From assembly GCA_965221695.1 (NCBI GenBank), contig OZ244905.1, positions 1,376,001 through 1,440,000 of the forward strand: 64,000 nucleotides of DNA. The letters run 5' to 3'. The translations under genes were made by a program, and so were the position numbers. This DNA comes from Gammaproteobacteria bacterium. Lineage in GTDB: Bacteria > Pseudomonadota > Gammaproteobacteria > Eutrophobiales > Eutrophobiaceae. How positions within the stretch are numbered: position 1 is the first letter of the stretch; the number at the start of each line of letters is the position of its first letter. The notes beneath the pieces were generated by a model. The model was not told the origin of the DNA, searched no databases, and saw only the letters and a program-made list of their open reading frames with translations. Of this stretch, positions 1-64,000 are shown piece by piece.

Positions 1-26
1 ATGGGATTATGCTGTTCAATAATCAT
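1..26 (-). CDS. higA: Probable HigA antitoxin, 5' end only (runs off window edge)
   Basis: ATG at 26-24 overlaps the toxin stop (TAATG). Reads MIIEQHNP..., resembling the HNPxHPG start of HigA proteins; directly downstream of higB. Confidence 0.6.
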
Positions 27-304
27 TAGTGATAATCCTCATAATCTACGGCATAGGCGTGACCGTCGATGAATTCAAATACGATGCGCCTGTTGCCGCT
101 TACGTTGATTGCCCACTGCCCTTTCCTGTCACCCTTGAGTGGGTGCAGGCGCCAACCGGGTATATTCATATCCTCGATTGAAAATGCAGTATGTAAAGCC
201 TGTAACCGTTCTTCAATCCGGGCTTTATGGGTTGGCAGAATACCGACCGCGCTACCCGAGGTGAAGAATTTCTCCAGTCCCTTATGCTTGAAGCTCCTGA
301 TCAT
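26..304 (-). CDS. higB: HigB/RelE-family toxin (plasmid maintenance killer type)
   Basis: MIRSFKHKGLEKFF...PGWRLHPLKGDRKGQWAINVSGN..F.F......VDYEDYH is the typical HigB pattern; start placed at MIRS (304) rather than 343. Confidence 0.9.
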   Translation of the reverse strand: MIRSFKHKGLEKFFTSGSAVGILPTHKARIEERLQALHTAFSIEDMNIPGWRLHPLKGDRKGQWAINVSGNRRIVFEFIDGHAYAVDYEDYH

Positions 305-410
305 AACGGCTTGTACTTTACACTTGCGCAAGTTGGAATTCAAGCATGGATGAGATTAATGACTGCAATTCCTTTCGCATGGCATTACAATACCCGGGCA
401 AATCCGGACT

Positions 411-953
411 ATGATGAAGCCCGCGCTATTCCTTATATTGTTCTCCGCCGCTGCCTGGGCGGCCGACGAAGTAACCGTAGAACGCGTCTCCTCGGAGGTG
501 GTCGATGGCGCTTGCTACGTGGATGCGCGCATCAATTTCAACTTGCATGAAGACCTGCTGGAGGCGCTGGACCATGGTGTGGAACTGGACGCGCGTATCA
601 TTATCAGGGTCAGGGAACAACGCAAGTGGCTCTGGGACCGGCTCTACGAGGAGGATGTCATAAAGTTCAAACTCGACCACTTGCTGCTGTCAAACGTCTA
701 CATTGTCACCGATGTCCGCAATGCCCGGCGGCGGCAGTTTGATACGTTGGAAAATGCGCTAAAATATATGGGCACGCTGGACCGATACCTGTTATTTGAG
801 AACAAGCATATCGGCGCAGGAACAAACCTGGTCGGTTCACTGAAAACCGTGTTAAATGTGAAAAACCTTCCTGAGCCGTTGAAACCTGTTGCCTCCCTGC
901 TCAACAAGTGGCAATCCGACAGCAAATGGCACAAGTGGACCATCACAGAATGA
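411..953 (+). CDS. DUF4390 domain exported protein
   Basis: Signal peptide; EALDHGVEL and LPEPLKP motifs; usual position upstream of ntrY. Confidence 0.8.
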   Translation: MMKPALFLILFSAAAWAADEVTVERVSSEVVDGACYVDARINFNLHEDLLEALDHGVELDARIIIRVREQRKWLWDRLYEEDVIKFKLDHLLLSNVYIVTDVRNARRRQFDTLENALKYMGTLDRYLLFENKHIGAGTNLVGSLKTVLNVKNLPEPLKPVASLLNKWQSDSKWHKWTITE

Positions 954-3172
954 AATCCGGGCTAAGCGGCGGACGCTGGATCCTGCTGTCGGGCGTACTG
1001 CTGTTCGCCTGCATGCTGACCTCACTGCTGATCCTAAGCCAGGCCTTGCAAAACCCGGCTCAGTTCGATGAATTCTATTCCGGCCTACTGATCTTCAACA
1101 CGCTGGGACTGCTCGCCCTGGTCATTCTGATCGGGCTGAATTTCCGCGGCCTGATCAGACAGGCGCGGAAACGTATTGCCGGCGCCCGCCTGACGGTGCG
1201 CATGGTTACCATGTTTGCAATCCTGTCGGTCACGCCGATACTCATCCTGTACTACTTCTCGCTGGATTTCCTCTACCGGGGCATCGATAGCTGGTTCGAT
1301 TTGCGCGTCGAACAAGCGCTGGAAGACTCGTTGGAATTGAGCCGGCTCGGTCTTGAGAATCGCATGAAGGAACTGCTCAGACAGTCTGAGGAAATGGCTG
1401 AAGAGATCGCGCGCACGCCTGACGCGTCGATCCCCCTCGAAGTCGACCGCCTGCGTGGCCGAAGCGGCGCTGATGAACTGACCGTGATGACGAGACAGGG
1501 AATTATTATCGGTTCCAGTTCGGCAAACCCGGACAACCTGGTACCGGAAGCGCCCGACGAGAGCGTACTGTTCCAGGTTTTGCAGGGCAACAGTTATATC
1601 GGTATGGACACCATCAGAAATGCCGGGCTGTCCTTCCGGGTTGTGGTAAACCTGCCAATTTACGGCTTCGGCGTGGGTCCGCGCATGCTGCATGCGTTGT
1701 ATCCCGTCACCGAACGGGTGAACGAACTGGCGCAAAGCGTCCAGTCGGCGTTTACCCAGTATGAGGAACTGTCTTACCTGAGAGAGCAGCTCAAACTGAG
1801 TTTTGTCCTGATCCTGACCATGGTCTTCCTGTTCAGCATGTTTTCCGCGGTATGGGCCGCGTTTTACTCCGCCAGGAGACTGGTCGCGCCGATACGTGAC
1901 CTCGCCGAAGGGACCAAATCCGTCGCAGAAGGCGACTACCATACCACGCTGCCGGTACCGGCAAATGATGAACTGGGGTTCCTGGTCGCGTCGTTCAACG
2001 ACATGACCCGCAAAATCGCCAGCGCCAGGGACGCGGCCAAACGCAGCCAGGACGAAGCGGAGACCCAGCAGAAATACCTGGAGGCGGTCCTGGAACGGCT
2101 GTCGTCAGGTGTGCTGGTACTGGATTCGGAGAGCTGCCTGCGCACCGTCAATATCAGCGGCGGCAGGATCCTCGGCCTGGATATCACCGAGATCATCGGC
2201 CATGCGTTCAGCAGCATCTGTGAGCGCTACAAACACCTGGAACAACTTCATAGCACGATCCGGTCCCACATAGACCGGAACGAGCAGGCCTGGGACCAGC
2301 AGGTAATCCTGTTCGGCGCTAGCGGCCGCCAGGTGCTGATGTGCCGGGGCACATCTGTTGTCCCCGCCCGGGAAAAAGCGCCGGTCCATATCATAGTTTT
2401 CGACGACATCACCGCGCTGCTGCAAGGGCAGCGGGACGCTGCCTGGGGCGAAATGGCGCGCCGCCTTGCGCACGAGATCAAAAACCCGCTGACGCCCATT
2501 CAACTGGCGGCGGAGAGACTGCGTCATAAATTCCTCGGGTCTTCGCCACCGGAGCGAGCGGATACCCTGGACCGGCTCACTACTACGATAATCAATCAGG
2601 TGGAAACGATGAAAGGCATGGTCAATGCTTTTTCCGACTACGCCAGAGCGCCGGTCACGTCGCCCAGGGCGGTGGACCTCAACCGCCTGCTGGAGGAAGT
2701 TGCGGACCTGTACCGGGATATGGATACCAGCGTCACGATCAGTCTCAAGCTTACCGAAGGTCATTCCACCATCAGCGCAGACCCGGAACGCCTGCGGCAG
2801 GTCTTCAATAATGTCATCAAGAACGCGCTTGATGCCCGCGTCGAGGGAAAAGATCTGTCCCTGTCAATCTCTACCGCGCGTATCAGCCAACTGGCCATGG
2901 ATTACATGGAGGTCCGCATCCGGGATACCGGCAGCGGCGTAAACGAGGATATAATGGCAACCGTATTCGAACCCTACGTAACCACCAAACAGAAAGGCAC
3001 AGGCCTGGGGCTGGCAATCGTGAAGAAAATTGTGGAAGAACATGGCGGTCTGGTAATGATCAGGAACAACATGGACGGACCCGGCGCCTGTATCATCATC
3101 AGGTTGCCGGTAACCAGGAATGAAACAGCGCCGGCGCGCGCGGCAGTTGAAAGCAGTGGCGCTTTGACATGA
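950..3172 (+). CDS. ntrY: NtrY-like sensor histidine kinase (TM, HAMP, PAS, HisKA, HATPase)
   Basis: AWGEMARRLAHEIKNPLTPIQL H-box, DTGSG, GTGLGL; ATGA overlap with the upstream stop puts the start at 950. Confidence 0.9.
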   Translation: MKSGLSGGRWILLSGVLLFACMLTSLLILSQALQNPAQFDEFYSGLLIFNTLGLLALVILIGLNFRGLIRQARKRIAGARLTVRMVTMFAILSVTPILILYYFSLDFLYRGIDSWFDLRVEQALEDSLELSRLGLENRMKELLRQSEEMAEEIARTPDASIPLEVDRLRGRSGADELTVMTRQGIIIGSSSANPDNLVPEAPDESVLFQVLQGNSYIGMDTIRNAGLSFRVVVNLPIYGFGVGPRMLHALYPVTERVNELAQSVQSAFTQYEELSYLREQLKLSFVLILTMVFLFSMFSAVWAAFYSARRLVAPIRDLAEGTKSVAEGDYHTTLPVPANDELGFLVASFNDMTRKIASARDAAKRSQDEAETQQKYLEAVLERLSSGVLVLDSESCLRTVNISGGRILGLDITEIIGHAFSSICERYKHLEQLHSTIRSHIDRNEQAWDQQVILFGASGRQVLMCRGTSVVPAREKAPVHIIVFDDITALLQGQRDAAWGEMARRLAHEIKNPLTPIQLAAERLRHKFLGSSPPERADTLDRLTTTIINQVETMKGMVNAFSDYARAPVTSPRAVDLNRLLEEVADLYRDMDTSVTISLKLTEGHSTISADPERLRQVFNNVIKNALDARVEGKDLSLSISTARISQLAMDYMEVRIRDTGSGVNEDIMATVFEPYVTTKQKGTGLGLAIVKKIVEEHGGLVMIRNNMDGPGACIIIRLPVTRNETAPARAAVESSGALT

Positions 3173-4527
3173 ACCCCGGCGAAAAAATACTTGTCGTTGA
3201 TGATGAGGCAGAGATCAGGAACCTGATCCGGGAGATCCTTGAAGACGAGGGATTCGAGGTTGCGACTGCGGATAACGGCGCCGGCGCGCGGGCGCTGCTG
3301 GAACAGTTTCGGCCCAGGCTGGTGCTGCTGGATATCTGGATGCCGGACATGGATGGCATTACCCTGTTGAAGGAATGGCATGAGTCAGGCAAGCTGACCC
3401 ATCCCGTCATCATGATGTCCGGGCACGGGAACATTGGCACTGCGGTCGAGGCCACGCGGCTCGGCGCTTACGATTACCTGGAAAAACCCCTGTCCATGGC
3501 CAAGTTGACCCTGACGATAAAAAATGCGCTGGACGCATCCAGGTTGCGCAGGGAAAATCTGAGGCTGCGCAGACACTCGCAGGAGCCGCACCGTGTTATC
3601 GGCAAAAGCAAGCCGATGACAAAACTGCGCGCACAGTTGAACAAGGTTGCCGGCTTGGATACCCCGATACTGATCATCGGCGAACCCGGCACGGACAAAG
3701 AGGCCGTCGCCCGCCACTTGCATGCAGCCAGCGCGCGCAAGGACAAATCCTTTGTCACCATGACCGTACCGGTCAAGGATCAAGAATCCGTGATCAACGA
3801 GTTGTATGGCGAACAGACCGGGACCGGGACCCAGGGCGGCTTCTTAGATGAGGCTGAAGGAGGAACACTGTTCATCAAGGATATTGCCGATATGAACCTC
3901 GCAACGCAGGCGCGCCTGCAAGACACACTGAAGAGCCAGACCTACAAACGAGTCAACGGCGCCGCAACGATCCCGCTTAATACCAGGATCATCGCTGCCA
4001 CCCGCTACAACCTTGCCGACCGGGTTAAGGACGCGGCGTTCATGGACGAACTTTTTTTCCAATTGAACGTGCTGCCGATAAGCGTGCCGCCGCTCAGGGA
4101 ACACTATGAAGATGTGCCCGATATCCTGGAATATTTCGTCACCTGGTTTATCGAGCGGGAAGGGTTGCCATACCGGTCCTTTTCCACTGCGGCGCAAAAC
4201 AGGCTGCGCCGCTATCCCTGGCCCGGAAATACCCGGGAGTTAAAAAATCTTGTGCAAAGAATGCTGATAACGGGCGGAGCTGCGACCATCGACCTGGATG
4301 AAGTTGAGGCGGCGTTGGGAGATGCGCCGGCAAGAAGAGACACCGAAAGTGTGAAAAACCTGGACCTCCCGTTGCGCCAGGCGCGGGAAAACTTTGAGCG
4401 CGACTACCTGGAATACCAGTTGAAACTGGCCAATGGCAGCGTCAGCAAAATGGCCAGGAACGTACACATGGAACGCACCCATCTATACAGGAAGCTTAAG
4501 GCTCTGGGCATCAACATAAAATCGTGA
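3169..4527 (+). CDS. ntrX: NtrX-like response regulator (REC, degenerate AAA+, Fis-type HTH)
   Basis: LLDIWMP receiver, WPGNTREL, MERTHLYRKLK HTH; coupled to ntrY by ATGA. Confidence 0.9.
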   Translation: MNPGEKILVVDDEAEIRNLIREILEDEGFEVATADNGAGARALLEQFRPRLVLLDIWMPDMDGITLLKEWHESGKLTHPVIMMSGHGNIGTAVEATRLGAYDYLEKPLSMAKLTLTIKNALDASRLRRENLRLRRHSQEPHRVIGKSKPMTKLRAQLNKVAGLDTPILIIGEPGTDKEAVARHLHAASARKDKSFVTMTVPVKDQESVINELYGEQTGTGTQGGFLDEAEGGTLFIKDIADMNLATQARLQDTLKSQTYKRVNGAATIPLNTRIIAATRYNLADRVKDAAFMDELFFQLNVLPISVPPLREHYEDVPDILEYFVTWFIEREGLPYRSFSTAAQNRLRRYPWPGNTRELKNLVQRMLITGGAATIDLDEVEAALGDAPARRDTESVKNLDLPLRQARENFERDYLEYQLKLANGSVSKMARNVHMERTHLYRKLKALGINIKS

Positions 4528-5897
4528 AGATCATCATTCTCGGGGCCGGACAGGTCGGTTCATCCGTAGCCGCCAATCTTTGCAGTGAGGCCAATGACAT
4601 CACCGTCATCGACCGCAACCCGGCGGTCCTGCGCAACCTGCAGGAACGGCTGGACCTGAAGACAGTAACTGGCTCAGCATCCCATCCCTCGATCCTGGAC
4701 CAGGCCGGCGCGCGCGACGCGGACATGATCATCGCAGTCACTAACAGCGATGAAACCAACATGGTGGCCTGCCAGGTTGCCTACACTGTGTTTCATACGC
4801 CGACCAAAATTGCGCGCGTACGCAACAACGAATACCTAAGCAGCGAGCGGCTGTTTGCGCTGGAGGCCATGCCGGTTGATGTCCTGATCAGCCCAGAACA
4901 GGTCGTGACAGAATATATCGCCCGCTTGATCGACTTTCCCGGCGCTCTCCAGGCGCTTGATTTCGCCTCCGGCCGTGTGCAGATGGTGGCAGTAAAAATG
5001 ACCCATGAAAGCGTGTTCGCCGGCAAAAAGATCAGTGACCTGGCCGGGCACATGCCGAAAATCGAATTTCGTATCGCTTCGATCTTTCGCGGCGGTAGGG
5101 CAATCATCCCCGACGGTGACACCGAAATCCTTGCCGATGACGAGGTGTTCATCATCGGCGCGCCAAAGCATATCAAGAACCTGTTGAAATCGGCCAAGCA
5201 GACCGAAAAACCGGCAAAGCGTATTATCATTGCCGGTGGCGGTAACATCGGCCGGCGCCTGGCAAAGCTGCTGGAAAACAGGTATCAGGTCAAGGTCATC
5301 GAACTGTCGGCTGACATTGCGCAAAAGGCCGCGGAAGAACTGAACAACGCCATCGTGCTCAATGGAGACGCCGCGGACGAGGAACTGCTGAACGAGGAAA
5401 ACATCGACAGCGCCGATGTCTTCTGCGCACTGACCAATGCTGACGAAGCCAACATCATTTCCTGCATGCTGGCAAAGCGTCTGGGCGCGCATAAGGTTAT
5501 GGCCCTGATTAACCGGGCGGCCTATGTCGACCTGGTACAAAGCGATGTCATCGATATTGCCATCTCGCCACAACAGGCGACCATCGGCAGCCTGCTCGCG
5601 CATATTCGAAAAGGCGATGTGGTCGTGGTGCATTCACTGCGGCGCGGCGCGGCGGAAGCCATCGAGGCCATCGCCCACGGCGACCGAACGACCTCCAATG
5701 TTGTCGGCAGGACCATTGAGGAAATCTCCCTGCCACCGGACACCAGCATCGGCGCGATAGTGCGGGACGATACTGTGATCATCGCCCATCACGACACGGT
5801 CATCGCATCGGAGGACCATGTCATCCTGCTGGTAGGCGACAAAAAACGCGTGCCGGAGGTGGAACGACTGTTCCAGGTCAGGATTACCTTCCTCTGA
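4524..5897 (+). CDS. trkA: Trk potassium uptake NAD-binding subunit
   Basis: MKIIILGAGQVG, second GGGNIG RCK motif, LRRGAAEAIE; 457 aa. Confidence 0.95.
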   Translation: MKIIILGAGQVGSSVAANLCSEANDITVIDRNPAVLRNLQERLDLKTVTGSASHPSILDQAGARDADMIIAVTNSDETNMVACQVAYTVFHTPTKIARVRNNEYLSSERLFALEAMPVDVLISPEQVVTEYIARLIDFPGALQALDFASGRVQMVAVKMTHESVFAGKKISDLAGHMPKIEFRIASIFRGGRAIIPDGDTEILADDEVFIIGAPKHIKNLLKSAKQTEKPAKRIIIAGGGNIGRRLAKLLENRYQVKVIELSADIAQKAAEELNNAIVLNGDAADEELLNEENIDSADVFCALTNADEANIISCMLAKRLGAHKVMALINRAAYVDLVQSDVIDIAISPQQATIGSLLAHIRKGDVVVVHSLRRGAAEAIEAIAHGDRTTSNVVGRTIEEISLPPDTSIGAIVRDDTVIIAHHDTVIASEDHVILLVGDKKRVPEVERLFQVRITFL

Positions 5898-5908
5898 CCC
5901 GCTGCACG

Positions 5909-6148
5909 TTACGGGCGAGCAATCTCTCCTATAACTTCGCCAACAGGGTAGGTTTCTCCTTCCTGTCCGATGCGTTTGAGCATCCCATCAGCGGGCGCTT
6001 CCACATCCACCGCGGTTTTTTCTATCTCCAGTGAATACAGGGGTTCTCCTTCGCTGACCTGGCTGCCATCATCTGCATACCATTCCAGAAGAACACCATT
6101 TTGCATGGACACCGCCATCTTGGGAATCCGTAAAGTTATCAGTGACAT
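5909..6148 (-). CDS. Stand-alone lipoyl/biotinyl carrier domain protein (lipoyl-like)
   Basis: 79 aa; W...DG..V.EGEPLY.LEIEKTAVDVEAPADG pattern. EIEKT resembles lipoyl ExDKA rather than biotin AMKM. Confidence 0.85.
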   Translation of the reverse strand: MSLITLRIPKMAVSMQNGVLLEWYADDGSQVSEGEPLYSLEIEKTAVDVEAPADGMLKRIGQEGETYPVGEVIGEIARP

Positions 6149-6168
6149 GAAAGTACTCTCAATATTTG

Positions 6169-8193
6169 TCAGTTTGCCATAAGTTCTGCCGCCGCGATTC
6201 TTATCTTCTCAGCGTCAGGAAAGTAATGCTGTTCAAGTTCCCGCGCAAATGGCACGGGCGCATACGCCGCGGCAACCCGGGCTACGGGCGCTTTCAGTTC
6301 ATTATGCAGGCTGCGGTGTATCAGCGCGGCCAACTCTGCGCCGAAGCCACAGAACTCCACCGCAGAATGGGCAACAACAGCTCTTCCGGTCCTGGACACC
6401 GACGCCAGGATTGCTCCATGATCCAATGGCGCCAGGGTACGCAGATCCAGCACTTCGGCGCTGATTCCATCGTCCATCAATATCGCAGCAGCGGAAAGCG
6501 CTTCGGGAACCATCCAGCCATAGCACAGGATTGTAAGATCTGAACCTGCACGTTTTACATCTGCCACTCCCAGCGGGATCCGGTAATCGCCTGCAGGCAC
6601 GGGGCCGGAATTGAAGTACAGCCGCATGCTCTCAAAGAACACACATGGGTCATCGTCATAGATACAACTGAGCAGCAGTCCTTTAGCTTCCGCCGGGGTA
6701 GAGGGATAAACCACCTTCAGTCCGGGAGTATGCGTTAACCAGCCTTCCAGAGACTGGGAGTGCTGGGCGCCAAAGCTGCCGACATTGCCTGCCGTCATAG
6801 TTCTGATTGTCAGCGGCGCGCCGGTCCGACCGCCGGACATGTAGCGCAGTTTGGCCACATGGTTGGCAAGCTGGTCCATGCACACTGCTAGAAAGTCGTT
6901 GATCATAATCTCGGCGACCGGTCTCATACCTGCCATCGAAGCCCCCAAGGCCGCGCCGACGATGGCCTGTTCCGCAATCGGCGTGGGTCGTACACGGTCG
7001 AGCCCATGTTTTGTCGATAAGCCGGCGGTGGCTTTGACAACACCGCCGGCGGGATCATGTATGTCCTCACCCAACAGGAATACACTATCATCCTGGGCCA
7101 GGGCGAAATCAAGAGTATGGTTGACCGTTGCACAGAAGTTCATTTCCTTGCTTTCCCCGCTCGGTTGCTCAGGGGTGTCCGGCGCAGCAGCAGCATGGTA
7201 CGGCACCTGCGCGGCGTCGGCGAACACGTCAATATACAACTCCTCTTGGCCAGGGGGTGAAGCAGACAACGCAAAATCTATCGCTTCATCAACCTCGGCG
7301 CGCGCATCCGCTTCCAACGCGGCCAGCGCCTGCTCATCCACCACACCGGCCTGCAGGATTCGCTGCCGAAAGTTTGGCAGCGGCGCGTGTTTGAGCGCTG
7401 TCTCCAGCGCTTCCTGGTCCATGTGGGACTCCTCACTGCCGAAAGCATGGCCTTGTAACCGATGGCATATTGCTTCGACCAGGGTTGGTCCCTCACCGGC
7501 GCGCGCCCGTTGTGCGGCGGCCGTCAGCGCGTGCATCATCGCCACGGGGTCTGTCCCGTCCACCTGCTCTCCGCGCATGGCATAGGCTTGCGCCCGGCTG
7601 GCGATGTCAGGGTTGCGCGTATACTCCGACAACGCCGTATACTCTGCATACTGGTTGTTCTGACAGATGAAAATTACCGGCAGGTTCCACAATGACGCCA
7701 GGTTAAGCGCCTCGTGAAAAGCGCCGATACTGGAGGCTCCATCACCGAAACAAACCGCGGCGACACGATCCTCGCCGCGCAGGACACCAGCCAGGGCAAG
7801 ACCATTGGCGACCGGCAGGCCGGAGCCCACTATGCCCGTTGTCATCATCAATCCCACAGCGGGGTCGGACAGGTGCATGGGGCCGCCTTTACCTTTGGAA
7901 GTACCATTCACGCGCCCGTATAATTCCGCCATGATTTCCCGCATCGGTGTGCCTTTGGCCACGATATCGTGGATACCGCGATAAGTCGTCAGCAGATAAT
8001 CCCTTTCTGTCAGCGCGATGGAAATGCCGGCGGCAATAGCCTCCTGCCCACCACAGGGATAATATTGAAACTGGATGTCTCCTGCGCTCAGTCCCCGTTT
8101 AATCGCGTCGTCTGCTGCAGCGACGCGAACCATTGTTTTGTACAATGCGACACACACTTTGTCTGCGGGGAGATCTGTTTGTTTATTTTTCAT
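6169..8193 (-). CDS. Fused E1 alpha/beta ThDP-dependent 2-oxoacid/acetoin dehydrogenase-like protein
   Basis: KGKGGPMH; GDGA...NN ThDP motif; beta half GEDI, TPIAEQAIVG, GAQHSQSLE; start set at MKNKQ (8193). Confidence 0.9.
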   Translation of the reverse strand: MKNKQTDLPADKVCVALYKTMVRVAAADDAIKRGLSAGDIQFQYYPCGGQEAIAAGISIALTERDYLLTTYRGIHDIVAKGTPMREIMAELYGRVNGTSKGKGGPMHLSDPAVGLMMTTGIVGSGLPVANGLALAGVLRGEDRVAAVCFGDGASSIGAFHEALNLASLWNLPVIFICQNNQYAEYTALSEYTRNPDIASRAQAYAMRGEQVDGTDPVAMMHALTAAAQRARAGEGPTLVEAICHRLQGHAFGSEESHMDQEALETALKHAPLPNFRQRILQAGVVDEQALAALEADARAEVDEAIDFALSASPPGQEELYIDVFADAAQVPYHAAAAPDTPEQPSGESKEMNFCATVNHTLDFALAQDDSVFLLGEDIHDPAGGVVKATAGLSTKHGLDRVRPTPIAEQAIVGAALGASMAGMRPVAEIMINDFLAVCMDQLANHVAKLRYMSGGRTGAPLTIRTMTAGNVGSFGAQHSQSLEGWLTHTPGLKVVYPSTPAEAKGLLLSCIYDDDPCVFFESMRLYFNSGPVPAGDYRIPLGVADVKRAGSDLTILCYGWMVPEALSAAAILMDDGISAEVLDLRTLAPLDHGAILASVSRTGRAVVAHSAVEFCGFGAELAALIHRSLHNELKAPVARVAAAYAPVPFARELEQHYFPDAEKIRIAAAELMAN

Positions 8194-8215
8194 GATCGTA
8201 ATATTTCTATTTGAT

Positions 8216-9043
8216 TTACAATGCGCGGGAAAAGTCTGCTGTTTCAACCCGCCGACTCATGGCTCGCTTCCTATAGCCGCCTACCACTGATTTAATCAGC
8301 TTTACAATTTCCGTTTCCATTTTACGGATACGCGTTGCCAGCCCGCCGACCGCAATAATCAGATTATTTTCCATGGGTTCATCGTGTAGCGGCATTGCTA
8401 TCGCGCCGGTGTCGGGCAGCACCCGGTTATAGAAATTGGCATAACCCAACTGTCTCACACTGGCCACCTCGCGGCGCATGCGAGCCTGGTCTTGCTCGTC
8501 CACAGCCCGGCCCTCATCCAAACCTTTATAACGTCTGTATAAATCATTGATAGCCGGATTGGATAACGTAGACAGGTAGGCAGCGCCAACTGAAGTGCCG
8601 AAAATCGGCGCCAAAAATCCCCTGGCAATGATAAGCGATATCGGAAATTTTCCGGGCAGCACTTTTACGAATTGCATGTTGCTTCCGTTACGCATGGACA
8701 GGGTAACGGTTTCACCCGTCGTTTCATGTAACTGCTCCAGCAGGTTGTCGACTTCGCGCTTGTCTATCAGCGCATGCGACACCCAGTCACTCAGATAAGC
8801 CACCCTGAATGACGGGAAATATTTCAGGGTATCCAAATCAATCGTCAGGTAACCCAATGCAACCAGACTCTTCAAAATAGCGTTCGTGCTTGATTTTGGA
8901 TAATCCAGCCGGCGTGAGATATCCATGCCTGTTAATGGAACCTTCATGGAGGAAAACAGCTCCAGAATTTCCATTACCCGTGCCGCCGACTTTACCAGGC
9001 CGTCTTCACGTTTTTGCCCTGTTCTACTTTCTACCGTAATAAT
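8216..9043 (-). CDS. IclR family transcriptional regulator (start uncertain)
   Basis: VKSAARVMEILELF...PKSSTNAILKSL..LGYL HTH, TGETVTL, TSVG; the frame stays open upstream of ATG 8974 to a possible ATT at 9043. Confidence 0.85.
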   Translation of the reverse strand: MITVESRTGQKREDGLVKSAARVMEILELFSSMKVPLTGMDISRRLDYPKSSTNAILKSLVALGYLTIDLDTLKYFPSFRVAYLSDWVSHALIDKREVDNLLEQLHETTGETVTLSMRNGSNMQFVKVLPGKFPISLIIARGFLAPIFGTSVGAAYLSTLSNPAINDLYRRYKGLDEGRAVDEQDQARMRREVASVRQLGYANFYNRVLPDTGAIAMPLHDEPMENNLIIAVGGLATRIRKMETEIVKLIKSVVGGYRKRAMSRRVETADFSRAL

Positions 9044-9065
9044 GGTGAATTCCTCACGAAATAGT

Positions 9066-9081
9066 GTTCACGAATATGAAC
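9066..9081. promoter_or_regulatory. Candidate IclR operator palindrome GTTCA-N6-TGAAC
   Basis: gttcacgaatatgaac between the divergent IclR and TonB receptor genes. Confidence 0.45.
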
Positions 9082-9161
9082 CTGCATTGCATATATATGT
9101 AAACTAGCATAAGCTGTCTTCTGATTAAAGTCAAGAAGCGCTTAAACCAAGCACTTAAACT

Positions 9162-9270
9162 AAGGAACTTTTAATTGAGCCGGTAATTGAGCCGGAGTAT
9201 CTCTGACAAGTCTTGGATAGACATGTTCGGAACTCCCTTAATTTCAGGTTCCTATCGTAGAGAGATGTTC
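9162..9270. repeat. Decayed copy of the five-hairpin element
   Basis: ctctgacaagtcttggatagacatgttcggaactccc (9201-9237) versus ctctgacaagtccaggatggacttgttcagagtttccc at 60711-60748; flanking ctaaggaac and caggttccta. Confidence 0.6.
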
Positions 9271-9317
9271 CGTTAACCTGTCTCTGATGAGGAGGAAACA
9301 TCCAGGGGTATAAAGCC

Positions 9318-11537
9318 ATGCACAAATCACTAAAAGCAGTTAACTGCCTGCGTACAAGCAACATTATGATGGTCCTCGGTCTGCTGGTCTTATGGACAGG
9401 ACAGGCACGAACCCAAAGCGATGTATTGGAAGAAATAGTGGTCACCGCGGAGAGGCGCGCGGTCAGCATGCAGGACACCGCTATCTCCATCACGGCATTC
9501 ACGGGAGAACAACTGGCCAGGGCCGGTATTGAAACATCCGAACAACTTACAGGTTTCACACCTGGTCTTAATATACAACGGGATGTAATTGGCAAAGTGG
9601 TTATGCGCGGCATCGGCACCGAGAATTTTACCGTCGCCGGCGACCCGGGCGTTGCGGTCTCCATCGATGGCGCCTACCTGTCCCGCTCCAATGTAGCCAT
9701 ATTTGACCTCTATGACCTGGACCGCGTTGAAGTCCTGCGAGGGCCGCAAGGCACGCTTTATGGCCGTAATGCAACCGGCGGGGCGATAAACTTCATCACC
9801 GAAAAACCGACTCAAGAGTTGGCCGGATACATCTCCGCGGAGTACGGCAACTACGATAAAATCCGGGTGGAAGGCGCGATCAGCGGCCCTCTGGGTGAGC
9901 ACGTCAGGGCGCGCCTGTCCGGATTGACCCACCATCGCGATGGCTTTACCGACAACGTGTTTCCAGGTATCGGCGCTGGTCTGGACGAACTGGATGACAA
10001 GGATCTGTGGGCGCTGCGCGGACAACTGGAGTTCCGCCCTTCCGAAACACTATCCATCCTGGTCTCAGTCGATAATTACGAAGACGACAGCATCGCGTCA
10101 CCCTATAAGTACATCGCGGACCCGCTGATTTATTTCGGCGGGGCGCCTTTCCCGAACCCGCTTCAGAGCGACTTGTTCACCGTATCACAGGGCTATGAAC
10201 TGGACACACCCGGATTCCCGGACTGGCGCGCGCCAAGCCCGGGCCAGGCATCACAGACAGGCGCCAGCGGCACGATCACCTGGGATGTAACACCGGGTCT
10301 GACTGTGAAGTCGATCAGCGCCTGGCGGGATATCAGTTTTGAATGGTTGAATGACGGCGACGGCATTGAGGCTTACCTGGTGAATTACTGGCAGGACGAT
10401 TCTTCCGAGCTGTTCACCCAGGAAGTCCAGTTGCTTTCGGATACCGGCGGAAGACTGAGTTGGATCATTGGTGGATATTTGCTGACAGAGGATTCGGACT
10501 CCCGCATCGGCATCCCGTTGCCTTTGGGCGCGGGTCTGCCGCTGGCAGTGCTGATCGAAGGCTCCACAGAAACAGACGCTTATGCGGTATTCGGTGAAGC
10601 CAGTTATAACGTTTTCGAGCGGCTGAAAGCAACGGCCGGTTTGCGTTACAGTTACGAAGAAAAATCCGCGGATTATGTGGACGATCGCACCTCGTTGGGC
10701 GCGCCCGCACCCGGGATGATCGATGATTCCGATAGTTGGAGCGCCTTTACCCCGAAGTTCGGCCTGGACTACTTCATCAACGATGACATTATGCTCTATG
10801 GCTCGGTTACCTGGGGTTTCAAGAGCGGCGGCTTCAATATGCTTGCAATACAACCGAGTTATAATGAGGAAGAGGTGATCAGTTACGAAGTCGGTTTCAA
10901 GAGCCGTTTCAACCAGGACCGCACCCAACTGAACGCATCCGCATTCTACTATGATTATGAGGATTTGCAGGTAGGCAAGGTGGTGGAACTCAACGCCACT
11001 ATCGAGAACGCCGCGCAAGCAACCATCTATGGCGCCGAGATAGAGCTGGATACCTTGCTCACGGAACAATTCAGAGTATCTGCCGGCGTTTCCATCCTGG
11101 AAACCGAATACGACAGTTTTATCACAGAGGACAAAGACTTGTTCGGCGCTCCTTCAGTGAGCCTGAAAGGTAATGAATTGCCGCGCGCGCCTAATTTTAC
11201 CAGTTCCGTCAGCGCGCAATACATCCTGCCGTTGGGCGCAATGGGTGAACTGGAGGCGTGGTTCAACTGGCAGCATACGGGCAGCCAGTATTTCACGCCT
11301 TTCAACAGGGCTAGCTTCAAGCAGGATTCCTATGACCTGATTAACGCCAGGGTCAGTTACAAGGCGACCGAAAACTGGGAGATATCGGTCTATGGCCAAA
11401 ACCTGAGTGACGAGGAGTATTTTACCAATGCCCTCGAATCCGGTGTGCCGACGCCGGGAGTGGATCGTGTCGTCCCGCAATTCTTTGTCGGCGCGCCGAG
11501 AACCTACGGAGTCAGGATCAGGTATCTGTTTAACTGA
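9318..11537 (+). CDS. TonB-dependent receptor
   Basis: LEEIVVTAERR TonB box, RVEVLRGPQGTLYGRNATGGAINF plug motif, C-terminal PRTYGVRIRYLF. Confidence 0.95.
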   Translation: MHKSLKAVNCLRTSNIMMVLGLLVLWTGQARTQSDVLEEIVVTAERRAVSMQDTAISITAFTGEQLARAGIETSEQLTGFTPGLNIQRDVIGKVVMRGIGTENFTVAGDPGVAVSIDGAYLSRSNVAIFDLYDLDRVEVLRGPQGTLYGRNATGGAINFITEKPTQELAGYISAEYGNYDKIRVEGAISGPLGEHVRARLSGLTHHRDGFTDNVFPGIGAGLDELDDKDLWALRGQLEFRPSETLSILVSVDNYEDDSIASPYKYIADPLIYFGGAPFPNPLQSDLFTVSQGYELDTPGFPDWRAPSPGQASQTGASGTITWDVTPGLTVKSISAWRDISFEWLNDGDGIEAYLVNYWQDDSSELFTQEVQLLSDTGGRLSWIIGGYLLTEDSDSRIGIPLPLGAGLPLAVLIEGSTETDAYAVFGEASYNVFERLKATAGLRYSYEEKSADYVDDRTSLGAPAPGMIDDSDSWSAFTPKFGLDYFINDDIMLYGSVTWGFKSGGFNMLAIQPSYNEEEVISYEVGFKSRFNQDRTQLNASAFYYDYEDLQVGKVVELNATIENAAQATIYGAEIELDTLLTEQFRVSAGVSILETEYDSFITEDKDLFGAPSVSLKGNELPRAPNFTSSVSAQYILPLGAMGELEAWFNWQHTGSQYFTPFNRASFKQDSYDLINARVSYKATENWEISVYGQNLSDEEYFTNALESGVPTPGVDRVVPQFFVGAPRTYGVRIRYLFN

Positions 11538-11566
11538 TACCTGATACGGACCTTGCGCGCATCGTC

Positions 11567-12385
11567 ATGGCCTACTACCAACTCACGGATGGTGTTCCTG
11601 TCTACTACATTGATCAGGGAAGCGGACGACCGCTGGTATTGCTGAATGCGCTGATGTTCTCAGCCGATTATTTCTGGCAGAAAAATCTGCCGGAACTGGC
11701 CGCACAGGTCCGGGTTATCGCGCCGGATCTACGCGGCCAGGGACTCAGCGGCAAACCCAATCATGGCTATACGATTAAGCAACTTGCCAGTGACTTGCAT
11801 GAGTTGCTTGAACATTTGGACCTGAATGATATTGTGCTGCTCGGTTATTCCCTCGGCGGATTCGTCGCGTTACAGTATCTTGCCGATTATTCCAGCGCGC
11901 GCACAGGCCATCTGGCGCTGATGGAAATGACACCGAGGCTTCCCTCCACCGAGGGCTGGGAACACCCGACCTTCGGAGACTTCCCCAAGGACGCTGCAGA
12001 CGCTTATGGCGCTTCATTACGCAAGGACCGCTCCATCTACGACGATTTTTTTCAGGCAGCCTTCCTGGAACCACCGACAGGTGATGCTCTCCTGGAGATG
12101 GTTGCCCAGACCTGGCTTACCCCCACCGACGTCGCAGCCACCATGATCGATGAAATGGTAAAACAGGATTGGCGTGCGCATCTTAGCGGCATCACCGTAC
12201 CGACCACCTTGTTATACAGCTATCCCAATAACAGGATTTTGCCAACACCGGTAGGACAATGGATGGCAGAACAAATACCTGGCGCTTCGCTGGCGCTGTT
12301 TGACAAAAGCAGCCACGCGCCATTCTGGGAAGAGCCGGAAAAATTCAACCGGTCGCTGTTGGCCATATCAGCTTCCGCACAATAA
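11567..12385 (+). CDS. Alpha/beta fold hydrolase (arylesterase/perhydrolase-like)
   Basis: DLRGQGLS, GYSLGG nucleophile elbow, SSHAPFWEEPEKFN. Confidence 0.85.
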   Translation: MAYYQLTDGVPVYYIDQGSGRPLVLLNALMFSADYFWQKNLPELAAQVRVIAPDLRGQGLSGKPNHGYTIKQLASDLHELLEHLDLNDIVLLGYSLGGFVALQYLADYSSARTGHLALMEMTPRLPSTEGWEHPTFGDFPKDAADAYGASLRKDRSIYDDFFQAAFLEPPTGDALLEMVAQTWLTPTDVAATMIDEMVKQDWRAHLSGITVPTTLLYSYPNNRILPTPVGQWMAEQIPGASLALFDKSSHAPFWEEPEKFNRSLLAISASAQ

Positions 12386-12399
12386 CCTTTACCTCGGCA

Positions 12400-13074
12400 A
12401 TGAACACGGCGCCCAGTTTCCTCTATTTGCAGCTATCCGGAACCGGTAGCAATATGGCTTACCTGGATGCGCTGCAAGAATTGCTTGCCACAGAGTCATG
12501 CAGGTTGCTTGGAACAGGCGACCGCGCCACAGTAGAATGCCTGGAGGCCGGCACACCGCCGGCAGAGCTTGCGCTGTTCCGGTTTGAGGACGCGCAACTG
12601 GCCAGGGAACTGTGGAACAGCGATGCCAACCAGCACCTGCTTGCCGCCAACGGGCTGGCTGACGATCCCGGAACATTGGCATTGCTGGCGCCGGGATTAC
12701 CCCACATCGGTCTGCCGGAAACGCCCGAAATACCCACTATCGCATCGGTTGAACCGCCGGCCGGAAGAGGCCCCCGCTGTTATATGGTCATCCAGGGAAC
12801 CGGCACGGACCAGGCCAGGATGGACAGGTACCGGGACATCATCCTGCCAATGATGGCGGAATTGGGCAGCTTCTACATTGCTTTCAACATCGGAGGAGGA
12901 ACCGATGTGCTTGCCGGAACCTGGCCCTGGGAGATTTTTGCCGTTTCCCGCTGGCCGGATTACCGCGCCGGACACGATTTCTGGGATTCTGATCGCTACC
13001 GCAATGTGGCAATACCCTTGCGTACCGGCGCAGGGACATTTCATGTACACTTTTTCAAGGGTGAAACTGACTGA
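12400..13074 (+). CDS. DUF1330 family protein, apparently two tandem domains
   Basis: C-half VLAGTWP....VSRWPD...GHDFWDSDRY...IPLR; N-half ECLE......ALFRFEDAQLARELWNS. Confidence 0.7.
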   Translation: MNTAPSFLYLQLSGTGSNMAYLDALQELLATESCRLLGTGDRATVECLEAGTPPAELALFRFEDAQLARELWNSDANQHLLAANGLADDPGTLALLAPGLPHIGLPETPEIPTIASVEPPAGRGPRCYMVIQGTGTDQARMDRYRDIILPMMAELGSFYIAFNIGGGTDVLAGTWPWEIFAVSRWPDYRAGHDFWDSDRYRNVAIPLRTGAGTFHVHFFKGETD

Positions 13075-13113
13075 GCACCCAGAAACTGGTAAGCCGTTAA
13101 CCGTTACAATTCC

Positions 13114-14007
13114 ATGGCCGGATATATCGACATCGTATGCAACCTTTACACGCCCCGGGTGGTTGCCGAGGGCCGCGACGGTCTTGACAGCGCGTTCAAA
13201 TCCCAGGTGCGGATGCCGCAAGCGATCCGGGGAGGCGTGACCATTGAGGACTACCTGAATAAAATGGACAGGTCTGGCGTCGAACTCTCGTTCCTCATTG
13301 CCGTTCGAGGAGGCGACCTGCGCATGGAAGGTTCATTTGAAGTGCCTTACCAGTATGTGATGGATGTTTGCAGCGAATATCCCGACAGGTTTGCGGGAAT
13401 TGCAGGCATAGATCCCATGCGCGGCATGAAGGGGCTGAAAGAACTTGAGATTGCAGTAACCGACCTTGGTTTCATCGGCGCGCATTGGTATCCGCACTGG
13501 TTCAATATGCCGCCGGATGCCGCGCAGATATACCCGTATTACGCCAAGTGCTGCGAGCTCGATATACCAATCATGTTGCAGGTGGGACAGAATCTCGTAT
13601 ACAGCAGGGACAGACGGCTGCTCAGTGTCGCCCGGCCCATTACCCTGGACGCAGTTGCCTGTGATTTCCCCGAACTCAAACTCATCGGGATCCATATTGG
13701 CGTGCCATGGACTGAGGAAATGATCGCGATGGCATGGAAACATGAGAACGTCTTCATCGGCTCCGATGCGTATGCGCCAAAACACTGGCCGCGCGAATTT
13801 ATTCATTATGCGAACACCTATGGAAAGGAAAAGGTGTTGTTTGGCACGGATTGGCCCGTGATTGATCCTGAACGCGCGGTGAGTGAAGTAACAGAGCTTG
13901 GTTTCCGGGATGAATCCTTTTCTTTGTTGATGCGCGACAATGCGCGGCGTGTTTTCGGATTAGCGAATAGCGCAGCTCAACCGCGCAAGGCTGGTTTGCA
14001 GACCTGA
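13114..14007 (+). CDS. Amidohydrolase_2 family metallohydrolase/hydratase/decarboxylase
   Basis: YPDRFAGIAGIDP, YPYYAKCCELDIP, DFPELKLIGIHIGVPW, KVLFGTDWP. Confidence 0.85.
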   Translation: MAGYIDIVCNLYTPRVVAEGRDGLDSAFKSQVRMPQAIRGGVTIEDYLNKMDRSGVELSFLIAVRGGDLRMEGSFEVPYQYVMDVCSEYPDRFAGIAGIDPMRGMKGLKELEIAVTDLGFIGAHWYPHWFNMPPDAAQIYPYYAKCCELDIPIMLQVGQNLVYSRDRRLLSVARPITLDAVACDFPELKLIGIHIGVPWTEEMIAMAWKHENVFIGSDAYAPKHWPREFIHYANTYGKEKVLFGTDWPVIDPERAVSEVTELGFRDESFSLLMRDNARRVFGLANSAAQPRKAGLQT

Positions 14008-14019
14008 CGGGAGCCACGG

Positions 14020-15570
14020 ATGATTGCAGATCCGACTGTTGTTACCGATACGCCGCCATCCGTTGCGACCGCTATAGCGCAAAACGCCGCCCGCGACCCC
14101 GACAAAGTCGCCGCCGAGGATCGTTTTCGAAAGGTCAGTTACTCTGCGCTCAGCAAACGCATAGCGGCCGCGGCAACGATGGCATTCCGGGAACCGCTGC
14201 TTGCCGGCGGGCAGCATTGCGGCATCCTGTCAAAAAACCGCATCGAATATATCGAACTCGTCGCCGGCCTGCCTGAGGCCCGCATTGCCGCAACCACCAT
14301 CAATCCCCTGCTGTCTCCCCGTGAGATACAAGAGATATGTGATGACGCAAGGGTAAAGGTACTATTTGTTGACCCACCCAATGAGTCGGTTGTTTCCGGC
14401 TTAACATTTGCTACGGTTGAAAAAACGATCGTTTTTGGCAGCCAATATGAATCCTGGCTGGCGCAGGCGGAACACGGACTGCGGCTGCCTGGCGCTGACC
14501 AGGAGCGTCCGTTCACAATTCCGTACACCTCCGGGACTACCGGAAAACCCAAAGGCGTGTTGGTTTCGATGCGTTCCAGGGTAAGAACGTTTTCCGGCAT
14601 GCAGTCCTGTTACGGCTGTTTCGGCCCGGATGACCGTTTCCTTGCGTTGGCGCCACTATGTCATGGAGCGGGCCTGCTGTTTCCACTCGCTGCCGTATAT
14701 TTTGGCGGTTTCACCCGGATACTGGATGCTTTTGACCCGGAACAGGTTCTCAGGCTGTTGAATGAAGATTCCATAAGCGGTGTGTTTATGGTGCCCACGC
14801 ATTTTCATCGTATCTTCGCGCTTGAGGATAACCTGCTCAGGAAGATGTCACCCTATCGCTGTTTGCGAACCATCATATCCAACGCGGCGCCGCTGCCGCA
14901 AGCGTTCAAGGAAAGGATCATCGCTTATTTCGGCGAAGGGTTGCTGCACGAGACCTACGGCTCCACGGAGGGCGGTATCGTCTCCAACCTGCAACCTGCT
15001 GACCAGTTGCGCAAATTCCAATGCGTCGGGCAGCCTTTTCCGAATACCGAAATAAGTATTCGAGACGAGAACGGCGCGGAATGCGCTGCAGGGGAAATCG
15101 GCGAATTGTTTTCCCGAAGTCCTTACCTGTTTAACGGTTATTGGCAACGGAACAGCGAAACTGAACAAGCGCTAAGAGACGGCTGGTGCACCGTAGGCGA
15201 CCTCGCCCGTTTTGATGATGAAGGCCATGTTTATATTGTTGACCGGAAAAAAGACATGATCATCACCGGCGGCATTAATGTTTACCCCCGGGAGATAGAG
15301 GAAACCCTGCTCAGGCACACCGATATCGTAGATGCCGCGGTGGTCGGCGTCGCAGATGACAAATGGGGAGAAAGAATCAAGGCATTTGTGGTAACCCGCG
15401 ATGGCGCGCCGCCGAATGAGGCAGAACTCCGCCAACACTGCGAAACGACTCTTGCCAGGTTCAAAACGCCGGCGGAAATCCAAGCGATAAATCAAATTCC
15501 CCGAAATGCCTCCGGCAAAATATTGAAAACGGAACTGCGCAAACTCCAAGATAATGTAACCGCTGATTAA
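14020..15570 (+). CDS. Acyl-CoA synthetase / class I adenylate-forming enzyme
   Basis: YTSGTTGKPKG, YGSTEGG, GD....D...IVDRKKDMII, PRNASGKILK. Confidence 0.92.
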   Translation: MIADPTVVTDTPPSVATAIAQNAARDPDKVAAEDRFRKVSYSALSKRIAAAATMAFREPLLAGGQHCGILSKNRIEYIELVAGLPEARIAATTINPLLSPREIQEICDDARVKVLFVDPPNESVVSGLTFATVEKTIVFGSQYESWLAQAEHGLRLPGADQERPFTIPYTSGTTGKPKGVLVSMRSRVRTFSGMQSCYGCFGPDDRFLALAPLCHGAGLLFPLAAVYFGGFTRILDAFDPEQVLRLLNEDSISGVFMVPTHFHRIFALEDNLLRKMSPYRCLRTIISNAAPLPQAFKERIIAYFGEGLLHETYGSTEGGIVSNLQPADQLRKFQCVGQPFPNTEISIRDENGAECAAGEIGELFSRSPYLFNGYWQRNSETEQALRDGWCTVGDLARFDDEGHVYIVDRKKDMIITGGINVYPREIEETLLRHTDIVDAAVVGVADDKWGERIKAFVVTRDGAPPNEAELRQHCETTLARFKTPAEIQAINQIPRNASGKILKTELRKLQDNVTAD

Positions 15571-15653
15571 ATCGGAGGATTCGACGCGGCTGGGATACCA
15601 CTCTTATGGTCCGGAAACGACTTATGACATAGCAGCCGTGATATGATGAGCAA

Positions 15654-15680
15654 AGGAAACTGACTTGATCACAGGTTCCC
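15654..15680. repeat. Remnant of the terminal hairpin of the five-hairpin element, at the island right edge
   Basis: aggaaactgacttgatcacaggttccc versus aggaacctctgacttaatcagaggttcct; immediately before the trkH ATG. Confidence 0.5.
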
Positions 15681-15682
15681 TA

Positions 15683-17134
15683 ATGCAACTCCTTGTCATC
15701 CAGAAAATTCTCGGGCTGCTGCTGATGCTGTTCAGCGTGACTATGCTGCCGCCGCTGAGCATTGCGCTGTGGTACGAGGATAAGACAGTCAAGACATTTA
15801 TGCTGTGTTTCATGCTGATACTCAGCATCGGCGCGTTTCTGTGGCTGCCGGTGCGTAAGGTCAGCAAGGAGCTGCGCCTGCGGGACGGTTTCATCGTCGT
15901 GGTATTGTTCTGGGCAGGATTGGGACTGATCGGCGCGCTGCCGTTCCTGCTTGCATCCGACCCCGATATGTCATTTACCGATTCGCTGTTTGAATCCGTT
16001 TCCGGTCTGACTACCACCGGCGCCACGGTGATGACCGGTCTTGACCAACTGCCGAAATCCATCCTGTTCTACCGCCAGGAACTGCAATGGCTCGGAGGAA
16101 TGGGGATCATAGTCCTGGCAGTGGCAATCCTGCCGATGCTTGGTATCGGTGGAATGCAGTTATACCGTGCGGAAACACCGGGACCTATCAAGGACTCCAA
16201 GCTGACACCCCGAATCACCGAGACCGCGAAGGCGCTCTGGTACATCTACCTGTCCCTGACCATCGCCTGCGCGCTGATGTACTGGCTTGCCGGGATGTCG
16301 CCGTTCGATGCGATCAGCCACAGTTTCTCCACGGTCTCGATAGGCGGATTTTCGACCCACGACCAAAGCATCGGCTACTTCGACAGTGAATTGATCAACG
16401 CCGTAGCGGTAGTGTTCATGCTGATTGCCGGCATCAATTTCACGCTGCATTTCATCGGTTGGCGATCCATGAGCCTGAACACCTACCGGAAGGACTCCGA
16501 GGTGAAAGCATTTGTCGGCGTTCTTCTTGGTCTGTGCGTAATCAGTTGCGTCTACCTGGGCTTGAAGGCGACTTACGACGACGCCCTGGGCACGATCAGC
16601 CATGGCGTGTTCCAATCCGTATCCATCGCCACAACCACCGGTTTTACCACCGCCGCCTACCAGGACTGGCCAACATTCCTGCCGGTGCTGCTGATCTTTG
16701 CCAGTTTCATCGGCGGCTGCGCCGGTTCCACGGGCGGCGGGCTGAAGGTGATCCGGGTGGTGCTTCTTTACAAGCAGGGCAAGAGGGAAATCAGACGCCT
16801 CGTCCACCCGAATGCCATCATCCAAATCAAACTCGCCGGTAAACCGGTCGATGAATCCGTCATCAACGCAGTCTGGGGTTTCTTTGCCGCCTATGTGGCC
16901 GTGTTCGCATTGATGCTGATCCTGCTGATGGCTACCGGCCTGGACCAGATCACGGCTTTTTCCGCGGTGGCCGCCTGCCTCAACAACCTGGGGCCCGGCC
17001 TCGGCGAGGTCGGCGCCAATTACACCGGGATCAGCGACATGTCCAAATGGCTGCTGTGCCTGGCCATGCTGCTGGGAAGGCTGGAAATCTTCACCTTGCT
17101 GGTACTGTTGACGCCTGTCTTCTGGCGCAGGTAA
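15683..17134 (+). CDS. trkH: Trk potassium uptake permease
   Basis: FESVSGLTTTGAT, QWLGGMGII, GGCAGSTGGGLK, NNLGPG, GRLEIF. Confidence 0.95.
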   Translation: MQLLVIQKILGLLLMLFSVTMLPPLSIALWYEDKTVKTFMLCFMLILSIGAFLWLPVRKVSKELRLRDGFIVVVLFWAGLGLIGALPFLLASDPDMSFTDSLFESVSGLTTTGATVMTGLDQLPKSILFYRQELQWLGGMGIIVLAVAILPMLGIGGMQLYRAETPGPIKDSKLTPRITETAKALWYIYLSLTIACALMYWLAGMSPFDAISHSFSTVSIGGFSTHDQSIGYFDSELINAVAVVFMLIAGINFTLHFIGWRSMSLNTYRKDSEVKAFVGVLLGLCVISCVYLGLKATYDDALGTISHGVFQSVSIATTTGFTTAAYQDWPTFLPVLLIFASFIGGCAGSTGGGLKVIRVVLLYKQGKREIRRLVHPNAIIQIKLAGKPVDESVINAVWGFFAAYVAVFALMLILLMATGLDQITAFSAVAACLNNLGPGLGEVGANYTGISDMSKWLLCLAMLLGRLEIFTLLVLLTPVFWRR

Positions 17135-17217
17135 TACGTAATTGCGCTTCCGGGGCAGAGTCAGTCAGTTACAGAGGATTATGCTGACGCTGAATATCAC
17201 GGACTAGTACTCTTTCA

Positions 17218-17802
17218 ATGAGCGAAACTGACCAGAAAAAATGGGACCGGATTTATACGGACAGCGCCGGCAAACCCGCCGGTCCCTGCCGGGCGCTGGC
17301 GGACCATTCGCACCTGCTGCCTGCCGGGGGAGATGCGCTGGACCTGGCCTGCGGGCGCGGCGGCAACGCGCGGTACCTTGCCGCCCGTGGATATGCCACC
17401 CGGGCCTGGGATATCTCTCCGGTGGTGGTAAAAACCCTGTCGGACCAGGCGCGCTGCCAGGGATTGCCGCTGATTGCGCAACAACGGGATGCCGGCGCAC
17501 ACCCGCCCGAGCCGGAGACCTTTGACATCATCGTCGTCAGCCGTTTCCTGGACAGGGCGCTGGCGCCCGCAATCTGTACCGCGCTACGGCAGCGGGGCTT
17601 GCTGTTCTACCAGACCTTCATCCGGGAAAAAGTGTCTGACAGCGGCCCGAATAACCCGGCGTACCGCCTGGAAGCAAATGAATTGTTGCGGCTGTTCGGG
17701 TCGCTGCATATCCTGTTTTACCGCGAGGAAGGCTGCGTGGGCGATACCGACCGGGGTTTCAGGAACGAGGCGATGCTCGTGGCGCAGAAAAGATGGATAT
17801 AA
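17218..17802 (+). CDS. Class I SAM-dependent methyltransferase (TehB-like)
   Basis: ALDLACGRGGNA, FDIIVVSRFLDR, YRLEANELL. Confidence 0.85.
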   Translation: MSETDQKKWDRIYTDSAGKPAGPCRALADHSHLLPAGGDALDLACGRGGNARYLAARGYATRAWDISPVVVKTLSDQARCQGLPLIAQQRDAGAHPPEPETFDIIVVSRFLDRALAPAICTALRQRGLLFYQTFIREKVSDSGPNNPAYRLEANELLRLFGSLHILFYREEGCVGDTDRGFRNEAMLVAQKRWI

Positions 17803-18101
17803 CCACACTTGAAGCCATGCTGGAACGGGGCCAGGACAATACACTGCTGCGCTTTACCCTGGGCAACCTCCTGTACCAGCAGAAGGCGTTTACAAAAGCC
17901 CGGCTGCACCTGTCCCGGGCAGTGGAGATGGACCCGGACTACTCCGCCGCGTGGAAACTATACGGCCGGACTCTGGCCGCGGCCGGGGAGCCGGACGCCG
18001 CAGCCAAGGTCTTCAAGCAAGGTATTGCAATCGCCGAAAAGCGCGGCGACATCCAGGCGGCAAAGGAGATGAAGGTATTCCTGCGCCGCCTGGAAAAATA
18101 A
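17793..18101 (+). CDS. Small tetratricopeptide-repeat protein
   Basis: DNTLLRFTLG, DPDYSAAWKLYG, GDIQAAKEMKVFLRRL. Confidence 0.85.
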   Translation: MDITTLEAMLERGQDNTLLRFTLGNLLYQQKAFTKARLHLSRAVEMDPDYSAAWKLYGRTLAAAGEPDAAAKVFKQGIAIAEKRGDIQAAKEMKVFLRRLEK

Positions 18102-18151
18102 TCCACAGGTGAATATAGATAAAGCCCATCAACACATCTGCCTTAACCTAA

Positions 18152-18237
18152 CCCGCAACAGCGGGTGTCCAGTCTACTACTGTGTCGCCTGAAAGGCGGC
18201 GCTTTGTTTTACTGGATTCCCGCTTGCGCGGGAATGG
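18152..18237. repeat. ~90 bp three-hairpin REP/RIME-like repeat, copy 1
   Basis: cccgcaacagcggg..tccag...tgtcgcctgaaaggcggc...ctggattcccgcttgcgcgggaat; matches the reverse complement of 33590-33680. Confidence 0.8.
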
Positions 18238-18291
18238 TATGGGGTGCAGATCAGTTAGTAAAATTTACACAGCAAACCATCCGAGGATAGA

Positions 18292-19233
18292 TCAAGTCCT
18301 GATCTGTAGTCCGCCTACCAGTTCGGCCACATTGCCGATGCGATGCTCGTCCAGGTATTGCGCGATGCCGGCGTTGATCTTTTTGCACACCAGGGGGTCG
18401 TAGAACAGCGCGGTGCCTATCCCTATCGCGCTGGCGCCGGCAAGAAAAAATTCCAGGGCATCGTTCGCGGTCGTAATACCACCCTGCCCGATGATCGGTA
18501 TGTTGTGCTCCCTGCATACCTGGTAGACCTGCCAGGTCTTGAGCAGTGCGATGGGCTTGATGGCGGGACCGGACAGCCCACCCTGGTTGGTCCCGATCAC
18601 CGGGGTGCGCGTATCCAGGTCGACCGCCATGCCGGTGATGGTATTGATCACTGCCAGGGCGTCACTGCCGGCGGCAATACACCGGCGCGCATTCTCGACA
18701 ATATCGGTCTGGTTCGGTGACAGCTTGGTGATGAGCGGCTTGTCGGTCTCGCGCCGGCACGCCGCCACGACCTGCGCCGACATCTCCGGGTAGTTACCGA
18801 AGCTGACACCGCCCTCCTTGATGTTCGGACAGGAAATATTGATCTCAATCGCATCAATTGCCGAGTCATCAAAGATACGCGTTACCTCGGCGTATTCGTC
18901 GATCGTGGAACCGCACACGTTGGCGATGAACCGGGTCTCGGAAAAATCCAGCCTCGGCAGGTAGTCATCCACCACCTGGCGCGCGCCGGGGTTCTGCAGA
19001 CCGATGGAATTGAGCATTCCCATATAGGTTTCGGCAACGCGATGGGCAGGATTGCCAAGGCGCGCCGCCAGGGTTGTGCCTTTCAGGCAAACCGCACCCG
19101 CGTCGCGGTTGGAGAAACCCTTGACACGGGTATATTCCTCACCGAAACCGACACAGCCGGACAGTAAAACCAGTGGAGTATCGAATTGCATGCCGCAAAA
19201 GTCTATGGCGAGGCTGCTGTGAGGATTTGACAT
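18292..19233 (-). CDS. pyrD: Dihydroorotate dehydrogenase, family 1 type
   Basis: CLKGTT, NSIGLQNPG, EINISCPN (catalytic Cys), KLSPN, GGLSGPAIKP. Confidence 0.9.
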   Translation of the reverse strand: MSNPHSSLAIDFCGMQFDTPLVLLSGCVGFGEEYTRVKGFSNRDAGAVCLKGTTLAARLGNPAHRVAETYMGMLNSIGLQNPGARQVVDDYLPRLDFSETRFIANVCGSTIDEYAEVTRIFDDSAIDAIEINISCPNIKEGGVSFGNYPEMSAQVVAACRRETDKPLITKLSPNQTDIVENARRCIAAGSDALAVINTITGMAVDLDTRTPVIGTNQGGLSGPAIKPIALLKTWQVYQVCREHNIPIIGQGGITTANDALEFFLAGASAIGIGTALFYDPLVCKKINAGIAQYLDEHRIGNVAELVGGLQIRT

Positions 19234-19520
19234 GGATGTACAGGACTGTTTAATTTAATGTCGATAGACAGGATTATCTAACATGGATGCACAGGATCAT
19301 TTAACATTGATACACAGGATTAACAGGATTAACAAGATATTATAATTTATAATATGGGAGCTTCGTTAATTGAAAACCTCAGCCCGGATTCAGGCAGTCT
19401 ACTGCAAAAACAAATAATAACTATTTTATCCTGTATATCCTGTACATCCATGTTAAATAATCCTGTGTATCAATGTTAAGTAATTCTGTTCATCCATGTT
19501 AAATAATCCCGTGCATTTAT
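19226..19520. repeat. Mirrored array of ~23 bp repeats (TTTAACATGGATGNACAGGAT) forming a large imperfect palindrome
   Basis: About four forward units at 19226-19338 and four reverse units at 19428-19520; 19301-19322 and 19458-19479 are exact 22 bp reverse complements. Confidence 0.85.
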
Positions 19521-20613
19521 GGACGACCACGCTTCCGTAGAATTCTCGGAGGTCTGCAAGAGTTACGACGGGCAGACATTTTCGGTCCGGGACTTCAGCT
19601 TGAGTGTCCGGCATGGTGAGTTCGTCACCCTGTTGGGGCCATCCGGGTCCGGTAAGACGACCTGCCTGAAGATGCTGGCCGGCTTCGAGGAACCGAGCAG
19701 CGGCGAAATCCGGTTGAACGGCCGTCCCGTCAACCAGGTCAAGCCCTGGAAGCGGAACATCGGTGTCGTGTTCCAGCACTATGCGCTGTTCCCGCACATG
19801 ACGATTGCCGAAAACCTTGCGTTCCCCCTGCAAGCCCGGCATATCCCCAAGGACGAGATAGAAAAGAGTGTCTTGCGCGCACTGGACATGGTGCAGTTGC
19901 GAGATTTTGCCGGGCGCCGTCCCGCACACCTGTCCGGTGGCCAGCAGCAGCGGGTTGCCATCGCCCGCGCGCTGGTATTCGAGCCGGACCTGATCCTGAT
20001 GGATGAACCCCTGGGCGCGCTGGACCGGCGCCTGCGCGAGGAGATGCAGTACGAGATCAGGAACCTGCAGCAACGGCTGGGAGTCACGATGATCTACGTA
20101 ACCCATGACCAGGGCGAAGCCATGGTATTGTCGGACCGGGTCGCGGTCATGGACCAGGGGCGAATTTGCCAGGTCGCCTCGCCTGAGGCTTTGTACGAGG
20201 AACCGCAACGCCTGTTTGTCGCGAATTTCATCGGCGAAAACAACCAGGTCGAGGGGCGGATTCTCGACTGCAACCCGGACGAGTGCCGGGTGGAGGTGGG
20301 CGGGCAAATTGTGCGCGCATTCCCGGTGGCCGTTGATGAAAACGATACGCACACCTGTCTTACCATCCGGCCTGAGCGGGTGGCCCTGAACCCGCCCCCG
20401 GATCTCTACCCCAACTGTTTTGAGGCAGAGGTGAAAGACATCATCTTCATGGGTGATTACCTGCGCGTTCATGCCGCGCTTCTTGGACGTTCACAGTTTA
20501 TCGTCAAAATTCCCAATATCATCGGACATGGCGCAATCCTCCCGGGGGATACCGTCACCCTCGGCTGGCTGGTTACCGATTGCCGGGCGCTGGATGCCGG
20601 GGTTTCGGAATGA
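19519..20613 (+). CDS. Polyamine-type ABC transporter ATP-binding subunit (PotA-like)
   Basis: [34 protein letters not shown]-like C-terminus. Confidence 0.92.
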
Positions 20614-20671
20614 TGCAGATGTACCAGGGACGGATTTCGAATCTGTCCCCTTATTCAACAGGAGAAAACAA

Positions 20672-21769
20672 GTGAATACAATCAAGACAACAATCCGTCC
20701 TTTTGCAGTCCTGGTCATGGGGCTGATGGCAATTCCGAGCGACGCCCAGGAAGACGATTTCATTACCGTCGTGTCCTGGGGCGGTTCCTATGCGCGGGCT
20801 TCGGTCAATGCCTACCACCAGCGTTTTGTCGAGGAGACCGGCATCCGCATCAAACTGGATGAATATAATGGTGGCCTGGCCCAGATCAGGGCGCAGGCAG
20901 AAACCGGCAACGTTTCCTGGGACGTGGTCGACATGGAGGCCGGCGACGCGTTGCTCGGCTGTGACGAGGGACTGCTGGAAACGGTGGATTACGAGACCCT
21001 GCCGGCGTCGCCGGACGGCGTCCCGGCCGCGGAGGATTTCATGGATGTCTTCGATGTCGAATGCGGCGTGAAAAATATCATCTACAGCACCGTCTACGCG
21101 TACAACGACACCCGGTTCCCCGAAACCAAGCCGACTACGATGGCTGATTTCTTTGATCTCGACAAATTCCCGGGTCGTCGGGGCATGCGCAGAACTCCCA
21201 ACGCCAACCTGGAATTTGCGTTGCTGGCTGACGGTGTTCCGGCAGATCAAGTCTACGAGGAGCTGTCAAGCGAGGCAGGCATCGCCCGCGCGTTCAGCAA
21301 ATTGGATACCATCAAGGACCAGGTGGTCTGGTGGGAAGCAGGCGCACAACCGCCGCAGATGCTGGCCGACGGCGAGGTTGCGATGAGCACCGCCTATAAC
21401 GGCCGCATCTTCAATGCCTGGGCCTTGGAAAGCCAGCCCCTGACCATCGTCTGGGACGGCCAGGTGCTGGCAACGGGATTCCATGTCATCGTGGCCGGCA
21501 CCCGCAAACTGGAGTTGGCCCGAAAGTTCGTCGCGTTCGCCACTACTACCCGGTCGCTGGCCAACCTGACCAAGTATATTTCTTACGGTCCGCTGCGCGA
21601 GTCATCGCTGGCGCTGGTGGACAAGCATGAAGAAACCGGAATCGACATGGAACCGCACCTGCCCAATGCGCGGCAGAACATGGCCAACGCGGTGCTGGAA
21701 GACCCTGAATGGTGGGCGGACAACCAGGACGAGATGAACGAACGCTTCGCAGCGTGGTTGATCAGGTAA
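20672..21769 (+). CDS. Polyamine-type ABC transporter substrate-binding protein
   Basis: GTG start after GGAGA; VSWGGSY, DFFDLDKFPGRRG, GAQPPQMLADGEV, YNGR. Confidence 0.9.
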   Translation: MNTIKTTIRPFAVLVMGLMAIPSDAQEDDFITVVSWGGSYARASVNAYHQRFVEETGIRIKLDEYNGGLAQIRAQAETGNVSWDVVDMEAGDALLGCDEGLLETVDYETLPASPDGVPAAEDFMDVFDVECGVKNIIYSTVYAYNDTRFPETKPTTMADFFDLDKFPGRRGMRRTPNANLEFALLADGVPADQVYEELSSEAGIARAFSKLDTIKDQVVWWEAGAQPPQMLADGEVAMSTAYNGRIFNAWALESQPLTIVWDGQVLATGFHVIVAGTRKLELARKFVAFATTTRSLANLTKYISYGPLRESSLALVDKHEETGIDMEPHLPNARQNMANAVLEDPEWWADNQDEMNERFAAWLIR

Positions 21770-21858
21770 ATCGTGGAAGCAGGAAAAATTAACGAACAAC
21801 ATGAGAGCTACCTAACGTTCCACTCTACGAGCGCTGTGCTCTCTGTGGCATACAAATT

Positions 21859-23043
21859 ATGACCAAAACGCGTGCCCGCGCGGTCATGCTGGCGCTGCCG
21901 CTGACCGCGTTCATCCTGGTGACATTTGTCGCGCCCCTGGGCAGTATGCTCATGCGCAGCGTGCACGATCCGCTGGTCGCGGACATCATGCCCGAAACCG
22001 TTGCCGCGCTGGCGCAATGGGACGGGACAGGCTTGCCGGCAGAGCAGGTGTACACGCTGGCGGCGCAGGAACTCGACCGGGCGCGGGAAGAGAGAACCAT
22101 CGGCAAGCTCGCGACCCGGTTGAACCGGGATACCTCCGGGCTGCGCGGCGTGATTATGCGCACCGGCAGAGGCTTGAAACGCGCAGGTGAACCACCCTGG
22201 TCAGTGTCCTTGCCGGCAATAAATCCGGCCTGGGGGGAACCCGCGGTCTGGCAGGCGCTGGTCCGTACCGGGGCGCGAGTCACGCCCGTGTATTACCTTA
22301 ACGCGCTGGACCTGACCTTCGGCAGCGACGGCGGGATTGCCCGGCAACCGGAGGATCGCCGCATCTACACCGCCCTGTTCATCAAGACTATCCGGGTCAG
22401 CCTGACCATCACCCTGCTGTGCCTGGCAGTCGGTTATCCTGTCGCGTACCTGATCGCCCATTCAGCGCCGCACCTGGCTCGCCTGCTGTTGGTACTGGTG
22501 CTGGTGCCGTTCTGGACGTCCCTGCTGGTACGCACCACCTCCTGGATCGTGCTGTTGCAGCAACAAGGTGTGGTCAACGACCTGCTGGTCTGGCTTGGAC
22601 TGGTCCCGGATGAACAACGGCTGACGATGATCCATAACATGACCGGCACCACGGTCGCGATGACTCATGTGCTGCTACCGTTCATGATCCTGCCGCTTTA
22701 TTCGGTGATGCGAGGCATTCCCGCGGTACAGATGCAGGCAGCCATGTCCCTGGGCGCCTCATGGACCAGGGCATTTTATAGGGTCTACCTGCCCCAGTCG
22801 CTGCCCGGGGTCGGCGCCGGTTGCCTGCTGGTATTCATCCTGGCAATAGGTTATTACATCACACCGGCGCTGGTGGGCGGGCAAAGCGGGCAGTTGATCT
22901 CCAACTTCATCGCCTACCATATTCAAACTTCGTTGAACTGGGGGCTGGCCGCGGCCCTGGGTTGTGTGCTGTTCATCGCCGTGTTGCTGCTATTCCTGCT
23001 CTATGACCGGGTACTCGGGCTGGATCGAATGAAGCTTGGCTGA
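21859..23043 (+). CDS. ABC transporter permease (PotB-like)
   Basis: PFWTSLLVRT, HVLLPFMILPLY, GYYITPALVGG. Confidence 0.9.
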   Translation: MTKTRARAVMLALPLTAFILVTFVAPLGSMLMRSVHDPLVADIMPETVAALAQWDGTGLPAEQVYTLAAQELDRAREERTIGKLATRLNRDTSGLRGVIMRTGRGLKRAGEPPWSVSLPAINPAWGEPAVWQALVRTGARVTPVYYLNALDLTFGSDGGIARQPEDRRIYTALFIKTIRVSLTITLLCLAVGYPVAYLIAHSAPHLARLLLVLVLVPFWTSLLVRTTSWIVLLQQQGVVNDLLVWLGLVPDEQRLTMIHNMTGTTVAMTHVLLPFMILPLYSVMRGIPAVQMQAAMSLGASWTRAFYRVYLPQSLPGVGAGCLLVFILAIGYYITPALVGGQSGQLISNFIAYHIQTSLNWGLAAALGCVLFIAVLLLFLLYDRVLGLDRMKLG

Positions 23044-23860
23044 TATGCGGATCAATCCCGGAAAATGGGCGCTGCGGCTGTTCTGTGGTCTCGCATTCCT
23101 GTTCCTGGTCGCGCCGATCCTGGTGATCATCCCGCTGTCGTTCAACGCCGAACCCTATTTTACGTTTACCCGGGGCATGCTGGAACTGGATCCGGATGCG
23201 TATTCTCTGCGCTGGTATCAACAGGTAATTTTCGGTGAACAATGGCAAAACGCGGCGCTGAACTCACTCATCATCGGCGTGTCGGCAACGGCCCTGGCAA
23301 CCGTGCTGGGCACACTGGCAGCCCTGGGCCTGTCCAGCCCGGCGCTACCCTGGCGCCGCTCGCTCACCGCGCTGTTGATTTCGCCACTCATCGTACCTAT
23401 CGTGATCAGCGCCACGGGCATGTTCTTCTTCTATTCCAGTCTCAACCTGACCCAGACCTACAGCGCATTGATCCTGTCACACGCAGCCCTGGGCGCACCG
23501 TTCGTGGTGATCACGGTGACAGCGTCCATGGCCGGTTTCAACCGGGAGCTGCTGCTCGCGTCGGCGAGTCTTGGAGCCGGACCGATACGGAGTTTTTTCA
23601 AAGTCCAGTTGCCTATCATCAGCCCCGGTGTGATTTCCGGCGCACTGTTTGCGTTTGCCGCATCCCTGGATGAAGTGGTGGTTGTGCTGTTCATGGGCGG
23701 CATTGAGCAGCGCACTATCCCCAGGGAAATGTGGTCCGGCATACGCGAAGAGATCAGCCCGGCCATCCTTGCCGCGGCCACTTTCCTGATCCTGGTCGCG
23801 CTGCTGTTGCTGATTGCAGTCGAACTACTGCAACGCCCAGAGAAAAAACGGGGTAATTAA
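23036..23860 (+). CDS. ABC transporter permease (PotC-like)
   Basis: PLSFN, SLRWY, SLDEVVV, QRTIPREMWSG. Confidence 0.9.
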   Translation: MADMRINPGKWALRLFCGLAFLFLVAPILVIIPLSFNAEPYFTFTRGMLELDPDAYSLRWYQQVIFGEQWQNAALNSLIIGVSATALATVLGTLAALGLSSPALPWRRSLTALLISPLIVPIVISATGMFFFYSSLNLTQTYSALILSHAALGAPFVVITVTASMAGFNRELLLASASLGAGPIRSFFKVQLPIISPGVISGALFAFAASLDEVVVVLFMGGIEQRTIPREMWSGIREEISPAILAAATFLILVALLLLIAVELLQRPEKKRGN

Positions 23861-23896
23861 GGAACTTCTGAGACTTAATCCTAGTACTCTTTCAAC

Positions 23897-24898
23897 TTAA
23901 TTCATTTCCGGTTTCTGTTCCCGTGACAGTAAATCATGTACTGCCGCCTGCGGGGTGACTTTGCCGTCAATCACGTTCAGGACCTGTTTGCTGATAGGCA
24001 TATCCACCTTGTATTTTTCAGCCAGCGCGCAGACCACCCGGGCGGTGTGTAGACCTTCCACCGCCTGGCCGATTTCCGCCAGCGCCTGTTCCGGCATTCT
24101 GCCCTGGGCCAAGGCCAGACCAAAACGGCGGTTACGGGATTGATCGTCCGTACAGGTGAGTGTCAGGTCGCCCAGCCCGGACAAACCCATGAAGGTATCG
24201 GCCCTGCCTCCCATAGCCCGTCCCAGACGCATGATCTCAGCCAACCCCCTGGCAATTAACGCGGCCCGGGTGTTGGCGCCATAGCGCAGTCCATCGGCGA
24301 TGCCGGCGGCAATTGCCATGACGTTCTTTACGGCGCCGCCAACCTGCGCGCCGATGATATCATCGTGGGTGTAGGACCTGAATACCTCGCAATGGAATAA
24401 TTGTGATAATTCAAGCGCAACGGAAGGGTTTTGCGAGGCAATCGTCACCGCAGTGGGCATACCCTCCGCCACTTCCCGCGCGAACGACGGCCCGGACAGC
24501 GCCGCGACCCCGACGCCAGGCAGATATTGCTCCACCAGCAAGTGGTTAAGAGTCAAGGAGCGCTGATCGATGCCCTTGCTCGCCAAGCAGATACTGAAGT
24601 CGTGTTTTGGCAGCCCTTGCAACTCCTCCAACACATCGATCAATCCGGCGCATGGCGTAGCTAGCAAAACATGTTTCACGCCGGTAGGGAGCGGCGTAAA
24701 ACGGCGCACGGCAGTCAGGTTGTCGGGAAACTCATGGCCAGGGAGATGGTGATTATTGCATTTTTCCTCTATCAGCCGGTCCAGATGCGAGTCAAGGCAA
24801 TCCCACAGGAAGGTCCGATGTCCGTTGCGCGCCAGGACCAGCGCCAGGGCAGTGCCCCAAGAGCCTGCGCCCACAACCATTACCGGGAGCTTGCTCAA
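23897..24898 (-). CDS. gpsA: NAD(P)H-dependent glycerol-3-phosphate dehydrogenase
   Basis: GAGSWGTALA, SGPSFAREVA, GLSGLGDLTLTCTDDQSRNRRFG; TTG start overlapping the secB stop (TTGA). Confidence 0.93.
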   Translation of the reverse strand: MSKLPVMVVGAGSWGTALALVLARNGHRTFLWDCLDSHLDRLIEEKCNNHHLPGHEFPDNLTAVRRFTPLPTGVKHVLLATPCAGLIDVLEELQGLPKHDFSICLASKGIDQRSLTLNHLLVEQYLPGVGVAALSGPSFAREVAEGMPTAVTIASQNPSVALELSQLFHCEVFRSYTHDDIIGAQVGGAVKNVMAIAAGIADGLRYGANTRAALIARGLAEIMRLGRAMGGRADTFMGLSGLGDLTLTCTDDQSRNRRFGLALAQGRMPEQALAEIGQAVEGLHTARVVCALAEKYKVDMPISKQVLNVIDGKVTPQAAVHDLLSREQKPEMN

Positions 24899-25383
24899 TG
24901 GCGCACTTCCGCCTCTGCGGCGCGTTTCTGTCGGAGCTGCTGGTACAGCGCATCGAAATTCACCGGCGCCAGCAGCAGTTGCGGGAACCCGGCGCGCAGC
25001 GCCAGATCGGAGATCATTTCGCGCACATAGGGAAACAGGATATTCGGGCAAACAGTAGCCAGCATACGGCCCAGGATATCCTCGGGGAAATCAACGATGA
25101 GAAATATACCGGCCTGTTGCACCTCAATGAGATAAACAGTCTTGTCCTGAGCGCTGACTGTGGCGGTCACCGACAGGGTTACCTCATACAGATTGTCCCC
25201 GAGTCCATCTGCCGAGTTAGCGATATCCATGTGCACAGAAGGTTTCCACTGCTCCCGGAAGATCTGCGGCGATCCAGGGGTTTCCAGCGAGACGTTCTTT
25301 ACGTAAATCTTCTGGATGTCGAACTGGCCGCGCGGGCCCGTTCCTTCAGTCGACGCCGGCTGGTTTTGCTGCTCCTCTGCCAT
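24895..25383 (-). CDS. secB: Protein export chaperone SecB
   Basis: IQKIYVKNVSLE, EVQQAGIF, CPNILFPYVRE, PVNFDALY; start at MAEEQ. Confidence 0.95.
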   Translation of the reverse strand: MAEEQQNQPASTEGTGPRGQFDIQKIYVKNVSLETPGSPQIFREQWKPSVHMDIANSADGLGDNLYEVTLSVTATVSAQDKTVYLIEVQQAGIFLIVDFPEDILGRMLATVCPNILFPYVREMISDLALRAGFPQLLLAPVNFDALYQQLRQKRAAEAEVRH

Positions 25384-25451
25384 CGGTTTTCTCCTGGATA
25401 TTTGAATGAACGGACGCGGAGTTGTGATCCGTTCCTGTTGTTTGTGGCATA

Positions 25452-25877
25452 TTATTCGCGCGTGACCGGCAGATTGGCGTTGCGCCAAGCTTCCAGCCCG
25501 CCTTTCAATGAATAGATTTTCTCAAATCCGGCAAGCTTCAGGATGCGCCCCGCTTTGACGCCGTCCGAATCCCGGCTGCAACACAGGATGATGGGGTTTG
25601 ATTTGTATTTTTGCAGTTCTTTCTGACGGCTTTCCAACTCCGCGGCAGGGATATTGCGGGAGCTCAGGATATGTCCCGAAGAATAATCGGCGCCGGCGCG
25701 CAAATCCAGCAACAACGCTTTTTCATGATTCAGCAAACGCGTCACTTCGCTCGGGGCCACTTGGGTAAGGCCGGACATGGTAGAACCGAAAATATTCCAT
25801 AACAGCAAGGCCAGGATAGCGACGAACAACAAGACCAGCCAAAGGTGATTGGCAATGAATTCAGGCAATTTCTCCAT
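25452..25877 (-). CDS. Membrane-anchored rhodanese-like protein (YibN-like)
   Basis: EFIANHLWL TM, GHI, LKGGLEAWRNANLP; conserved position next to secB. Confidence 0.88.
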   Translation of the reverse strand: MEKLPEFIANHLWLVLLFVAILALLLWNIFGSTMSGLTQVAPSEVTRLLNHEKALLLDLRAGADYSSGHILSSRNIPAAELESRQKELQKYKSNPIILCCSRDSDGVKAGRILKLAGFEKIYSLKGGLEAWRNANLPVTRE

Positions 25878-25997
25878 GGGGGTATTATATCTCATTTCTC
25901 AAGCCGGTATGCGCCCGTACCCATAATCGGTTATCATGTGGCGCTTTATCAACCGCGAACAGCGCCGGCTCTTTCAGCGGGTTCTTAAAGCAAACTG

Positions 25998-26044
25998 AGG
26001 AAGCTCTGAACAAGACTATCCTGGACTTGTCAGAGTACGGAGAA
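25998..26044. repeat. Partial copy (first hairpin) of the five-hairpin element
   Basis: ggaagctctgaacaagactatcctggacttgtcagagtacgga is nearly identical to the reverse complement of 60706-60748. Confidence 0.8.
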
Positions 26045-26049
26045 TAATT

Positions 26050-26574
26050 ATGCGTTTAACATGGTCACTTATACTACTGCTGATGCTGCCAGGTCTCGCC
26101 AGCGCGCACGGACCGTCAAGGAAATCGCTGAAACTTGAGGTCAGCATTGATGCCGGCGCCGAAAAAGTCTGGGCATTGCTCAATGAATTCTGCTCGATCG
26201 CGGAATGGAACCCCGGCGTAACCGACTGTGAGATGGACGCGCCCGACCAGCCCGGAACCATCAGGACCATCACTCTTGCCGCCGGCGGCGCCCTGGAAGA
26301 AAAACTGGGCAAGGTAACGCCGGAAACGATGCGCATCCAGTACACGCTGGTAAAATCGAATTCGGACGCGCTGCCGGTCAGGACAATGGGATCGATATTG
26401 ACCGTGAAACCGGTTGACGACGGGACCTCGACCTTGGAATACAAGGCCGCTTTTTACCGGGCCTACCCGGGCATGGACCCGCCGCCTGAACTGAATGACG
26501 AAGCCTGCGCAGAAGCCATCCGCAACCTGTACGAACCCGGTCTGAACAGCCTGAAGGCAGCCGCGGAACAGTAA
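26050..26574 (+). CDS. Exported SRPBCC family protein, MxaD-like
   Basis: Signal peptide then HGPSRK, KVW, WNP, AFYR.YP...PPPELNDEA, as in MxaD-type proteins. Confidence 0.75.
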   Translation: MRLTWSLILLLMLPGLASAHGPSRKSLKLEVSIDAGAEKVWALLNEFCSIAEWNPGVTDCEMDAPDQPGTIRTITLAAGGALEEKLGKVTPETMRIQYTLVKSNSDALPVRTMGSILTVKPVDDGTSTLEYKAAFYRAYPGMDPPPELNDEACAEAIRNLYEPGLNSLKAAAEQ

Positions 26575-26591
26575 TACCAGCAGCCAGGTCC

Positions 26592-27614
26592 GTGCATCCA
26601 CCCACCGCGCCGGCATTGCCGCTGCTGCGCCTGGTAAGCGCAGTCATCTGCCTGCTCTTTTGCCTGTACGCGGGCGCAGCGCCGCTGTCCTATATCACCA
26701 ACCAGGAAGCGGACAGCGTTTCCGTCATCGACAATGCAACCCGCACGGTTATCCATACCATTCCCGTCGGCAGCCGGCCGGCGGGAGTGACGACCACAGC
26801 GCATAATCGCCACGTCTATATCACCAACCCTGAAGGGCGGAGCATCAGCGTTATCGCAACCTCCACCAACACGGTGATACGAACTCTGCCCACGGGCGGA
26901 TCGCCGCTCGGCATCGTCGCGGACAGCCGTGGGGAGAACATATATGTCGCCGACTGGTACGGCAATCGCATCCATGTCATCGCCGACAACACGCTTGAGA
27001 TCATAAATGAACTGCCTGCAGGCAGGACCCCCGCAGGTATGGCGCTGGGTGGCGGGGACCGTTACCTGTACGTCGCCAACAAGGAAGACAATGCGGTATC
27101 GGTCATCGACCTGGAACGGCGGCGCATCATCGCCGAGATACCGACCGGCAAAGCGCCGTTCGGGTTGCTGCTGCTGGAGCAGCAGGGATTGTTACTGTCG
27201 ACTAACGTGCAGGACAGTACTCTCAGCGTCATATCGACGGCGCAAAACAAGGTCACGGCAACCGTCCGGGTGCGGGAATTTCCTTATGCGATGACTTGGC
27301 ACCAGCCAACACAGAGGCTGTTCATCACCAACCAGCGAGACAACAGCGTCTCCGTCGTAGACCTCGAACGGATGGAGGAAGTTGCGCTTATCCTCGTTGG
27401 CGACTACCCTGAGGGAATTGACCTTGACCCGGTGTCCGGGCTGATCTACGTCGCCAACTGGTTCGATGGTGATGTGGCGGTGATAGACCCGGTCTCCCTG
27501 CAGGTCATCGACCGGATTGCAACGGGGGACGGCAGTCGCGCCTTCGGGAAATTCATCACACCGGACAAATCCGTTATTGATACAAAAGGGCCACGGCAAT
27601 ATCGTCATCAATAA
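26592..27614 (+). CDS. YVTN-repeat beta-propeller protein (MxaE/YncE-like)
   Basis: Repeated YITN/YVAN...SVSVID...IPVG..P units; ends GSRAFGKFI. Confidence 0.85.
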   Translation: MHPPTAPALPLLRLVSAVICLLFCLYAGAAPLSYITNQEADSVSVIDNATRTVIHTIPVGSRPAGVTTTAHNRHVYITNPEGRSISVIATSTNTVIRTLPTGGSPLGIVADSRGENIYVADWYGNRIHVIADNTLEIINELPAGRTPAGMALGGGDRYLYVANKEDNAVSVIDLERRRIIAEIPTGKAPFGLLLLEQQGLLLSTNVQDSTLSVISTAQNKVTATVRVREFPYAMTWHQPTQRLFITNQRDNSVSVVDLERMEEVALILVGDYPEGIDLDPVSGLIYVANWFDGDVAVIDPVSLQVIDRIATGDGSRAFGKFITPDKSVIDTKGPRQYRHQ

Positions 27615-27844
27615 CCGCATATATGGCTGCAATGTCTGCTTTGCCAATGCAAACCTTACGCTTGCATACCGGGGCGAACCATATATGAGGTATTCGGCTT
27701 AACAGGACAGAATTTTTATTCTAACCCCATGAATTCATGAGAGTAAATTCGGCAGGGGTGACGAGTAACGGGGGATTTGCTAAAATACAGCCCTTATCGT
27801 TTTCAACTCATTACATACTATTCTACACTTTTTCTCCGGTTGCC

Positions 27845-29407
27845 ATGCGCTTACTCCACCGTCCAATGGTATTGATCATCCTGGATGGTTGGGGCTATTC
27901 GGAGACAACTGCCTACAATGCCATCCACAGCGCCAGAAAACCGATATGGGACAGCATTTGGGACAGCTATCCTCACACCCTGCTTAACGCGTCCGGCATG
28001 GATGTGGGGCTGCCGGCCATGCAGATGGGCAACTCGGAAACCGGTCATATGAATATCGGTTCAGGTCGAATCGTAGACCAGGAGTTCACTCGCATCACCA
28101 AGGCCATAGAAGATCGGTCGTTCTTTGAAAACCAAACCTTGAAGGACGCCCTGGAAACTGCGGCGCAGAAAGGCCGCGCGGTCCATATCATGGGCCTGTT
28201 GTCTCCAGGCGGTGTGCACAACCACCAGGCACATATCTTTGCCCTGTTGGAGTTTGCCGCGCAGTACGATGTCAGGGATATCTATCTGCATGCCTTTCTG
28301 GATGGTAGGGACACGCCGCCGAAGAGCGCGGAAGAATACCTGGATGAGGCCTATCTGAGGATGCTGGAACTGGGCAAGGGCCACTTTGGCAGCCTGGTCG
28401 GGCGCTATTACGCCATGGATCGCAACCAGCGCTGGGAACGCACGCAGGTCGCCTATAATTTGATCACCGCGGCTGAGGCTGAATACCAGTCGGTCGACGC
28501 ATTCATCGCGGTGGACATGGCTTATGGCCGCGGCGAGACGGACGAGTTTGTAAAACCCACCGCGATCGTTCGGCGCGACGGTAGCGCCGCCCGGGTCGAA
28601 GCGGGTGATGTGGTCATCTTCAGCAACTATCGAGCAGATCGCGCGCGGCAACTAGCCGAGGCGTTCACCTCGGCGGATTTTAACGGTTTTGCGCGCGGCG
28701 CGCCGATTGACCTCGGCGCGTTCATCAGCATGACCGAATACCGATCGGATTTTGATTTTCCGATTCTGTTTCCTCCAGCACAATTGAAGAATGTGCTGGG
28801 CGAGTACCTGGCCAAGGCCGGGCTGACGCAGTTGCGCATCGCCGAAACGGAAAAATACGCCCACGTCACATTCTTTTTTAACGGCGGCGAGGAGCGGGTA
28901 TTCAAGGACGAGGACCGCATCCTGGTGCCATCGCCCCAGGCGCCAACCTACGATCTGTGCCCGGAGATGAGCGCGCCTGAAGTCACAGAACGCCTGACTG
29001 CTGCGATCGCGGCGGAGAAATATGACGTGATTATCTGCAATTTAGCCAACGCTGACATGGTGGGACATACCGGAGATTTTGATGCGACTGTCAAGGCCAT
29101 TGAAACTATCGATGCCTGTCTAGGAAAAATTCTTGCGCAGACCCGACGCGTCGGCGGCGAAATGCTGATCACTTCCGATCACGGCAATGCCGAGCAAATG
29201 CGCTCATTCATCACGGAAAAAGTCAGGGAACAGGCGCATACAGCTCATACCAGCAACCCGGTGCCACTGATCTACGTGGGGCGGCCCGCACAGGCCGCGC
29301 CTAGCGCCACCGCGGCGCTGTGTGACGTCGTGCCGACTATGCTAGACCTCATGGGGATGGAAAAGCCGGAAGAGATGACCGGCGCCCCCTTGTTCAAGCT
29401 GTGCTGA
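27845..29407 (+). CDS. gpmI: 2,3-bisphosphoglycerate-independent phosphoglycerate mutase
   Basis: ILDGWG, QMGNSETGH, LDGRDTPP, AETEKYAHVTFFFNGG, DMVGHTG, SDHGNAE. Confidence 0.95.
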   Translation: MRLLHRPMVLIILDGWGYSETTAYNAIHSARKPIWDSIWDSYPHTLLNASGMDVGLPAMQMGNSETGHMNIGSGRIVDQEFTRITKAIEDRSFFENQTLKDALETAAQKGRAVHIMGLLSPGGVHNHQAHIFALLEFAAQYDVRDIYLHAFLDGRDTPPKSAEEYLDEAYLRMLELGKGHFGSLVGRYYAMDRNQRWERTQVAYNLITAAEAEYQSVDAFIAVDMAYGRGETDEFVKPTAIVRRDGSAARVEAGDVVIFSNYRADRARQLAEAFTSADFNGFARGAPIDLGAFISMTEYRSDFDFPILFPPAQLKNVLGEYLAKAGLTQLRIAETEKYAHVTFFFNGGEERVFKDEDRILVPSPQAPTYDLCPEMSAPEVTERLTAAIAAEKYDVIICNLANADMVGHTGDFDATVKAIETIDACLGKILAQTRRVGGEMLITSDHGNAEQMRSFITEKVREQAHTAHTSNPVPLIYVGRPAQAAPSATAALCDVVPTMLDLMGMEKPEEMTGAPLFKLC

Positions 29408-30546
29408 ACTTTTTGCGGATTAAGCCCACGCGCTATCTTGTGGCGCTGTTGCTGATTGTCCCTGCCCTGTGCAAGGCCGACAGGAAAGCGACTGCTGAAC
29501 AGGAAATCGAGTCGGTCAAGTCCAGGATCCAGACGCTTCAGACCCGGATCAGATCGGCAGAAAACGAGGTTGAGCAAATGCTGGCCGAGTTGCGCGGATA
29601 TGAAACCTCGGCTGCCGAAATCAACGTGGCGCTCACACGGATCAATTCGGATATTGAGACCGGACAGGAAAAGTTGGCAGTCCTGAGCGAAGAACTTCAA
29701 CGGCTCAGCGAGCAACTGCGTAGGGAAACAGCGCTGCTGGCCGAACAGGCGCGCGCCATGCACCGCACCGGTAGGAACGACTACCTGAAACTGCTGTTGA
29801 ACCAGGAGGACCCGGCCCTGTTCGGAAGAACCCTGGCGTACTACGACTATTACAACCGGGCCAGGACCGAGCGGATTGAAGTAGTCAAGTTGGCGCAGGA
29901 ACGAAGCAAAACATTACAGGAAACCCTACGCATCGAAACGGAAGGACTGATTTCCTTGCGCTCCGACAAGGAGGAAAAACTGGCGGAACTAGCGGAGCAA
30001 CGCAAAGGCCGCGAGCAATTGCTGGCCCGCTCAAGACGTTTTATCGATGATCAGGGACAACAGCTACAGATCCTGTTGAATACGGAACGGGAATTGGGAA
30101 CATTGCTCAACAGGCTTAACCGCAACGAACGAGAGTTTGAACAGGAATCCCCGTTTGCCAGTCTGAAAGGAAAACTGCGGTGGCCGGTGCGCGGCAGGAT
30201 CATAAGCCGCTATGGGGAGTTCAGAAAAGGCGGAAGACTCAAATCCCGAGGGATCACCTTTGCCGCCGCAGCCGGGACTGAGGTGCGCGCGGTCAGTTCC
30301 GGCACAGTCGTCTACGCGGACTGGTTCAGGAACCTGGGCCTGTTGATGATCCTGGATCATGGAGACGGATATATGAGTCTGTACGGATATAATGAAGTAT
30401 TGCTGAAACAGGCTGGAGACCGGGTGGACAGGAATAATCCAATTGCCAGAGCCGGAGATACGGGAGGCCAACCGCGTCCCGGCCTCTATTTCGAGATCAG
30501 GCGGGCTGGGAACCCGTTGAATCCTTCTTTATGGTGCAGGAGTTGA
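29401..30546 (+). CDS. envC: Murein hydrolase activator EnvC (coiled coil plus degenerate M23)
   Basis: KLLLNQEDP, WPVRG, LDHGDGYMSLYG, LYFEIR; between gpmI and ctpA. Confidence 0.88.
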   Translation: MLNFLRIKPTRYLVALLLIVPALCKADRKATAEQEIESVKSRIQTLQTRIRSAENEVEQMLAELRGYETSAAEINVALTRINSDIETGQEKLAVLSEELQRLSEQLRRETALLAEQARAMHRTGRNDYLKLLLNQEDPALFGRTLAYYDYYNRARTERIEVVKLAQERSKTLQETLRIETEGLISLRSDKEEKLAELAEQRKGREQLLARSRRFIDDQGQQLQILLNTERELGTLLNRLNRNEREFEQESPFASLKGKLRWPVRGRIISRYGEFRKGGRLKSRGITFAAAAGTEVRAVSSGTVVYADWFRNLGLLMILDHGDGYMSLYGYNEVLLKQAGDRVDRNNPIARAGDTGGQPRPGLYFEIRRAGNPLNPSLWCRS

Positions 30547-30547
30547 T

Positions 30548-31861
30548 ATGAAAATAAAATCCGTAATAGCAGTCGTGTGCAGCCTGCTTGTCATTGTGGT
30601 GGGCCCGCACTCCGAGACTAGAGCTGCCGTTGAGCCGGGAGAACTGCCTATCGATGAGATCAGGGCATTTGTCGAGGTGTTCACGAAGATTAAGAAAGAC
30701 TATGTGGAAGATGTGGAGGACGACGTGTTGCTGGAAAACGCGATCAGAGGCATGCTGGAAGGCCTGGACCCGCATTCGTCCTACCTGGATGAAGAAGCCT
30801 ACCAGAACCTTCAAGAGGGGACCACCGGAGAATTTGGCGGCCTGGGCATTGAGGTAGGCATGGAAGACGGGTTTATTAAAGTCATCTCGCCCATCGACGA
30901 TACCCCGGCGCAAAAGGCGGGCTTGCAGGCCGGCGACCTGATTATCCGGCTGGATGAAACCCCGGTGAAAGGCATGTCCCTGAATGACGCCGTGCTGCGT
31001 ATGCGCGGAGAACCGGGAACCGATATCACCCTGACCGTCATCAGAGAAGGCGCAGAAAAACCGCTGAAACTGACTATTACCCGGGATATTATCAAAGTAA
31101 AAAGCGTCAGGAGCCAGACCCTTGAACCCGGTTTCGGATACTTGCGTATCTCTCATTTTCAATCCCGCACTGCGGAGGACGCAAGAGTCGAGTTGCAACA
31201 GTTGAAGCAGGACAACGGCGGCGCCCTGAACGGGCTTGTGCTCGATCTCAGGAATAACCCCGGCGGTATCCTTAACGCAGCCGTTAACGTGTCTGACCTG
31301 TTTCTGGATAAGGGTTTGATTGTTTATACGGAAGGTCGCATCGATGATTCAAAATTAAGATTCAACGCAAAGCCGACAGACCTGCTGGATAACGCGCCGG
31401 TTGTCGTGCTGGTGAATGCCGGTTCCGCTTCCGCTTCCGAAATTGTGGCAGGCGCGCTACAGGACCACAAACGCGCGATCATCATGGGTCAGAAGACCTT
31501 TGGCAAAGGCTCGGTACAAACCGTCCTCCCGGTGTCCAACTCGGCAGCCCTTAAATTGACCACTGCGCGTTATTACACGCCTTCCGGGCGTTCCATACAG
31601 GTTTACGGCATAGAACCCGATGTCGCTCTGACCCGCGCCAGGTTCGAATCCCTGGAAGACGAAAGCTTGAATATCATCACCGAGGAAAATCTGGACAGAC
31701 GCCTGGATAACAATTCGGGAGAGCGCCCGGAAGGAGATGGGGCGGCAACGAAAACGGAGGAGGAAAGTGAAGTCCGGCTCACGCAGGATTATGCCCTGCA
31801 GCAGGCGCTGAACGTGTTGAAAAGTTTGCATATCCTGGGCCAGATAAACCCGCCACAATAA
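30548..31861 (+). CDS. ctpA: S41 carboxyl-terminal protease
   Basis: LDPHS, PDZ GLGIEV, DLRNNPGG, SASASEIVAGALQD, FGKGSVQ. Confidence 0.93.
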   Translation: MKIKSVIAVVCSLLVIVVGPHSETRAAVEPGELPIDEIRAFVEVFTKIKKDYVEDVEDDVLLENAIRGMLEGLDPHSSYLDEEAYQNLQEGTTGEFGGLGIEVGMEDGFIKVISPIDDTPAQKAGLQAGDLIIRLDETPVKGMSLNDAVLRMRGEPGTDITLTVIREGAEKPLKLTITRDIIKVKSVRSQTLEPGFGYLRISHFQSRTAEDARVELQQLKQDNGGALNGLVLDLRNNPGGILNAAVNVSDLFLDKGLIVYTEGRIDDSKLRFNAKPTDLLDNAPVVVLVNAGSASASEIVAGALQDHKRAIIMGQKTFGKGSVQTVLPVSNSAALKLTTARYYTPSGRSIQVYGIEPDVALTRARFESLEDESLNIITEENLDRRLDNNSGERPEGDGAATKTEEESEVRLTQDYALQQALNVLKSLHILGQINPPQ

Positions 31862-31885
31862 TTGCGCCTAGCGCAAATGGCCCGT

Positions 31886-33547
31886 CTACAGTTCACTCAT
31901 TACCTTAAGGATCAGCCAGCCGCCGGCCAACCCGAGCAGCGCGGGCAACAAGGGAAAACCGCTTATCAGTGTCGCGGGAGCGGCGACGAAGTGGAATATC
32001 AGGGCCGCCAGGATCAGGGCGCAACCAAGTATCGCGCGGATATTATTACTGTTATTCCTGCGCAATTCTCTGCGCAGCCCGTCGACATCGCCTGATTTCA
32101 ACTCGACCTGGAAGCGACCGTCGTGCAGGCGATCCACCAACTCCATTACCCTGTGCGGGAATTGGGGCAAGCGGTTGACCCAATAGGGAACGGTGTCCCG
32201 CGTGCCCTTGAGCAAAGCTCGCAGGCCCACGCGGCTGTCCATCCAGCGCTGCATGATAGGTTTTGCTGTTGCCCAGAGATCCAGCTCTGGGTAGAGTTGG
32301 CGACCCAACCCTTCAATATTGACCAGGGTCTTTTGCAACAACACCAGTTGCGGCAGGATCACCATGTTGAACTGCCGGGCGGTCTGGAACAGCCGCAACA
32401 ACAGCGCTCCGATTGACATCTCGCGGATGGGCCGGTCGAACATGGGTTCGCAAACGGTGCGAATGGCAAACTCGAACTCATCCACTCTGACACCGGGCGG
32501 GACCCAACCTGATTCGATATGCAATTCGGCAACGCGGCGGTAATCGCGGTTCAGAAATGCCAGGAAGTTGTCAGCCATATAGCGCTGATCGTATTCACTG
32601 AGGGAACTCATGATGCCGAAATCCACCATCATGATACGCGCCTTGCCGTCTGCCAGCGGTTCTATGAAAATATTGCCGGGGTGCATGTCTGCGTGGAAAA
32701 AGCTGTCCCGAAATACCTGGGTGAAGAAAATCTCCACCCCGCGTTCAGCCAGCCATTTCAAGTCCACGCCCGCTTGTTCCAACGCCACCGTATCACTCAC
32801 GGGTATCCCGGACACACGTTCCATTACCATCACATCCCGGCCTGTTAACTCCCATACAACCTCGGGAACGTACAACACATCGGAGCCGGAAAAATTGCGG
32901 CGCAATTGCGATGCCGACGCCGCTTCCCGCATCAAATCGAGTTCATTGAACAACGTTTTCTCAAACTCCTCGACCACCGAGGTGGGTTTCAGGCGCCGTG
33001 CGTCTCTGGAATAGCGCTCCACGGTCTCTGCGAGGATGTGGATAATGCCGAGGTCGCGGCCAATCACCTTGTTTATTTCAGGACGTATCACCTTGACAAT
33101 CATCGCCCGCCCGTCCTGTAGCGTGGCGGCATGGACCTGGGCCACCGAGGCGGACGCCAGTGGTGTTTCATCAAATTCCAGGAATATGTCCTCGATACTT
33201 TTTCCCAGCGAACGTTCGATGATCTGCCTGGCAATGCTGCCGGGAAAAGGCGCCACCTTGTCCTGCAGCTTCGCCAGTTCCAGCGCGACGTCGTCCGGCA
33301 GCATATCGCGCCGGGTCGACAACAACTGGCCGAATTTGACGTAAATCGGCCCCAGGTCTTCCAGGGCCAGGCGCAGCCTCACACCCCGGGAATCATCCAG
33401 CTTGCGAAACCAGTTCCAGGGCAACAAGCGCTGCAGCCACCTGACCGAATGAAACAGGCGCAGCGTGAACACCAATTCATCCAGCCCGTGTTTGACGAGC
33501 ACACGCTGTATCGTGAGCAACCTGAAAAATTGTCCTAGGGTTAACAT
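31886..33547 (-). CDS. ubiB: Ubiquinone biosynthesis kinase-like protein
   Basis: LGPIYVKFGQ, ASASVAQVH, FFHADMHPGN, DFGI. Confidence 0.95.
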   Translation of the reverse strand: MLTLGQFFRLLTIQRVLVKHGLDELVFTLRLFHSVRWLQRLLPWNWFRKLDDSRGVRLRLALEDLGPIYVKFGQLLSTRRDMLPDDVALELAKLQDKVAPFPGSIARQIIERSLGKSIEDIFLEFDETPLASASVAQVHAATLQDGRAMIVKVIRPEINKVIGRDLGIIHILAETVERYSRDARRLKPTSVVEEFEKTLFNELDLMREAASASQLRRNFSGSDVLYVPEVVWELTGRDVMVMERVSGIPVSDTVALEQAGVDLKWLAERGVEIFFTQVFRDSFFHADMHPGNIFIEPLADGKARIMMVDFGIMSSLSEYDQRYMADNFLAFLNRDYRRVAELHIESGWVPPGVRVDEFEFAIRTVCEPMFDRPIREMSIGALLLRLFQTARQFNMVILPQLVLLQKTLVNIEGLGRQLYPELDLWATAKPIMQRWMDSRVGLRALLKGTRDTVPYWVNRLPQFPHRVMELVDRLHDGRFQVELKSGDVDGLRRELRRNNSNNIRAILGCALILAALIFHFVAAPATLISGFPLLPALLGLAGGWLILKVMSEL

Positions 33548-33589
33548 TGCATCGAAATCATGGGGTTAGATCCCTGACCTACGCCCCAC

Positions 33590-33680
33590 CCATTCCCGCG
33601 AAAGCGGGAATCCAGTGAAACAAAAGGTCGCCCTCCGGGCGACACAGAATCTGACTGGACTCCCGCTTTCGCGGGAGTGG
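33590..33680. repeat. ~90 bp three-hairpin REP/RIME-like repeat, copy 2
   Basis: cattcccgcgaaagcgggaatccag...gtcgccctccgggcgac...ctggactcccgctttcgcgggagtg. Confidence 0.85.
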
Positions 33681-33711
33681 TACGGAGGCATGTCTTGGTT
33701 TATGCCAAAAG

Positions 33712-34329
33712 TTACATGCAGTCGGGACGTGCAGAGCTAAGATCATCAGGGTTTAGTTTATTTACTCTTTGTTTCAGGCGTTCCACGTCATCGCGTAATT
33801 CGTCCACTGCGTGATTGAAGCGATCAATTTCATCGCGGTCCGGCAGTATTTCCTTTTCGTACAATACATATTCGCCCAGGTCCAGTTCAATCTTGTCCTT
33901 CAGGTGACGGATAAAACCGGCGCCGCTGCGCGCGAGATTTGCTGCCTTGTGCGCCAGGGTATCGCCGAGCGCTTGTGCGGCCTGCTCTTCCAGGTCGACC
34001 TCGAACCTGCGCATCAGCCGTTGAAAATCCTGCGCCAGGCCCAGGTCACCCCGTATCTCCAGGTTCCCGACCGCGGCCGGCTGGCCCTGCCCGGAGGAAC
34101 GCATATATGCGAGCAGGTTGAGCGGCGCACCCCGGATCAGCACATCGGCCTCTGCGGCGTGATCCGTTTCGATGCGCAGCGCGCGATCCTGAATCACCAG
34201 GCTGATCACGGGCTGCGCGGTGTTCAGCAGTTCCACCTGGATTACCTTGCCTGACAGGCAGGCCAACTCTTCCAGGGTTTCCGGGTCCTGCAACAGCAGA
34301 TTGTTCAGCACGCGTTCCAAGGGTTTCAT
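33712..34329 (-). CDS. ubiJ: Ubiquinone biosynthesis accessory factor (SCP2 domain)
   Basis: LEIRGD, DLEE...GD, EY..YE, LRDDVERL; between ubiE and ubiB. Confidence 0.85.
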   Translation of the reverse strand: MKPLERVLNNLLLQDPETLEELACLSGKVIQVELLNTAQPVISLVIQDRALRIETDHAAEADVLIRGAPLNLLAYMRSSGQGQPAAVGNLEIRGDLGLAQDFQRLMRRFEVDLEEQAAQALGDTLAHKAANLARSGAGFIRHLKDKIELDLGEYVLYEKEILPDRDEIDRFNHAVDELRDDVERLKQRVNKLNPDDLSSARPDCM

Positions 34330-35060
34330 AACTTGTAACCCTGGTGCAAGGCGACGATGCCGCCGTTCAGGTTCAGGTAGTCGACGCGGGAAAAACCGGC
34401 TTCCTCCAGCAATGTTTTCAGGCTATCCTGGTCCGGGTGCATCCTGATGGACTCGACCAGGTAACGGTAGCTGTCGGGGTCTTGCAGCGCCAGTTTCCCC
34501 AGCGCGGGAATAACATGGAACGAGTAACTGTCATAAATGCGCCTGAACAGGTCCGAGGTTACCCGCGAGAATTCCAGCACAAGGACCCGGCCGCCATATC
34601 TGAGTCCGGCATGAATGGCGCGCAGCGCCGCCGGTTTGTCGGTCATATTACGCAGACCAAAGGCCAGAGTCGCGCATTCGAAGCTGTTATCGGCAAACGG
34701 CAGGCGTTCCGCGTCCGCTTGTACGTAATACATATCATTGACCAGTCCCCTGTCCGCAAGCTTGTCCCGGCCAAAATTCAGCATGGCCTCGTTGATATCG
34801 CAAGAGACGACTTCATAGCCGGCCTGGTTCAGCAGGGCAGCGAGATCGCCGGTGCCGGATGCGACATCCAGCACGCGCGCGCCGGGTTGCAGACCGGCCA
34901 AGTGAACACACAGGCGTTTCCAGAGCCGGTGTATACCGAAGGACATCAGGTCGTTCATCAGGTCGTAGCGTGATGCGACCGAGCTGAAGATCGCCTCCAC
35001 ACGCCGGGCTTTTTCTTCCCGGGGAACCTTACGGAAACCGAAATCGACCGATTGTTTCAT
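34326..35060 (-). CDS. ubiE: Ubiquinone/menaquinone C-methyltransferase
   Basis: DFGF, SVASRYDLMNDLMSFGIHRLWK, LDVASGTGD, YLVESIRMHP; start at MKQSV. Confidence 0.95.
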   Translation of the reverse strand: MKQSVDFGFRKVPREEKARRVEAIFSSVASRYDLMNDLMSFGIHRLWKRLCVHLAGLQPGARVLDVASGTGDLAALLNQAGYEVVSCDINEAMLNFGRDKLADRGLVNDMYYVQADAERLPFADNSFECATLAFGLRNMTDKPAALRAIHAGLRYGGRVLVLEFSRVTSDLFRRIYDSYSFHVIPALGKLALQDPDSYRYLVESIRMHPDQDSLKTLLEEAGFSRVDYLNLNGGIVALHQGYKL

Positions 35061-35410
35061 GTAACCCGGCGCTTGTAACCCGCCTTTTCCAGCGCAGCCA
35101 GGTAAGATGCCCAATGCCTTTCCTGGCGCTCGCCCAACTGGTACAGGTAATCCCAGGTATAGATGCCGGAGTTATGCCCGTCGTCAAAGCATAGTTTCAA
35201 CGCATAGCTCCCGACCGGCTCGACCGTATCGATATTCACGTTTTCCTTGCCCGTCTGCAATACCTCCTGGCCGGGCCCATGGCCGCGCACTTCGGCAGAG
35301 GGAGAATACACCCGCAGCAGTTCGCAACCGAGGCTGAAACTGTTCCCGTCCGGGTATTCCAGCACCAGGCAACGTGATTTTTTCTTTAAGCTGACGGATA
35401 CGGGTTTCAT
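35057..35410 (-). CDS. DUF971 / gamma-butyrobetaine hydroxylase N-terminal-like protein
   Basis: LRVYSPSAEVRGHG, FDDGHNSGIYTW. Confidence 0.9.
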   Translation of the reverse strand: MKPVSVSLKKKSRCLVLEYPDGNSFSLGCELLRVYSPSAEVRGHGPGQEVLQTGKENVNIDTVEPVGSYALKLCFDDGHNSGIYTWDYLYQLGERQERHWASYLAALEKAGYKRRVT

Positions 35411-35416
35411 GACCGT

Positions 35417-36736
35417 TCAGAGAATATAGCGCGTCAGGTCCTCGTCCTTGATCAGGTCTTCCAGGTGGTCGTCCACGTACTTGGCATCTATTCTTATGCT
35501 GTTCTCTACCTGGTCGGGGGCCTCGAAAGACAGAGTCTCAAGCAGCCGCTCCATCACTGTGTGCAAGCGCCGGGCGCCGATATTCTCTGTGGACTCGTTA
35601 ACCTGCCAGGCGATCTCGGCGATGCGTGCGATACCATCGTCTGAAAACGACAGGTCCACCTGTTCGGTCTGCAACAGCGCCGTGTACTGTTGCGTCAGCG
35701 ACGCGTCGGGTTCGACCAGGATACGGCTGAACTCGACCACGCCCAGGGCATCAAGTTCGACCCGTATCGGCAACCGGCCCTGCAGTTCGGGGATCAGGTC
35801 GGAGGGTTTGGAAAAATGGAATGCGCCGGACGCAATGAACAGTATGTGGTCCGTTTTCACCATGCCGTAGCGGGTCGTCACCGTGGAGCCTTCCACCAAC
35901 GGCAGCAGGTCGCGCTGCACGCCTTCCCTGGATACATCCGCGCCGCTTACCTCGGCGCGGCGCGTGACCTTGTCAATCTCGTCGAGGAATACCAGGCCGT
36001 TCTGTTCCACGTTCTCCAGGGCCCTGACCTTGATCTCATCCTCGTTCACCATTTTCGCGGCCTCTTCTTCCGCGAGGATCTTGAGCGCCTCCTTGATCCT
36101 CACTTTTCTCGTGCGCTTTTTTTCGCTGCCGATACTCTGGAACAGCCCCTGCAACTGGCTGGTCATCTCCTCCATACCGGGTGGCGCCATGATCTCCACG
36201 CCGATGGCCGGCATGCTGACTTCTATTTCAATCTCCTTGTCATTCAATTCACCGCTCTTTAATAACGCACGAAACCTCTCCCTGGTAGCGCTGGCCTGCT
36301 CTTCTTCCGGGCTCATTCGGGGCGGCGGCAACATGATATCCAACACCCGGTTCTCCGCGGCCAGTTCGGCCCGATCCCGCACTTTGTCCATTTCTTCCTC
36401 GCGGGTCATTTTTACGGCCACATCCGCCAGGTCGCGCACGATGGATTCGACATCCCTGCCGACATACCCCACTTCCGTAAACTTGGTTGCCTCAATCTTG
36501 ATGAAAGGCGCGTTCGCCAGCTTCGCCAAGCGCCGCGCAATCTCCGTTTTTCCCACCCCGGTAGGTCCTATCATAAGAATATTCTTCGGCGTGATCTCGT
36601 TTCTCAATTCCTCGTTGACCTGGGCGCGGCGCCAGCGGTTACGCAATGCAATCGCGACCGCGCGCTTGGCCGCATCCTGGCCGATGATATGTTTGTCCAG
36701 TTCCAAGACGATCTGTTTCGGCGTCAGCGCTTCCAT
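35417..36736 (-). CDS. hslU: ATP-dependent protease ATPase subunit
   Basis: [40 protein letters not shown]. Confidence 0.97.
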
Positions 36737-37290
36737 TATGATTTCGCTCCTTCACAAGGCAGTTCTTCAATGGTGATATGAGTGTTTGTGTAAATACAGA
36801 TGTCGGCGGCAATGTGCAAGGCTTTTTCGACAACCTCGCGCGCGTCCAGTTCCGTGTTTTCCAGCAGCGCCAGCGCCGCAGCCTTCGCATAAGCGCCCCC
36901 GGAACCGATAGCCATGACACCGGTTTCCGGCTCTATTACATCGCCGTTACCGGAAATCAGCAGGGAACTGGATTTGTCGGCAACGCAGAGCATCGCCTCC
37001 AGGCGTCGCAAGATCCGGTCCGTGCGCCAGTCCTTGGCCAGTTCGACAGCCGATCGTACCAGGTGGCCCTGGTAGGATTCCAGCTTGGCGTCGAAGCGTT
37101 CGAACAGGGTGAACGCATCCGCGGTCCCACCGGCAAAGCCTGCTATGACCTGATCCCGGTACAGCTTCCTGATCTTGCTGGCATTGCCTTTCATCACGGT
37201 GTCGCCCAGGGATACCTGGCCGTCACCGCCGATGACCACTTTGTTACCCCGCCGCACCGACAGGATTGTTGTTCCTCTGAATTGTTCCAA
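36736..37290 (-). CDS. hslV: ATP-dependent protease peptidase subunit
   Basis: [35 protein letters not shown]. Confidence 0.97.
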
Positions 37291-37336
37291 TCAATCTCTC
37301 CGGATTACAAACTTGTTATTTTATCGATATATGGGG

Positions 37337-38623
37337 TCAGAGTAAAAATTCTGCAATGCGCTGCGCCGCATTTTTCAACTCTTCGTTGATGGATTCAATG
37401 CCGGTTCCGGTGACGATGACGCTGAGTAGCGGGTGACCTTGTTTGATTTCAGTACCCGTGGCCGGGACGTCCGCTATGCAGAACCCTTCCAGGGGGAACT
37501 CATTGAACACAAGGTCTTTCGGCGCAAACAGGATGGCCTTGCCGATTAACCGGCGGGGGCCGTGGGTTTCCGCTTTTATCGGGTTGCCCTGGTACTGCTG
37601 ATGTAATGACTGTCCTGTTTTCGCTCGCTGCTCTGATGGTTGTCGTGTTTTTTCCTCATTTCGTGGGTGTCCCAATTTTATTGCTTCGTGAGCTTGCGTT
37701 CCCGATGGGCGGACCGCACAGGCGTCATAATGAAGCCGCAGCACGTGAATGCCCAAGGCAAGCTCCAGCACCTCGACCGATGCGGTGTAGCGGGGGTTGA
37801 CTTCGATGGGATGGATGACCTGTTCGTGCCGAATCGCATCGATGCCGAACAACCCGCGCAGTTCAAACCCGGTTGCGACCGCCGCGCCGATATTCTCCCA
37901 TTGTTTGCGCTCCCGCTCATTCAACTCAAGCGGGCCGATACTGCCACAATAGCTGAATTCACCGGCATGGAACGCCGGCATGCCCACCAGTTGGCGCGTG
38001 ACTCCCAATAACCGAGTCTCGTCGGACGCGGCGACAAACACCGCCGAACAGCTCTCGCCAGACAGGTGTTGTTGCAGGAAATAACCCGGCTCGATGGTTT
38101 CACCCTGGTGGCGCCGGATGCCGATGCCGCCAGCGCCGGACCGGGGTTTCACGAGCCAATCGCCTGAGGCGGCGTTGTTCACGGCATCGCTTCTGACGCT
38201 GGTTGAAGAGATAGCCGGGGGGTTGCTGGCCGCGCCGGGGTCGGTGGTGACGCCGGCGCCGCCTCTGACAACCGGACAGGGGATTCGGTTGCGTTGCAGC
38301 GCTTCGAATAAACGAAACGGGTCCTTCACGCTAAGACAGACCGTCTCCGGATTACCCAGCAGTGTCCGGCGTGCGCTAAGCTGTGCCAGAACAGCCGGAT
38401 GGTTTTCCAATGCGCCGGTATAGATAAACGGCGCCTCCGGCGCCTGGTCGATCAGTTTGACAGCCTGACCGGGATAGGGAGATATAATTTGTCCGGGAAA
38501 ACGCTGCCGCAGGTCCGTATCCCCAAACTGGTCCAGCCAGTACGGCGCAAATCCGGCCCGCTGCGCTGAAGCCGCCGCCGCCCTGGCGCTGGCGCCGACG
38601 ATGATTAGCGATTTGTTACTCAT
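37337..38623 (-). CDS. ATP-grasp ligase, OrfY-like (H4MPT/methylofuran pathway associated)
   Basis: GASARAAAASA.RAG...D.FGD.D, LLGN, KP..GAGGIGI, YCGSIGP, GLFGID, EVNPRYTAS, ADVP. Confidence 0.75.
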   Translation of the reverse strand: MSNKSLIIVGASARAAAASAQRAGFAPYWLDQFGDTDLRQRFPGQIISPYPGQAVKLIDQAPEAPFIYTGALENHPAVLAQLSARRTLLGNPETVCLSVKDPFRLFEALQRNRIPCPVVRGGAGVTTDPGAASNPPAISSTSVRSDAVNNAASGDWLVKPRSGAGGIGIRRHQGETIEPGYFLQQHLSGESCSAVFVAASDETRLLGVTRQLVGMPAFHAGEFSYCGSIGPLELNERERKQWENIGAAVATGFELRGLFGIDAIRHEQVIHPIEVNPRYTASVEVLELALGIHVLRLHYDACAVRPSGTQAHEAIKLGHPRNEEKTRQPSEQRAKTGQSLHQQYQGNPIKAETHGPRRLIGKAILFAPKDLVFNEFPLEGFCIADVPATGTEIKQGHPLLSVIVTGTGIESINEELKNAAQRIAEFLL

Positions 38624-38624
38624 G

Positions 38625-38664
38625 AGTCAGAGGTTGCTACGGCACAAGCAAGTGACGCCAAATC
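38625..38664. repeat. Decayed fragment of the five-hairpin element
   Basis: agtcagaggttgctacggcacaagc versus agtcagaggttcctacgatacaagg at 60611-60635; abuts the orfY-like start codon. Confidence 0.5.
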
Positions 38665-38725
38665 CTTGTGCCGGTAGTTTGGTTGTGTCCTTGGCCTTAT
38701 TTTGTCTGAACCGAAACGGATAAGT

Positions 38726-39238
38726 TTACCCTTGTATATTATTTGTCAGACGGTGTTCATCATCAACCAGCGCTACCTTAGCTGTCCCATGATTGCCCCA
38801 GCGCCAGAATACCAGGTTGAGATCATCCGCGCCGGCTCCCGGTGCGAAACTCCGGACGCGCATACCCAAGTAACCGGCTTCGATCAACCGGTCGGCAAGA
38901 TGCTGTGACGCAGGCACGATACCCGCCAACATTTCCTGCTCCCAGTTCCGGCAAAATATCTCTTCTGTCTTGACTCCCTGCGCCTCTTGCTCTGACGGAT
39001 CCAACGCATCGAAAACAGGCTCGGCATCGACCCCGTAGGCGCACAGGGTAATCGGCTGCAATGGCCGCCCTACCTGGCTGGCCTCTCTGATGGCTGTGAT
39101 GGGAGAGAGGGACGTGTAAAGCGCCGGGACTCCTATTCGGTTGAAACGGCCTCCATGGCGGCGCGCGCCTTCTCCCGAAGTCGGCTCCCAAGTCCAGCGC
39201 GGGTTATGTGCGCGATAGACGAGGCCGCGAAAGCGCAT
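38726..39238 (-). CDS. RES domain toxin (NAD+ phosphorylase-like)
   Basis: YRAH.P.W...PTSGEGA...GGRFN..G..ALYTS, TAIREA, SQ.LA, VRSFA, NLVFW. Confidence 0.9.
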   Translation of the reverse strand: MRFRGLVYRAHNPRWTWEPTSGEGARRHGGRFNRIGVPALYTSLSPITAIREASQVGRPLQPITLCAYGVDAEPVFDALDPSEQEAQGVKTEEIFCRNWEQEMLAGIVPASQHLADRLIEAGYLGMRVRSFAPGAGADDLNLVFWRWGNHGTAKVALVDDEHRLTNNIQG

Positions 39239-39315
39239 CAGCAGGACGAGGTATTACCCTCGCACTTCTCAGTCCGCTTGTTGCTTGCGGGAACATGTTT
39301 GCTGTCAAATACCGC

Positions 39316-39669
39316 TCAGGCATAACCGCCGGCCATGATTCGGTCGAGATGCGCGTGGACATCATCGGCCTTGCCTTCCCGCACCAGTTGGTCGGGAGTC
39401 ATACCGCCAAAGCCGGATAATGGCTCTGCGCGAAACCAGGCATAAGCTGCCAGGTCTGAACCCGTGTGGGCCGATACCCGGTGGAGAATTTCAAGCATCT
39501 GGCGCAAGCGCGTCTGTGTCTTCCTGGCCCGGATGCGAGAAGCGCGCGAAAAAGCATCCTGCCCCAACCCCAGCGTATGTGCAATCTCACCCCGGGTCGT
39601 GCGCAGGGCGGTGGCGACAAGCGCGGGCGAGAAAACCTGATCTTTAACGAATTCCTGGAAATTCATCAT
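39316..39669 (-). CDS. Xre/MbcA/ParS-type antitoxin
   Basis: AYAWFRAEPLSGFGGMTPDQLVREG...LDRIMAGGYA; upstream of the RES toxin. Start uncertain (39669 or 39678). Confidence 0.88.
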   Translation of the reverse strand: MMNFQEFVKDQVFSPALVATALRTTRGEIAHTLGLGQDAFSRASRIRARKTQTRLRQMLEILHRVSAHTGSDLAAYAWFRAEPLSGFGGMTPDQLVREGKADDVHAHLDRIMAGGYA

Positions 39670-39956
39670 ATACCTCAAGAATTTTAACGCATTTAAACGT
39701 AATAATAAATGATAATTACAGGGGTCTCAACTATTTTTGAGACTCTCGATACTTTCCGGAGGTACACCTGTCACAAGGAGTTCGTACTCAGGTGGATTTC
39801 GACGAGCGTAGCGCCTCAAACGATGATAGAAACGGCTGAAACAGGACGAACCGGCCGTGCGCCGCATCTTGGATGCACCCCTTCCCCTTCAGGCTCATTT
39901 CATATTGGAATACACTGCGCTAGCGCAAGAGTCAGTGACCTGCTATACTCGTTTGG

Positions 39957-40130
39957 ATGGGACGCCATACCGGACACATTGATGAAGCCTTGCGTCAGGT
40001 AGGAGTCCTGTTAACGGCCACCGGGGTACTTACCTGTGCGCTGGAACCGTCCCAAATTACGGCTGGCGGACTCGTCAGCCTGGTGGGTTTGCTGTTGATC
40101 TGGGCGGCAAGCCCGGAGGAGAAAGACTGA
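39957..40130 (+). CDS. Hypothetical 57 aa two-TM peptide (below the ORF-track cutoff)
   Basis: Manual translation MGRHTGHIDEALRQVGVLLTATGVLTCALEPSQITAGGLVSLVGLLLIWAASPEEKD*. Confidence 0.5.
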   Translation: MGRHTGHIDEALRQVGVLLTATGVLTCALEPSQITAGGLVSLVGLLLIWAASPEEKD

Positions 40131-40226
40131 ATGAATACAAGCGTTGTTCTGGTCGCGGTGATGGTGCTCGTGTGCGGACTGATCATGTTGTGGGCAGCCC
40201 GCAAGACGCGCCGGGACTCAGACTAG
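40131..40226 (+). CDS. Hypothetical 31 aa single-TM peptide
   Basis: MNTSVVLVAVMVLVCGLIMLWAARKTRRDSD*; ATG directly follows the upstream TGA, with GGAGGA upstream. Confidence 0.5.
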   Translation: MNTSVVLVAVMVLVCGLIMLWAARKTRRDSD

Positions 40227-40548
40227 CCCCCCAGCTTGCGCGCAACCAGGTTCACCCTGGGCGAGGTTAATTTTGCGTGCGTGAAGCCCCACCACTGACA
40301 CCGAAAACCGCCCGGTTCCGGATCTCACCAATACTTGCCCATTGTCTAACCCGCATTTCTCACCAAGTCGCTTGCTGCCAACGGAAATATGATTGCTTTC
40401 AAAAGCTTATGATAATATTCCACTTGTATCGTCATTACACAACGCGCTAGATGCGCCCTAGCTGAGCGTATATCCGACCAGGTCTTGTCTGGTCTCAGAA
40501 AAATTTATCGCCTCTTCCAGTCCTGTTTTGATACTGTTGTACTCTGTT

Positions 40549-41493
40549 ATGAAACAAATCGTAATATTTTCCGAAAACGACGGTTGGCATGAGCAGCGCC
40601 TGGCCGATGCATTCAAGCGTTATCGCGCGCGTGTGGGGGTCGTATCCCTGAGAGAATGCCGGATTGATTTTGAACAGGCCACATCGGGTATCAGCATTCC
40701 GGGGTTTGCCGGTGCGCTGCCGGATGCGGCTTTCGTGCGCGCGGTTGCCGCGGGGAGTTTTGAGCAGGTGACCTTCAGGCTGGACCTGCTGCATGCGCTC
40801 AAAGCCTGCGGTGTTGTCGTGTATAACGATGCAGTCAGCATAGAGCGGACCGTGGACAAGGCCATGACCAGTTTCCTGCTGGCAAAAAACCGCATCCCGC
40901 ACCCGCCGCTGTGGGTGTGTGAAACCGCCGAAGCCGCCCATGCAGTGATCCAAGCGCAACTGGACAAAGGTCATGCGCTGGTGCAGAAACCGCTGTTCGG
41001 GAATTGCGGGCGTGGCCTGCAATTGATCGATTCAAAGCAATACCAGTTGGACGGCGACCTGATCAACGGCGTTTATTACCTGCAACAGTTTATCGATCAG
41101 GACGACCGCAATGGTCGGGACTGGCGGGTATTTGTGATTAATCATAACGCGGTTGCCGCGATGGAACGCATCTCAGACCACTGGGTCACGAACCGCGCCC
41201 GCGGCGGGGAGTGCCTGCCGGCCACTCTCACCCCGGCGTTACGGGAACTGGCGGAAGCCGCCTCCAGGGCAACCGGCATCTGTTACGGCGGCGTGGATAT
41301 CATCCGCGACCGGCACGGCGCGTTCCTGGTACTGGAGGTAAACAGCGTGCCGGCATGGCGCGGCCTGCAATCTGTGTGTTCGACTGATATTGCAAATTTA
41401 CTGGTTTACGACATACTCGATAAGCTGGAGGAACCGGAAGTTATAAACAATCCGGTGACAGCGTCGCATCGCCTGGTTGGGAATACCGGTTAA
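40549..41493 (+). CDS. RimK-family ATP-grasp glutamate ligase, Orf5-like (H4MPT/methylofuran pathway associated)
   Basis: GWH, GSFEQVTFRLDLLHAL, IERTVDKAMTSFLL, KPLFG, YYLQQF, DWRVFV, LEVNSVPAW.GLQ. Confidence 0.8.
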   Translation: MKQIVIFSENDGWHEQRLADAFKRYRARVGVVSLRECRIDFEQATSGISIPGFAGALPDAAFVRAVAAGSFEQVTFRLDLLHALKACGVVVYNDAVSIERTVDKAMTSFLLAKNRIPHPPLWVCETAEAAHAVIQAQLDKGHALVQKPLFGNCGRGLQLIDSKQYQLDGDLINGVYYLQQFIDQDDRNGRDWRVFVINHNAVAAMERISDHWVTNRARGGECLPATLTPALRELAEAASRATGICYGGVDIIRDRHGAFLVLEVNSVPAWRGLQSVCSTDIANLLVYDILDKLEEPEVINNPVTASHRLVGNTG

Positions 41494-41533
41494 AACTCAG
41501 TGATAAATTATGATCAGGCAGCCCGCGTACTCA

Positions 41534-44500
41534 TTAATCCGATAAAGTCTGTGCAGCGATTGCACGGTCAGAACGCCCGGTCAGCGCCTTGCGCAGGTCG
41601 AATACCAGGCTCAGCATCGCGGGAACGATGAACAGCGTGAATACGGTGGAAACCAGCAGTCCACCGACTACCACGCCGCCTATGCCCCGGTACAACTCCG
41701 AACCGGCGCCCGGCGCCAGGATCAGCGGCAGCATCGCGAACGTGGAGGTGCCGGCGCTCATGAAAATGGGGCGGATGCGGCTGTGTACCGCCTCCCTGAT
41801 GGCGGCGTGGACTTCCATGCCCTCTTTCCTGATATAGTTCAATGACTGGTGCACGATCAGGATAGGGTTGTTGACCACCGTGCCCAGCAGGATAATAAAG
41901 CCCAGCATGGTCAGTACATCCAGGGGCTGGTAGGCTATGGCCGCGTTGACTGCAGCCAGACCGAGGAAACCACCCAGCGCTGCCAGGGGTACGCTGAACA
42001 TGATCACGAACGGATACAGGAAGCTCTCGAACAGAGCGGACATGAGCAGGAAGGTAATGATCAGCGCCAGGATCAGGTTCCATTTCAACGCGTCACCCGC
42101 CGCTACCAGTTTATCGGCGCTGCCGGTTAATTCTATCCGATAAAGCCCGCCGAGGTCGTCGCGCGCGCGCATGGGTTCGACGATTTCTGATTGGATGATC
42201 TCCATCGCGGCTTCTGTGGGCATCTCATCTTCCGGCACGATACGGATGGTAATGGTACGCTCCCGTTCCCGGTGGTTGACCTGGATCGGCCCGTAGGTGA
42301 GTGCGATATCGGCGATGGAACCCAAGGTCACCAGGCGGCCGGCCGGGGTGGCTACAGGCAGTTGTTCCAGAGTATGGGTATTGTAGACAACACCTTCTTC
42401 CGCTTTCAGGCGGATATCGATTTCCTTGCCCTCATGCTGGTAGTCACTGGCCTTTACGCCGTCCACCAGGGCGTCCACCGAGAAACCCAGGTCGCGGTTG
42501 CTGATTCCCAGTTCCGCAGTGCGGCGCCGGTCCGGCTTAACCTGCATTTCCGGGTTGCCCAGGTCCAGGCCGGGGATGGGAAAGGTCTGCGCGCCAGGCA
42601 TCACCTCGGTAGCCATTGCAAAGATTTCTCCGCCCAGCGCGATAAGCCGTTCCAGGTCCGGTCCCTTGATCTCCACATCGATGGAACGTCCTTCACCACT
42701 TTCGTCTTCAAATATGCTCCATTTCTGTAAAATCGCTATGGCCCCGGGGACCGCAGTCATGGTCTGCCGGAAAATGGGGATCAACTCGCTGGTGCGCAAC
42801 GGATCATTGGGTTTAATGCCCATGAATATTATTTCACCTTCGAACCCGAAAAAGAACGTATCTAGCCCGCCGCCGGGCAGTTCCTCCGCTTCCGGCGTAT
42901 CCGCAGGATGGGACATGAGAAAATCCATTGCGCCCGCGAACTCGTTGTGAATCGAGCCCCGCTCCGCCACGGTGTAACCCGGCGGCGGCAGCATGAGGCC
43001 GAACAGGAAATCAGTGTTTCCGCTGGGCAGGTATTCTGTTTTCGGTTTTATCAGGATGCTGATACCCGTTGCCAGCACAACCACCACGCCGACGATCACC
43101 AGGCGGCGCAGCATCGATTCATTTATCCAGTAAGACAGCGACGCGATCCCGTCTCTTAACCTGGCCGCCAGGGACACACCGCCCCACAGGCTCCGAAAGC
43201 CGCCGCTACTGCCGGAACCGGCCGCCTGGAGCATGCGTGCCGACATGGTGGGTATCACGGTAATCGCGATGACCAGGCTCAGGCCCACGGCGCAACTGAC
43301 GGCCACTGCGATATCGGCAAACAACTGGCCGATTTCCTCTTCGATCAGCAGCACCGGCGCAAACACGGCGATGGTGGTCAATGTACTTGCGAGCACCGCG
43401 CCCCACACTTCGGTGACGCCGTCGTAAGCCGCACTGAAGATTGGCTTACCCATTTGCCTGTGCCGGTAGATATTCTCCAGGACGACGATGGAATTATCCA
43501 CTACCATACCGGTCGCAAATGCCATACCGGCGAGGCTGATCACGTTGATGGTCCTGTTGAACAAGCCCATCATCAGGAACGTGCCAATGATACTGATGGG
43601 GATGGTGAGCGCGGCGATAAAAGTGCTGCCGACATTGCGCAGGAAAACCAACAGCACCAGGATCGCGAGTGAGCCGCCGATAATCAGGTTATTTCGCACC
43701 AATTCTATCGCGCTGTTGATATACCCGGTTTGGTCCCAGGCATGAACCAGTTTCAGACCCATCGGATTCAGCAGTTCCCTGTTTACCTTTTCCACCCCTT
43801 CATTTACCTGGTCCATGATATCCAGTTCATTGGCGCCAATCTGACGTTGAATGTTCATCGCCAGCGTCCTGTGATTATGAACGAATATCGCTCCCCGGGG
43901 TTTTTCATGGGCAAGTTCCACCCGGGCCACATCGCGCAGGTACACGGGAACATCGTTACGCCTGGCGATCACGATGTTTTCCAGTTCTTCCGGTGACCGG
44001 TATTCGCCGACGGTGCGCACGATATAGCGGCGCTTGCCCTCATCGAAATCACCCCCGCTGAAATTGCGGTTTTCCCGCTCTATGGCATCAGCAAGTTCCA
44101 CCAGCGTAACCTGGCGCAGCGCCAGCCGCGCCGGATCGGCAATAACGTGAACTTCGGCTTCTCGGCCACCATAGACGTTCACTTTGGATACGCCTTCCAC
44201 CCGTTCCAGTTGCGGTATCACGTAATCGTCAAAAAAGTCATACAACGTGGAAAGATCTTTGCCCGAGCCGTTTTCCGCCATGGTTTCGAGATGAAACCAG
44301 GCTATTGCTCCCGAGACGCCGGCCTGCCCTGTTATGATCGGTTTCTCCACGTTGGCGGGATAATCCTCCACCTGGTCCAGGCGGTTCGATACCTTGAGCC
44401 TGGCTGCATCCTTATCGGCGCCGACCTGGAAACGCAGTGTTATCACACCCTGGCTGTCCTGGCTTTCGCTGCGCATCCTGACCAGACCTTCCAGGGATTT

Positions 44501-44713
44501 CAGCTCTTCCTCCTGTTCGTCGATGATATCCCGCTCCACCTCCAGCGGACTGGCGCCGGGCCAGATGGTGGTCACCGTGATCTCGGGCTTGGTCACTTCC
44601 GGGGCCAGTTGCACCGGCATATTCAATAACGCGACAATACCGAACAACACCAGGAAGATGACGCCGACCGCGGTGGTGACCGGATGGCGGATGCAGGATT
44701 GTATGAAGTTCAT
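41534..44713 (-). CDS. RND efflux permease (AcrB family)
   Basis: 1059 aa, GMVVDNSIVVLENI, GTVVNNPIL, RIRPIFMS. Confidence 0.93.
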   Translation of the reverse strand: MNFIQSCIRHPVTTAVGVIFLVLFGIVALLNMPVQLAPEVTKPEITVTTIWPGASPLEVERDIIDEQEEELKSLEGLVRMRSESQDSQGVITLRFQVGADKDAARLKVSNRLDQVEDYPANVEKPIITGQAGVSGAIAWFHLETMAENGSGKDLSTLYDFFDDYVIPQLERVEGVSKVNVYGGREAEVHVIADPARLALRQVTLVELADAIERENRNFSGGDFDEGKRRYIVRTVGEYRSPEELENIVIARRNDVPVYLRDVARVELAHEKPRGAIFVHNHRTLAMNIQRQIGANELDIMDQVNEGVEKVNRELLNPMGLKLVHAWDQTGYINSAIELVRNNLIIGGSLAILVLLVFLRNVGSTFIAALTIPISIIGTFLMMGLFNRTINVISLAGMAFATGMVVDNSIVVLENIYRHRQMGKPIFSAAYDGVTEVWGAVLASTLTTIAVFAPVLLIEEEIGQLFADIAVAVSCAVGLSLVIAITVIPTMSARMLQAAGSGSSGGFRSLWGGVSLAARLRDGIASLSYWINESMLRRLVIVGVVVVLATGISILIKPKTEYLPSGNTDFLFGLMLPPPGYTVAERGSIHNEFAGAMDFLMSHPADTPEAEELPGGGLDTFFFGFEGEIIFMGIKPNDPLRTSELIPIFRQTMTAVPGAIAILQKWSIFEDESGEGRSIDVEIKGPDLERLIALGGEIFAMATEVMPGAQTFPIPGLDLGNPEMQVKPDRRRTAELGISNRDLGFSVDALVDGVKASDYQHEGKEIDIRLKAEEGVVYNTHTLEQLPVATPAGRLVTLGSIADIALTYGPIQVNHRERERTITIRIVPEDEMPTEAAMEIIQSEIVEPMRARDDLGGLYRIELTGSADKLVAAGDALKWNLILALIITFLLMSALFESFLYPFVIMFSVPLAALGGFLGLAAVNAAIAYQPLDVLTMLGFIILLGTVVNNPILIVHQSLNYIRKEGMEVHAAIREAVHSRIRPIFMSAGTSTFAMLPLILAPGAGSELYRGIGGVVVGGLLVSTVFTLFIVPAMLSLVFDLRKALTGRSDRAIAAQTLSD

Positions 44714-45816
44714 GGAACCGGGTACGTCAGCGGCTCCGCCTGCACGGGCTGCCCCGGAAACAATCTCTCATTGCCGCGCGTGATCACCTTGTCTCCCGGG
44801 GAGATACCGCCGTTTACCACCGTCCATACGCCCAGCGCATCACCAACCGTTACCGGCGCAGGAACAGCGCTGCCCTGGTTCACGAGGTATACCACCGTGC
44901 TGTTACCCTGCCTGACAATGGCATCCTTGGGCACGAGAGTGCCGGGGCTGGAATTGCCCAGTTGAAATGCGACCCGCGCAATCATACCGGCGCCGATCTC
45001 ACTTCCCGGTTCGGTAAGTCGGAGTTTCACCGGGAAAGTGCGCGCCTGAATATCCGCCTGGGGGATCACGGCGCGTACATAGGCCGCATAGTCGCGGCCG
45101 GGGACGGAGTCAAACCGGACTGTTACCTTGGCGCCGGTCTTCAGTTGGCTGAAATATCTCTCCGGCACATCCACGTGAACTTCCTGTATGTCCGTGGACA
45201 TCACCTCCAACAGCCTGGCGCCGGCGTCACTCCATTGTCCCACCTCGGTATGGCGGGCAATGATCACGCCGTTGAACGGCGCCCGAATCGTACTGCGTTC
45301 AATGTCGTGCCGGATCGCGGCCGCCTCTGCGCGTAAAGTCTCAATCCGGCCCTCCCAGGCATCGAATTCATAACGGGCTTCATCCAGTTGCTGGCGCGAG
45401 ATAGCATTGCTCTCTGCCAAGCCCCTGTATCGTACCAGGCTGGTTTCAGCCAGTTTACTGCGCGCCAGCGCCTCGATCAGGCGCGCTTCGGCGGCCTGCA
45501 AACGTAATTCCAGCGGCGTAGTACGTAACATCACCAGGGGTTGGCCGGCGGTAACCCGGTCTCCCTCGCGCACCTTGAGTTCGGTTACCAGTCCGCCTAT
45601 CTCACCGGCCAGCACACTGACGTTGGGCGCTTCCAGGTATCCCGGCAACTGTACGGACTGCCGCACCAGTTTACTGATCGCTTCCGTGTACCTGACCGGG
45701 CTTGCCTGCTGCGCGTTGTCCTGGGCGAATGACATCGTGGCAAAACAGACCGCGAGTAGCAGTCCGGCTATCGCGCCAGTACGCTTGGGGCAAGACGATA
45801 ATGTTTGCATACTCAT
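44710..45816 (-). CDS. RND periplasmic adaptor (membrane fusion protein)
   Basis: VREGDRV, IRAPFNG, RTFPVK, LVPKDA, RGNERL. Confidence 0.9.
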   Translation of the reverse strand: MSMQTLSSCPKRTGAIAGLLLAVCFATMSFAQDNAQQASPVRYTEAISKLVRQSVQLPGYLEAPNVSVLAGEIGGLVTELKVREGDRVTAGQPLVMLRTTPLELRLQAAEARLIEALARSKLAETSLVRYRGLAESNAISRQQLDEARYEFDAWEGRIETLRAEAAAIRHDIERSTIRAPFNGVIIARHTEVGQWSDAGARLLEVMSTDIQEVHVDVPERYFSQLKTGAKVTVRFDSVPGRDYAAYVRAVIPQADIQARTFPVKLRLTEPGSEIGAGMIARVAFQLGNSSPGTLVPKDAIVRQGNSTVVYLVNQGSAVPAPVTVGDALGVWTVVNGGISPGDKVITRGNERLFPGQPVQAEPLTYPVP

Positions 45817-45971
45817 AGCGTTATATGACTTCTTGTTCTTGCGGGCAACACCTGATACGGCCTCGCTGGTCAGTTATTCGCAAGCATGCGCCACATAGAC
45901 GGATAAAGCGCTATTCTCCGTGCAAAACGTGACTGAGGATACGACTGATCAGGCAATCCGGTTAGCTGCCA

Positions 45972-46457
45972 TCAGGTAACTTCGTTAAGGCGCCCGGTGG
46001 CGCAGTCGTAGACGAACCCGCGAATTTGATCTTTGTAAAGAATGAACGGATTGGCCTGGATGCGAGCTATGGACTGGCGCACATTCTGTTCCAGGTCTTT
46101 GAATGCCTCCATCGCAAACGCGGGGCGGAGGCCGGTATCAGCCTCAATGCTGTCCTTGAGGTCATCGTCACGAAAGGTCAGCATCCCACAGTCCGTGTGT
46201 TGGATCAATACGATTGCCCGGGTATCCAACAAGCGTTGGGAGATGGTCAACGAGCGAATCACGTCTTCGCTCACTACCCCGCCGGCATTGCTTATCACGT
46301 GTGCGTCACCTTCCTGGAGACCCAGGGCTTTGTGCGGGTCCAGACGGGCATCCATACATGCCACCACAGCGAGTTTCCGCCCGGGCAATTTAGGCAGATC
46401 GCCTTTGTCAAAACCCTCCGCGTAGCGGGTGTTATTTTGGAGAAGTTCGTCTATCAT
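45972..46457 (-). CDS. Beta-class carbonic anhydrase (clade D / Cab type)
   Basis: CMDAR, NAGG and HTDCGM Zn ligands, GFVYD..TG.L. Confidence 0.9.
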   Translation of the reverse strand: MIDELLQNNTRYAEGFDKGDLPKLPGRKLAVVACMDARLDPHKALGLQEGDAHVISNAGGVVSEDVIRSLTISQRLLDTRAIVLIQHTDCGMLTFRDDDLKDSIEADTGLRPAFAMEAFKDLEQNVRQSIARIQANPFILYKDQIRGFVYDCATGRLNEVT

Positions 46458-46530
46458 GGTTATCACCAGTTAGTGTTGCGCTGGTTTTTACCCGGCACAG
46501 GTTACCACAATCGGCAATAGAAAAGGAGAA

Positions 46531-47334
46531 TTACGCTGACCCCAGACGCTCCAGGACTTCGTCGTGCAGCCGCGGGCCGGACGCGGCAACGACCAGCCCA
46601 CCATCTAGCGCGGTCTTGCCCTGCCAGTCGGTAATGACGCCGCCTGCGCCTTCCACGATGGGGATCAACGGCATGATGTCATAGGCTGACAGCCCGCCTT
46701 CGATCACCAGGTCCACGTAACCGCTTGCCAGCATCCCGTAGCCCAGGCATTCCGTTCCATAACGTGAAAAACGGCAGCCGGCGGCTACGCTCATGAACTT
46801 TTCACGGGTTTCGTCGGTCGGGTACATGGCCGGATGGGTACAACACAGGACGGCATCTGCGAGGCTCACAGGGTCACGTACCTTGATACGCGATCGCTGT
46901 TGCCCGCGCAGGAAGTATGCGATGTTGCCATCGCCCAACCAGGTTTCCCCGGTGTAGGGCTGGCGCATCGCGCCGGCAAGGCATTGAGCGTCCTGTTTCA
47001 ACCCCACCAGAACCCCCCACATGGGTGTGCCGGAAATAAACCCGCGGGTACCGTCGATGGGGTCGATCAGCCAGGTAAATGCGTCACTACCCTGTTGTGT
47101 GCCAAATTCCTCGCCGATGATGCTATGGCCGGGATATTCGGCGGCGATGCGCGCGCGGATGAATGCCTCGGTTTCTTTGTCTGCCCGGGTGACCGGATCG
47201 AAAGACTCCCCCTTCTGACGCTTGTCGGTCACCTCAATGCCGCTGCGAAAATATTTCAGTGGAATCTCACCGGCCTGTTCTACCAGGTCTTCCAGGAAAA
47301 GCAGGTAGTCAGAAAATGCGCGCTCGTTACTCAC
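46531..47334 (-). CDS. Inositol monophosphatase family, HisN-like histidinol-phosphatase
   Basis: FDPVTRAD, GEE, WLIDPIDGTRGF, YDIMPLIPIVEGAGG; GTG start at 47334. Confidence 0.85.
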   Translation of the reverse strand: MSNERAFSDYLLFLEDLVEQAGEIPLKYFRSGIEVTDKRQKGESFDPVTRADKETEAFIRARIAAEYPGHSIIGEEFGTQQGSDAFTWLIDPIDGTRGFISGTPMWGVLVGLKQDAQCLAGAMRQPYTGETWLGDGNIAYFLRGQQRSRIKVRDPVSLADAVLCCTHPAMYPTDETREKFMSVAAGCRFSRYGTECLGYGMLASGYVDLVIEGGLSAYDIMPLIPIVEGAGGVITDWQGKTALDGGLVVAASGPRLHDEVLERLGSA

Positions 47335-48712
47335 CCGCTTCACCTCGGAGATTGCCTCGCTTGAGGGAAAAATAAACACCAATGAAACAAAGCGTCGCGG
47401 CGACGAAAAAACTGGCGTTGATGCTGGCAAGCAACGGACCGTGCTGCTCCTCCGAGAACTGCACCGGCCCGAGCATCAGCGCGAAGACCAGGGTCACGAT
47501 TCCCATACTGAACATCTGCCCGATGATACGCATGGTGGAAACGGTTCCGGAGGCCGCGCCGAGGTATTTGCTGTCAACGGAACTCAGGATGGCGTTGGTA
47601 TTCGGTGAGGCAAACAGGGAAAACCCCAGACCCACAAGCATCAGCGTGGTAACGACGAACACGGTCGGCGTCTGCGGTCCTGCCGCGGCCAGCAGGGCCA
47701 GGCCTGTTGCAGTAAGACCCATCCCCGAAGAGGCAATCAGACGCGGCTCATGCCGATCCGACATTCTGCCGGCCAGCGGAGAAAACAAGGTCATGACCAG
47801 CGGCTGGGAGATCATCACAAGGCCGGCAAACTGCGGGCTGAATCCCCTGATATTCTGCAGGTACAGGCTCATCAGAAACGTCGTGGAGAACGTCGCGGAA
47901 TACATGATCAGCGCGGCGGCGCAGGAGTAGGAAAGCACGGGGTTGCCGGAAAACAGGTTAACGTTGAACAGCGGGTATTGCAGACGCTTTTCGTACCTGA
48001 AGAACACAGCGAAACCGATACCGCTGAGCAGAATCAGGGCGAATCCGGATAGCGCAGGCAAAACCGAGAACCCGTACATCAGCGCAATTACGGCAATGCC
48101 GTAGATCAGTGCGCCGGGGAGGTCGAATTTCTGGCCCGCAGGCCCGCGCCACTCTCCCTTTAAGTTAAACAGTCCTAAGATAATGACCAGCACGACAACC
48201 GGGATATGGAACACGAATACCGCGCGCCAGCCGAACTCCTGGGTGACCCAGCCGCCGATAAAAGGCCCGCAGGTAAGCCCAAGGTAAACCGCAGACACGG
48301 ACAACCCCAGGACTTTTCCGCGCTTCTCCGGCGGATAAACGGACGACAGTATCGCGATGCCGGTACCGAACAGCATTGCCGCGCCCATGCCCTGTAATGC
48401 CCGGCACAGGATCAGCATCACCGGCGATAATGCAAATGACGCAAGAATTGATGCAATAGTCACCGTCGTCATGCCGGACAGGAACATTTTCTTGCGCCCG
48501 TACATATCGCCAAGCCGCCCGAACGGCAACAGGAAAACACCACTGGACAGCAGGTATGCCAGGGGTACCCAGCTTGCGGTAATCGCGTCCATTTCCAACC
48601 CGCGGGCGATGGTTGGAATGGCCACATTAACGGCCGACAGCATCAAAGGGGTGATAAAAGCGCCCAGGCAAACGATGGTGAGCGCTGTTCTCCGGAGAGT
48701 TTTTTCAGACAT
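47327..48712 (-). CDS. MFS transporter, DHA2 (14-TM) type
   Basis: GRLGDMYGRK, GPFIGGW....GWR, FDLPG, AGRMSDR. Confidence 0.9.
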   Translation of the reverse strand: MSEKTLRRTALTIVCLGAFITPLMLSAVNVAIPTIARGLEMDAITASWVPLAYLLSSGVFLLPFGRLGDMYGRKKMFLSGMTTVTIASILASFALSPVMLILCRALQGMGAAMLFGTGIAILSSVYPPEKRGKVLGLSVSAVYLGLTCGPFIGGWVTQEFGWRAVFVFHIPVVVLVIILGLFNLKGEWRGPAGQKFDLPGALIYGIAVIALMYGFSVLPALSGFALILLSGIGFAVFFRYEKRLQYPLFNVNLFSGNPVLSYSCAAALIMYSATFSTTFLMSLYLQNIRGFSPQFAGLVMISQPLVMTLFSPLAGRMSDRHEPRLIASSGMGLTATGLALLAAAGPQTPTVFVVTTLMLVGLGFSLFASPNTNAILSSVDSKYLGAASGTVSTMRIIGQMFSMGIVTLVFALMLGPVQFSEEQHGPLLASINASFFVAATLCFIGVYFSLKRGNLRGEAGE

Positions 48713-50130
48713 CAGGATATAAGGGAGTTCAACGCCGGCCTCGGCAGAAACTCTGTCTTGTCCTGCAGGGCTTTGCCGATAGCCAGCAGTCTGCGGTCAG
48801 ACCCGGCCGGTCCTTCCAGGCAAATACCGGCGGGTAGGCCATTGGCAGCGAGGCCCGCGGGCACGCACAGGCTGGGTATGCCTGCATTGCTGGAAGGATC
48901 GGTATTGCGGATGATGGTCCCCATGGTCGGATGTTGTGAACCGTTCAGGGTAACGGTCTCGTCATCACCTATCGGGGGAGCGGTCATCGGTGTCGCAGGG
49001 ATAACCAGTGCGTCCAGATCGTGGCGCTTGAAACAGTCTGAAAACAGTGCCTGCAACTGCGGCCGGCAGTTCTGCGCCGCGTTATCGTAGACCGCTTCGC
49101 TGATGGCGCCGGATACGACTGCGGTATACGCCTTTTGCACATCCGGGCTGGCTATCCGGGCCAGCACCTCTTCGATGGAGACGCCGGGCACATAATCATT
49201 AAGGTAGCGTATCATGTCATGTTTTGCTTCGTACAGCACGACCGGGAAACTCACCTTCTCGTTGAGATCGGCCACGCCGTCAAGGTCTACTTCCACCAGG
49301 GCTTTGCAGGATGCGGCCAGCATCTCCAGCGTGGACTCGATAACATCCGCCACACCCGCTTCCAGGTTCTGATAATAATAGGCGCGCGGCACACCCAGCC
49401 TGACATCTGCCAGCTTGATCTGTTCGGCAGGCGCCGGGTCGGCGGCCATCACCCGATCCAGCAACTGCAAATCTTCAACCGCCCCGGCCATCGGCCCCGG
49501 TGTGTCGCGGGTCGAAGAGATAGGGATGATACCTGCGCCGGGGTAACGGCCGACACTGGGTCTGAAGCCGCAGATGCCACAGAACGCGGCCGGCAAACGC
49601 GTTGATCCGCCCGTGTCCGTGCCCAGTCCGGCGGGCAGTATCCCCGCGGCAATCGCCACTGCAGTGCCGCCGCTGCTGCCGCCCGGTATCAGGTCAGGGT
49701 TGTACGGATTGCGCGCCGGGCCGAACGTGGGGTTGTTATTGGTAATGCCGAACGCGAGTTCGTGCATGTTGGATTTGCCGAAGATGACGGCGCCGGCGTC
49801 CAGCAAACGCTGGGCAACCGGCGCGTTCGCTGGCGGAACATGCCCTCTCAACGCCGGAGTGCAACCTGACGTGGGCAGGTCCGCGCTGTTGATATTGTCT
49901 TTCAGCAGCAGCGGTGCGCCCAGTAATTCCGGATTGCCATCGTCTCGCGGTTGCCGGTCCCGTTGCGCAGCGGCAGCCAGCAAGCGCGGTTCATCCAGGG
50001 CTACGACCGCATTCAGGCGCGCCACCTCCCTGTTACGTTCCAGCATGGCCTGCACATACTCGACCGCGCTGAACTCTCCGGCCTGCATAAACTCAAGAGC
50101 CTCAACAAGCGTCAAGTCAAGGATATTCAC
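48712..50130 (-). CDS. Amidase signature enzyme, IaaH/mandelamidase-like
   Basis: KDNI, GGSSGG, GTDTGGSTR (Ser-cisSer-Lys triad), IRNTDPSSNAGIPSL. Confidence 0.88.
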   Translation of the reverse strand: MNILDLTLVEALEFMQAGEFSAVEYVQAMLERNREVARLNAVVALDEPRLLAAAAQRDRQPRDDGNPELLGAPLLLKDNINSADLPTSGCTPALRGHVPPANAPVAQRLLDAGAVIFGKSNMHELAFGITNNNPTFGPARNPYNPDLIPGGSSGGTAVAIAAGILPAGLGTDTGGSTRLPAAFCGICGFRPSVGRYPGAGIIPISSTRDTPGPMAGAVEDLQLLDRVMAADPAPAEQIKLADVRLGVPRAYYYQNLEAGVADVIESTLEMLAASCKALVEVDLDGVADLNEKVSFPVVLYEAKHDMIRYLNDYVPGVSIEEVLARIASPDVQKAYTAVVSGAISEAVYDNAAQNCRPQLQALFSDCFKRHDLDALVIPATPMTAPPIGDDETVTLNGSQHPTMGTIIRNTDPSSNAGIPSLCVPAGLAANGLPAGICLEGPAGSDRRLLAIGKALQDKTEFLPRPALNSLIS

Positions 50131-50170
50131 AACATTTCCTCGGCTCTATTTCGTCCCTGCTTGCAGATAT

Positions 50171-52660
50171 TCAGAATTCGTAACCCGCCTGCAGGTACCA
50201 CTCCCGCCCGCGATGAAATGTTTGCTGAGTAAATCCAAAGCCATCCTGGTAGTTGGAGAAGATGGTGTGCTTCTCATCTGTCAGGTTATCCACACCGGCG
50301 GAAACTGCCAGGCCGGTATTGCGCACATCCCAACGCACACTGGCATTGAACAGGTGCAGATCATTCTCTTCCAGCACAGGATTGGGAACGCCGAAACTCA
50401 AGGGCACGCCGGCAAACGGTCCGGCGGGCAGGATATCGTCGCCCAGACGCGGGATGTTGTTTGAGTTGACTCCCCAATCGGTGCGATATGACCACTCGAA
50501 CCGGGGTGTCAGGTAGCCCAGATCGCCGATGGCAAACTCCTTGTAAATCTGCGCATTAGCGGTCCATTCGGAAACGTGCTGGAACGGGCTGTCCAGGGTC
50601 AGTCCCTGCACACTGCCCTCCAGCGCGCTGCGGTCGATATCGGTCATGCCGGCGCTACCGCTGATATACCAGCCCTCAGCCGGATTCAACAGCGCTTCCA
50701 TCTCCACACCGATGACCTCTGCATCGCCGGCGTTGCTGACGAACGGTCCAAGCCGGGACGGATCGGCCACTAATAGTTGCAGGTCAGTGTAATCGGTAAA
50801 ATATACGGCGACATTGAAGCGCAGCCGATCATCCAAGCCATCAAACTTAAAACCGCCTTCGTAGGATTTGACGAATTCGGGATCGAAGCTGGGTGTGCTG
50901 GCTTCCGGCGGGAAGATACGCTGCGTATAACCTCCGGACTTGAAGCCTTCGGAATAGGTGAAATAAGTCATCAGGCTGTCATTCCAGCGGTAGGACAGGT
51001 TCACCATCGGCACCAGTTCCGAGGTTTTGTGCGAGGTCCACTCATACGGGAGCGGCCGGTCGCCGATGCCGCATTGCGGCAGAGCCGGGTTAAACGGCAT
51101 CGGGGTAGCTGGCGGCGGGCAGTTAAACGGCAGTGGCCCTACCGGCAGAACTTCAATGTACTGGTCCGGCAGGTAATCACGGGTATCCTCGGTGTAGCGC
51201 AGACCGAAGGTCAGGTCCAGTTGTTCATTAAAATGCCAGGTGCCTTGGGCGAATACCGCCCAGGAATCGGCGTCATAATGGCCGCCGGACTGCAGGTCGA
51301 CCTGGGAAAAGCGTACCGGATTGATATTCTTCCCATCCTCCTCAAAATAATAGCCGCCGATGATCCAGTCCAAACGATCAGCAAAGCTGGCGCCTAACAA
51401 CTGTAATTCCTGGCTGAACTGCTCGTGCTGGTAGATGTCAATAAGATAGGAAACCCGGATCGGGGAGCCATCCTGGTCGCCTTCAAAGTTCCCTTCAAAA
51501 CCGCGTAGCGAAGTGATTGATTTCAGCTCAAGGTTTTTGCCGAGTTGCCAGTCCACGGTCAGGCCCGTGCCCCAGACATCCAGTTTCTGGTAGGAAGGAT
51601 CGCCGCTGTAATTCAGCTTCTTATCACCATTGTCTATCCATTGCTGGTTGAAACAAACAGGATTGTTCGCATTCTCAGGGGAAAAACAGGCCAGGAACTG
51701 GAATGGGAAGCCACTGGGATGCGCCACATTAAAAAATTCGCCTCCTACAAATGAAGCGGGACCGCCGGTGGCCAACTGCGCGGCCAGGGTTGTGGCCGCC
51801 AGGGTCATGGACGGACCGCCTCCGGTCAGTATACCCACGTTCAAGGGCTGAATGCCGGTCAGAACGAACGGATTGCCATTCTCATTTTCAGCGCTGTAGT
51901 CAACAGACCAGTTGATATCGAGCTTGTCATTGGGCAGCCAGCGTAACGCCCCGCGCAACGCCACCACATCCTGGTCGCCCAGGTCTTTGCCGTCAAAGAC
52001 ACGTGTGACATAACCGTCCTGTTGGAAAGTCGCCGCGGTAAAACGGCCAAAAAACCTGTCGTTGAACGGAACATTGACCGTCGCGCGAACATTCAGCCGA
52101 TCATCCTCGCCGTACTTGACATCCACCTTGCCCCCGAACTCTTCATTCGGTTTTTTACTGCTAAGCGAGATGGCTCCACCGATCGTGTTGCGGCCAAACA
52201 AGGTGCCCTGTGGCCCGCGCAATACCTCGACCCGTTCCAGGTCTACGATATCCAGGACCGCACCCACGGAACGGCCCAGGTAGACGCCATCGACGTAAAT
52301 GCCTACGCCGGGGTCGATTACCGGGGTAAAATCATTCTGGCCAATGCCGCGGATATACACTGCGGCATTGGTGACATTGGAATAGGTAGTGGATTCGTTC
52401 AAGACCAGGTTAGGCACAAACTGGTCCAGTTTGCCGATATCCGTAACGCCGCGAAAGTCCAGCGCGTCGCCAGTGAACGCGGAAACCGCGATGGGCGTAT
52501 CCTGCAGGTTTTCCTCGCGCTTGCGCGCAGTGACAACAATTTCCTCTATCAGCGCGCTGCTCCGGCCCTGGGCATAAACCGGCACGCTGAAATCCGTGAG
52601 CAGCGTCGCTGCTACCATAACTGCAACGCCATAATAAGCATGTGTTATTCGTCTATTCAT
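50171..52660 (-). CDS. TonB-dependent receptor
   Basis: IEEIVVTARKREE, EVLRGPQGTLFGRNTIGGA, terminal YEF; start at MNRR (52660). Confidence 0.95.
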   Translation of the reverse strand: MNRRITHAYYGVAVMVAATLLTDFSVPVYAQGRSSALIEEIVVTARKREENLQDTPIAVSAFTGDALDFRGVTDIGKLDQFVPNLVLNESTTYSNVTNAAVYIRGIGQNDFTPVIDPGVGIYVDGVYLGRSVGAVLDIVDLERVEVLRGPQGTLFGRNTIGGAISLSSKKPNEEFGGKVDVKYGEDDRLNVRATVNVPFNDRFFGRFTAATFQQDGYVTRVFDGKDLGDQDVVALRGALRWLPNDKLDINWSVDYSAENENGNPFVLTGIQPLNVGILTGGGPSMTLAATTLAAQLATGGPASFVGGEFFNVAHPSGFPFQFLACFSPENANNPVCFNQQWIDNGDKKLNYSGDPSYQKLDVWGTGLTVDWQLGKNLELKSITSLRGFEGNFEGDQDGSPIRVSYLIDIYQHEQFSQELQLLGASFADRLDWIIGGYYFEEDGKNINPVRFSQVDLQSGGHYDADSWAVFAQGTWHFNEQLDLTFGLRYTEDTRDYLPDQYIEVLPVGPLPFNCPPPATPMPFNPALPQCGIGDRPLPYEWTSHKTSELVPMVNLSYRWNDSLMTYFTYSEGFKSGGYTQRIFPPEASTPSFDPEFVKSYEGGFKFDGLDDRLRFNVAVYFTDYTDLQLLVADPSRLGPFVSNAGDAEVIGVEMEALLNPAEGWYISGSAGMTDIDRSALEGSVQGLTLDSPFQHVSEWTANAQIYKEFAIGDLGYLTPRFEWSYRTDWGVNSNNIPRLGDDILPAGPFAGVPLSFGVPNPVLEENDLHLFNASVRWDVRNTGLAVSAGVDNLTDEKHTIFSNYQDGFGFTQQTFHRGREWYLQAGYEF

Positions 52661-52688
52661 TCCTGATACCTGATCGTTGTTTAACAAA

Positions 52689-52837
52689 GCTCTGAACAAG
52701 TCCATCCTGGACTTGCCAGAGCACGCAAAACAAAAATGCGATTTTTGTTTTGCTCCCAAAATCAATGCCTTATGGTCATTGATTTTGGCGATACATCCCT
52801 GTATCGCAGGAAACTCTGTCTTAAGCAGAGTTTCCTC
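52689..52837. mobile_element. Five-hairpin ~150 bp repeat (candidate IS5-related MITE), full copy A
   Basis: Five adjacent stems; aligns end to end with the reverse complement of 60595-60748. Confidence 0.8.
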
Positions 52838-52933
52838 AACAAAGCTCTGAACAAGTCCATCCTGGACTTTTCAGAGCGCTAAAAACATTTAGCATTTTAG
52901 AGATGGAAACGAAAAATGTCGATTTTTCATTTC
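52838..52933. repeat. Tandem partial copy of the same element
   Basis: aacaaagctctgaacaagtccatcctggactt occurs exactly at 52683 and 52838, followed by a decayed second stem (gaaacgaaaaatgtcgatttttcatttc). Confidence 0.8.
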
Positions 52934-52939
52934 TTCAGT

Positions 52940-55036
52940 TCACTTTTGCTCGCTCCACTGTTGAAAACTGCCACCGGATCGCGCCAATTGTTCCAGTAAC
53001 GCGGAAGGCGTCCACCACAGGTCGCCATAGCGGGAGCGGTATTTTTCAACTGCCGCCAGCACATTATCAAGACCGACCATGTCGGCATATTGCATGGGGC
53101 CGCCACGGTAGCGGGGCATGCCGTAACCATTGACGAAGATTACATCAATATCGCCGGACCGTATGGCAATCCCTTCTTCCAGCACGCGCGCGCCTTCGTT
53201 GATCATGGAATACAGCAGACGTTCGATGATTTCCTCATCGCTGACGTCGATTTGTTTCACGCCCAGCGATTGCGCTTCGCGCCGCGCCAGTTCCATCACC
53301 TCGGGATCAGGCACGGCTTTTCTTCCTTCGTAACGATAAGTCCCGGCGCCGGTCTTCTGGCCCAGACGCCCCATTTCAGCGAGCACAGAGATCATTCGGC
53401 AGTAAACCGGATCGTCGGGCCGGTCCTGCCATTCGTTATTCAGCTTGTAGAATATGTCGAGGCCGGACAGGTCCATCACCGCGTGCGGACCCATGGCCAT
53501 GCCCCAGTCAAACATAACCTGGTCGACCCGCTCAGGCGGGATACCTTCAAGCATCATTTGTTGCGCCTCCCTGATATAAGGGAAGAACATGCGGTTGCCG
53601 ACGAAGCCGAAGCAGACTCCCACCAGGACGCCCACTTTGCGTATTTTCTTTGCGATGCCCATGGCCGTTGCGATAACATCGGCGGCAGTCTGTTCGGCGC
53701 GTACGATCTCCAGCAACTTCATGATGTTGGCCGGCGCAAAGAAGTGCATGCCGATTACGTCCTGCGGGCGTTTCGTGACAGCGGCGATCTCATTCAGGTC
53801 CAGGCTGGAAGTATTGCTCGCCAGGATGGCGCCGTCTTTACAGACCTCATCCAGCTTTGCAAATACCTGCTTTTTTACCTCCATGTTCTCGAAAACGGCT
53901 TCGATTACCAGGTCAGCCCCTGCAATATCCCCATAATCGGTGGTCGGCGAGAACATTTCCATCGCCTGTTCCAGTTGTGCTTGTGTCCTGCGCCCCTTGT
54001 CGACCGCGACCGAGTAGTTGTTACGGATGATCCCCAACCCTCGCTCCAGGCCGGCCTGGTCTGCCTCGAGTAGCGTAACCGGCATACCGGCATTGACGAA
54101 GTTCATCGCAATGCCTCCCCCCATGGTGCCAGCGCCGATGACCGCTACGCTGTTTATCTCCCTGGCGGGGGTGGTTTTCGGGACATCAGGTATCTTTGCG
54201 GTTTCCCGTTCCGCAAAGAACAGGTGGCGTTGCGCCTGGGAATGGGTGGAGGACTTGCACTCACTGAACAGCCGCCGTTCCGTTATCACCGCGTCCGCGT
54301 AGGATTGATTCACGGCTGCCCGCACACATTTAAGGATCTGGAACGGGGCGAAGAAACCCCGGGCCTTGCGCGCCAGTTGCTGCTCATACTCGGCGTAAAA
54401 CGCATCATCCATACCCGTTGCGTCGACATCAAGTTGGCTCACCCGTTTCAGCGGCGCCGCATCGGCCAGCAATTCAGTGGCGTAAGCGATGGCGCCGGCG
54501 CGTAAATCACCTTCAACCAGCTTTTCGATTATGCCGGCCTCCAGCGCTTCCGCGGCGCCGACCTGGCGACCTGAAGTCATCATCTCCAGCGCCTTGCGCG
54601 CGCCAACCAGGCGCGGCAGCCGTTGTGTGCCGGTGGCGCCGGGCAGCAGACCGAGGTGTACTTCCGGGAGTCCCACTCTCGCGCCGGGCAACGCACAACG
54701 GTAATGGCAACCCATGGCCGTCTCCAGGCCGCCACCCAGGGCAGTGCCGTGGATAGCAGCCACGATCGGCTTCTCCGAGGCCTCGAATTTCTCCACCAGT
54801 TCCGGCAACCAGGGATCTGCAATGGGTTTGTCGAATTCAGTGATGTCAGCGCCGGCGATGAACGTTCTGCCCGCGCAGATCAGCACTACGGCCCTGGCCG
54901 CGTCATCGGCTGCGAGCCGCTCCAACGCATCCCAGCAACCTTTCCTGACTGCCGCAGACATCGCATTCACGGGTGGATTATCAATGGTAATGACGGCAAT
55001 GCTGTCTTCGATTTCGTAGCTGATTGTAGCTGGCAT
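52940..55036 (-). CDS. Bifunctional enoyl-CoA hydratase / 3-hydroxyacyl-CoA dehydrogenase
   Basis: DNPPVNA, AGADI, GGGLE, GLPEV, GAGTMGGGIA, EAVFE, SNTS, GMHFF. Confidence 0.93.
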   Translation of the reverse strand: MPATISYEIEDSIAVITIDNPPVNAMSAAVRKGCWDALERLAADDAARAVVLICAGRTFIAGADITEFDKPIADPWLPELVEKFEASEKPIVAAIHGTALGGGLETAMGCHYRCALPGARVGLPEVHLGLLPGATGTQRLPRLVGARKALEMMTSGRQVGAAEALEAGIIEKLVEGDLRAGAIAYATELLADAAPLKRVSQLDVDATGMDDAFYAEYEQQLARKARGFFAPFQILKCVRAAVNQSYADAVITERRLFSECKSSTHSQAQRHLFFAERETAKIPDVPKTTPAREINSVAVIGAGTMGGGIAMNFVNAGMPVTLLEADQAGLERGLGIIRNNYSVAVDKGRRTQAQLEQAMEMFSPTTDYGDIAGADLVIEAVFENMEVKKQVFAKLDEVCKDGAILASNTSSLDLNEIAAVTKRPQDVIGMHFFAPANIMKLLEIVRAEQTAADVIATAMGIAKKIRKVGVLVGVCFGFVGNRMFFPYIREAQQMMLEGIPPERVDQVMFDWGMAMGPHAVMDLSGLDIFYKLNNEWQDRPDDPVYCRMISVLAEMGRLGQKTGAGTYRYEGRKAVPDPEVMELARREAQSLGVKQIDVSDEEIIERLLYSMINEGARVLEEGIAIRSGDIDVIFVNGYGMPRYRGGPMQYADMVGLDNVLAAVEKYRSRYGDLWWTPSALLEQLARSGGSFQQWSEQK

Positions 55037-55128
55037 GGATATTTACTGTCCTGTTGTTGTCTCAGGGCAGTAATCCTAATCGGTATCGGTTGATATGACA
55101 ACCTCGCGGATATACCTTTCCGGCTATA

Positions 55129-55596
55129 TCAGGTGGGAATGGGCAGCTCCGTTCTTTTCGTCACCGCGCGCAAAGCGAAGCTGGACCTGACCCGCGCGAC
55201 ACCGGGCAATGCAGTCAACTGTTCATGGTGGATGCGTTCATAATCGGCTGCGTCTGCGACGACGACGCGCAACAGGTAATCGTATTCGCCGGACATCAGG
55301 TAGCACTCCATGACTTCAGGGACCTGGGCCAGGGCGGCTTCGAATGCATCCTGGTCTTCCCGGCGCTGTCGGTTCAGCGCGATTTCCACGAACACATTTC
55401 CCGGCAACCCAACCGCCGCCTGGTTGATCAGCATCGCAAAGCCACCAATCACGCCGGCCTGCTCCAGTAACCTGACCCGGCGCAGGCACGCGGACTCAGA
55501 CAAATTGACCCGCTGCGCGAGCCGAACATTACTGATGCGGCCATCCAGTTGCAGTTCATGCAGAATAGCGTGATCTGTCCTATCCAGTGATAACAT
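55129..55596 (-). CDS. Lrp/AsnC regulator (AldR-like)
   Basis: LQLDGRISN..LA..VNLS.SACLRRVR.LE, ECYLMSG..DYLL; divergent from ald. Confidence 0.92.
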   Translation of the reverse strand: MLSLDRTDHAILHELQLDGRISNVRLAQRVNLSESACLRRVRLLEQAGVIGGFAMLINQAAVGLPGNVFVEIALNRQRREDQDAFEAALAQVPEVMECYLMSGEYDYLLRVVVADAADYERIHHEQLTALPGVARVRSSFALRAVTKRTELPIPT

Positions 55597-55597
55597 T

Positions 55598-55685
55598 AGA
55601 ATTATATTTGATAATTTTAGATAAATTATAAGAATAATTCTAATTATACACGATATTATCCAATATTTTGCAAAGAAATTCTCTT
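55598..55685. promoter_or_regulatory. AT-rich divergent promoter with Lrp-type sites
   Basis: agaataattct, gatattatc and agaaattctct palindromic boxes between lrp and ald. Confidence 0.5.
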
Positions 55686-55764
55686 CACTTTTGACTAGAC
55701 TTCTGTCTCAGAAACCTCTGGATTTAGCCAGATATTCGGGTTAACCCAACCAGGAGCAAACACG

Positions 55765-56883
55765 ATGCAGATCGGAGTACCCAAAGAGACCAAGAACCAT
55801 GAATACCGTGTGGGTCTGACGCCGGCCGGAGTGCAAGAGCTGGTACAGGCGGGACACCAGGTATTGGTCGAAACCAATGCCGGCAACGCGATCGGCATGT
55901 CCGACGCCGATTATGTCGGCGCCGGCGCGGCGATTGTTGCCAACGCACGCCAGGTGTTTGCCGGGGCCGACCTGATCATAAAGGTAAAGGAGCCCCAACC
56001 CGATGAATGCCGGCTGTTGCGCCCGGGTCAGACCTTGTTCACCTACCTGCACCTGGCGCCGGACCCGCTGCAGACCAGGTTGCTGCTGGACTCCGGCGCC
56101 ATCGCGATTGCTTATGAAACGGTCACCGCGCCGGACCGGACGCTGCCTTTACTCGCTCCCATGAGCGAGGTGGCGGGGCGGCTGTCGGTACAGGCAGGGG
56201 CGCACTGCCTGGAAAAAGCGCAAGGCGGTTCCGGCGTGCTGCTGGGCGGCGTCCCGGGCGTGGCGCCGGCCAAGGCGCTGGTCATCGGTGGCGGTGTAGT
56301 GGGCGATAATGCCGCGGCCATGGCCTTGGGGATGGGCGCCGACGTGACCTTGCTGGATTGTTCCCTGCCGCGCCTGCGCCAACTCGACGCGGAATACGGC
56401 GGACGGGTCAAATGCGTTTATTCAACCCGGGATGCCATTGAAGACTATGCGCTTCAGGCTGACCTGGTCATCGGGGCAGTCCTGCGTCCGGGCGCCACGG
56501 CGCCGAAATTAATCGGAAAAGACCTGGTCAGACGCATGAAGCACGGTTCGGTCCTGGTTGACGTCGCCATTGACCAGGGAGGATGTTTCGAAACCTCCAG
56601 GCCGACCACGCACCAGGCGCCTACTTATATCGTCGATGGCGTCGTGCATTATTGTGTCGCGAACATGCCCGGCGCAGTCCCGCGTACTTCCACGCTTGCC
56701 CTGAATAACGCAACCATGCCTTATATCAGGGCGCTGGCTGACAAGGGTGTGAAGCAGGCCTTAACGGAAGACCGCGGATTACGCAACGGCTTGAATGTCT
56801 ACCAGGGTCGCATCACCTGTGAAGCGGTGGCGAACGATCTTCATTACGATTACCTGCCGGCCGTGGAGGCTTTGGCCGCCTGA
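55765..56883 (+). CDS. ald: Alanine dehydrogenase
   Basis: [46 protein letters not shown]. Confidence 0.96.
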
Positions 56884-56893
56884 AAAACAGCGC

Positions 56894-57616
56894 TCAGTAC
56901 ATATGCTGGCCGCCATTGATGCTCAGGGTCGAGCCGGTAATAAATCCCGCTTCATCACCGACCAGAAACAACACCCCGCGGGCGATTTCTTCGGCCTTGC
57001 CCAGACGGCGCACAGGAATCTTGGCGATGATTTTTTCCAGCACGTTCTCCGGCACTGCCCGAACCATGTCGGTGTCAATATAGCCCGGCGCAATCGCATT
57101 GACTGTTATCCCCTTGGCCGCGCCTTCCTGAGCCAATGCCTTGGTAAACCCATGTATGCCAGACTTGGCGGCCGCATAATTCACCTGACCGTACTGACCC
57201 GCCTGGCCGTTGATTGAACCGATATTCACGATACGGCCGAAACCGCGCTCGCGCATACCATCGATGACACACCGTGACATATTGAAGCAGGATCCCAGGT
57301 TGGTCTGGATCACCCTGTCCCACTGCTCGAAATCCATCCTGTGCATAGTGCCGTCTCGGGTAACACCCGCATTGTTGACCAGCACATCCACCGAACCCAG
57401 GTCCTGCTCTATCTGGGTAACGGCATCCCGGCACGCATCGTAATCACCTACATCGAACTTGTACACGTTAATCTTGGTGACATCCTGGAACCTGGCTGCT
57501 GCCTCGTCGTTGCCGACATAACTTGCCGCCACATGGTATCCCGCTTTCTTCAGGGCGATTGAAATGGCCCCGCCGATACCCCGGGTGCCGCCTGTTACTA
57601 CTGCTACTCTTGCCAT
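56894..57616 (-). CDS. phbB: Acetoacetyl-CoA reductase
   Basis: TGGTRGIG, NNAGVTRD, SINGQAGQYGQVNYAAAK, STLSINGGQHMY. Confidence 0.92.
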   Translation of the reverse strand: MARVAVVTGGTRGIGGAISIALKKAGYHVAASYVGNDEAAARFQDVTKINVYKFDVGDYDACRDAVTQIEQDLGSVDVLVNNAGVTRDGTMHRMDFEQWDRVIQTNLGSCFNMSRCVIDGMRERGFGRIVNIGSINGQAGQYGQVNYAAAKSGIHGFTKALAQEGAAKGITVNAIAPGYIDTDMVRAVPENVLEKIIAKIPVRRLGKAEEIARGVLFLVGDEAGFITGSTLSINGGQHMY

Positions 57617-57696
57617 GGTGTTTACCTCTGATTAAATCGCGTAGTATAGCATCAACGGGAAAGTGGAATAATAATGCTATACTTGATAGTAACCAT

Positions 57697-59034
57697 ATGG
57701 CCATTGCAATGAAACTTCTTCGGGTTAGGTCTGCTTTCTCAGCGTTTTTACTGCTGTTCGGGATGTGCTGCCATGCGGCCAATGCGCCTGCCGATACAGA
57801 TAATCAAGCTCAGACCGCGGCTGAACTGACCCGGTCGATCGCGGATTACGAACAGGAAATCCAGGCCCGGGAGGCGGAATACGGCGTTTACGATCCGGCC
57901 ACGGGTGAATACCTGTTATCCGTCGGCCTGGTATACCAGAATGCCGGCAGGCACCAGGAAGCGGCCGATGCATTCAACCGCGCCCTGCAAATCAAGCGGG
58001 TTAACGAAGGATTGCAAAGCGCCGGGCAGTTACTCATCTTAGAACAACTCATCAAAAGCAATATCGCCAGGGCGGATTGGGAGGAAGTGGATCGCAACTA
58101 TCAGCAGCTATTGTGGATTCACAAGCGTAATTATGAGCCCGGCGACCCCCGGTTGCTGCCGGTCGTGGATACGGTCGGGCGCTGGAAGTTGAAGGCCTAC
58201 AAGGAAAACCTGCTCGATAGCAGCGCAATCAGGATAATCGGTGAATCCGAAAAACTGTTCAAGGATACGATCAATATCCTGGAACGCCAGTATGGCGAAA
58301 ACGACCCGAGGCTGATCAACCCTCTATACGGCAGGGCATTGACGAATTACCAGTATGCGATAGAAGTTGCCAATACCCCGCAGGATGAGTTTCGCGGCGC
58401 CGGCAGTCCGACCAGGACCCAGGTGATATGCCGCACCGTCCCGACCGCAAACGGCGGCGCCAGACGCATCTGCAACACCATCAGGGTACCTGATCCGAGT
58501 TACTACGCCAGCCAGAGCAGCAACAAGGACTTCGCGTTGGGGCAACGTCTTGTCTCGGTAGGCAAGGCATTGCAGCATATTATACTAATCCATGAAGCCA
58601 ATCCGGACCTGCCTGAGGATTCCCATGCCCGGGCGCTGGCGCACCTGGGCGACTGGAACCTTCTCAGGGGCAAGAAAACCACGGCCTACAAGAACTACAA
58701 GGCCGCCTACGAATTGCTCGTGGACAGTGACGAGTACCAGGAAGTGATTGACGAATTATTCGGCAAACCGCAGAACCTGCCGGCCCTGCGCCTGCCTCTG
58801 CCCGAGATAGATCAGAAACTGGAAGAAGACAAGACCACATCCGTTCTTGCCTCGTTTGACGTGTCGCGTACCGGGCGCGCAAAAAATGTGCAGATTATCG
58901 AATCTGAACCGCCGGACGCGACTTCAGCCCGCAGGAAAGCCAAGAAAACCATCCGCGGGCGTTTGTACCGGCCACGTTTTGAGAAAGGCGAGCCGGTGGA
59001 CACGGTGGGGAATAAAATCCGTATAGTAGATTAG
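57697..59034 (+). CDS. Exported TPR protein with C-terminal TonB-like domain
   Basis: Signal-like N-terminus, TPR-like helices (IKRVNEGL, LGDWNLL), C-terminal FDVSRTGRAKNV...YRPRFEKGEPV. Confidence 0.7.
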   Translation: MAIAMKLLRVRSAFSAFLLLFGMCCHAANAPADTDNQAQTAAELTRSIADYEQEIQAREAEYGVYDPATGEYLLSVGLVYQNAGRHQEAADAFNRALQIKRVNEGLQSAGQLLILEQLIKSNIARADWEEVDRNYQQLLWIHKRNYEPGDPRLLPVVDTVGRWKLKAYKENLLDSSAIRIIGESEKLFKDTINILERQYGENDPRLINPLYGRALTNYQYAIEVANTPQDEFRGAGSPTRTQVICRTVPTANGGARRICNTIRVPDPSYYASQSSNKDFALGQRLVSVGKALQHIILIHEANPDLPEDSHARALAHLGDWNLLRGKKTTAYKNYKAAYELLVDSDEYQEVIDELFGKPQNLPALRLPLPEIDQKLEEDKTTSVLASFDVSRTGRAKNVQIIESEPPDATSARRKAKKTIRGRLYRPRFEKGEPVDTVGNKIRIVD

Positions 59035-59120
59035 ACACCATGTTTGAACTTTCGTACAAGCTCAGACATGGTGTCTTCGGGTTAGCCCAGCGCGTCGCCG
59101 GAAAAAATTTTGACGCCAGC

Positions 59121-59153
59121 CCGGTATCGCGGGCGGAACGCCCGCGATACCGG
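59121..59153. terminator. Perfect 15 bp GC-rich stem-loop between convergent genes (terminator or REP-like)
   Basis: ccggtatcgcgggcg-gaa-cgcccgcgataccgg; no clear U-tract. Confidence 0.5.
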
Positions 59154-59166
59154 AGTGGACTTAACG

Positions 59167-60564
59167 TCATTGATTGTCGTTACGCAAGAGATCGACATCC
59201 TCGGTGTCCGGCATCAGCACGAACTCTGGATAGGACTCGATTCCCAATTCTGCCGAATCCTGGCCGAGTTCCTCTACCTCGGCAGACACCCTGACTCCAA
59301 TGGTCTTTTCGATTGCGTACCAGATGATCAATGAAACCAGGAAAACATAAACACCAACGCTAAAAATGCCGGTAAGCTGCGCCTTCAGGTCTCCACCGGC
59401 GGCAATGCATACAGCGAGCGTACCCCAGATACCGGCAAACAGGTGCGCGGAGATCGCGCCGACCACATCATCCACCTTCAATCCTTCCAGCAGCTTCATT
59501 CCCAACACACAGATGACCCCGCCAACCAGGCCGATAATGATTGCCCAGGTGTGGGCGACGATATCCGGCCCGGCGGTAATCGATACGAGCCCGGCAATTG
59601 CGCCGTTCAGGCCGGCCAACAGGTCTACCCGGCCCAATAGCGGCCTTGAAACACTGAGCGCCGCAATCACGCCGGCCGCCGCCGCCAGGTTGGTGTTGAC
59701 CAGCACGTTGCTCATTGCCACTGCATCTACAGCGCCGCCCAACGCCAGTTGTGAACCGCCGTTGAACCCGAACCAGCCCAGCCACAGGATAAAAACACCC
59801 AGGGTGACGATAGGAATATTGGAAGGCGGCGTGGGCTTGACGCTGCCATCGGCGCGATATTTTCCAAGCCGCGGGCCAACTATCAGCGCACCGGCCAGCG
59901 CGGCCCAACCCCCGGTCGAATGCACAATTGTGGAACCGGCAAAGTCCTGAAAACCCATCTCGTCAAGCCAGCCTCCTCCCCAGGTCCAGGCGCCGACGAT
60001 GGGGTAGATAGCGCCGGCCAGACAAGCCGTAAACAGCAGGAATGACCACAACTTTACCCGTTCCGCCATGGTGCCGGAAACAATGGAGGCCGTGGTCGCG
60101 ACGAACACCATCTGGAAGAACCAGTCGGACATTACGGAATAGCCGTTATCGATCACCGCCGCTTTGGCGCCCTCATCGCCAGACAGCAGCGCAAGCTCCT
60201 CCGCCGACGGGCCGTAAGTGAAGCTGAACGAACCGATCCAGCCGGACACATCCGTGTACATCAGGTTGTAGCCCAGCAGGTAGTACATCAGGCCGGCGAT
60301 GGAATAGAGCCCGATGTTCTTCAGGCAGATCACCGAAGCGTTCTTGGTGCGCACCGACCCCGCTTCCAGCATGGTGAAGCCGGCGCACATCCACATTACC
60401 AGCGCGCCCCAGACCAGAAATGAAAACGTATTGAAGATGAACTGCAATTCCTGCTCTACCGCGGCAAAGGCGCAGAATGAAGCAAGCAGTAAAACAAACC
60501 CGGTCAGCAATCTTAGCGGCAGCGTCGAGCGACGGAAACACAGAATGGAATTATCGCGTTTCAT
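59167..60564 (-). CDS. amt: Ammonium transporter (Amt family)
   Basis: FFQMVF, SG.MAER, DFAGSTIVH, LWLGWFGFNGGS, DDVVGAISAH. Confidence 0.95.
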   Translation of the reverse strand: MKRDNSILCFRRSTLPLRLLTGFVLLLASFCAFAAVEQELQFIFNTFSFLVWGALVMWMCAGFTMLEAGSVRTKNASVICLKNIGLYSIAGLMYYLLGYNLMYTDVSGWIGSFSFTYGPSAEELALLSGDEGAKAAVIDNGYSVMSDWFFQMVFVATTASIVSGTMAERVKLWSFLLFTACLAGAIYPIVGAWTWGGGWLDEMGFQDFAGSTIVHSTGGWAALAGALIVGPRLGKYRADGSVKPTPPSNIPIVTLGVFILWLGWFGFNGGSQLALGGAVDAVAMSNVLVNTNLAAAAGVIAALSVSRPLLGRVDLLAGLNGAIAGLVSITAGPDIVAHTWAIIIGLVGGVICVLGMKLLEGLKVDDVVGAISAHLFAGIWGTLAVCIAAGGDLKAQLTGIFSVGVYVFLVSLIIWYAIEKTIGVRVSAEVEELGQDSAELGIESYPEFVLMPDTEDVDLLRNDNQ

Positions 60565-60594
60565 CAGAATTTCCCCCCAATGTTATTGTAGTAT

Positions 60595-60748
60595 GAGGAA
60601 CCTCTGATTAAGTCAGAGGTTCCTACGATACAAGGATGTATCGTCAATATCAATGACTGTAAGGCATTGATATTGTGAGGAAAACAAAAATCGCATTTTT
60701 GTTTTCCGTACTCTGACAAGTCCAGGATGGACTTGTTCAGAGTTTCCC
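60595..60748. mobile_element. Five-hairpin ~150 bp repeat (candidate IS5-related MITE), full copy B
   Basis: Ends GGAACCTCTGATTAAG and CTTGTTCAGAGTTTCC form an imperfect terminal inverted repeat; five stems. Confidence 0.82.
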
Positions 60749-60755
60749 AAAATAA

Positions 60756-61415
60756 CTATCCGCTCAGCATCAGATTTACGCCGTCAAGCATGAATTCGAT
60801 CAGCGGATACATAATTTTCCCAAGAATACCGGTTACGATCAGGACAACCAGGATAGGCAGGCCCCAGCGTTCCAGCAAATTATACTTGCGCGCCGCTTCA
60901 GGAGGGAGAAAAGCTGTGACAATACGGCTACCGTCCAGGGGCGGCAACGGCAAAAGGTTCAGCGCAATCAATACCACATTGATGATAACCCCGAATTTCG
61001 CCATTTCAATCAACAGGTACTCCTGGTAGGAAACAGTCTGAAGTCCCGTAAGCAGAATGGATAGCAGCAGCGTCCAGAGCAGCAACATAATGACATTGGC
61101 TCCCGGTCCAGCCGCCGCGACCAGCGCCATGTCGCGCCTCGGTTGCTTCAGGTTATGCCAGTCCACCGGGACCGGCTTGGCCCAGCCGAAGGCAAACGGC
61201 GTCAGGGCGATCATTATCAGTGGCAAGACCACAGTGCCCAGCGGATCGATGTGCTTCACCGGGTTCAGTGTCAGCCGACCGGCCAACCTGGCTGTAGGGT
61301 CGCCCAGTTTGCCCGCTACCCAGCCATGAGCAACTTCATGCACAGTGATCGCAAACACGATGGGCAGCGCGGCGATGACTATTTTTTCCAGCAGGGAAAG
61401 TTCGAACAAGGGCAT
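60756..61415 (-). CDS. Site-2 protease family (M50) metalloprotease
   Basis: HEVAH, GRLTLNP, GWAKPVP, AAAGP, NLLPLPPLDG. Confidence 0.93.
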   Translation of the reverse strand: MPLFELSLLEKIVIAALPIVFAITVHEVAHGWVAGKLGDPTARLAGRLTLNPVKHIDPLGTVVLPLIMIALTPFAFGWAKPVPVDWHNLKQPRRDMALVAAAGPGANVIMLLLWTLLLSILLTGLQTVSYQEYLLIEMAKFGVIINVVLIALNLLPLPPLDGSRIVTAFLPPEAARKYNLLERWGLPILVVLIVTGILGKIMYPLIEFMLDGVNLMLSG

Positions 61416-61420
61416 CCGGA

Positions 61421-61609
61421 TCAGTTCCGGGCCAAGAAGATCAGAAACACGATGAACAGGACTACAATGCCAACAGGGAGCAGCGCGCCGGACCAGTCCG
61501 GATTCTCCGCTTCCTTGCTTTTTTTCATCGCGGCTTTGGCGCCGGGCCAGAAAAAAAACAATACGCCCGCAGCAAGAATGCCAACCAGGATCTGCTCAAA
61601 TAGCCCCAT
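61421..61609 (-). CDS. Small two-TM hypothetical membrane protein
   Basis: 62 aa; two hydrophobic segments around a basic loop, DW..ALLP motif. Confidence 0.7.
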   Translation of the reverse strand: MGLFEQILVGILAAGVLFFFWPGAKAAMKKSKEAENPDWSGALLPVGIVVLFIVFLIFLARN

Positions 61610-61809
61610 AAGGGTTAACGCCGCTGATACGCAAATGTATCAGATACACAAGTCATAGTTGTACCGGCGCCATCGCGCCGACTTCTTCAGGCATATCTTT
61701 CCCAGCCCGATACCGGAGAACTGCATAGTCATCACGACGCAGACCCGACAATAACAGATCTTAAACTAATCCCCGCCGTAACGGGGTTTACCAAGCGAAA
61801 ATTACCTGT

Positions 61810-62019
61810 TCAGCTAATCACAACCACTTCCGTTGCATGAAATCCCTTCGGTCCTTGTTCAGCGGTATAGGAAACGCTCTGTCCTTCATTCAAAGTCTTG
61901 TAACCATCAGTTTTTATGGACGAATAATGCACAAAAATATCATCTCCACCGTCCGACGGCTCGATGAAACCAAATCCCTTGGCATTGTTGAACCATTTCA
62001 CGGTCCCCCTCATACTCAT
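61810..62019 (-). CDS. Cold-shock domain protein (CspD-like)
   Basis: [33 protein letters not shown]. Confidence 0.93.
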
Positions 62020-62223
62020 ACTGCTCTCCCCCTGAATAATTAAATTTCAGATTACTGGTTTCTGCTATCCTGGTGTGCGGCAGAGCAAAATTTGTCCCTG
62101 CCCGAAACCATGACAGCACATGGACAATAATAATCAATTTTTTCCCGTTTGCCAACAGTTTATTCAACAAATGTTTATTAGGAAAAAATAAACTGTCCGC
62201 TTTTGTCTTTACACCGAACTACG

Positions 62224-63015
62224 TCAAGAAGAGCGGGTTTTGGATGTTTTATCGGGACTTGAATCGCCAGACTGAGAGTTTTTGTCCACACTGACGCGCT
62301 TGTTCCGGTGGCGACGAATCAGCGCGAGGGTCATCAAGGGCCCTGACGCGGCATAAATCAGCGCCAGCAAAAACAGGACGACTGAAGGTCTGACCGCAAC
62401 GAACGCGATGATCAGGACAATGAAGAGGATGCTGAAAAACGGCACTTTGCCGCGCAGGTCGATTTGTTTGAAGCTGTGATAGCGAATGTTGCTCACCATC
62501 AACAGGCCGACGAGGATTGTCAAGACAAACGCAAACAAGGTTATGGCCGACTCGTCCAACGGTTGGCCGACAACGCTGAACCAGACCAGGCCGGCGATGA
62601 CGGCCGCCGCAGCCGGACAAGGCAACCCCTGAAAATATCGCTTGTCGGCGCTACCAGCCTGGGTATTAAACCTGGCTAGGCGCAGCGCCGCCGCCGCCGC
62701 GAAAATAAATGCGGCCAACCAGCCCAGTTTGCCCAGGCCCTGCAACGACCATTGATATACCACCAAGGCAGGAGCGAGTCCGAACGAAACCATGTCCGAG
62801 AGGCTGTCATACTGAACGCCGAAATCGCTTTCCGTCCTGGTGATCCTGGCAATGCGACCATCCATACCGTCCAGGATCATTGCCACGAACACGGCAATGG
62901 CGGCGGTTTCGTAGCGCGCGCCGATCGCGGCAACGATCGCGTAGAATCCGGCAAACAGCGCCGAGGTCGTGAACAGATTGGGCAGGAGGTAAATGCCCCT
63001 GCGGCGCTCGATCAT
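62224..63015 (-). CDS. pssA: CDP-diacylglycerol--serine O-phosphatidyltransferase
   Basis: YLLPNLFT, DGMDGRIAR, DSLSDMVSFGLAP, RLARFN. Confidence 0.95.
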   Translation of the reverse strand: MIERRRGIYLLPNLFTTSALFAGFYAIVAAIGARYETAAIAVFVAMILDGMDGRIARITRTESDFGVQYDSLSDMVSFGLAPALVVYQWSLQGLGKLGWLAAFIFAAAAALRLARFNTQAGSADKRYFQGLPCPAAAAVIAGLVWFSVVGQPLDESAITLFAFVLTILVGLLMVSNIRYHSFKQIDLRGKVPFFSILFIVLIIAFVAVRPSVVLFLLALIYAASGPLMTLALIRRHRNKRVSVDKNSQSGDSSPDKTSKTRSS

Positions 63016-63022
63016 AGCGGGT

Positions 63023-64000
<978 letters not shown>

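Follow-up and report, generated by a model that had tools for sequence, protein, structure and literature searches.

How is an acyl group removed from a lipoyl carrier at a locus that encodes an E1 and a free lipoyl domain and neither an E2 nor an E3? The locus lies in the window, the whole 64,000-nucleotide stretch of gammaproteobacterial DNA that was analysed. Eight genes stand between trkA and trkH in two divergent units. The minus-strand unit consists of a lipoyl domain, a fused E1 and an IclR regulator; the plus-strand unit consists of a TonB receptor, an alpha/beta-hydrolase, a DUF1330 protein, an amidohydrolase and a CoA ligase.

4524..5897, plus strand: trkA, left flank, outside the cassette (NF007032, over cut-off)
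5909..6148, minus strand: stand-alone lipoyl domain, 79 aa, with Lys44 in an E-x-E-K turn (PF00364)
6169..8193, minus strand: fused E1 alpha+beta ThDP enzyme, 674 aa (PF00676, PF02779, PF02780); likely ATG at 8193, frame open to 8247
8216..9043, minus strand: IclR-family regulator (PF09339, PF01614); the first ATG lies at 8974, and a non-AUG start is predicted near 9043
9044..9317, no strand: AT-rich intergenic region between the divergent units, carrying two short tandem repeats (9136-9161 and 9172-9195)
9318..11537, plus strand: TonB-dependent receptor (PF00593, PF07715)
11567..12385, plus strand: alpha/beta-hydrolase-fold protein with a non-canonical site of Ser95, Glu120, Asn222 and His250 (alignment and predicted model)
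12400..13074, plus strand: double-length (tandem) DUF1330 protein (PF07045 on the C-terminal half)
13114..14007, plus strand: Amidohydro_2 TIM barrel with D-I-V-C-N in place of the N-terminal HxH (profile, alignment and model)
14020..15570, plus strand: AMP-forming acyl-CoA ligase-family enzyme (PF00501, PF13193)
15683..17134, plus strand: trkH, right flank, outside the cassette (TIGR00933 over cut-off, and junction comparison); ATG at 15683, frame open from 15665

The original prediction that an eight-gene cassette splits a normally adjacent trkA-trkH pair was confirmed, with every gene found at its expected position. Of the 22 genomes of the genus with a trkA match, 17 have trkH no more than 1.5 kb after trkA, three (G000, G054 and G046) have the cassette there and two have neither. 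The GC content at the third codon position is 0.49-0.65 in the eight cassette genes versus 0.70-0.76 in five flanking genes. The empty site in the 17 relatives and this atypical, lower GC3 are features expected of a mobile island. The ORFs scanned in the window included no integrase or transposase, and the cassette ends showed no convincing boundary or att repeats; the locus is therefore described as an inserted cassette, not as a demonstrated mobile element. Recombination between G000 and G046, considered because of raised identity near the junction, was rejected since the pair is not distinct from other genomes in this respect. Plasmid searches gave no DUF1330 match, and for the hydrolase nothing orthologous beyond about 33% identity. 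The same cassette, with its gene order reshuffled, recurs in many uncultured bacteria; sphingomonad genomes that have it include G471, G671 and G563. No description of it was found in the literature searched, which covered few subscription papers.

The cassette E1 has the ThDP/Mg motif and the catalytic His and Glu of the canonical complexes. The GDG..NN motif, the alpha-loop His and the beta His are kept in 120/120 homologs, and the beta Glu motif in 108/120 under a strict pattern. ATG 8193 is its likely start because the resulting 674 aa agrees with the lengths of homologs. All matches of the cassette proteins to the NCBIfam E1 and E2 models are under cut-off. The carrier ORF ends 12 nt from the trkA stop. 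Its K44 is invariant among 26 aligned orthologs and occupies the lipoyl-lysine position at the turn; the 79-aa chain does not join the lipoyl domain to a binding domain and acyltransferase core. LipA and LipB genes are present in the genome. Free single-domain lipoyl carriers are known, namely GcvH and LbpA (PMC6067878). An isolated lipoyl domain can serve as an E1 substrate; the recognition by E1 is domain-specific, and E3 is shared without domain specificity (PMC6270654).

Comparison of gene neighbourhoods bore out the expectation that the E1 and its carrier are conserved together without E2 or E3. Among the 63 loci that have a close relative of this E1 (and are not mutually independent), the carrier gene is present at 61, an E2 core at one and an E3 at none; the two loci without the carrier are truncated by contig ends. 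The accessory tied most tightly to E1 is DUF1330, found at 21 of 26 well-flanked loci, and in 7/9 genomes with E1 versus 3/242 others in a sample of 251 genomes from one gammaproteobacterial order. A TonB receptor ortholog is found at 18/26 well-flanked loci.

The genome encodes three full-length E2s and, over cut-off, a single E3. Its three PF00198 matches and this E3 all map outside the cassette, which agrees with the prediction that the cluster has neither enzyme and leaves an E3 available elsewhere. A match at C1:509635 was rejected as a second E3, being under cut-off. At 10/50 loci, more distant sister E1s (45-56% identity) are accompanied by a separate E2 core without a lipoyl domain, often beside the carrier, and one full cassette, L142, has such a core directly following the ligase, with its DHR motif intact. 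Because the sister loci and L142 carry a separate core, E2-type transfer is the documented partner chemistry of this E1 family; a split E2 is the norm in the wider family. Three such cores that were compared share 49-53% identity with the PDH E2 of this genome versus 32-43% with its other two E2s. A lipoyl-less E2 elsewhere in the genome, raised earlier as a possible partner of this E1, was looked for and none was found. With no bare core at hand, the acylated carrier likely uses the housekeeping E2 and E3 in trans.

The cassette is thus tentatively read as a deconstructed 2-oxoacid/acetoin-type dehydrogenase, in which E1 loads the free carrier, a housekeeping E2 core discharges it to CoA and the single E3 re-oxidises it. 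We rate this account at slightly under an even chance. The TonB receptor would import a compound, and IclR would control both divergent units. DUF1330 and the non-canonical hydrolase may convert the compound to a 2-oxo acid or an acyloin/diketone, a step that ADC-family, isochorismatase-like or VOC proteins might take over in other genomes. E1 would then reductively acylate its own carrier, the carrier acting as an adaptor to the shared E2 and E3, and the ligase-amidohydrolase pair would be a more general lower module acting on a related acid and the corresponding CoA ester. ADC-family genes as a strict replacement for the hydrolase were dropped, because locus L253 has both. Aroylpyruvates, flavonols, bilins and N-heterocycles were considered as substrates on the basis of variable neighbours alone, and no claim is made for them.

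The human 2-oxoadipate dehydrogenase E1a (DHTKD1) is a specialised E1 that relies on another complex for its E2 and E3, as proposed here. It works with the E2o and E3 of OGDH; E2o forms C4-C6 acyl-CoAs, and one additional carbon slows it about 83-fold (PMC9367764). However, E1a is homodimeric and uses the lipoyl arm of the host E2, with no private carrier protein. Two considerations weigh against the housekeeping-E2 route: the tethered lipoyl arms of an assembled complex would compete with the carrier, and, by analogy, a PDH core would be a poor fit for a bulky acyl group. The loss of the bare core in 62/63 loci could equally be compatible with another release route, for which the amidohydrolase could be a candidate.

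The original prediction assigned the release to the alpha/beta-hydrolase, which would free the acyl group in place of E2. This assignment is poorly supported. The predicted model (pLDDT 92.6) has the alpha/beta-hydrolase fold, with a Foldseek TM of about 0.87 and, against 5h3h, a Z of 36 and an rmsd of 1.9 over 265 aligned residues. The family lacks the Ser-His-Asp triad of a serine esterase or thioesterase. Among 120 homologs the nucleophile elbow has Ser in 51 and Ala in 69, the catalytic-Asp position has Asn in 119 and His is present in all; Glu/Asp120, which follows strand 113-119 of the predicted model, is also present in all 120. Furthermore, the gene is absent from 11/26 well-flanked loci and has no match in six genomes that have E1 and carrier (G194, G228, G127, G220, G139 and G130). 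Two of these, G194 and G228, are single-contig genomes that also lack a short E2 frame. This route, in which the protein is a thioesterase stripping the carrier like a split form of the lipoyl-plus-hydrolase AcoC, is quite improbable. It draws on Ser95 and His250 in the window's own copy, on the presence of the gene at 15/26 well-flanked loci and on matches of both carrier and hydrolase to the AcoC model NF011457. These matches score 62 and 67 bits, far under the cut-off of 307, and come from two separate, divergent genes; the hydrolase match spans residues 11-118 only and scores below a PcaD match. In addition, Ala replaces Ser in 17/20 cassette-linked orthologs.

In its pattern of a Ser-or-Ala elbow with His and an acid after strand beta6, the hydrolase family appears to match nucleophile-independent enzymes. 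Some of these are cofactor-free dioxygenases that cleave a ring with O2 and release CO. The dioxygenases HOD, QDO and AqdC combine Ser or Ala at the elbow with a His-acid pair (PMC10548524), and the tomato decarboxylase MKS1 has an Ala-His-Asn triad (PMC11644291), resembling Ser/Ala95, Glu/Asp120, Asn222 and His250 of the cassette protein. The likeness may be convergent or may reflect kinship. The nearest folds and sequences among the matches listed are aryl esterases and non-haem haloperoxidases; esterases dominate these matches, and HOD, AqdC and MKS1 are not among them.

The amidohydrolase is a stronger candidate for release, through a rather unlikely scheme in which it (or free CoA or another thiol, non-enzymatically) unloads the carrier, the ligase re-activates the acid and only E3 is borrowed. 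An HxH metal motif after strand 1 is usual in Amidohydro_2 metallo-enzymes. The cassette protein has the TIM-barrel fold in its predicted model but departs from the metallo-enzymes of the ACMSD/LigJ/LigW group in having V-C-N at this position in 118/120 homologs; His194 and Asp246 are kept in 120/120. It is found at E<=1e-140 in 8/9 E1-bearing genomes of the sampled order, even if unlinked. In the Sphingomonadaceae it is present in 3/3 genomes with an E1 at 59-60% identity and in 0/6 at 48-53%. The ligase adjoins it at 34/36 genome loci. CouO is an amidohydrolase-fold protein. The pairs CouL/CouO and HpeE/HpeF likewise place a ligase beside a beta-ketoacyl-CoA hydrolase, an enzyme that cleaves the CoA ester (PMC9618137). 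The likeness to them is drawn from gene pairing, and the cassette differs in its HxH-less amidohydrolase and in having no hydratase or dehydrogenase. Against this scheme, 57/242 remaining genomes have the amidohydrolase without E1, so its main substrate is independent of the carrier; no close homolog is characterised, the best PDB match being the uncharacterised BB4693 at 23%. The amidohydrolase-ligase module is also much commoner than E1 (65/251 versus 9/251 genomes), so the ligase is not dedicated to the E1 product, a point on which the original prediction was not supported. A flavoprotein beside the amidohydrolase, labelled an amino-acid oxidase by BLAST, was rejected as such since Pfam assigns it to FAD_binding_2. 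Atlas searches returned only Pfam families already known. A wider version of amidohydrolase release, an E2-independent lipoate pathway, is likewise a minority possibility: E1 would load the carrier, a cassette enzyme, most plausibly the HxH-less amidohydrolase, would unload it, and the nucleophile-free hydrolase-fold family, possibly cofactor-free dioxygenases or decarboxylases, would open a heterocyclic nutrient upstream.

Two other explanations change the role of the carrier itself. It could be dispensable, with E1 passing the acyl group straight to the lipoyl arms of a housekeeping E2, as human E1a does with the E2 of another complex (PMC9367764), or acting as a non-oxidative decarboxylase or lyase. 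Three well-flanked distant E1 loci without a carrier match point this way. The retention of the carrier in 26/26 well-flanked close loci, with its lysine invariant, argues otherwise, as does a second orphan E1 in the genome with its own, different lipoyl carrier (35% identity); we consider dispensability improbable. Less probable again is a role of the acyl-carrier in biosynthesis or detoxification, with transfer to another acceptor as one example, and not in energy catabolism. E1-plus-lipoyl units without E2 occur in natural-product pathways, and several loci encode the carrier in fusion with a VOC domain; yet no NRPS, PKS or ACP genes are found among the annotated neighbours, and the arrangement, with IclR divergent from a TonB receptor, is a catabolic one.

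Compared with PDH, BCKDH and the acetoin system AcoABCL, the cassette retains the E1 alpha/beta domains, the ThDP motif, the catalytic His/Glu and the lipoyl lysine at the turn. It differs from them in its alpha-beta fusion, its free 79-aa lipoyl protein without binding domain or core, and the lack of a clustered E3. GcvH and LbpA belong to the GcvH type and function in glycine cleavage or sulfur oxidation, whereas the cassette carrier is E2-type and tied to E1. A similar layout is that of the Haloferax volcanii oadh2 cluster, which Wanner and Soppa are said to have described in 2002 as an E1 with an unattached lipoyl domain, lacking both an E2 core and an E3. It is archaeal, with separate alpha and beta genes and different neighbours, and is likened by layout. 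A table in PMC8305020 names no identified substrate for oadhAB2.

The textbook E1-E2-E3 machine would thus exist here as loose parts, a specialised E1 with a private 79-residue adaptor. Such a pair would be a cheap way to add substrates, and the genome has two of them. The system makes the unloading of an acylated free lipoyl domain in vivo a testable question. It also brings together three uncharacterised families with odd active sites in one conserved pathway: a nucleophile-optional hydrolase, an HxH-less amidohydrolase and a double-length DUF1330. If release without E2 were true, the lipoate-dependent systems, five classical ones plus LbpA, would gain a new kind, and the cassette would define a catabolic route that is widespread among uncultured bacteria and has yet to be described.

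Promoter and terminator scans of the locus gave nothing above shuffled sequence. Upstream of the IclR ATG, conserved coding sequence and a GAGG are found in 4/4 orthologs. The two intergenic tandem repeats are a possible operator.

The eight open reading frames of the cassette (lipoyl domain, fused E1 and IclR on the minus strand; TonB receptor, alpha/beta-hydrolase, DUF1330, amidohydrolase and CoA ligase on the plus strand) and both flanks, trkA and trkH, lie in the window where the original prediction placed them. Although the E1 frame stays open back to 8247, a start at the ATG at 8193 yields 674 aa, as in the nearest homologs. All 120 homologs compared keep its ThDP motif, alpha-loop His and beta His. 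The E1 substrate class is not readable because the NCBIfam matches all fall below cut-off and the PDB matches are generic. For IclR a non-AUG start codon near 9043 is probable (8974-9067, minus strand); the coding sequence and a GAGG motif 5' of the first IclR ATG are conserved in 4/4 orthologs. The divergent promoter region contains two short tandem direct repeats (9136-9161 and 9172-9195), possible regulator sites or chance.

The host genome, a single 3.54-Mb contig, 96.85% complete, whose nearest named relatives are MAGs of uncultured Gammaproteobacteria, encodes LipA and LipB, one over-cutoff E3 and three E2s, those of PDH, BCKDH and, as assigned by its neighbours, OGDH. Each E2 carries a lipoyl domain, and the two inspected also a binding domain. 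A search of the whole contig found no bare E2 core (one without a lipoyl domain), in agreement with the original prediction.

Relatives were drawn from genome contigs, metagenomes (79 loci), plasmids (8 inspected of 841 matching records) and whole genomes. The 113 loci scored, 63 close ones with E1 at least 56% identical and 50 distant ones at 45-56%, include near-duplicates, so the locus figures are counts and not statistics. The carrier, a stand-alone 79-aa lipoyl domain (5909-6148, minus strand), was present in 61 of the 63 close loci, both misses being at truncated loci; an E2 core was present in one and an E3 in none, and the proposed co-conservation without E2 or E3 thus holds. The 26 close loci flanked by 5 kb or more on either side contained the carrier in 26, DUF1330 in 21, IclR and the TonB receptor in 18 each, the amidohydrolase and ligase in 16 each, the hydrolase in 15, and an E2 core or E3 in none. 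The cassette is real and conserved. Its gene order is reshuffled several ways among loci, which argues for selection that would keep the genes co-located. The fused E1 is split into two or three ORFs in two metagenome contigs (L169:5294-7319, L178:3-1936), reflecting sequencing error, decay or re-splitting. Two loci (L168:17848-20113; L265:16325-18574) have a further E1 alpha/beta with a lipoyl-domain match <8 kb from the first E1.

None of the distant loci had accessory orthologs of the cassette above thresholds. A bare E2 core occurred in 10/50 of them (7/18 of the well-flanked ones), directly 3' of the carrier in Paraburkholderia and Diaphorobacter; in Azospirillum B510 a ligase, not an E2 core, follows the carrier. 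In a quick E1 alpha tree of 62 sequences, 8/9 bare-core loci fell within a single sister group next to the cassette E1s, a separation that is weakly supported (65). Some cassette genomes (G046, G471, G563) have a short E2 frame elsewhere; the host has none. The genus relative G046 has a different E1 locus with an adjoining bare 236-aa E2 core (G046:C1:237700-240611).

Of 23 genus genomes searched, 22 had a trkA match, next to which lay trkH directly in 17, the cassette in three and neither in two. The three carriers of the cassette need at least two changes on the trkA tree, G046 grouping with the cassette-free G052 and G039. Either a single gain with several losses or movement between lineages at the same site would explain this, and local sequence identity near the insertion site is compatible with both. 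Third-codon GC is lower in the cassette than in its flanks; its ORFs and boundaries yielded no integrase or att site.

The amidohydrolase and ligase form a separate module, commoner than E1. They adjoin in 34/36 genome loci and lie near each other in 4/4 plasmid loci, at about 50% identity. In one sampled order (251 genomes) the amidohydrolase was found in 65 and E1 in nine, with both in 8/9; in the host's order (126 genomes) the amidohydrolase was found in six and an E1 ortholog in four. The double-length DUF1330 is the accessory specific to E1, being present in 7/9 E1 genomes vs 3/242 others by a profile built partly from those same E1 genomes. In several genomes (L304-L309) the amidohydrolase-ligase pair occurs with DUF4437 cupin, DsbA/HCCA-isomerase-like, molybdopterin oxidoreductase and bilin-reductase-like genes, and a 50%-identical paralogous pair in the host lies beside a TRAP transporter-like gene set (G000:C1:2490822-2493150).

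All 26 aligned carrier copies keep Lys44, and the residue before it is Glu in place of the usual Asp. PMC6270654 describes an isolated lipoyl domain as accepted by E1 as substrate, with domain-specific recognition by E1 and a shared E3, which accounts for a specialised E1 keeping a private carrier; this E1 would reductively acylate its carrier. The host has a second orphan E1 with its own carrier. At other loci the carrier bears a C-terminal VOC/glyoxalase-like domain as a fusion (about 253-261 aa), in the position expected for an E2 core:

G000:C1:653845-656080 (= L084:9846-12081), second host E1 locus: separate alpha and beta, 80-aa free lipoyl domain, no E2
L141, L143, L144, L147, L148, L149, L152, L180, L185, L252, carrier-VOC fusions

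The second E1 neighbours a TonB receptor, two sulfatases and a VOC gene, and has relatives in other genus genomes. The VOC metal ligands look degenerate in most fusions. A search of the available literature found no study of the cassette. The Haloferax oadh2 cluster reportedly has the same layout, E1 with a free lipoyl domain and without E2 core or E3. PMC8305020 gives no identified substrate for oadh2.

The best reading, held tentatively, is that import and upper-pathway conversion would yield a 2-oxo acid or acyloin/diketone, E1 would acylate the carrier, a housekeeping E2 core would move the acyl group to CoA, and the single E3 would re-oxidise the carrier. The host PDH E2 is the candidate because it is 49-53% identical to the three bare cores tested. 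Human E1a using E2o/E3 is a precedent for borrowed partners, although E2 cores discriminate against longer acyl groups (PMC9367764). Acyl release by a free thiol or by the amidohydrolase, which keeps His194 and Asp246, lacks the HxH motif and has an uncharacterised protein as nearest structure, is rather unlikely. That the carrier is dispensable is improbable, and a biosynthetic use of the cassette is highly so.

The original prediction that the hydrolase (11567-12385, plus strand) releases the acyl group in place of E2 finds little support. Its predicted structure (pLDDT 92.6) has an aryl-esterase fold. The elbow Ser95 of the window's own copy would permit a lineage-specific thioesterase, but this is quite improbable: the elbow is Ala in 17/20 cassette-linked orthologs and 69/120 homologs, and 119/120 have Asn where esterases have Asp. 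His250 is fully conserved, and in 120/120 strand beta6 is followed by a new acid, Glu/Asp120. A similar active-site pattern, by analogy and not membership, is described for the HOD/AqdC dioxygenases, whose elbow varies between Ser and Ala (PMC10548524), and for MKS1 with Ala-His-Asn (PMC11644291), neither using a covalent nucleophile. The family profile matched 8/20 E1-bearing genomes searched, with no match in G194 or G228 (one contig each, ~3.5 Mb), which have E1 at 67% identity, the carrier, E2 frames all of at least 398 aa, and ADC-family, isochorismatase-like, VOC and GMC genes in the hydrolase's stead. As judged from these sequences, the hydrolase is unlikely to be an E2 substitute. The cassette raises a testable question, how the free carrier is unloaded, for which locus L142, the one complete cassette that includes a lipoyl-less E2 core (L142:1479-2315, directly after the ligase), marks a natural comparison strain.

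Follow-up and report, generated by a model that had tools for sequence, protein, structure and literature searches.

A 151-bp MITE family with IS5-type ends and five covarying hairpins in a gammaproteobacterial genome

The two hairpin-rich repeats found in the window (the whole 64,000-nucleotide stretch of DNA analysed) are members of a 151-bp non-coding MITE family that is dispersed through the genome, and they are best explained, with good probability, as copies of a mobile MITE with IS5-type ends, the fold of which is under purifying selection. The family is an undescribed form of an element whose kind, a MITE with IS5-type ends, is already known. The initial annotation had proposed a non-autonomous element in two full copies. 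Terminal inverted repeats, 4-bp target duplications and empty sites bear out the former part of this description, and the count is superseded by an nhmmer search of the 3.54-Mb genome (a single contig, 96.85% complete), which yielded 89 full and 96 partial, non-overlapping copies that together account for 19,038 bases, or 0.54% of the genome. Collection of the copies by BLASTN, as had been suggested, gave 87 matches of at least 130 nt. The limits of the element were set by the family alignment and are slightly longer than the extent given earlier. Two large subfamilies were distinguished, A-type (50 copies) and G-type (22 copies). The family members and related features in the window are as follows.

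9201..9244, - strand: degenerate H1-like fragment, 80% complementary to 25992-26035
25999..26057, + strand: truncated copy spanning columns 1-59 of the family model, comprising H1 and a portion of H2
52685..52835, + strand: copy A, a G-type member of full length (151 bp), by the family alignment; hairpins H1 52689-52722, H2 52725-52753, H3 52757-52787, H4 52788-52807, H5 52809-52835
52788-52807, - strand: hairpin 4 of copy A, with the same CsrA-type motif as that of copy B
52842..52887, + strand: degenerate partial copy directly behind copy A, covering columns 3-48 of the model with H1 and the beginning of H2
60597..60747, - strand: copy B, an A-type member of full length (151 bp), by the family alignment; hairpins (window coordinates) H1 60743-60710, H2 60707-60679, H3 60675-60645, H4 60644-60625, H5 60623-60597
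60625..60644, + strand: hairpin 4 of copy B, element minus strand; 12-mer matching the CsrA SELEX consensus, with GGA inside a 4-nt loop

Copy A is flanked by TTAA and TCAA and has a degenerate left end, in which CAAA replaces GGAA; the partial copy behind it starts with the same unusual CAAA. Copy A is bordered by two - strand genes, one FadB-like with its stop at 52940 and the other encoding a TonB-dependent receptor, and a - strand transcript across copy A would bear the GGA-loop version of the element. Copy B is likewise bordered by - strand genes, for a Peptidase_M50-family protein (stop at 60756) and for an ammonium transporter (start at 60564), and its flanks (TTTG and TCAT) preserve no target duplication. 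The unpreserved duplication of copy B and the degenerate end of copy A are evidence against the proposed explanation. Public contigs end at the edges of copy B (60596/60597 and 60746/60747), and their sequencing depth rises from 65 outside the element to 7,476-42,397 within it. The truncated copy at 25999..26057 ends beside an ATG with GGAG in front of it. The fragment at 9201..9244 is absent from the nhmmer matches of the family model.

IS5 duplicates 4 bp upon insertion and prefers YTAR targets. Among 73 regex-defined copies of the present family, 56 have the same 4 bp on either side, in none of the 73 does the match extend over 5 bp, and the duplicated sites include TTAA (30) and CTAG (2) as well as the non-palindromic TTAG (7), CTAA (5), TAAA (3) and TAAG (2). 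Empty sites in relatives, a check named by the initial annotation, are present in both directions between the genome of the window and its nearest relative (G008): one copy lies between two TTAA in the relative, where the genome of the window carries a single TTAA (flanks 100% and 99.3% identical), and the copy at 40385 in the latter is absent from the former. The first batch of 41 copies from the relative supplied 19 orthologous full-length pairs.

In the family alignment, the terminal inverted repeats read GGAA-N-CTCTGA on the left and TCAGAG-N-TTCC on the right. The terminal repeat starts with GGAA and ends with GAACAAGTCC, and it agrees at 15 of 19 positions with the annotated IS5A end of E. 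coli K-12, GGAAGGTGCGAACAAGTCC; the earlier comparison with the IS5 terminus was therefore correct. The exact 19-mer of the element opens IS5-family elements with DUF772 and DDE_Tnp_1 transposases in other phyla (L053, L056, L063). Closer to the window, an IS with element-like ends occurs in three sister genomes (G001, G014, G022). The one in G001 measures 1149 bp and has the ends GGAAGCTCTGATTAAGCCC and GGAAACTCTGATCAAGTCT and TTAA flanks; its 313-aa ORF matches NF033581 at 315.5 bits, where the cut-off is 140. The suggested search for an IS5-family transposase with the same ends thus succeeded in the sister genomes and not in the genome of the window, where the PF01609 profile had no match and the best tblastn hit with three IS5-type transposases had an E value of 0.039. 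Because no such transposase was found there, the copies in this genome are probably stranded at present.

The MITE bears only the ends recognised by an IS5-type DDE transposase, GGAA-N-CTCTGA (ACAAGTCC) on the left and the inverse on the right, and has to be mobilised in trans; its insertions occupy TTAA, TTAG, CTAA or CTAG, with duplication of these 4 bp. The likely helper, to judge only from the near-identical ends, is the IS5-family insertion sequence (~1.15 kb) of the sister genomes. The initial annotation had also raised a HUH/RAYT option, in which a RAYT (HUH, IS200-type) transposase would disperse a REP/BIME- or REPIN-like repeat in single-stranded form. REPs are moved by RAYT, and REP/REPIN repeats are not known to carry DDE-type terminal inverted repeats or a target duplication. 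The short hairpin modules of the family, with the mosaics and deletion forms that occur among its copies, would suit such a repeat, but Y1_Tnp (PF01797) is unmatched in the genome, while the same search was positive in 6 of 14 genomes, and terminal inverted repeats with 4-bp duplications are marks of cut-and-paste DDE transposition. The ends of the element, moreover, equal those of IS5-family IS. We therefore give this option almost no credence; it is contradicted by the PF01797 null result and the target duplications.

In folding calculations each copy forms five abutting hairpins, copy B as RNA at -73.9 kcal/mol (z -12.8) and copy A as DNA at -53.3 kcal/mol (z -13.5), with none of 200 shuffles as good in either case. 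H1 consists of the left end of the element followed by its inverted copy, H5 is the right end preceded by its own inversion, and H2-H4 are internal palindromes. In H3, 60 of the 89 copies carry an IHF-like motif, a match to the consensus only, placed exactly at the midpoint of the element. The loops of H1 and H4 display GGA on the minus strand.

The initial annotation had stated that copies A and B covary in all five stems. The five compensated pairs are all in the sequence (columns 5-38, 42-68, 76-100, 104-123 and 129-147); they do not represent five independent events, since these differences are diagnostic of A-type versus G-type copies and are therefore not private to copies A and B, but derive from one subfamily split. 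Within the genome of the window, 17 of the 58 pairs show at least two Watson-Crick types. Covariation across many copies, named earlier as a test, was assessed in a set of 82 copies drawn from the genome of the window, from its genus and from further genera. In this set 94.4% of the cells are paired, and two-sided changes occur in 26 of the 58 pairs (280 cells), values that none of 500 shuffles matched. Slid controls gave 10-17 pairs and 32-44 cells, in a comparison that favours the structure because it came from the same sequences. Two-sided changes within subfamilies number 12, and 10 of them re-establish Watson-Crick pairing. The fold may act either as RNA or as DNA: G-T and A-C states number 32 and 42, respectively (p 0.30), with no strand asymmetry.

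Such strong covariation, together with the conserved apical loops, could indicate a structured RNA gene or a cis-regulatory RNA (sRNA or riboswitch-like) present in many copies, which we consider highly improbable, if slightly less so than spread by RAYT. The full copies are divided between the strands (44 on + and 45 on -). In tandem gaps their orientation relative to the genes is the same in 24 cases and opposite in 11, and beside gene 3' ends it is the same in 38 and opposite in 28; promoter-like and terminator-like sites occur at chance level. The target duplications and empty sites denote insertion as DNA. In the Rfam search suggested earlier no family reached threshold. A riboswitch, against which the initial annotation had already argued, is ruled out by the two orientations and the absence of an Rfam match.

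The stems of resident copies change slowly. Within the two large subfamilies, 84 variants fall on 108 stem sites and 51 on 31 unpaired sites (p 4.6e-5), and singletons are distributed as 54 in stems and 34 in unpaired sites (p 4.9e-4). This stem deficit emerges only with the old divergent copies set aside; over all 89 copies, 67 singletons are in stems and 23 in unpaired sites, against 77% expected in stems, and the deficit is absent. Comparison of 36 orthologous segments with the nearest relative revealed differences at 29 of 2570 stem sites (1.13%), 17 of 894 unpaired sites (1.90%) and 1229 of 51820 flanking sites (2.37%), the flanks being a mixture of coding and non-coding DNA with crude gene calls. 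Stems differ significantly from flanks (p 1.1e-5); the difference between stems and unpaired sites is not significant (p 0.09; the first 18 pairs gave p 0.039), nor is that between unpaired sites and flanks (p 0.44). Across genera, identity is 98% in the GGA-loop columns, 90% in the stems and 83% in the other unpaired columns. Pairing is preserved in every lineage of the family, and resident stems and GGA loops change at about half the rate of other unpaired sites and flanks.

Two kinds of process could produce such a pattern, as the initial annotation recognised in describing the fold as selected or repaired. The copies may be functionless palindromes, kept perfect by template switching and by gene conversion among ~185 copies. 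Template switching during replication is reported to give rise to compensatory changes in a single step (PMC8794818), and roughly one compensated pair type in two is a transversion flip that lacks a wobble intermediate (AT/TA at 76-100 and 77-99, GC/CG at 42-68). One H1 copy has an inverted loop (TCC to GGA), and the lack of strand asymmetry agrees with a mutational origin. Copy-to-copy gene conversion or replacement does occur in the family: in 2 of the 38 orthologous segments the two genomes have members of different subfamilies at the shared position, and in one further pair 129-147 has switched on both sides. Conversion alone, without selection, could lower the divergence of copies.

Unbiased arm-to-arm correction, however, leaves the number of changed stem sites undiminished, and with one two-sided change per reversion it predicts 11-17 two-sided changes among the orthologs, where 1 was found (P <= 2e-4). 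The remaining 27 of the 28 changed pairs are one-sided, which argues against symmetric palindrome correction. Such correction should also erase the single-base bulge A12 of H1, yet this is retained in at least 90% of 82 sequences, and conversion should shield loops as it does stems, yet unpaired sites change at approximately the flank rate. We therefore consider the mutational explanation unlikely, though far from negligible. Of the earlier alternatives, the selected fold is borne out in part by stems that are slower than unpaired sites and flanks, and the in-place changes weigh against symmetric arm-to-arm repair. The slow stems would reflect purifying selection on the folded form, rather than neutral decay or symmetric arm copying, and we infer that selection, not homogenisation, is the brake.

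As to what the fold is used for, our leading guess is binding by proteins, CsrA for example, on transcripts and by IHF on DNA. The minus strand of hairpin 4 reads as the CsrA consensus RUACARGGAUGU, given for SELEX in PMC4347634, with its GGA in the loop. All 12 consensus positions are matched in 79 of the 89 copies of this genome and in 54 of 82 cross-genus copies. The genome contains 103 such 12-mer sites, 98 of which belong to the MITE family, compared with ~1.3 expected by composition, and it possesses a csrA gene (90 bits, cut-off 27). The orientation of the copies relative to genes does not favour the GGA strand. A minus-strand transcript of each copy would offer two GGA-loop hairpins, one of them the SELEX optimum. 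It is conceivable, although we hold it only tentatively, that the MITE serves to carry high-affinity CsrA sites around the genome as a mobile cassette. If so, the family would titrate CsrA like the CsrB/RsmZ RNAs or bring new genes under its control, and the covarying lower stems, near-invariant GGA loops and slow change of resident copies in genomes that lack the transposase would reflect host selection for CsrA binding.

IS5-family MITEs are described as having only their ends in common with their IS (PMC4596501). Relative to BrickBuilt and MITEPgRS of Porphyromonas gingivalis and to ATR of Neisseria, which is linked to ISNme1, the present element has no sequence likeness past the ends, its interior consists of five local hairpins instead of a long foldback or minisatellite, its hairpins covary and its resident copies are conserved. 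Its relation to E. coli IS5 consists in the end similarity, the 4-bp duplication (TTAA, TTAG, CTAA, CTAG) and the NF033581-family helper IS of the sister genomes.

The target duplication of the Correia elements (CREE/NEMIS) of Neisseria is TA. Membership of that group was rejected, as the ends of our element are different, being IS5-type, and 4 bp are duplicated. Correia elements are reported in PMC10969869 as MITEs of ~100-200 bp, a size range shared by our element, with up to hundreds of mostly intergenic copies, a functional IHF site, to which the central IHF-like motif may be compared, and transcripts that fold and are cut by RNase III. ERIC/IRU and REP/BIME of enterobacteria, according to the same source, are intergenic, palindromic and multi-copy and are proposed to act in transcripts; our element shares the first three properties but has no sequence relation to them, and ERIC forms one long imperfect palindrome.

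TwoAYGGAY (RF01731), like our family, is dispersed in many copies with GGA in hairpin loops. A 2026 preprint reports its extension in Pseudomonadota by three more hairpins and a link to repeats, among them a short motif located upstream that has GCTCT as one variant (10.64898/2026.09.22.753630). The loops of our element read AAGGAU/AGGGAU and CAGGAU, not AYGGAY, and it has IS5-type ends and duplications. RF01731 was unmatched in the window, in L001 and L031 (E <= 1), in copy B (E <= 10) and in the genome (E <= 1, 129 candidates scored), in a genome search where the control genomes were also without a match; membership was rejected for want of a model match at the gathering score.

MITEs are usually seen as decaying junk in which any fold is a by-product of the inverted ends. 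This family departs from that picture: pairing is maintained in five separate hairpins throughout several genera, the resident copies evolve more slowly than adjacent DNA though no transposase was found, and about a hundred copies of what appears to be an optimal CsrA-type hairpin sequence are distributed over a single genome. Should true selection underlie the constraint, the family would represent a transposon that delivers ready-made RNA or protein-binding modules, and a tractable system in which to part selection from templated repair behind compensatory changes; otherwise, it is still a cleanly delimited repeat, one that will go on being picked up by annotation pipelines and by RNA finders based on covariation.

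Both stretches described in the initial annotation are present in the window. Each is a copy of the same element, located as described except that the true unit, of 151 bp, extends four bases farther left than had been delimited. Its five hairpins are designated H1 to H5 from left to right, and two incomplete copies accompany the full ones.

Copies of the element in the window.
52685-52835 (+): copy A, 151-bp element
60597-60747 (-): copy B, 151-bp element
52842-52887: degenerate partial copy
25999-26057: truncated copy, H1 and part of H2

Folded as RNA, copy B forms five abutting hairpins at -73.9 kcal/mol (shuffle mean -28.3, z -12.8), and copy A, folded as DNA, forms the same five at -53.3 kcal/mol (z -13.5). 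The five compensated pairs noted earlier between the two copies correspond to element columns 5-38, 42-68, 76-100, 104-123 and 129-147. Copy A is neighboured by a FadB-like gene and a TonB-dependent receptor gene, and copy B by a Peptidase_M50-family gene and an ammonium transporter gene; since all four genes lie on the minus strand, the two copies are indeed oppositely oriented with respect to their downstream genes. The truncated copy ends at GGAGAATAATTATG and is followed by an open frame that resembles a signal peptide, so that its altered H2 arm may now serve as a ribosome-binding site. The window also carries another hairpin repeat with ATTCCCGCGAAAGCGGGAAT-like arms (18152-18237 and 33590-33680), as well as direct and inverted 23-bp repeats (ATCCTGT.CATCCATGTTAAATA-like) at 19268-19521; words similar to the latter flank two copies of the element elsewhere in the genome (897383 and 831968).

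A blastn search with copy A against its own genome (3.54 Mb, a single contig) returned 151 matches, 87 of them of at least 130 nt. A family profile built from 73 clean copies gave 201 hits in this genome, which reduce to 185 non-overlapping hits (89 full and 96 partial) covering 19,038 bases, or 0.54% of the genome. The full copies are split 44 to 45 between the strands, and 78 of the 89 fall outside gene calls, which are crude; coding sequence makes up 90% of the genome. Most of the partial hits are deletion forms that retain whole hairpins, among them H1+H4+H5, H1+H5 (about 67 bp) and a form reduced to H1 (42 bp, both ends included). Within the genus the element was matched in 19 of 22 other genomes, and outside it in 4 of 18 sampled genomes, from other genera of the family or from other parts of the class; the copies from other genera are 75-84% identical. 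Just past the end of the window, at genome positions 1445257-1445529, two copies stand head to tail, the second starting at the expected H5 left arm of the first, which points to recombination, or to the use of an alternative end, at an 11-bp direct repeat.

The boundaries of the element are those of a transposed unit. The alignment edges are sharp (left GGAA-N-CTCTGA, right TCAGAG-N-TTCC), and the 4-bp flanks are identical in 56 of 73 copies, with a five-base match in none of the 73; the duplicated words are TTAA (30), TTAG (7), CTAA (5), TAAA (3), CTAG (2), TAAG (2) and a few others. At one site the home genome has a single TTAA where a copy in the closest relative, G008, sits between two TTAA words, the flanks being 100% and 99.3% identical; in the reverse case, the copy at position 40385 of the home genome is absent from the matching G008 site. 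The flanks of copy A are present in relatives. For copy B, the comparison for an empty site met intergenic DNA too diverged to align in four other genomes (G001, G003, G004 and G019) and only the left flank in G008. Four public contig runs were also compared, which are informative on presence, element edges and deletion forms only. Breaks in public assemblies fall exactly on the two edges of copy B (60596/60597 and 60746/60747); word depth rises from 65 outside to 7,476-42,397 within the element, and 68-86 bases of its middle are skipped in some contigs, like the deletion forms.

At a third site, G008 carries a full 151-bp element (L236:599-749) and the home genome a 27-bp remnant (872338-872364), with CTAA flanks in both. 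The remnant consists of the left end, CTTAA and the right end, and looks like the product of a deletion running from the left end to the direct repeat of that end in H5. On the two strands of the home genome together, about 314 such 27-bp units were counted, a figure in which each is counted roughly twice and units within full copies are included. Gene 3' ends lie within 120 nt of a full copy in 66 cases; in 11 of these the stop codon comes to within 1-2 nt of the element, which makes it probable that the stop is part of the duplicated TTAA/TTAG/CTAA/CTAG target. According to the crude gene calls, another 7 ORFs extend 8-10 nt into the element and probably end at a TGA inside the terminal repeat.

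The resemblance of the ends to IS5, pointed out in the initial annotation, is correct: the string given there is the terminus of the annotated E. coli K-12 IS5A, which agrees with the element end at 15 of 19 positions. Other genomes, from many phyla, contain the exact 19-base end of the element at no fewer than 98 places, where it starts full insertion sequences and MITEs of other sizes (153 to ~355 bp), many with flanking 4-bp repeats. These MITEs form many unrelated families (L041-L120), usually flanked by CTAG, CTAA or TTAA, in hosts that include Alcaligenaceae, Methylobacter, Burkholderiales, Acidobacteriota and Thermoanaerobaculia. Behind the 19-base end, ORFs with DUF772 and DDE_Tnp_1 were found at three loci (L053, L056 and L063), and a relative of this type of transposase occurs in 10 of the 23 genomes of the genus. 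In three sister genomes (G001, G014 and G022) it lies inside a 1149-1151-bp element with the ends GGAA-N-CTCTGATCAAG(T/C)CC and TTAA or CTAA flanks; in the G001 element an intact ORF of 313 aa reaches 315.5 bits with the IS5 family transposase model NF033581 (cut-off 140). This insertion sequence and the five-hairpin element have like ends and nothing else in common. The home genome gave no match to DDE_Tnp_1 or to Y1/RAYT; a tblastn search of it with three IS5-type transposases reached a best E of 0.039. As Y1/RAYT was not found there, we rejected identification of the element as a REPIN.

The compensated differences that the initial annotation reported in all five stems of copies A and B are real, but they represent one subfamily split, copy A belonging to the G-type (22 copies) and copy B to the A-type (50 copies), and not five private events. 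Among the copies of the home genome, 17 of the 58 pairs show at least two Watson-Crick types, as at pairs 42-68 (GC 52, CG 22, TA 5), 76-100 (AT 45, TA 39) and 129-147 (CG 63, AT 15). A cross-genus alignment was made from 82 of 91 distinct copies, 34 from the home genome and the others from relatives and other genera, leaving out nine of odd length or weak match (L107, L171, L044, L136, L180, L189, L193, L127 and L084). In this alignment 94.4% of the cells are paired, and two-sided change is seen at 26 of the 58 pairs (280 cells), with 4 to 7 such pairs in each helix. None of 500 shuffles attains any of five covariation measures, and a slid-partner control gives 10-17 pairs and 32-44 cells, a comparison favoured here by the derivation of the structure from the same sequences. 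The covariation of the family is real.

The evidence on whether the hairpins are selected, repaired or decaying pulls both ways. Singletons across all 89 copies (67 in stems, 23 at unpaired positions) follow the length expectation with no stem deficit; this count argues against constraint and is dominated by old, divergent copies, and it was superseded by tests within subfamilies and between orthologs. Among the 72 copies of the two large subfamilies, element ends excluded, the 108 stem sites carry 84 distinct variants and the 31 unpaired sites carry 51 (p 4.6e-5); the singletons number 54 and 34, respectively (p 4.9e-4). For the ortholog test, 77 G008 loci were considered and kept if spanned by one colinear match to the home genome, giving 45 hits, or 38 after overlap removal; one segment with too few aligned columns and two whose copies belong to different subfamilies in the two genomes (>10% difference) were excluded, and the rate counts rest on 36 segments. 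Divergence is 1.13% in stems (29/2570), 1.90% at unpaired positions (17/894) and 2.37% in flanks (1229/51820), with p values of 1.1e-5 for stem against flank, 0.09 for stem against unpaired and 0.44 for unpaired against flank. A state rare in the family is involved in 36 of the 46 differences, which are therefore new mutations.

Slow stems could also result from symmetric template-switch correction of the palindromes, the alternative raised at the outset, in which one arm is copied onto the other. Such copying, as the cause of the missing stem changes, predicts 11-17 two-sided changes; only one of the 28 changed pairs is two-sided (P(<=1) at most 2e-4), the other 27 being one-sided, in every case a Watson-Crick pair in one of the genomes and a broken pair in its counterpart. 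In addition, a single-base bulge of H1 is retained in at least 90% of the 82 aligned sequences. Symmetric correction was rejected on both grounds, and purifying selection on the stems is preferred as a reading. The stem slowdown is still confounded by conversion between copies, which does occur among orthologous segments. At one site (L214:1461-1611 in G008, 2705201-2705352 in the home genome) the two genomes carry different subfamilies, with 24 differences in 135 columns, a case of one copy being replaced by another or altered by gene conversion from it. The hairpins appear to be under constraint.

Whether the fold acts in RNA or DNA was to be read from the strand bias of G-U pairs; the counts, 32 G-T and 42 A-C wobble states (p 0.30), do not differ, and among the ortholog changes, counted by reading the list, they are 8 and 6. 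The region of copy B has one promoter-like and one terminator-like site, at the shuffle level. No Rfam family matches the element: scanning the window at gathering thresholds gave no hits, and E-value scans of two loci (L001 and L031) and copy B gave sub-threshold noise, the best being STnc250, whose 22.5 bits fall short of its gathering score of 42. Separately, a match to the cspA thermoregulator (RF01766) lies at L031:2674-3163 (-), about 61764-62253 of the window; at 36.8 bits (E 6.8e-7) it is below the gathering score of 78, and the 5' end of the model is cut off.

Across genera, the TCC triplets in the loops of H1 and H4 (columns 21-23 and 112-114) are 98% identical, where stems reach 90% and the remaining unpaired columns 83%, and only 2 of the 72 subfamily copies have any change in them. 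On the minus strand H4 reads ACGAUACA-AGGA-UGUAUCGU, in which a 12-mer equals RUACARGGAUGU, the CsrA SELEX consensus (PMC4347634), with GGA in the loop and the sole variable base at an R of the consensus. Its DNA form occurs at 103 sites in the home genome (~1.3 expected by composition), 98 of them within the family, and is carried by 79 of the 89 full copies and 54 of the 82 cross-genus copies; H1 has CCAGGAUGG on its minus strand in 66 of the 89. The genome contains a csrA gene. In the literature searched, CsrA appears together with miniature inverted-repeat in the Rfam 12 paper only. The orientation of copies in tandem gene gaps (24 same, 11 opposite) argues against a CsrA role, as the mRNA would carry the UCC strand in 24 cases versus 11; beside gene 3' ends, 38 copies are in the same and 28 in the opposite orientation (p 0.27), with no clear bias overall. 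An IHF-like consensus is matched at the element centre (H3) in 60 of the 89 copies, among 189 matches genome-wide, and ihfA is also present.

By all features tested, mobilisation excepted, the element is an IS5-family MITE. Like it, Correia and ERIC elements are foldable intergenic inserts. Three further hairpins and repeat associations are described for TwoAYGGAY elements of Pseudomonadota in a 2026 preprint (10.64898/2026.09.22.753630), and this extended form may be a related phenomenon; the TwoAYGGAY model RF01731 has no match to the element or elsewhere in the home genome, but it has none in the control genomes either. Our search found no paper describing the element and none with the end string CTCTGAACAAGTCC. 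The family represents an undescribed form within the known IS5-family MITEs, with a putative role for its hairpins.
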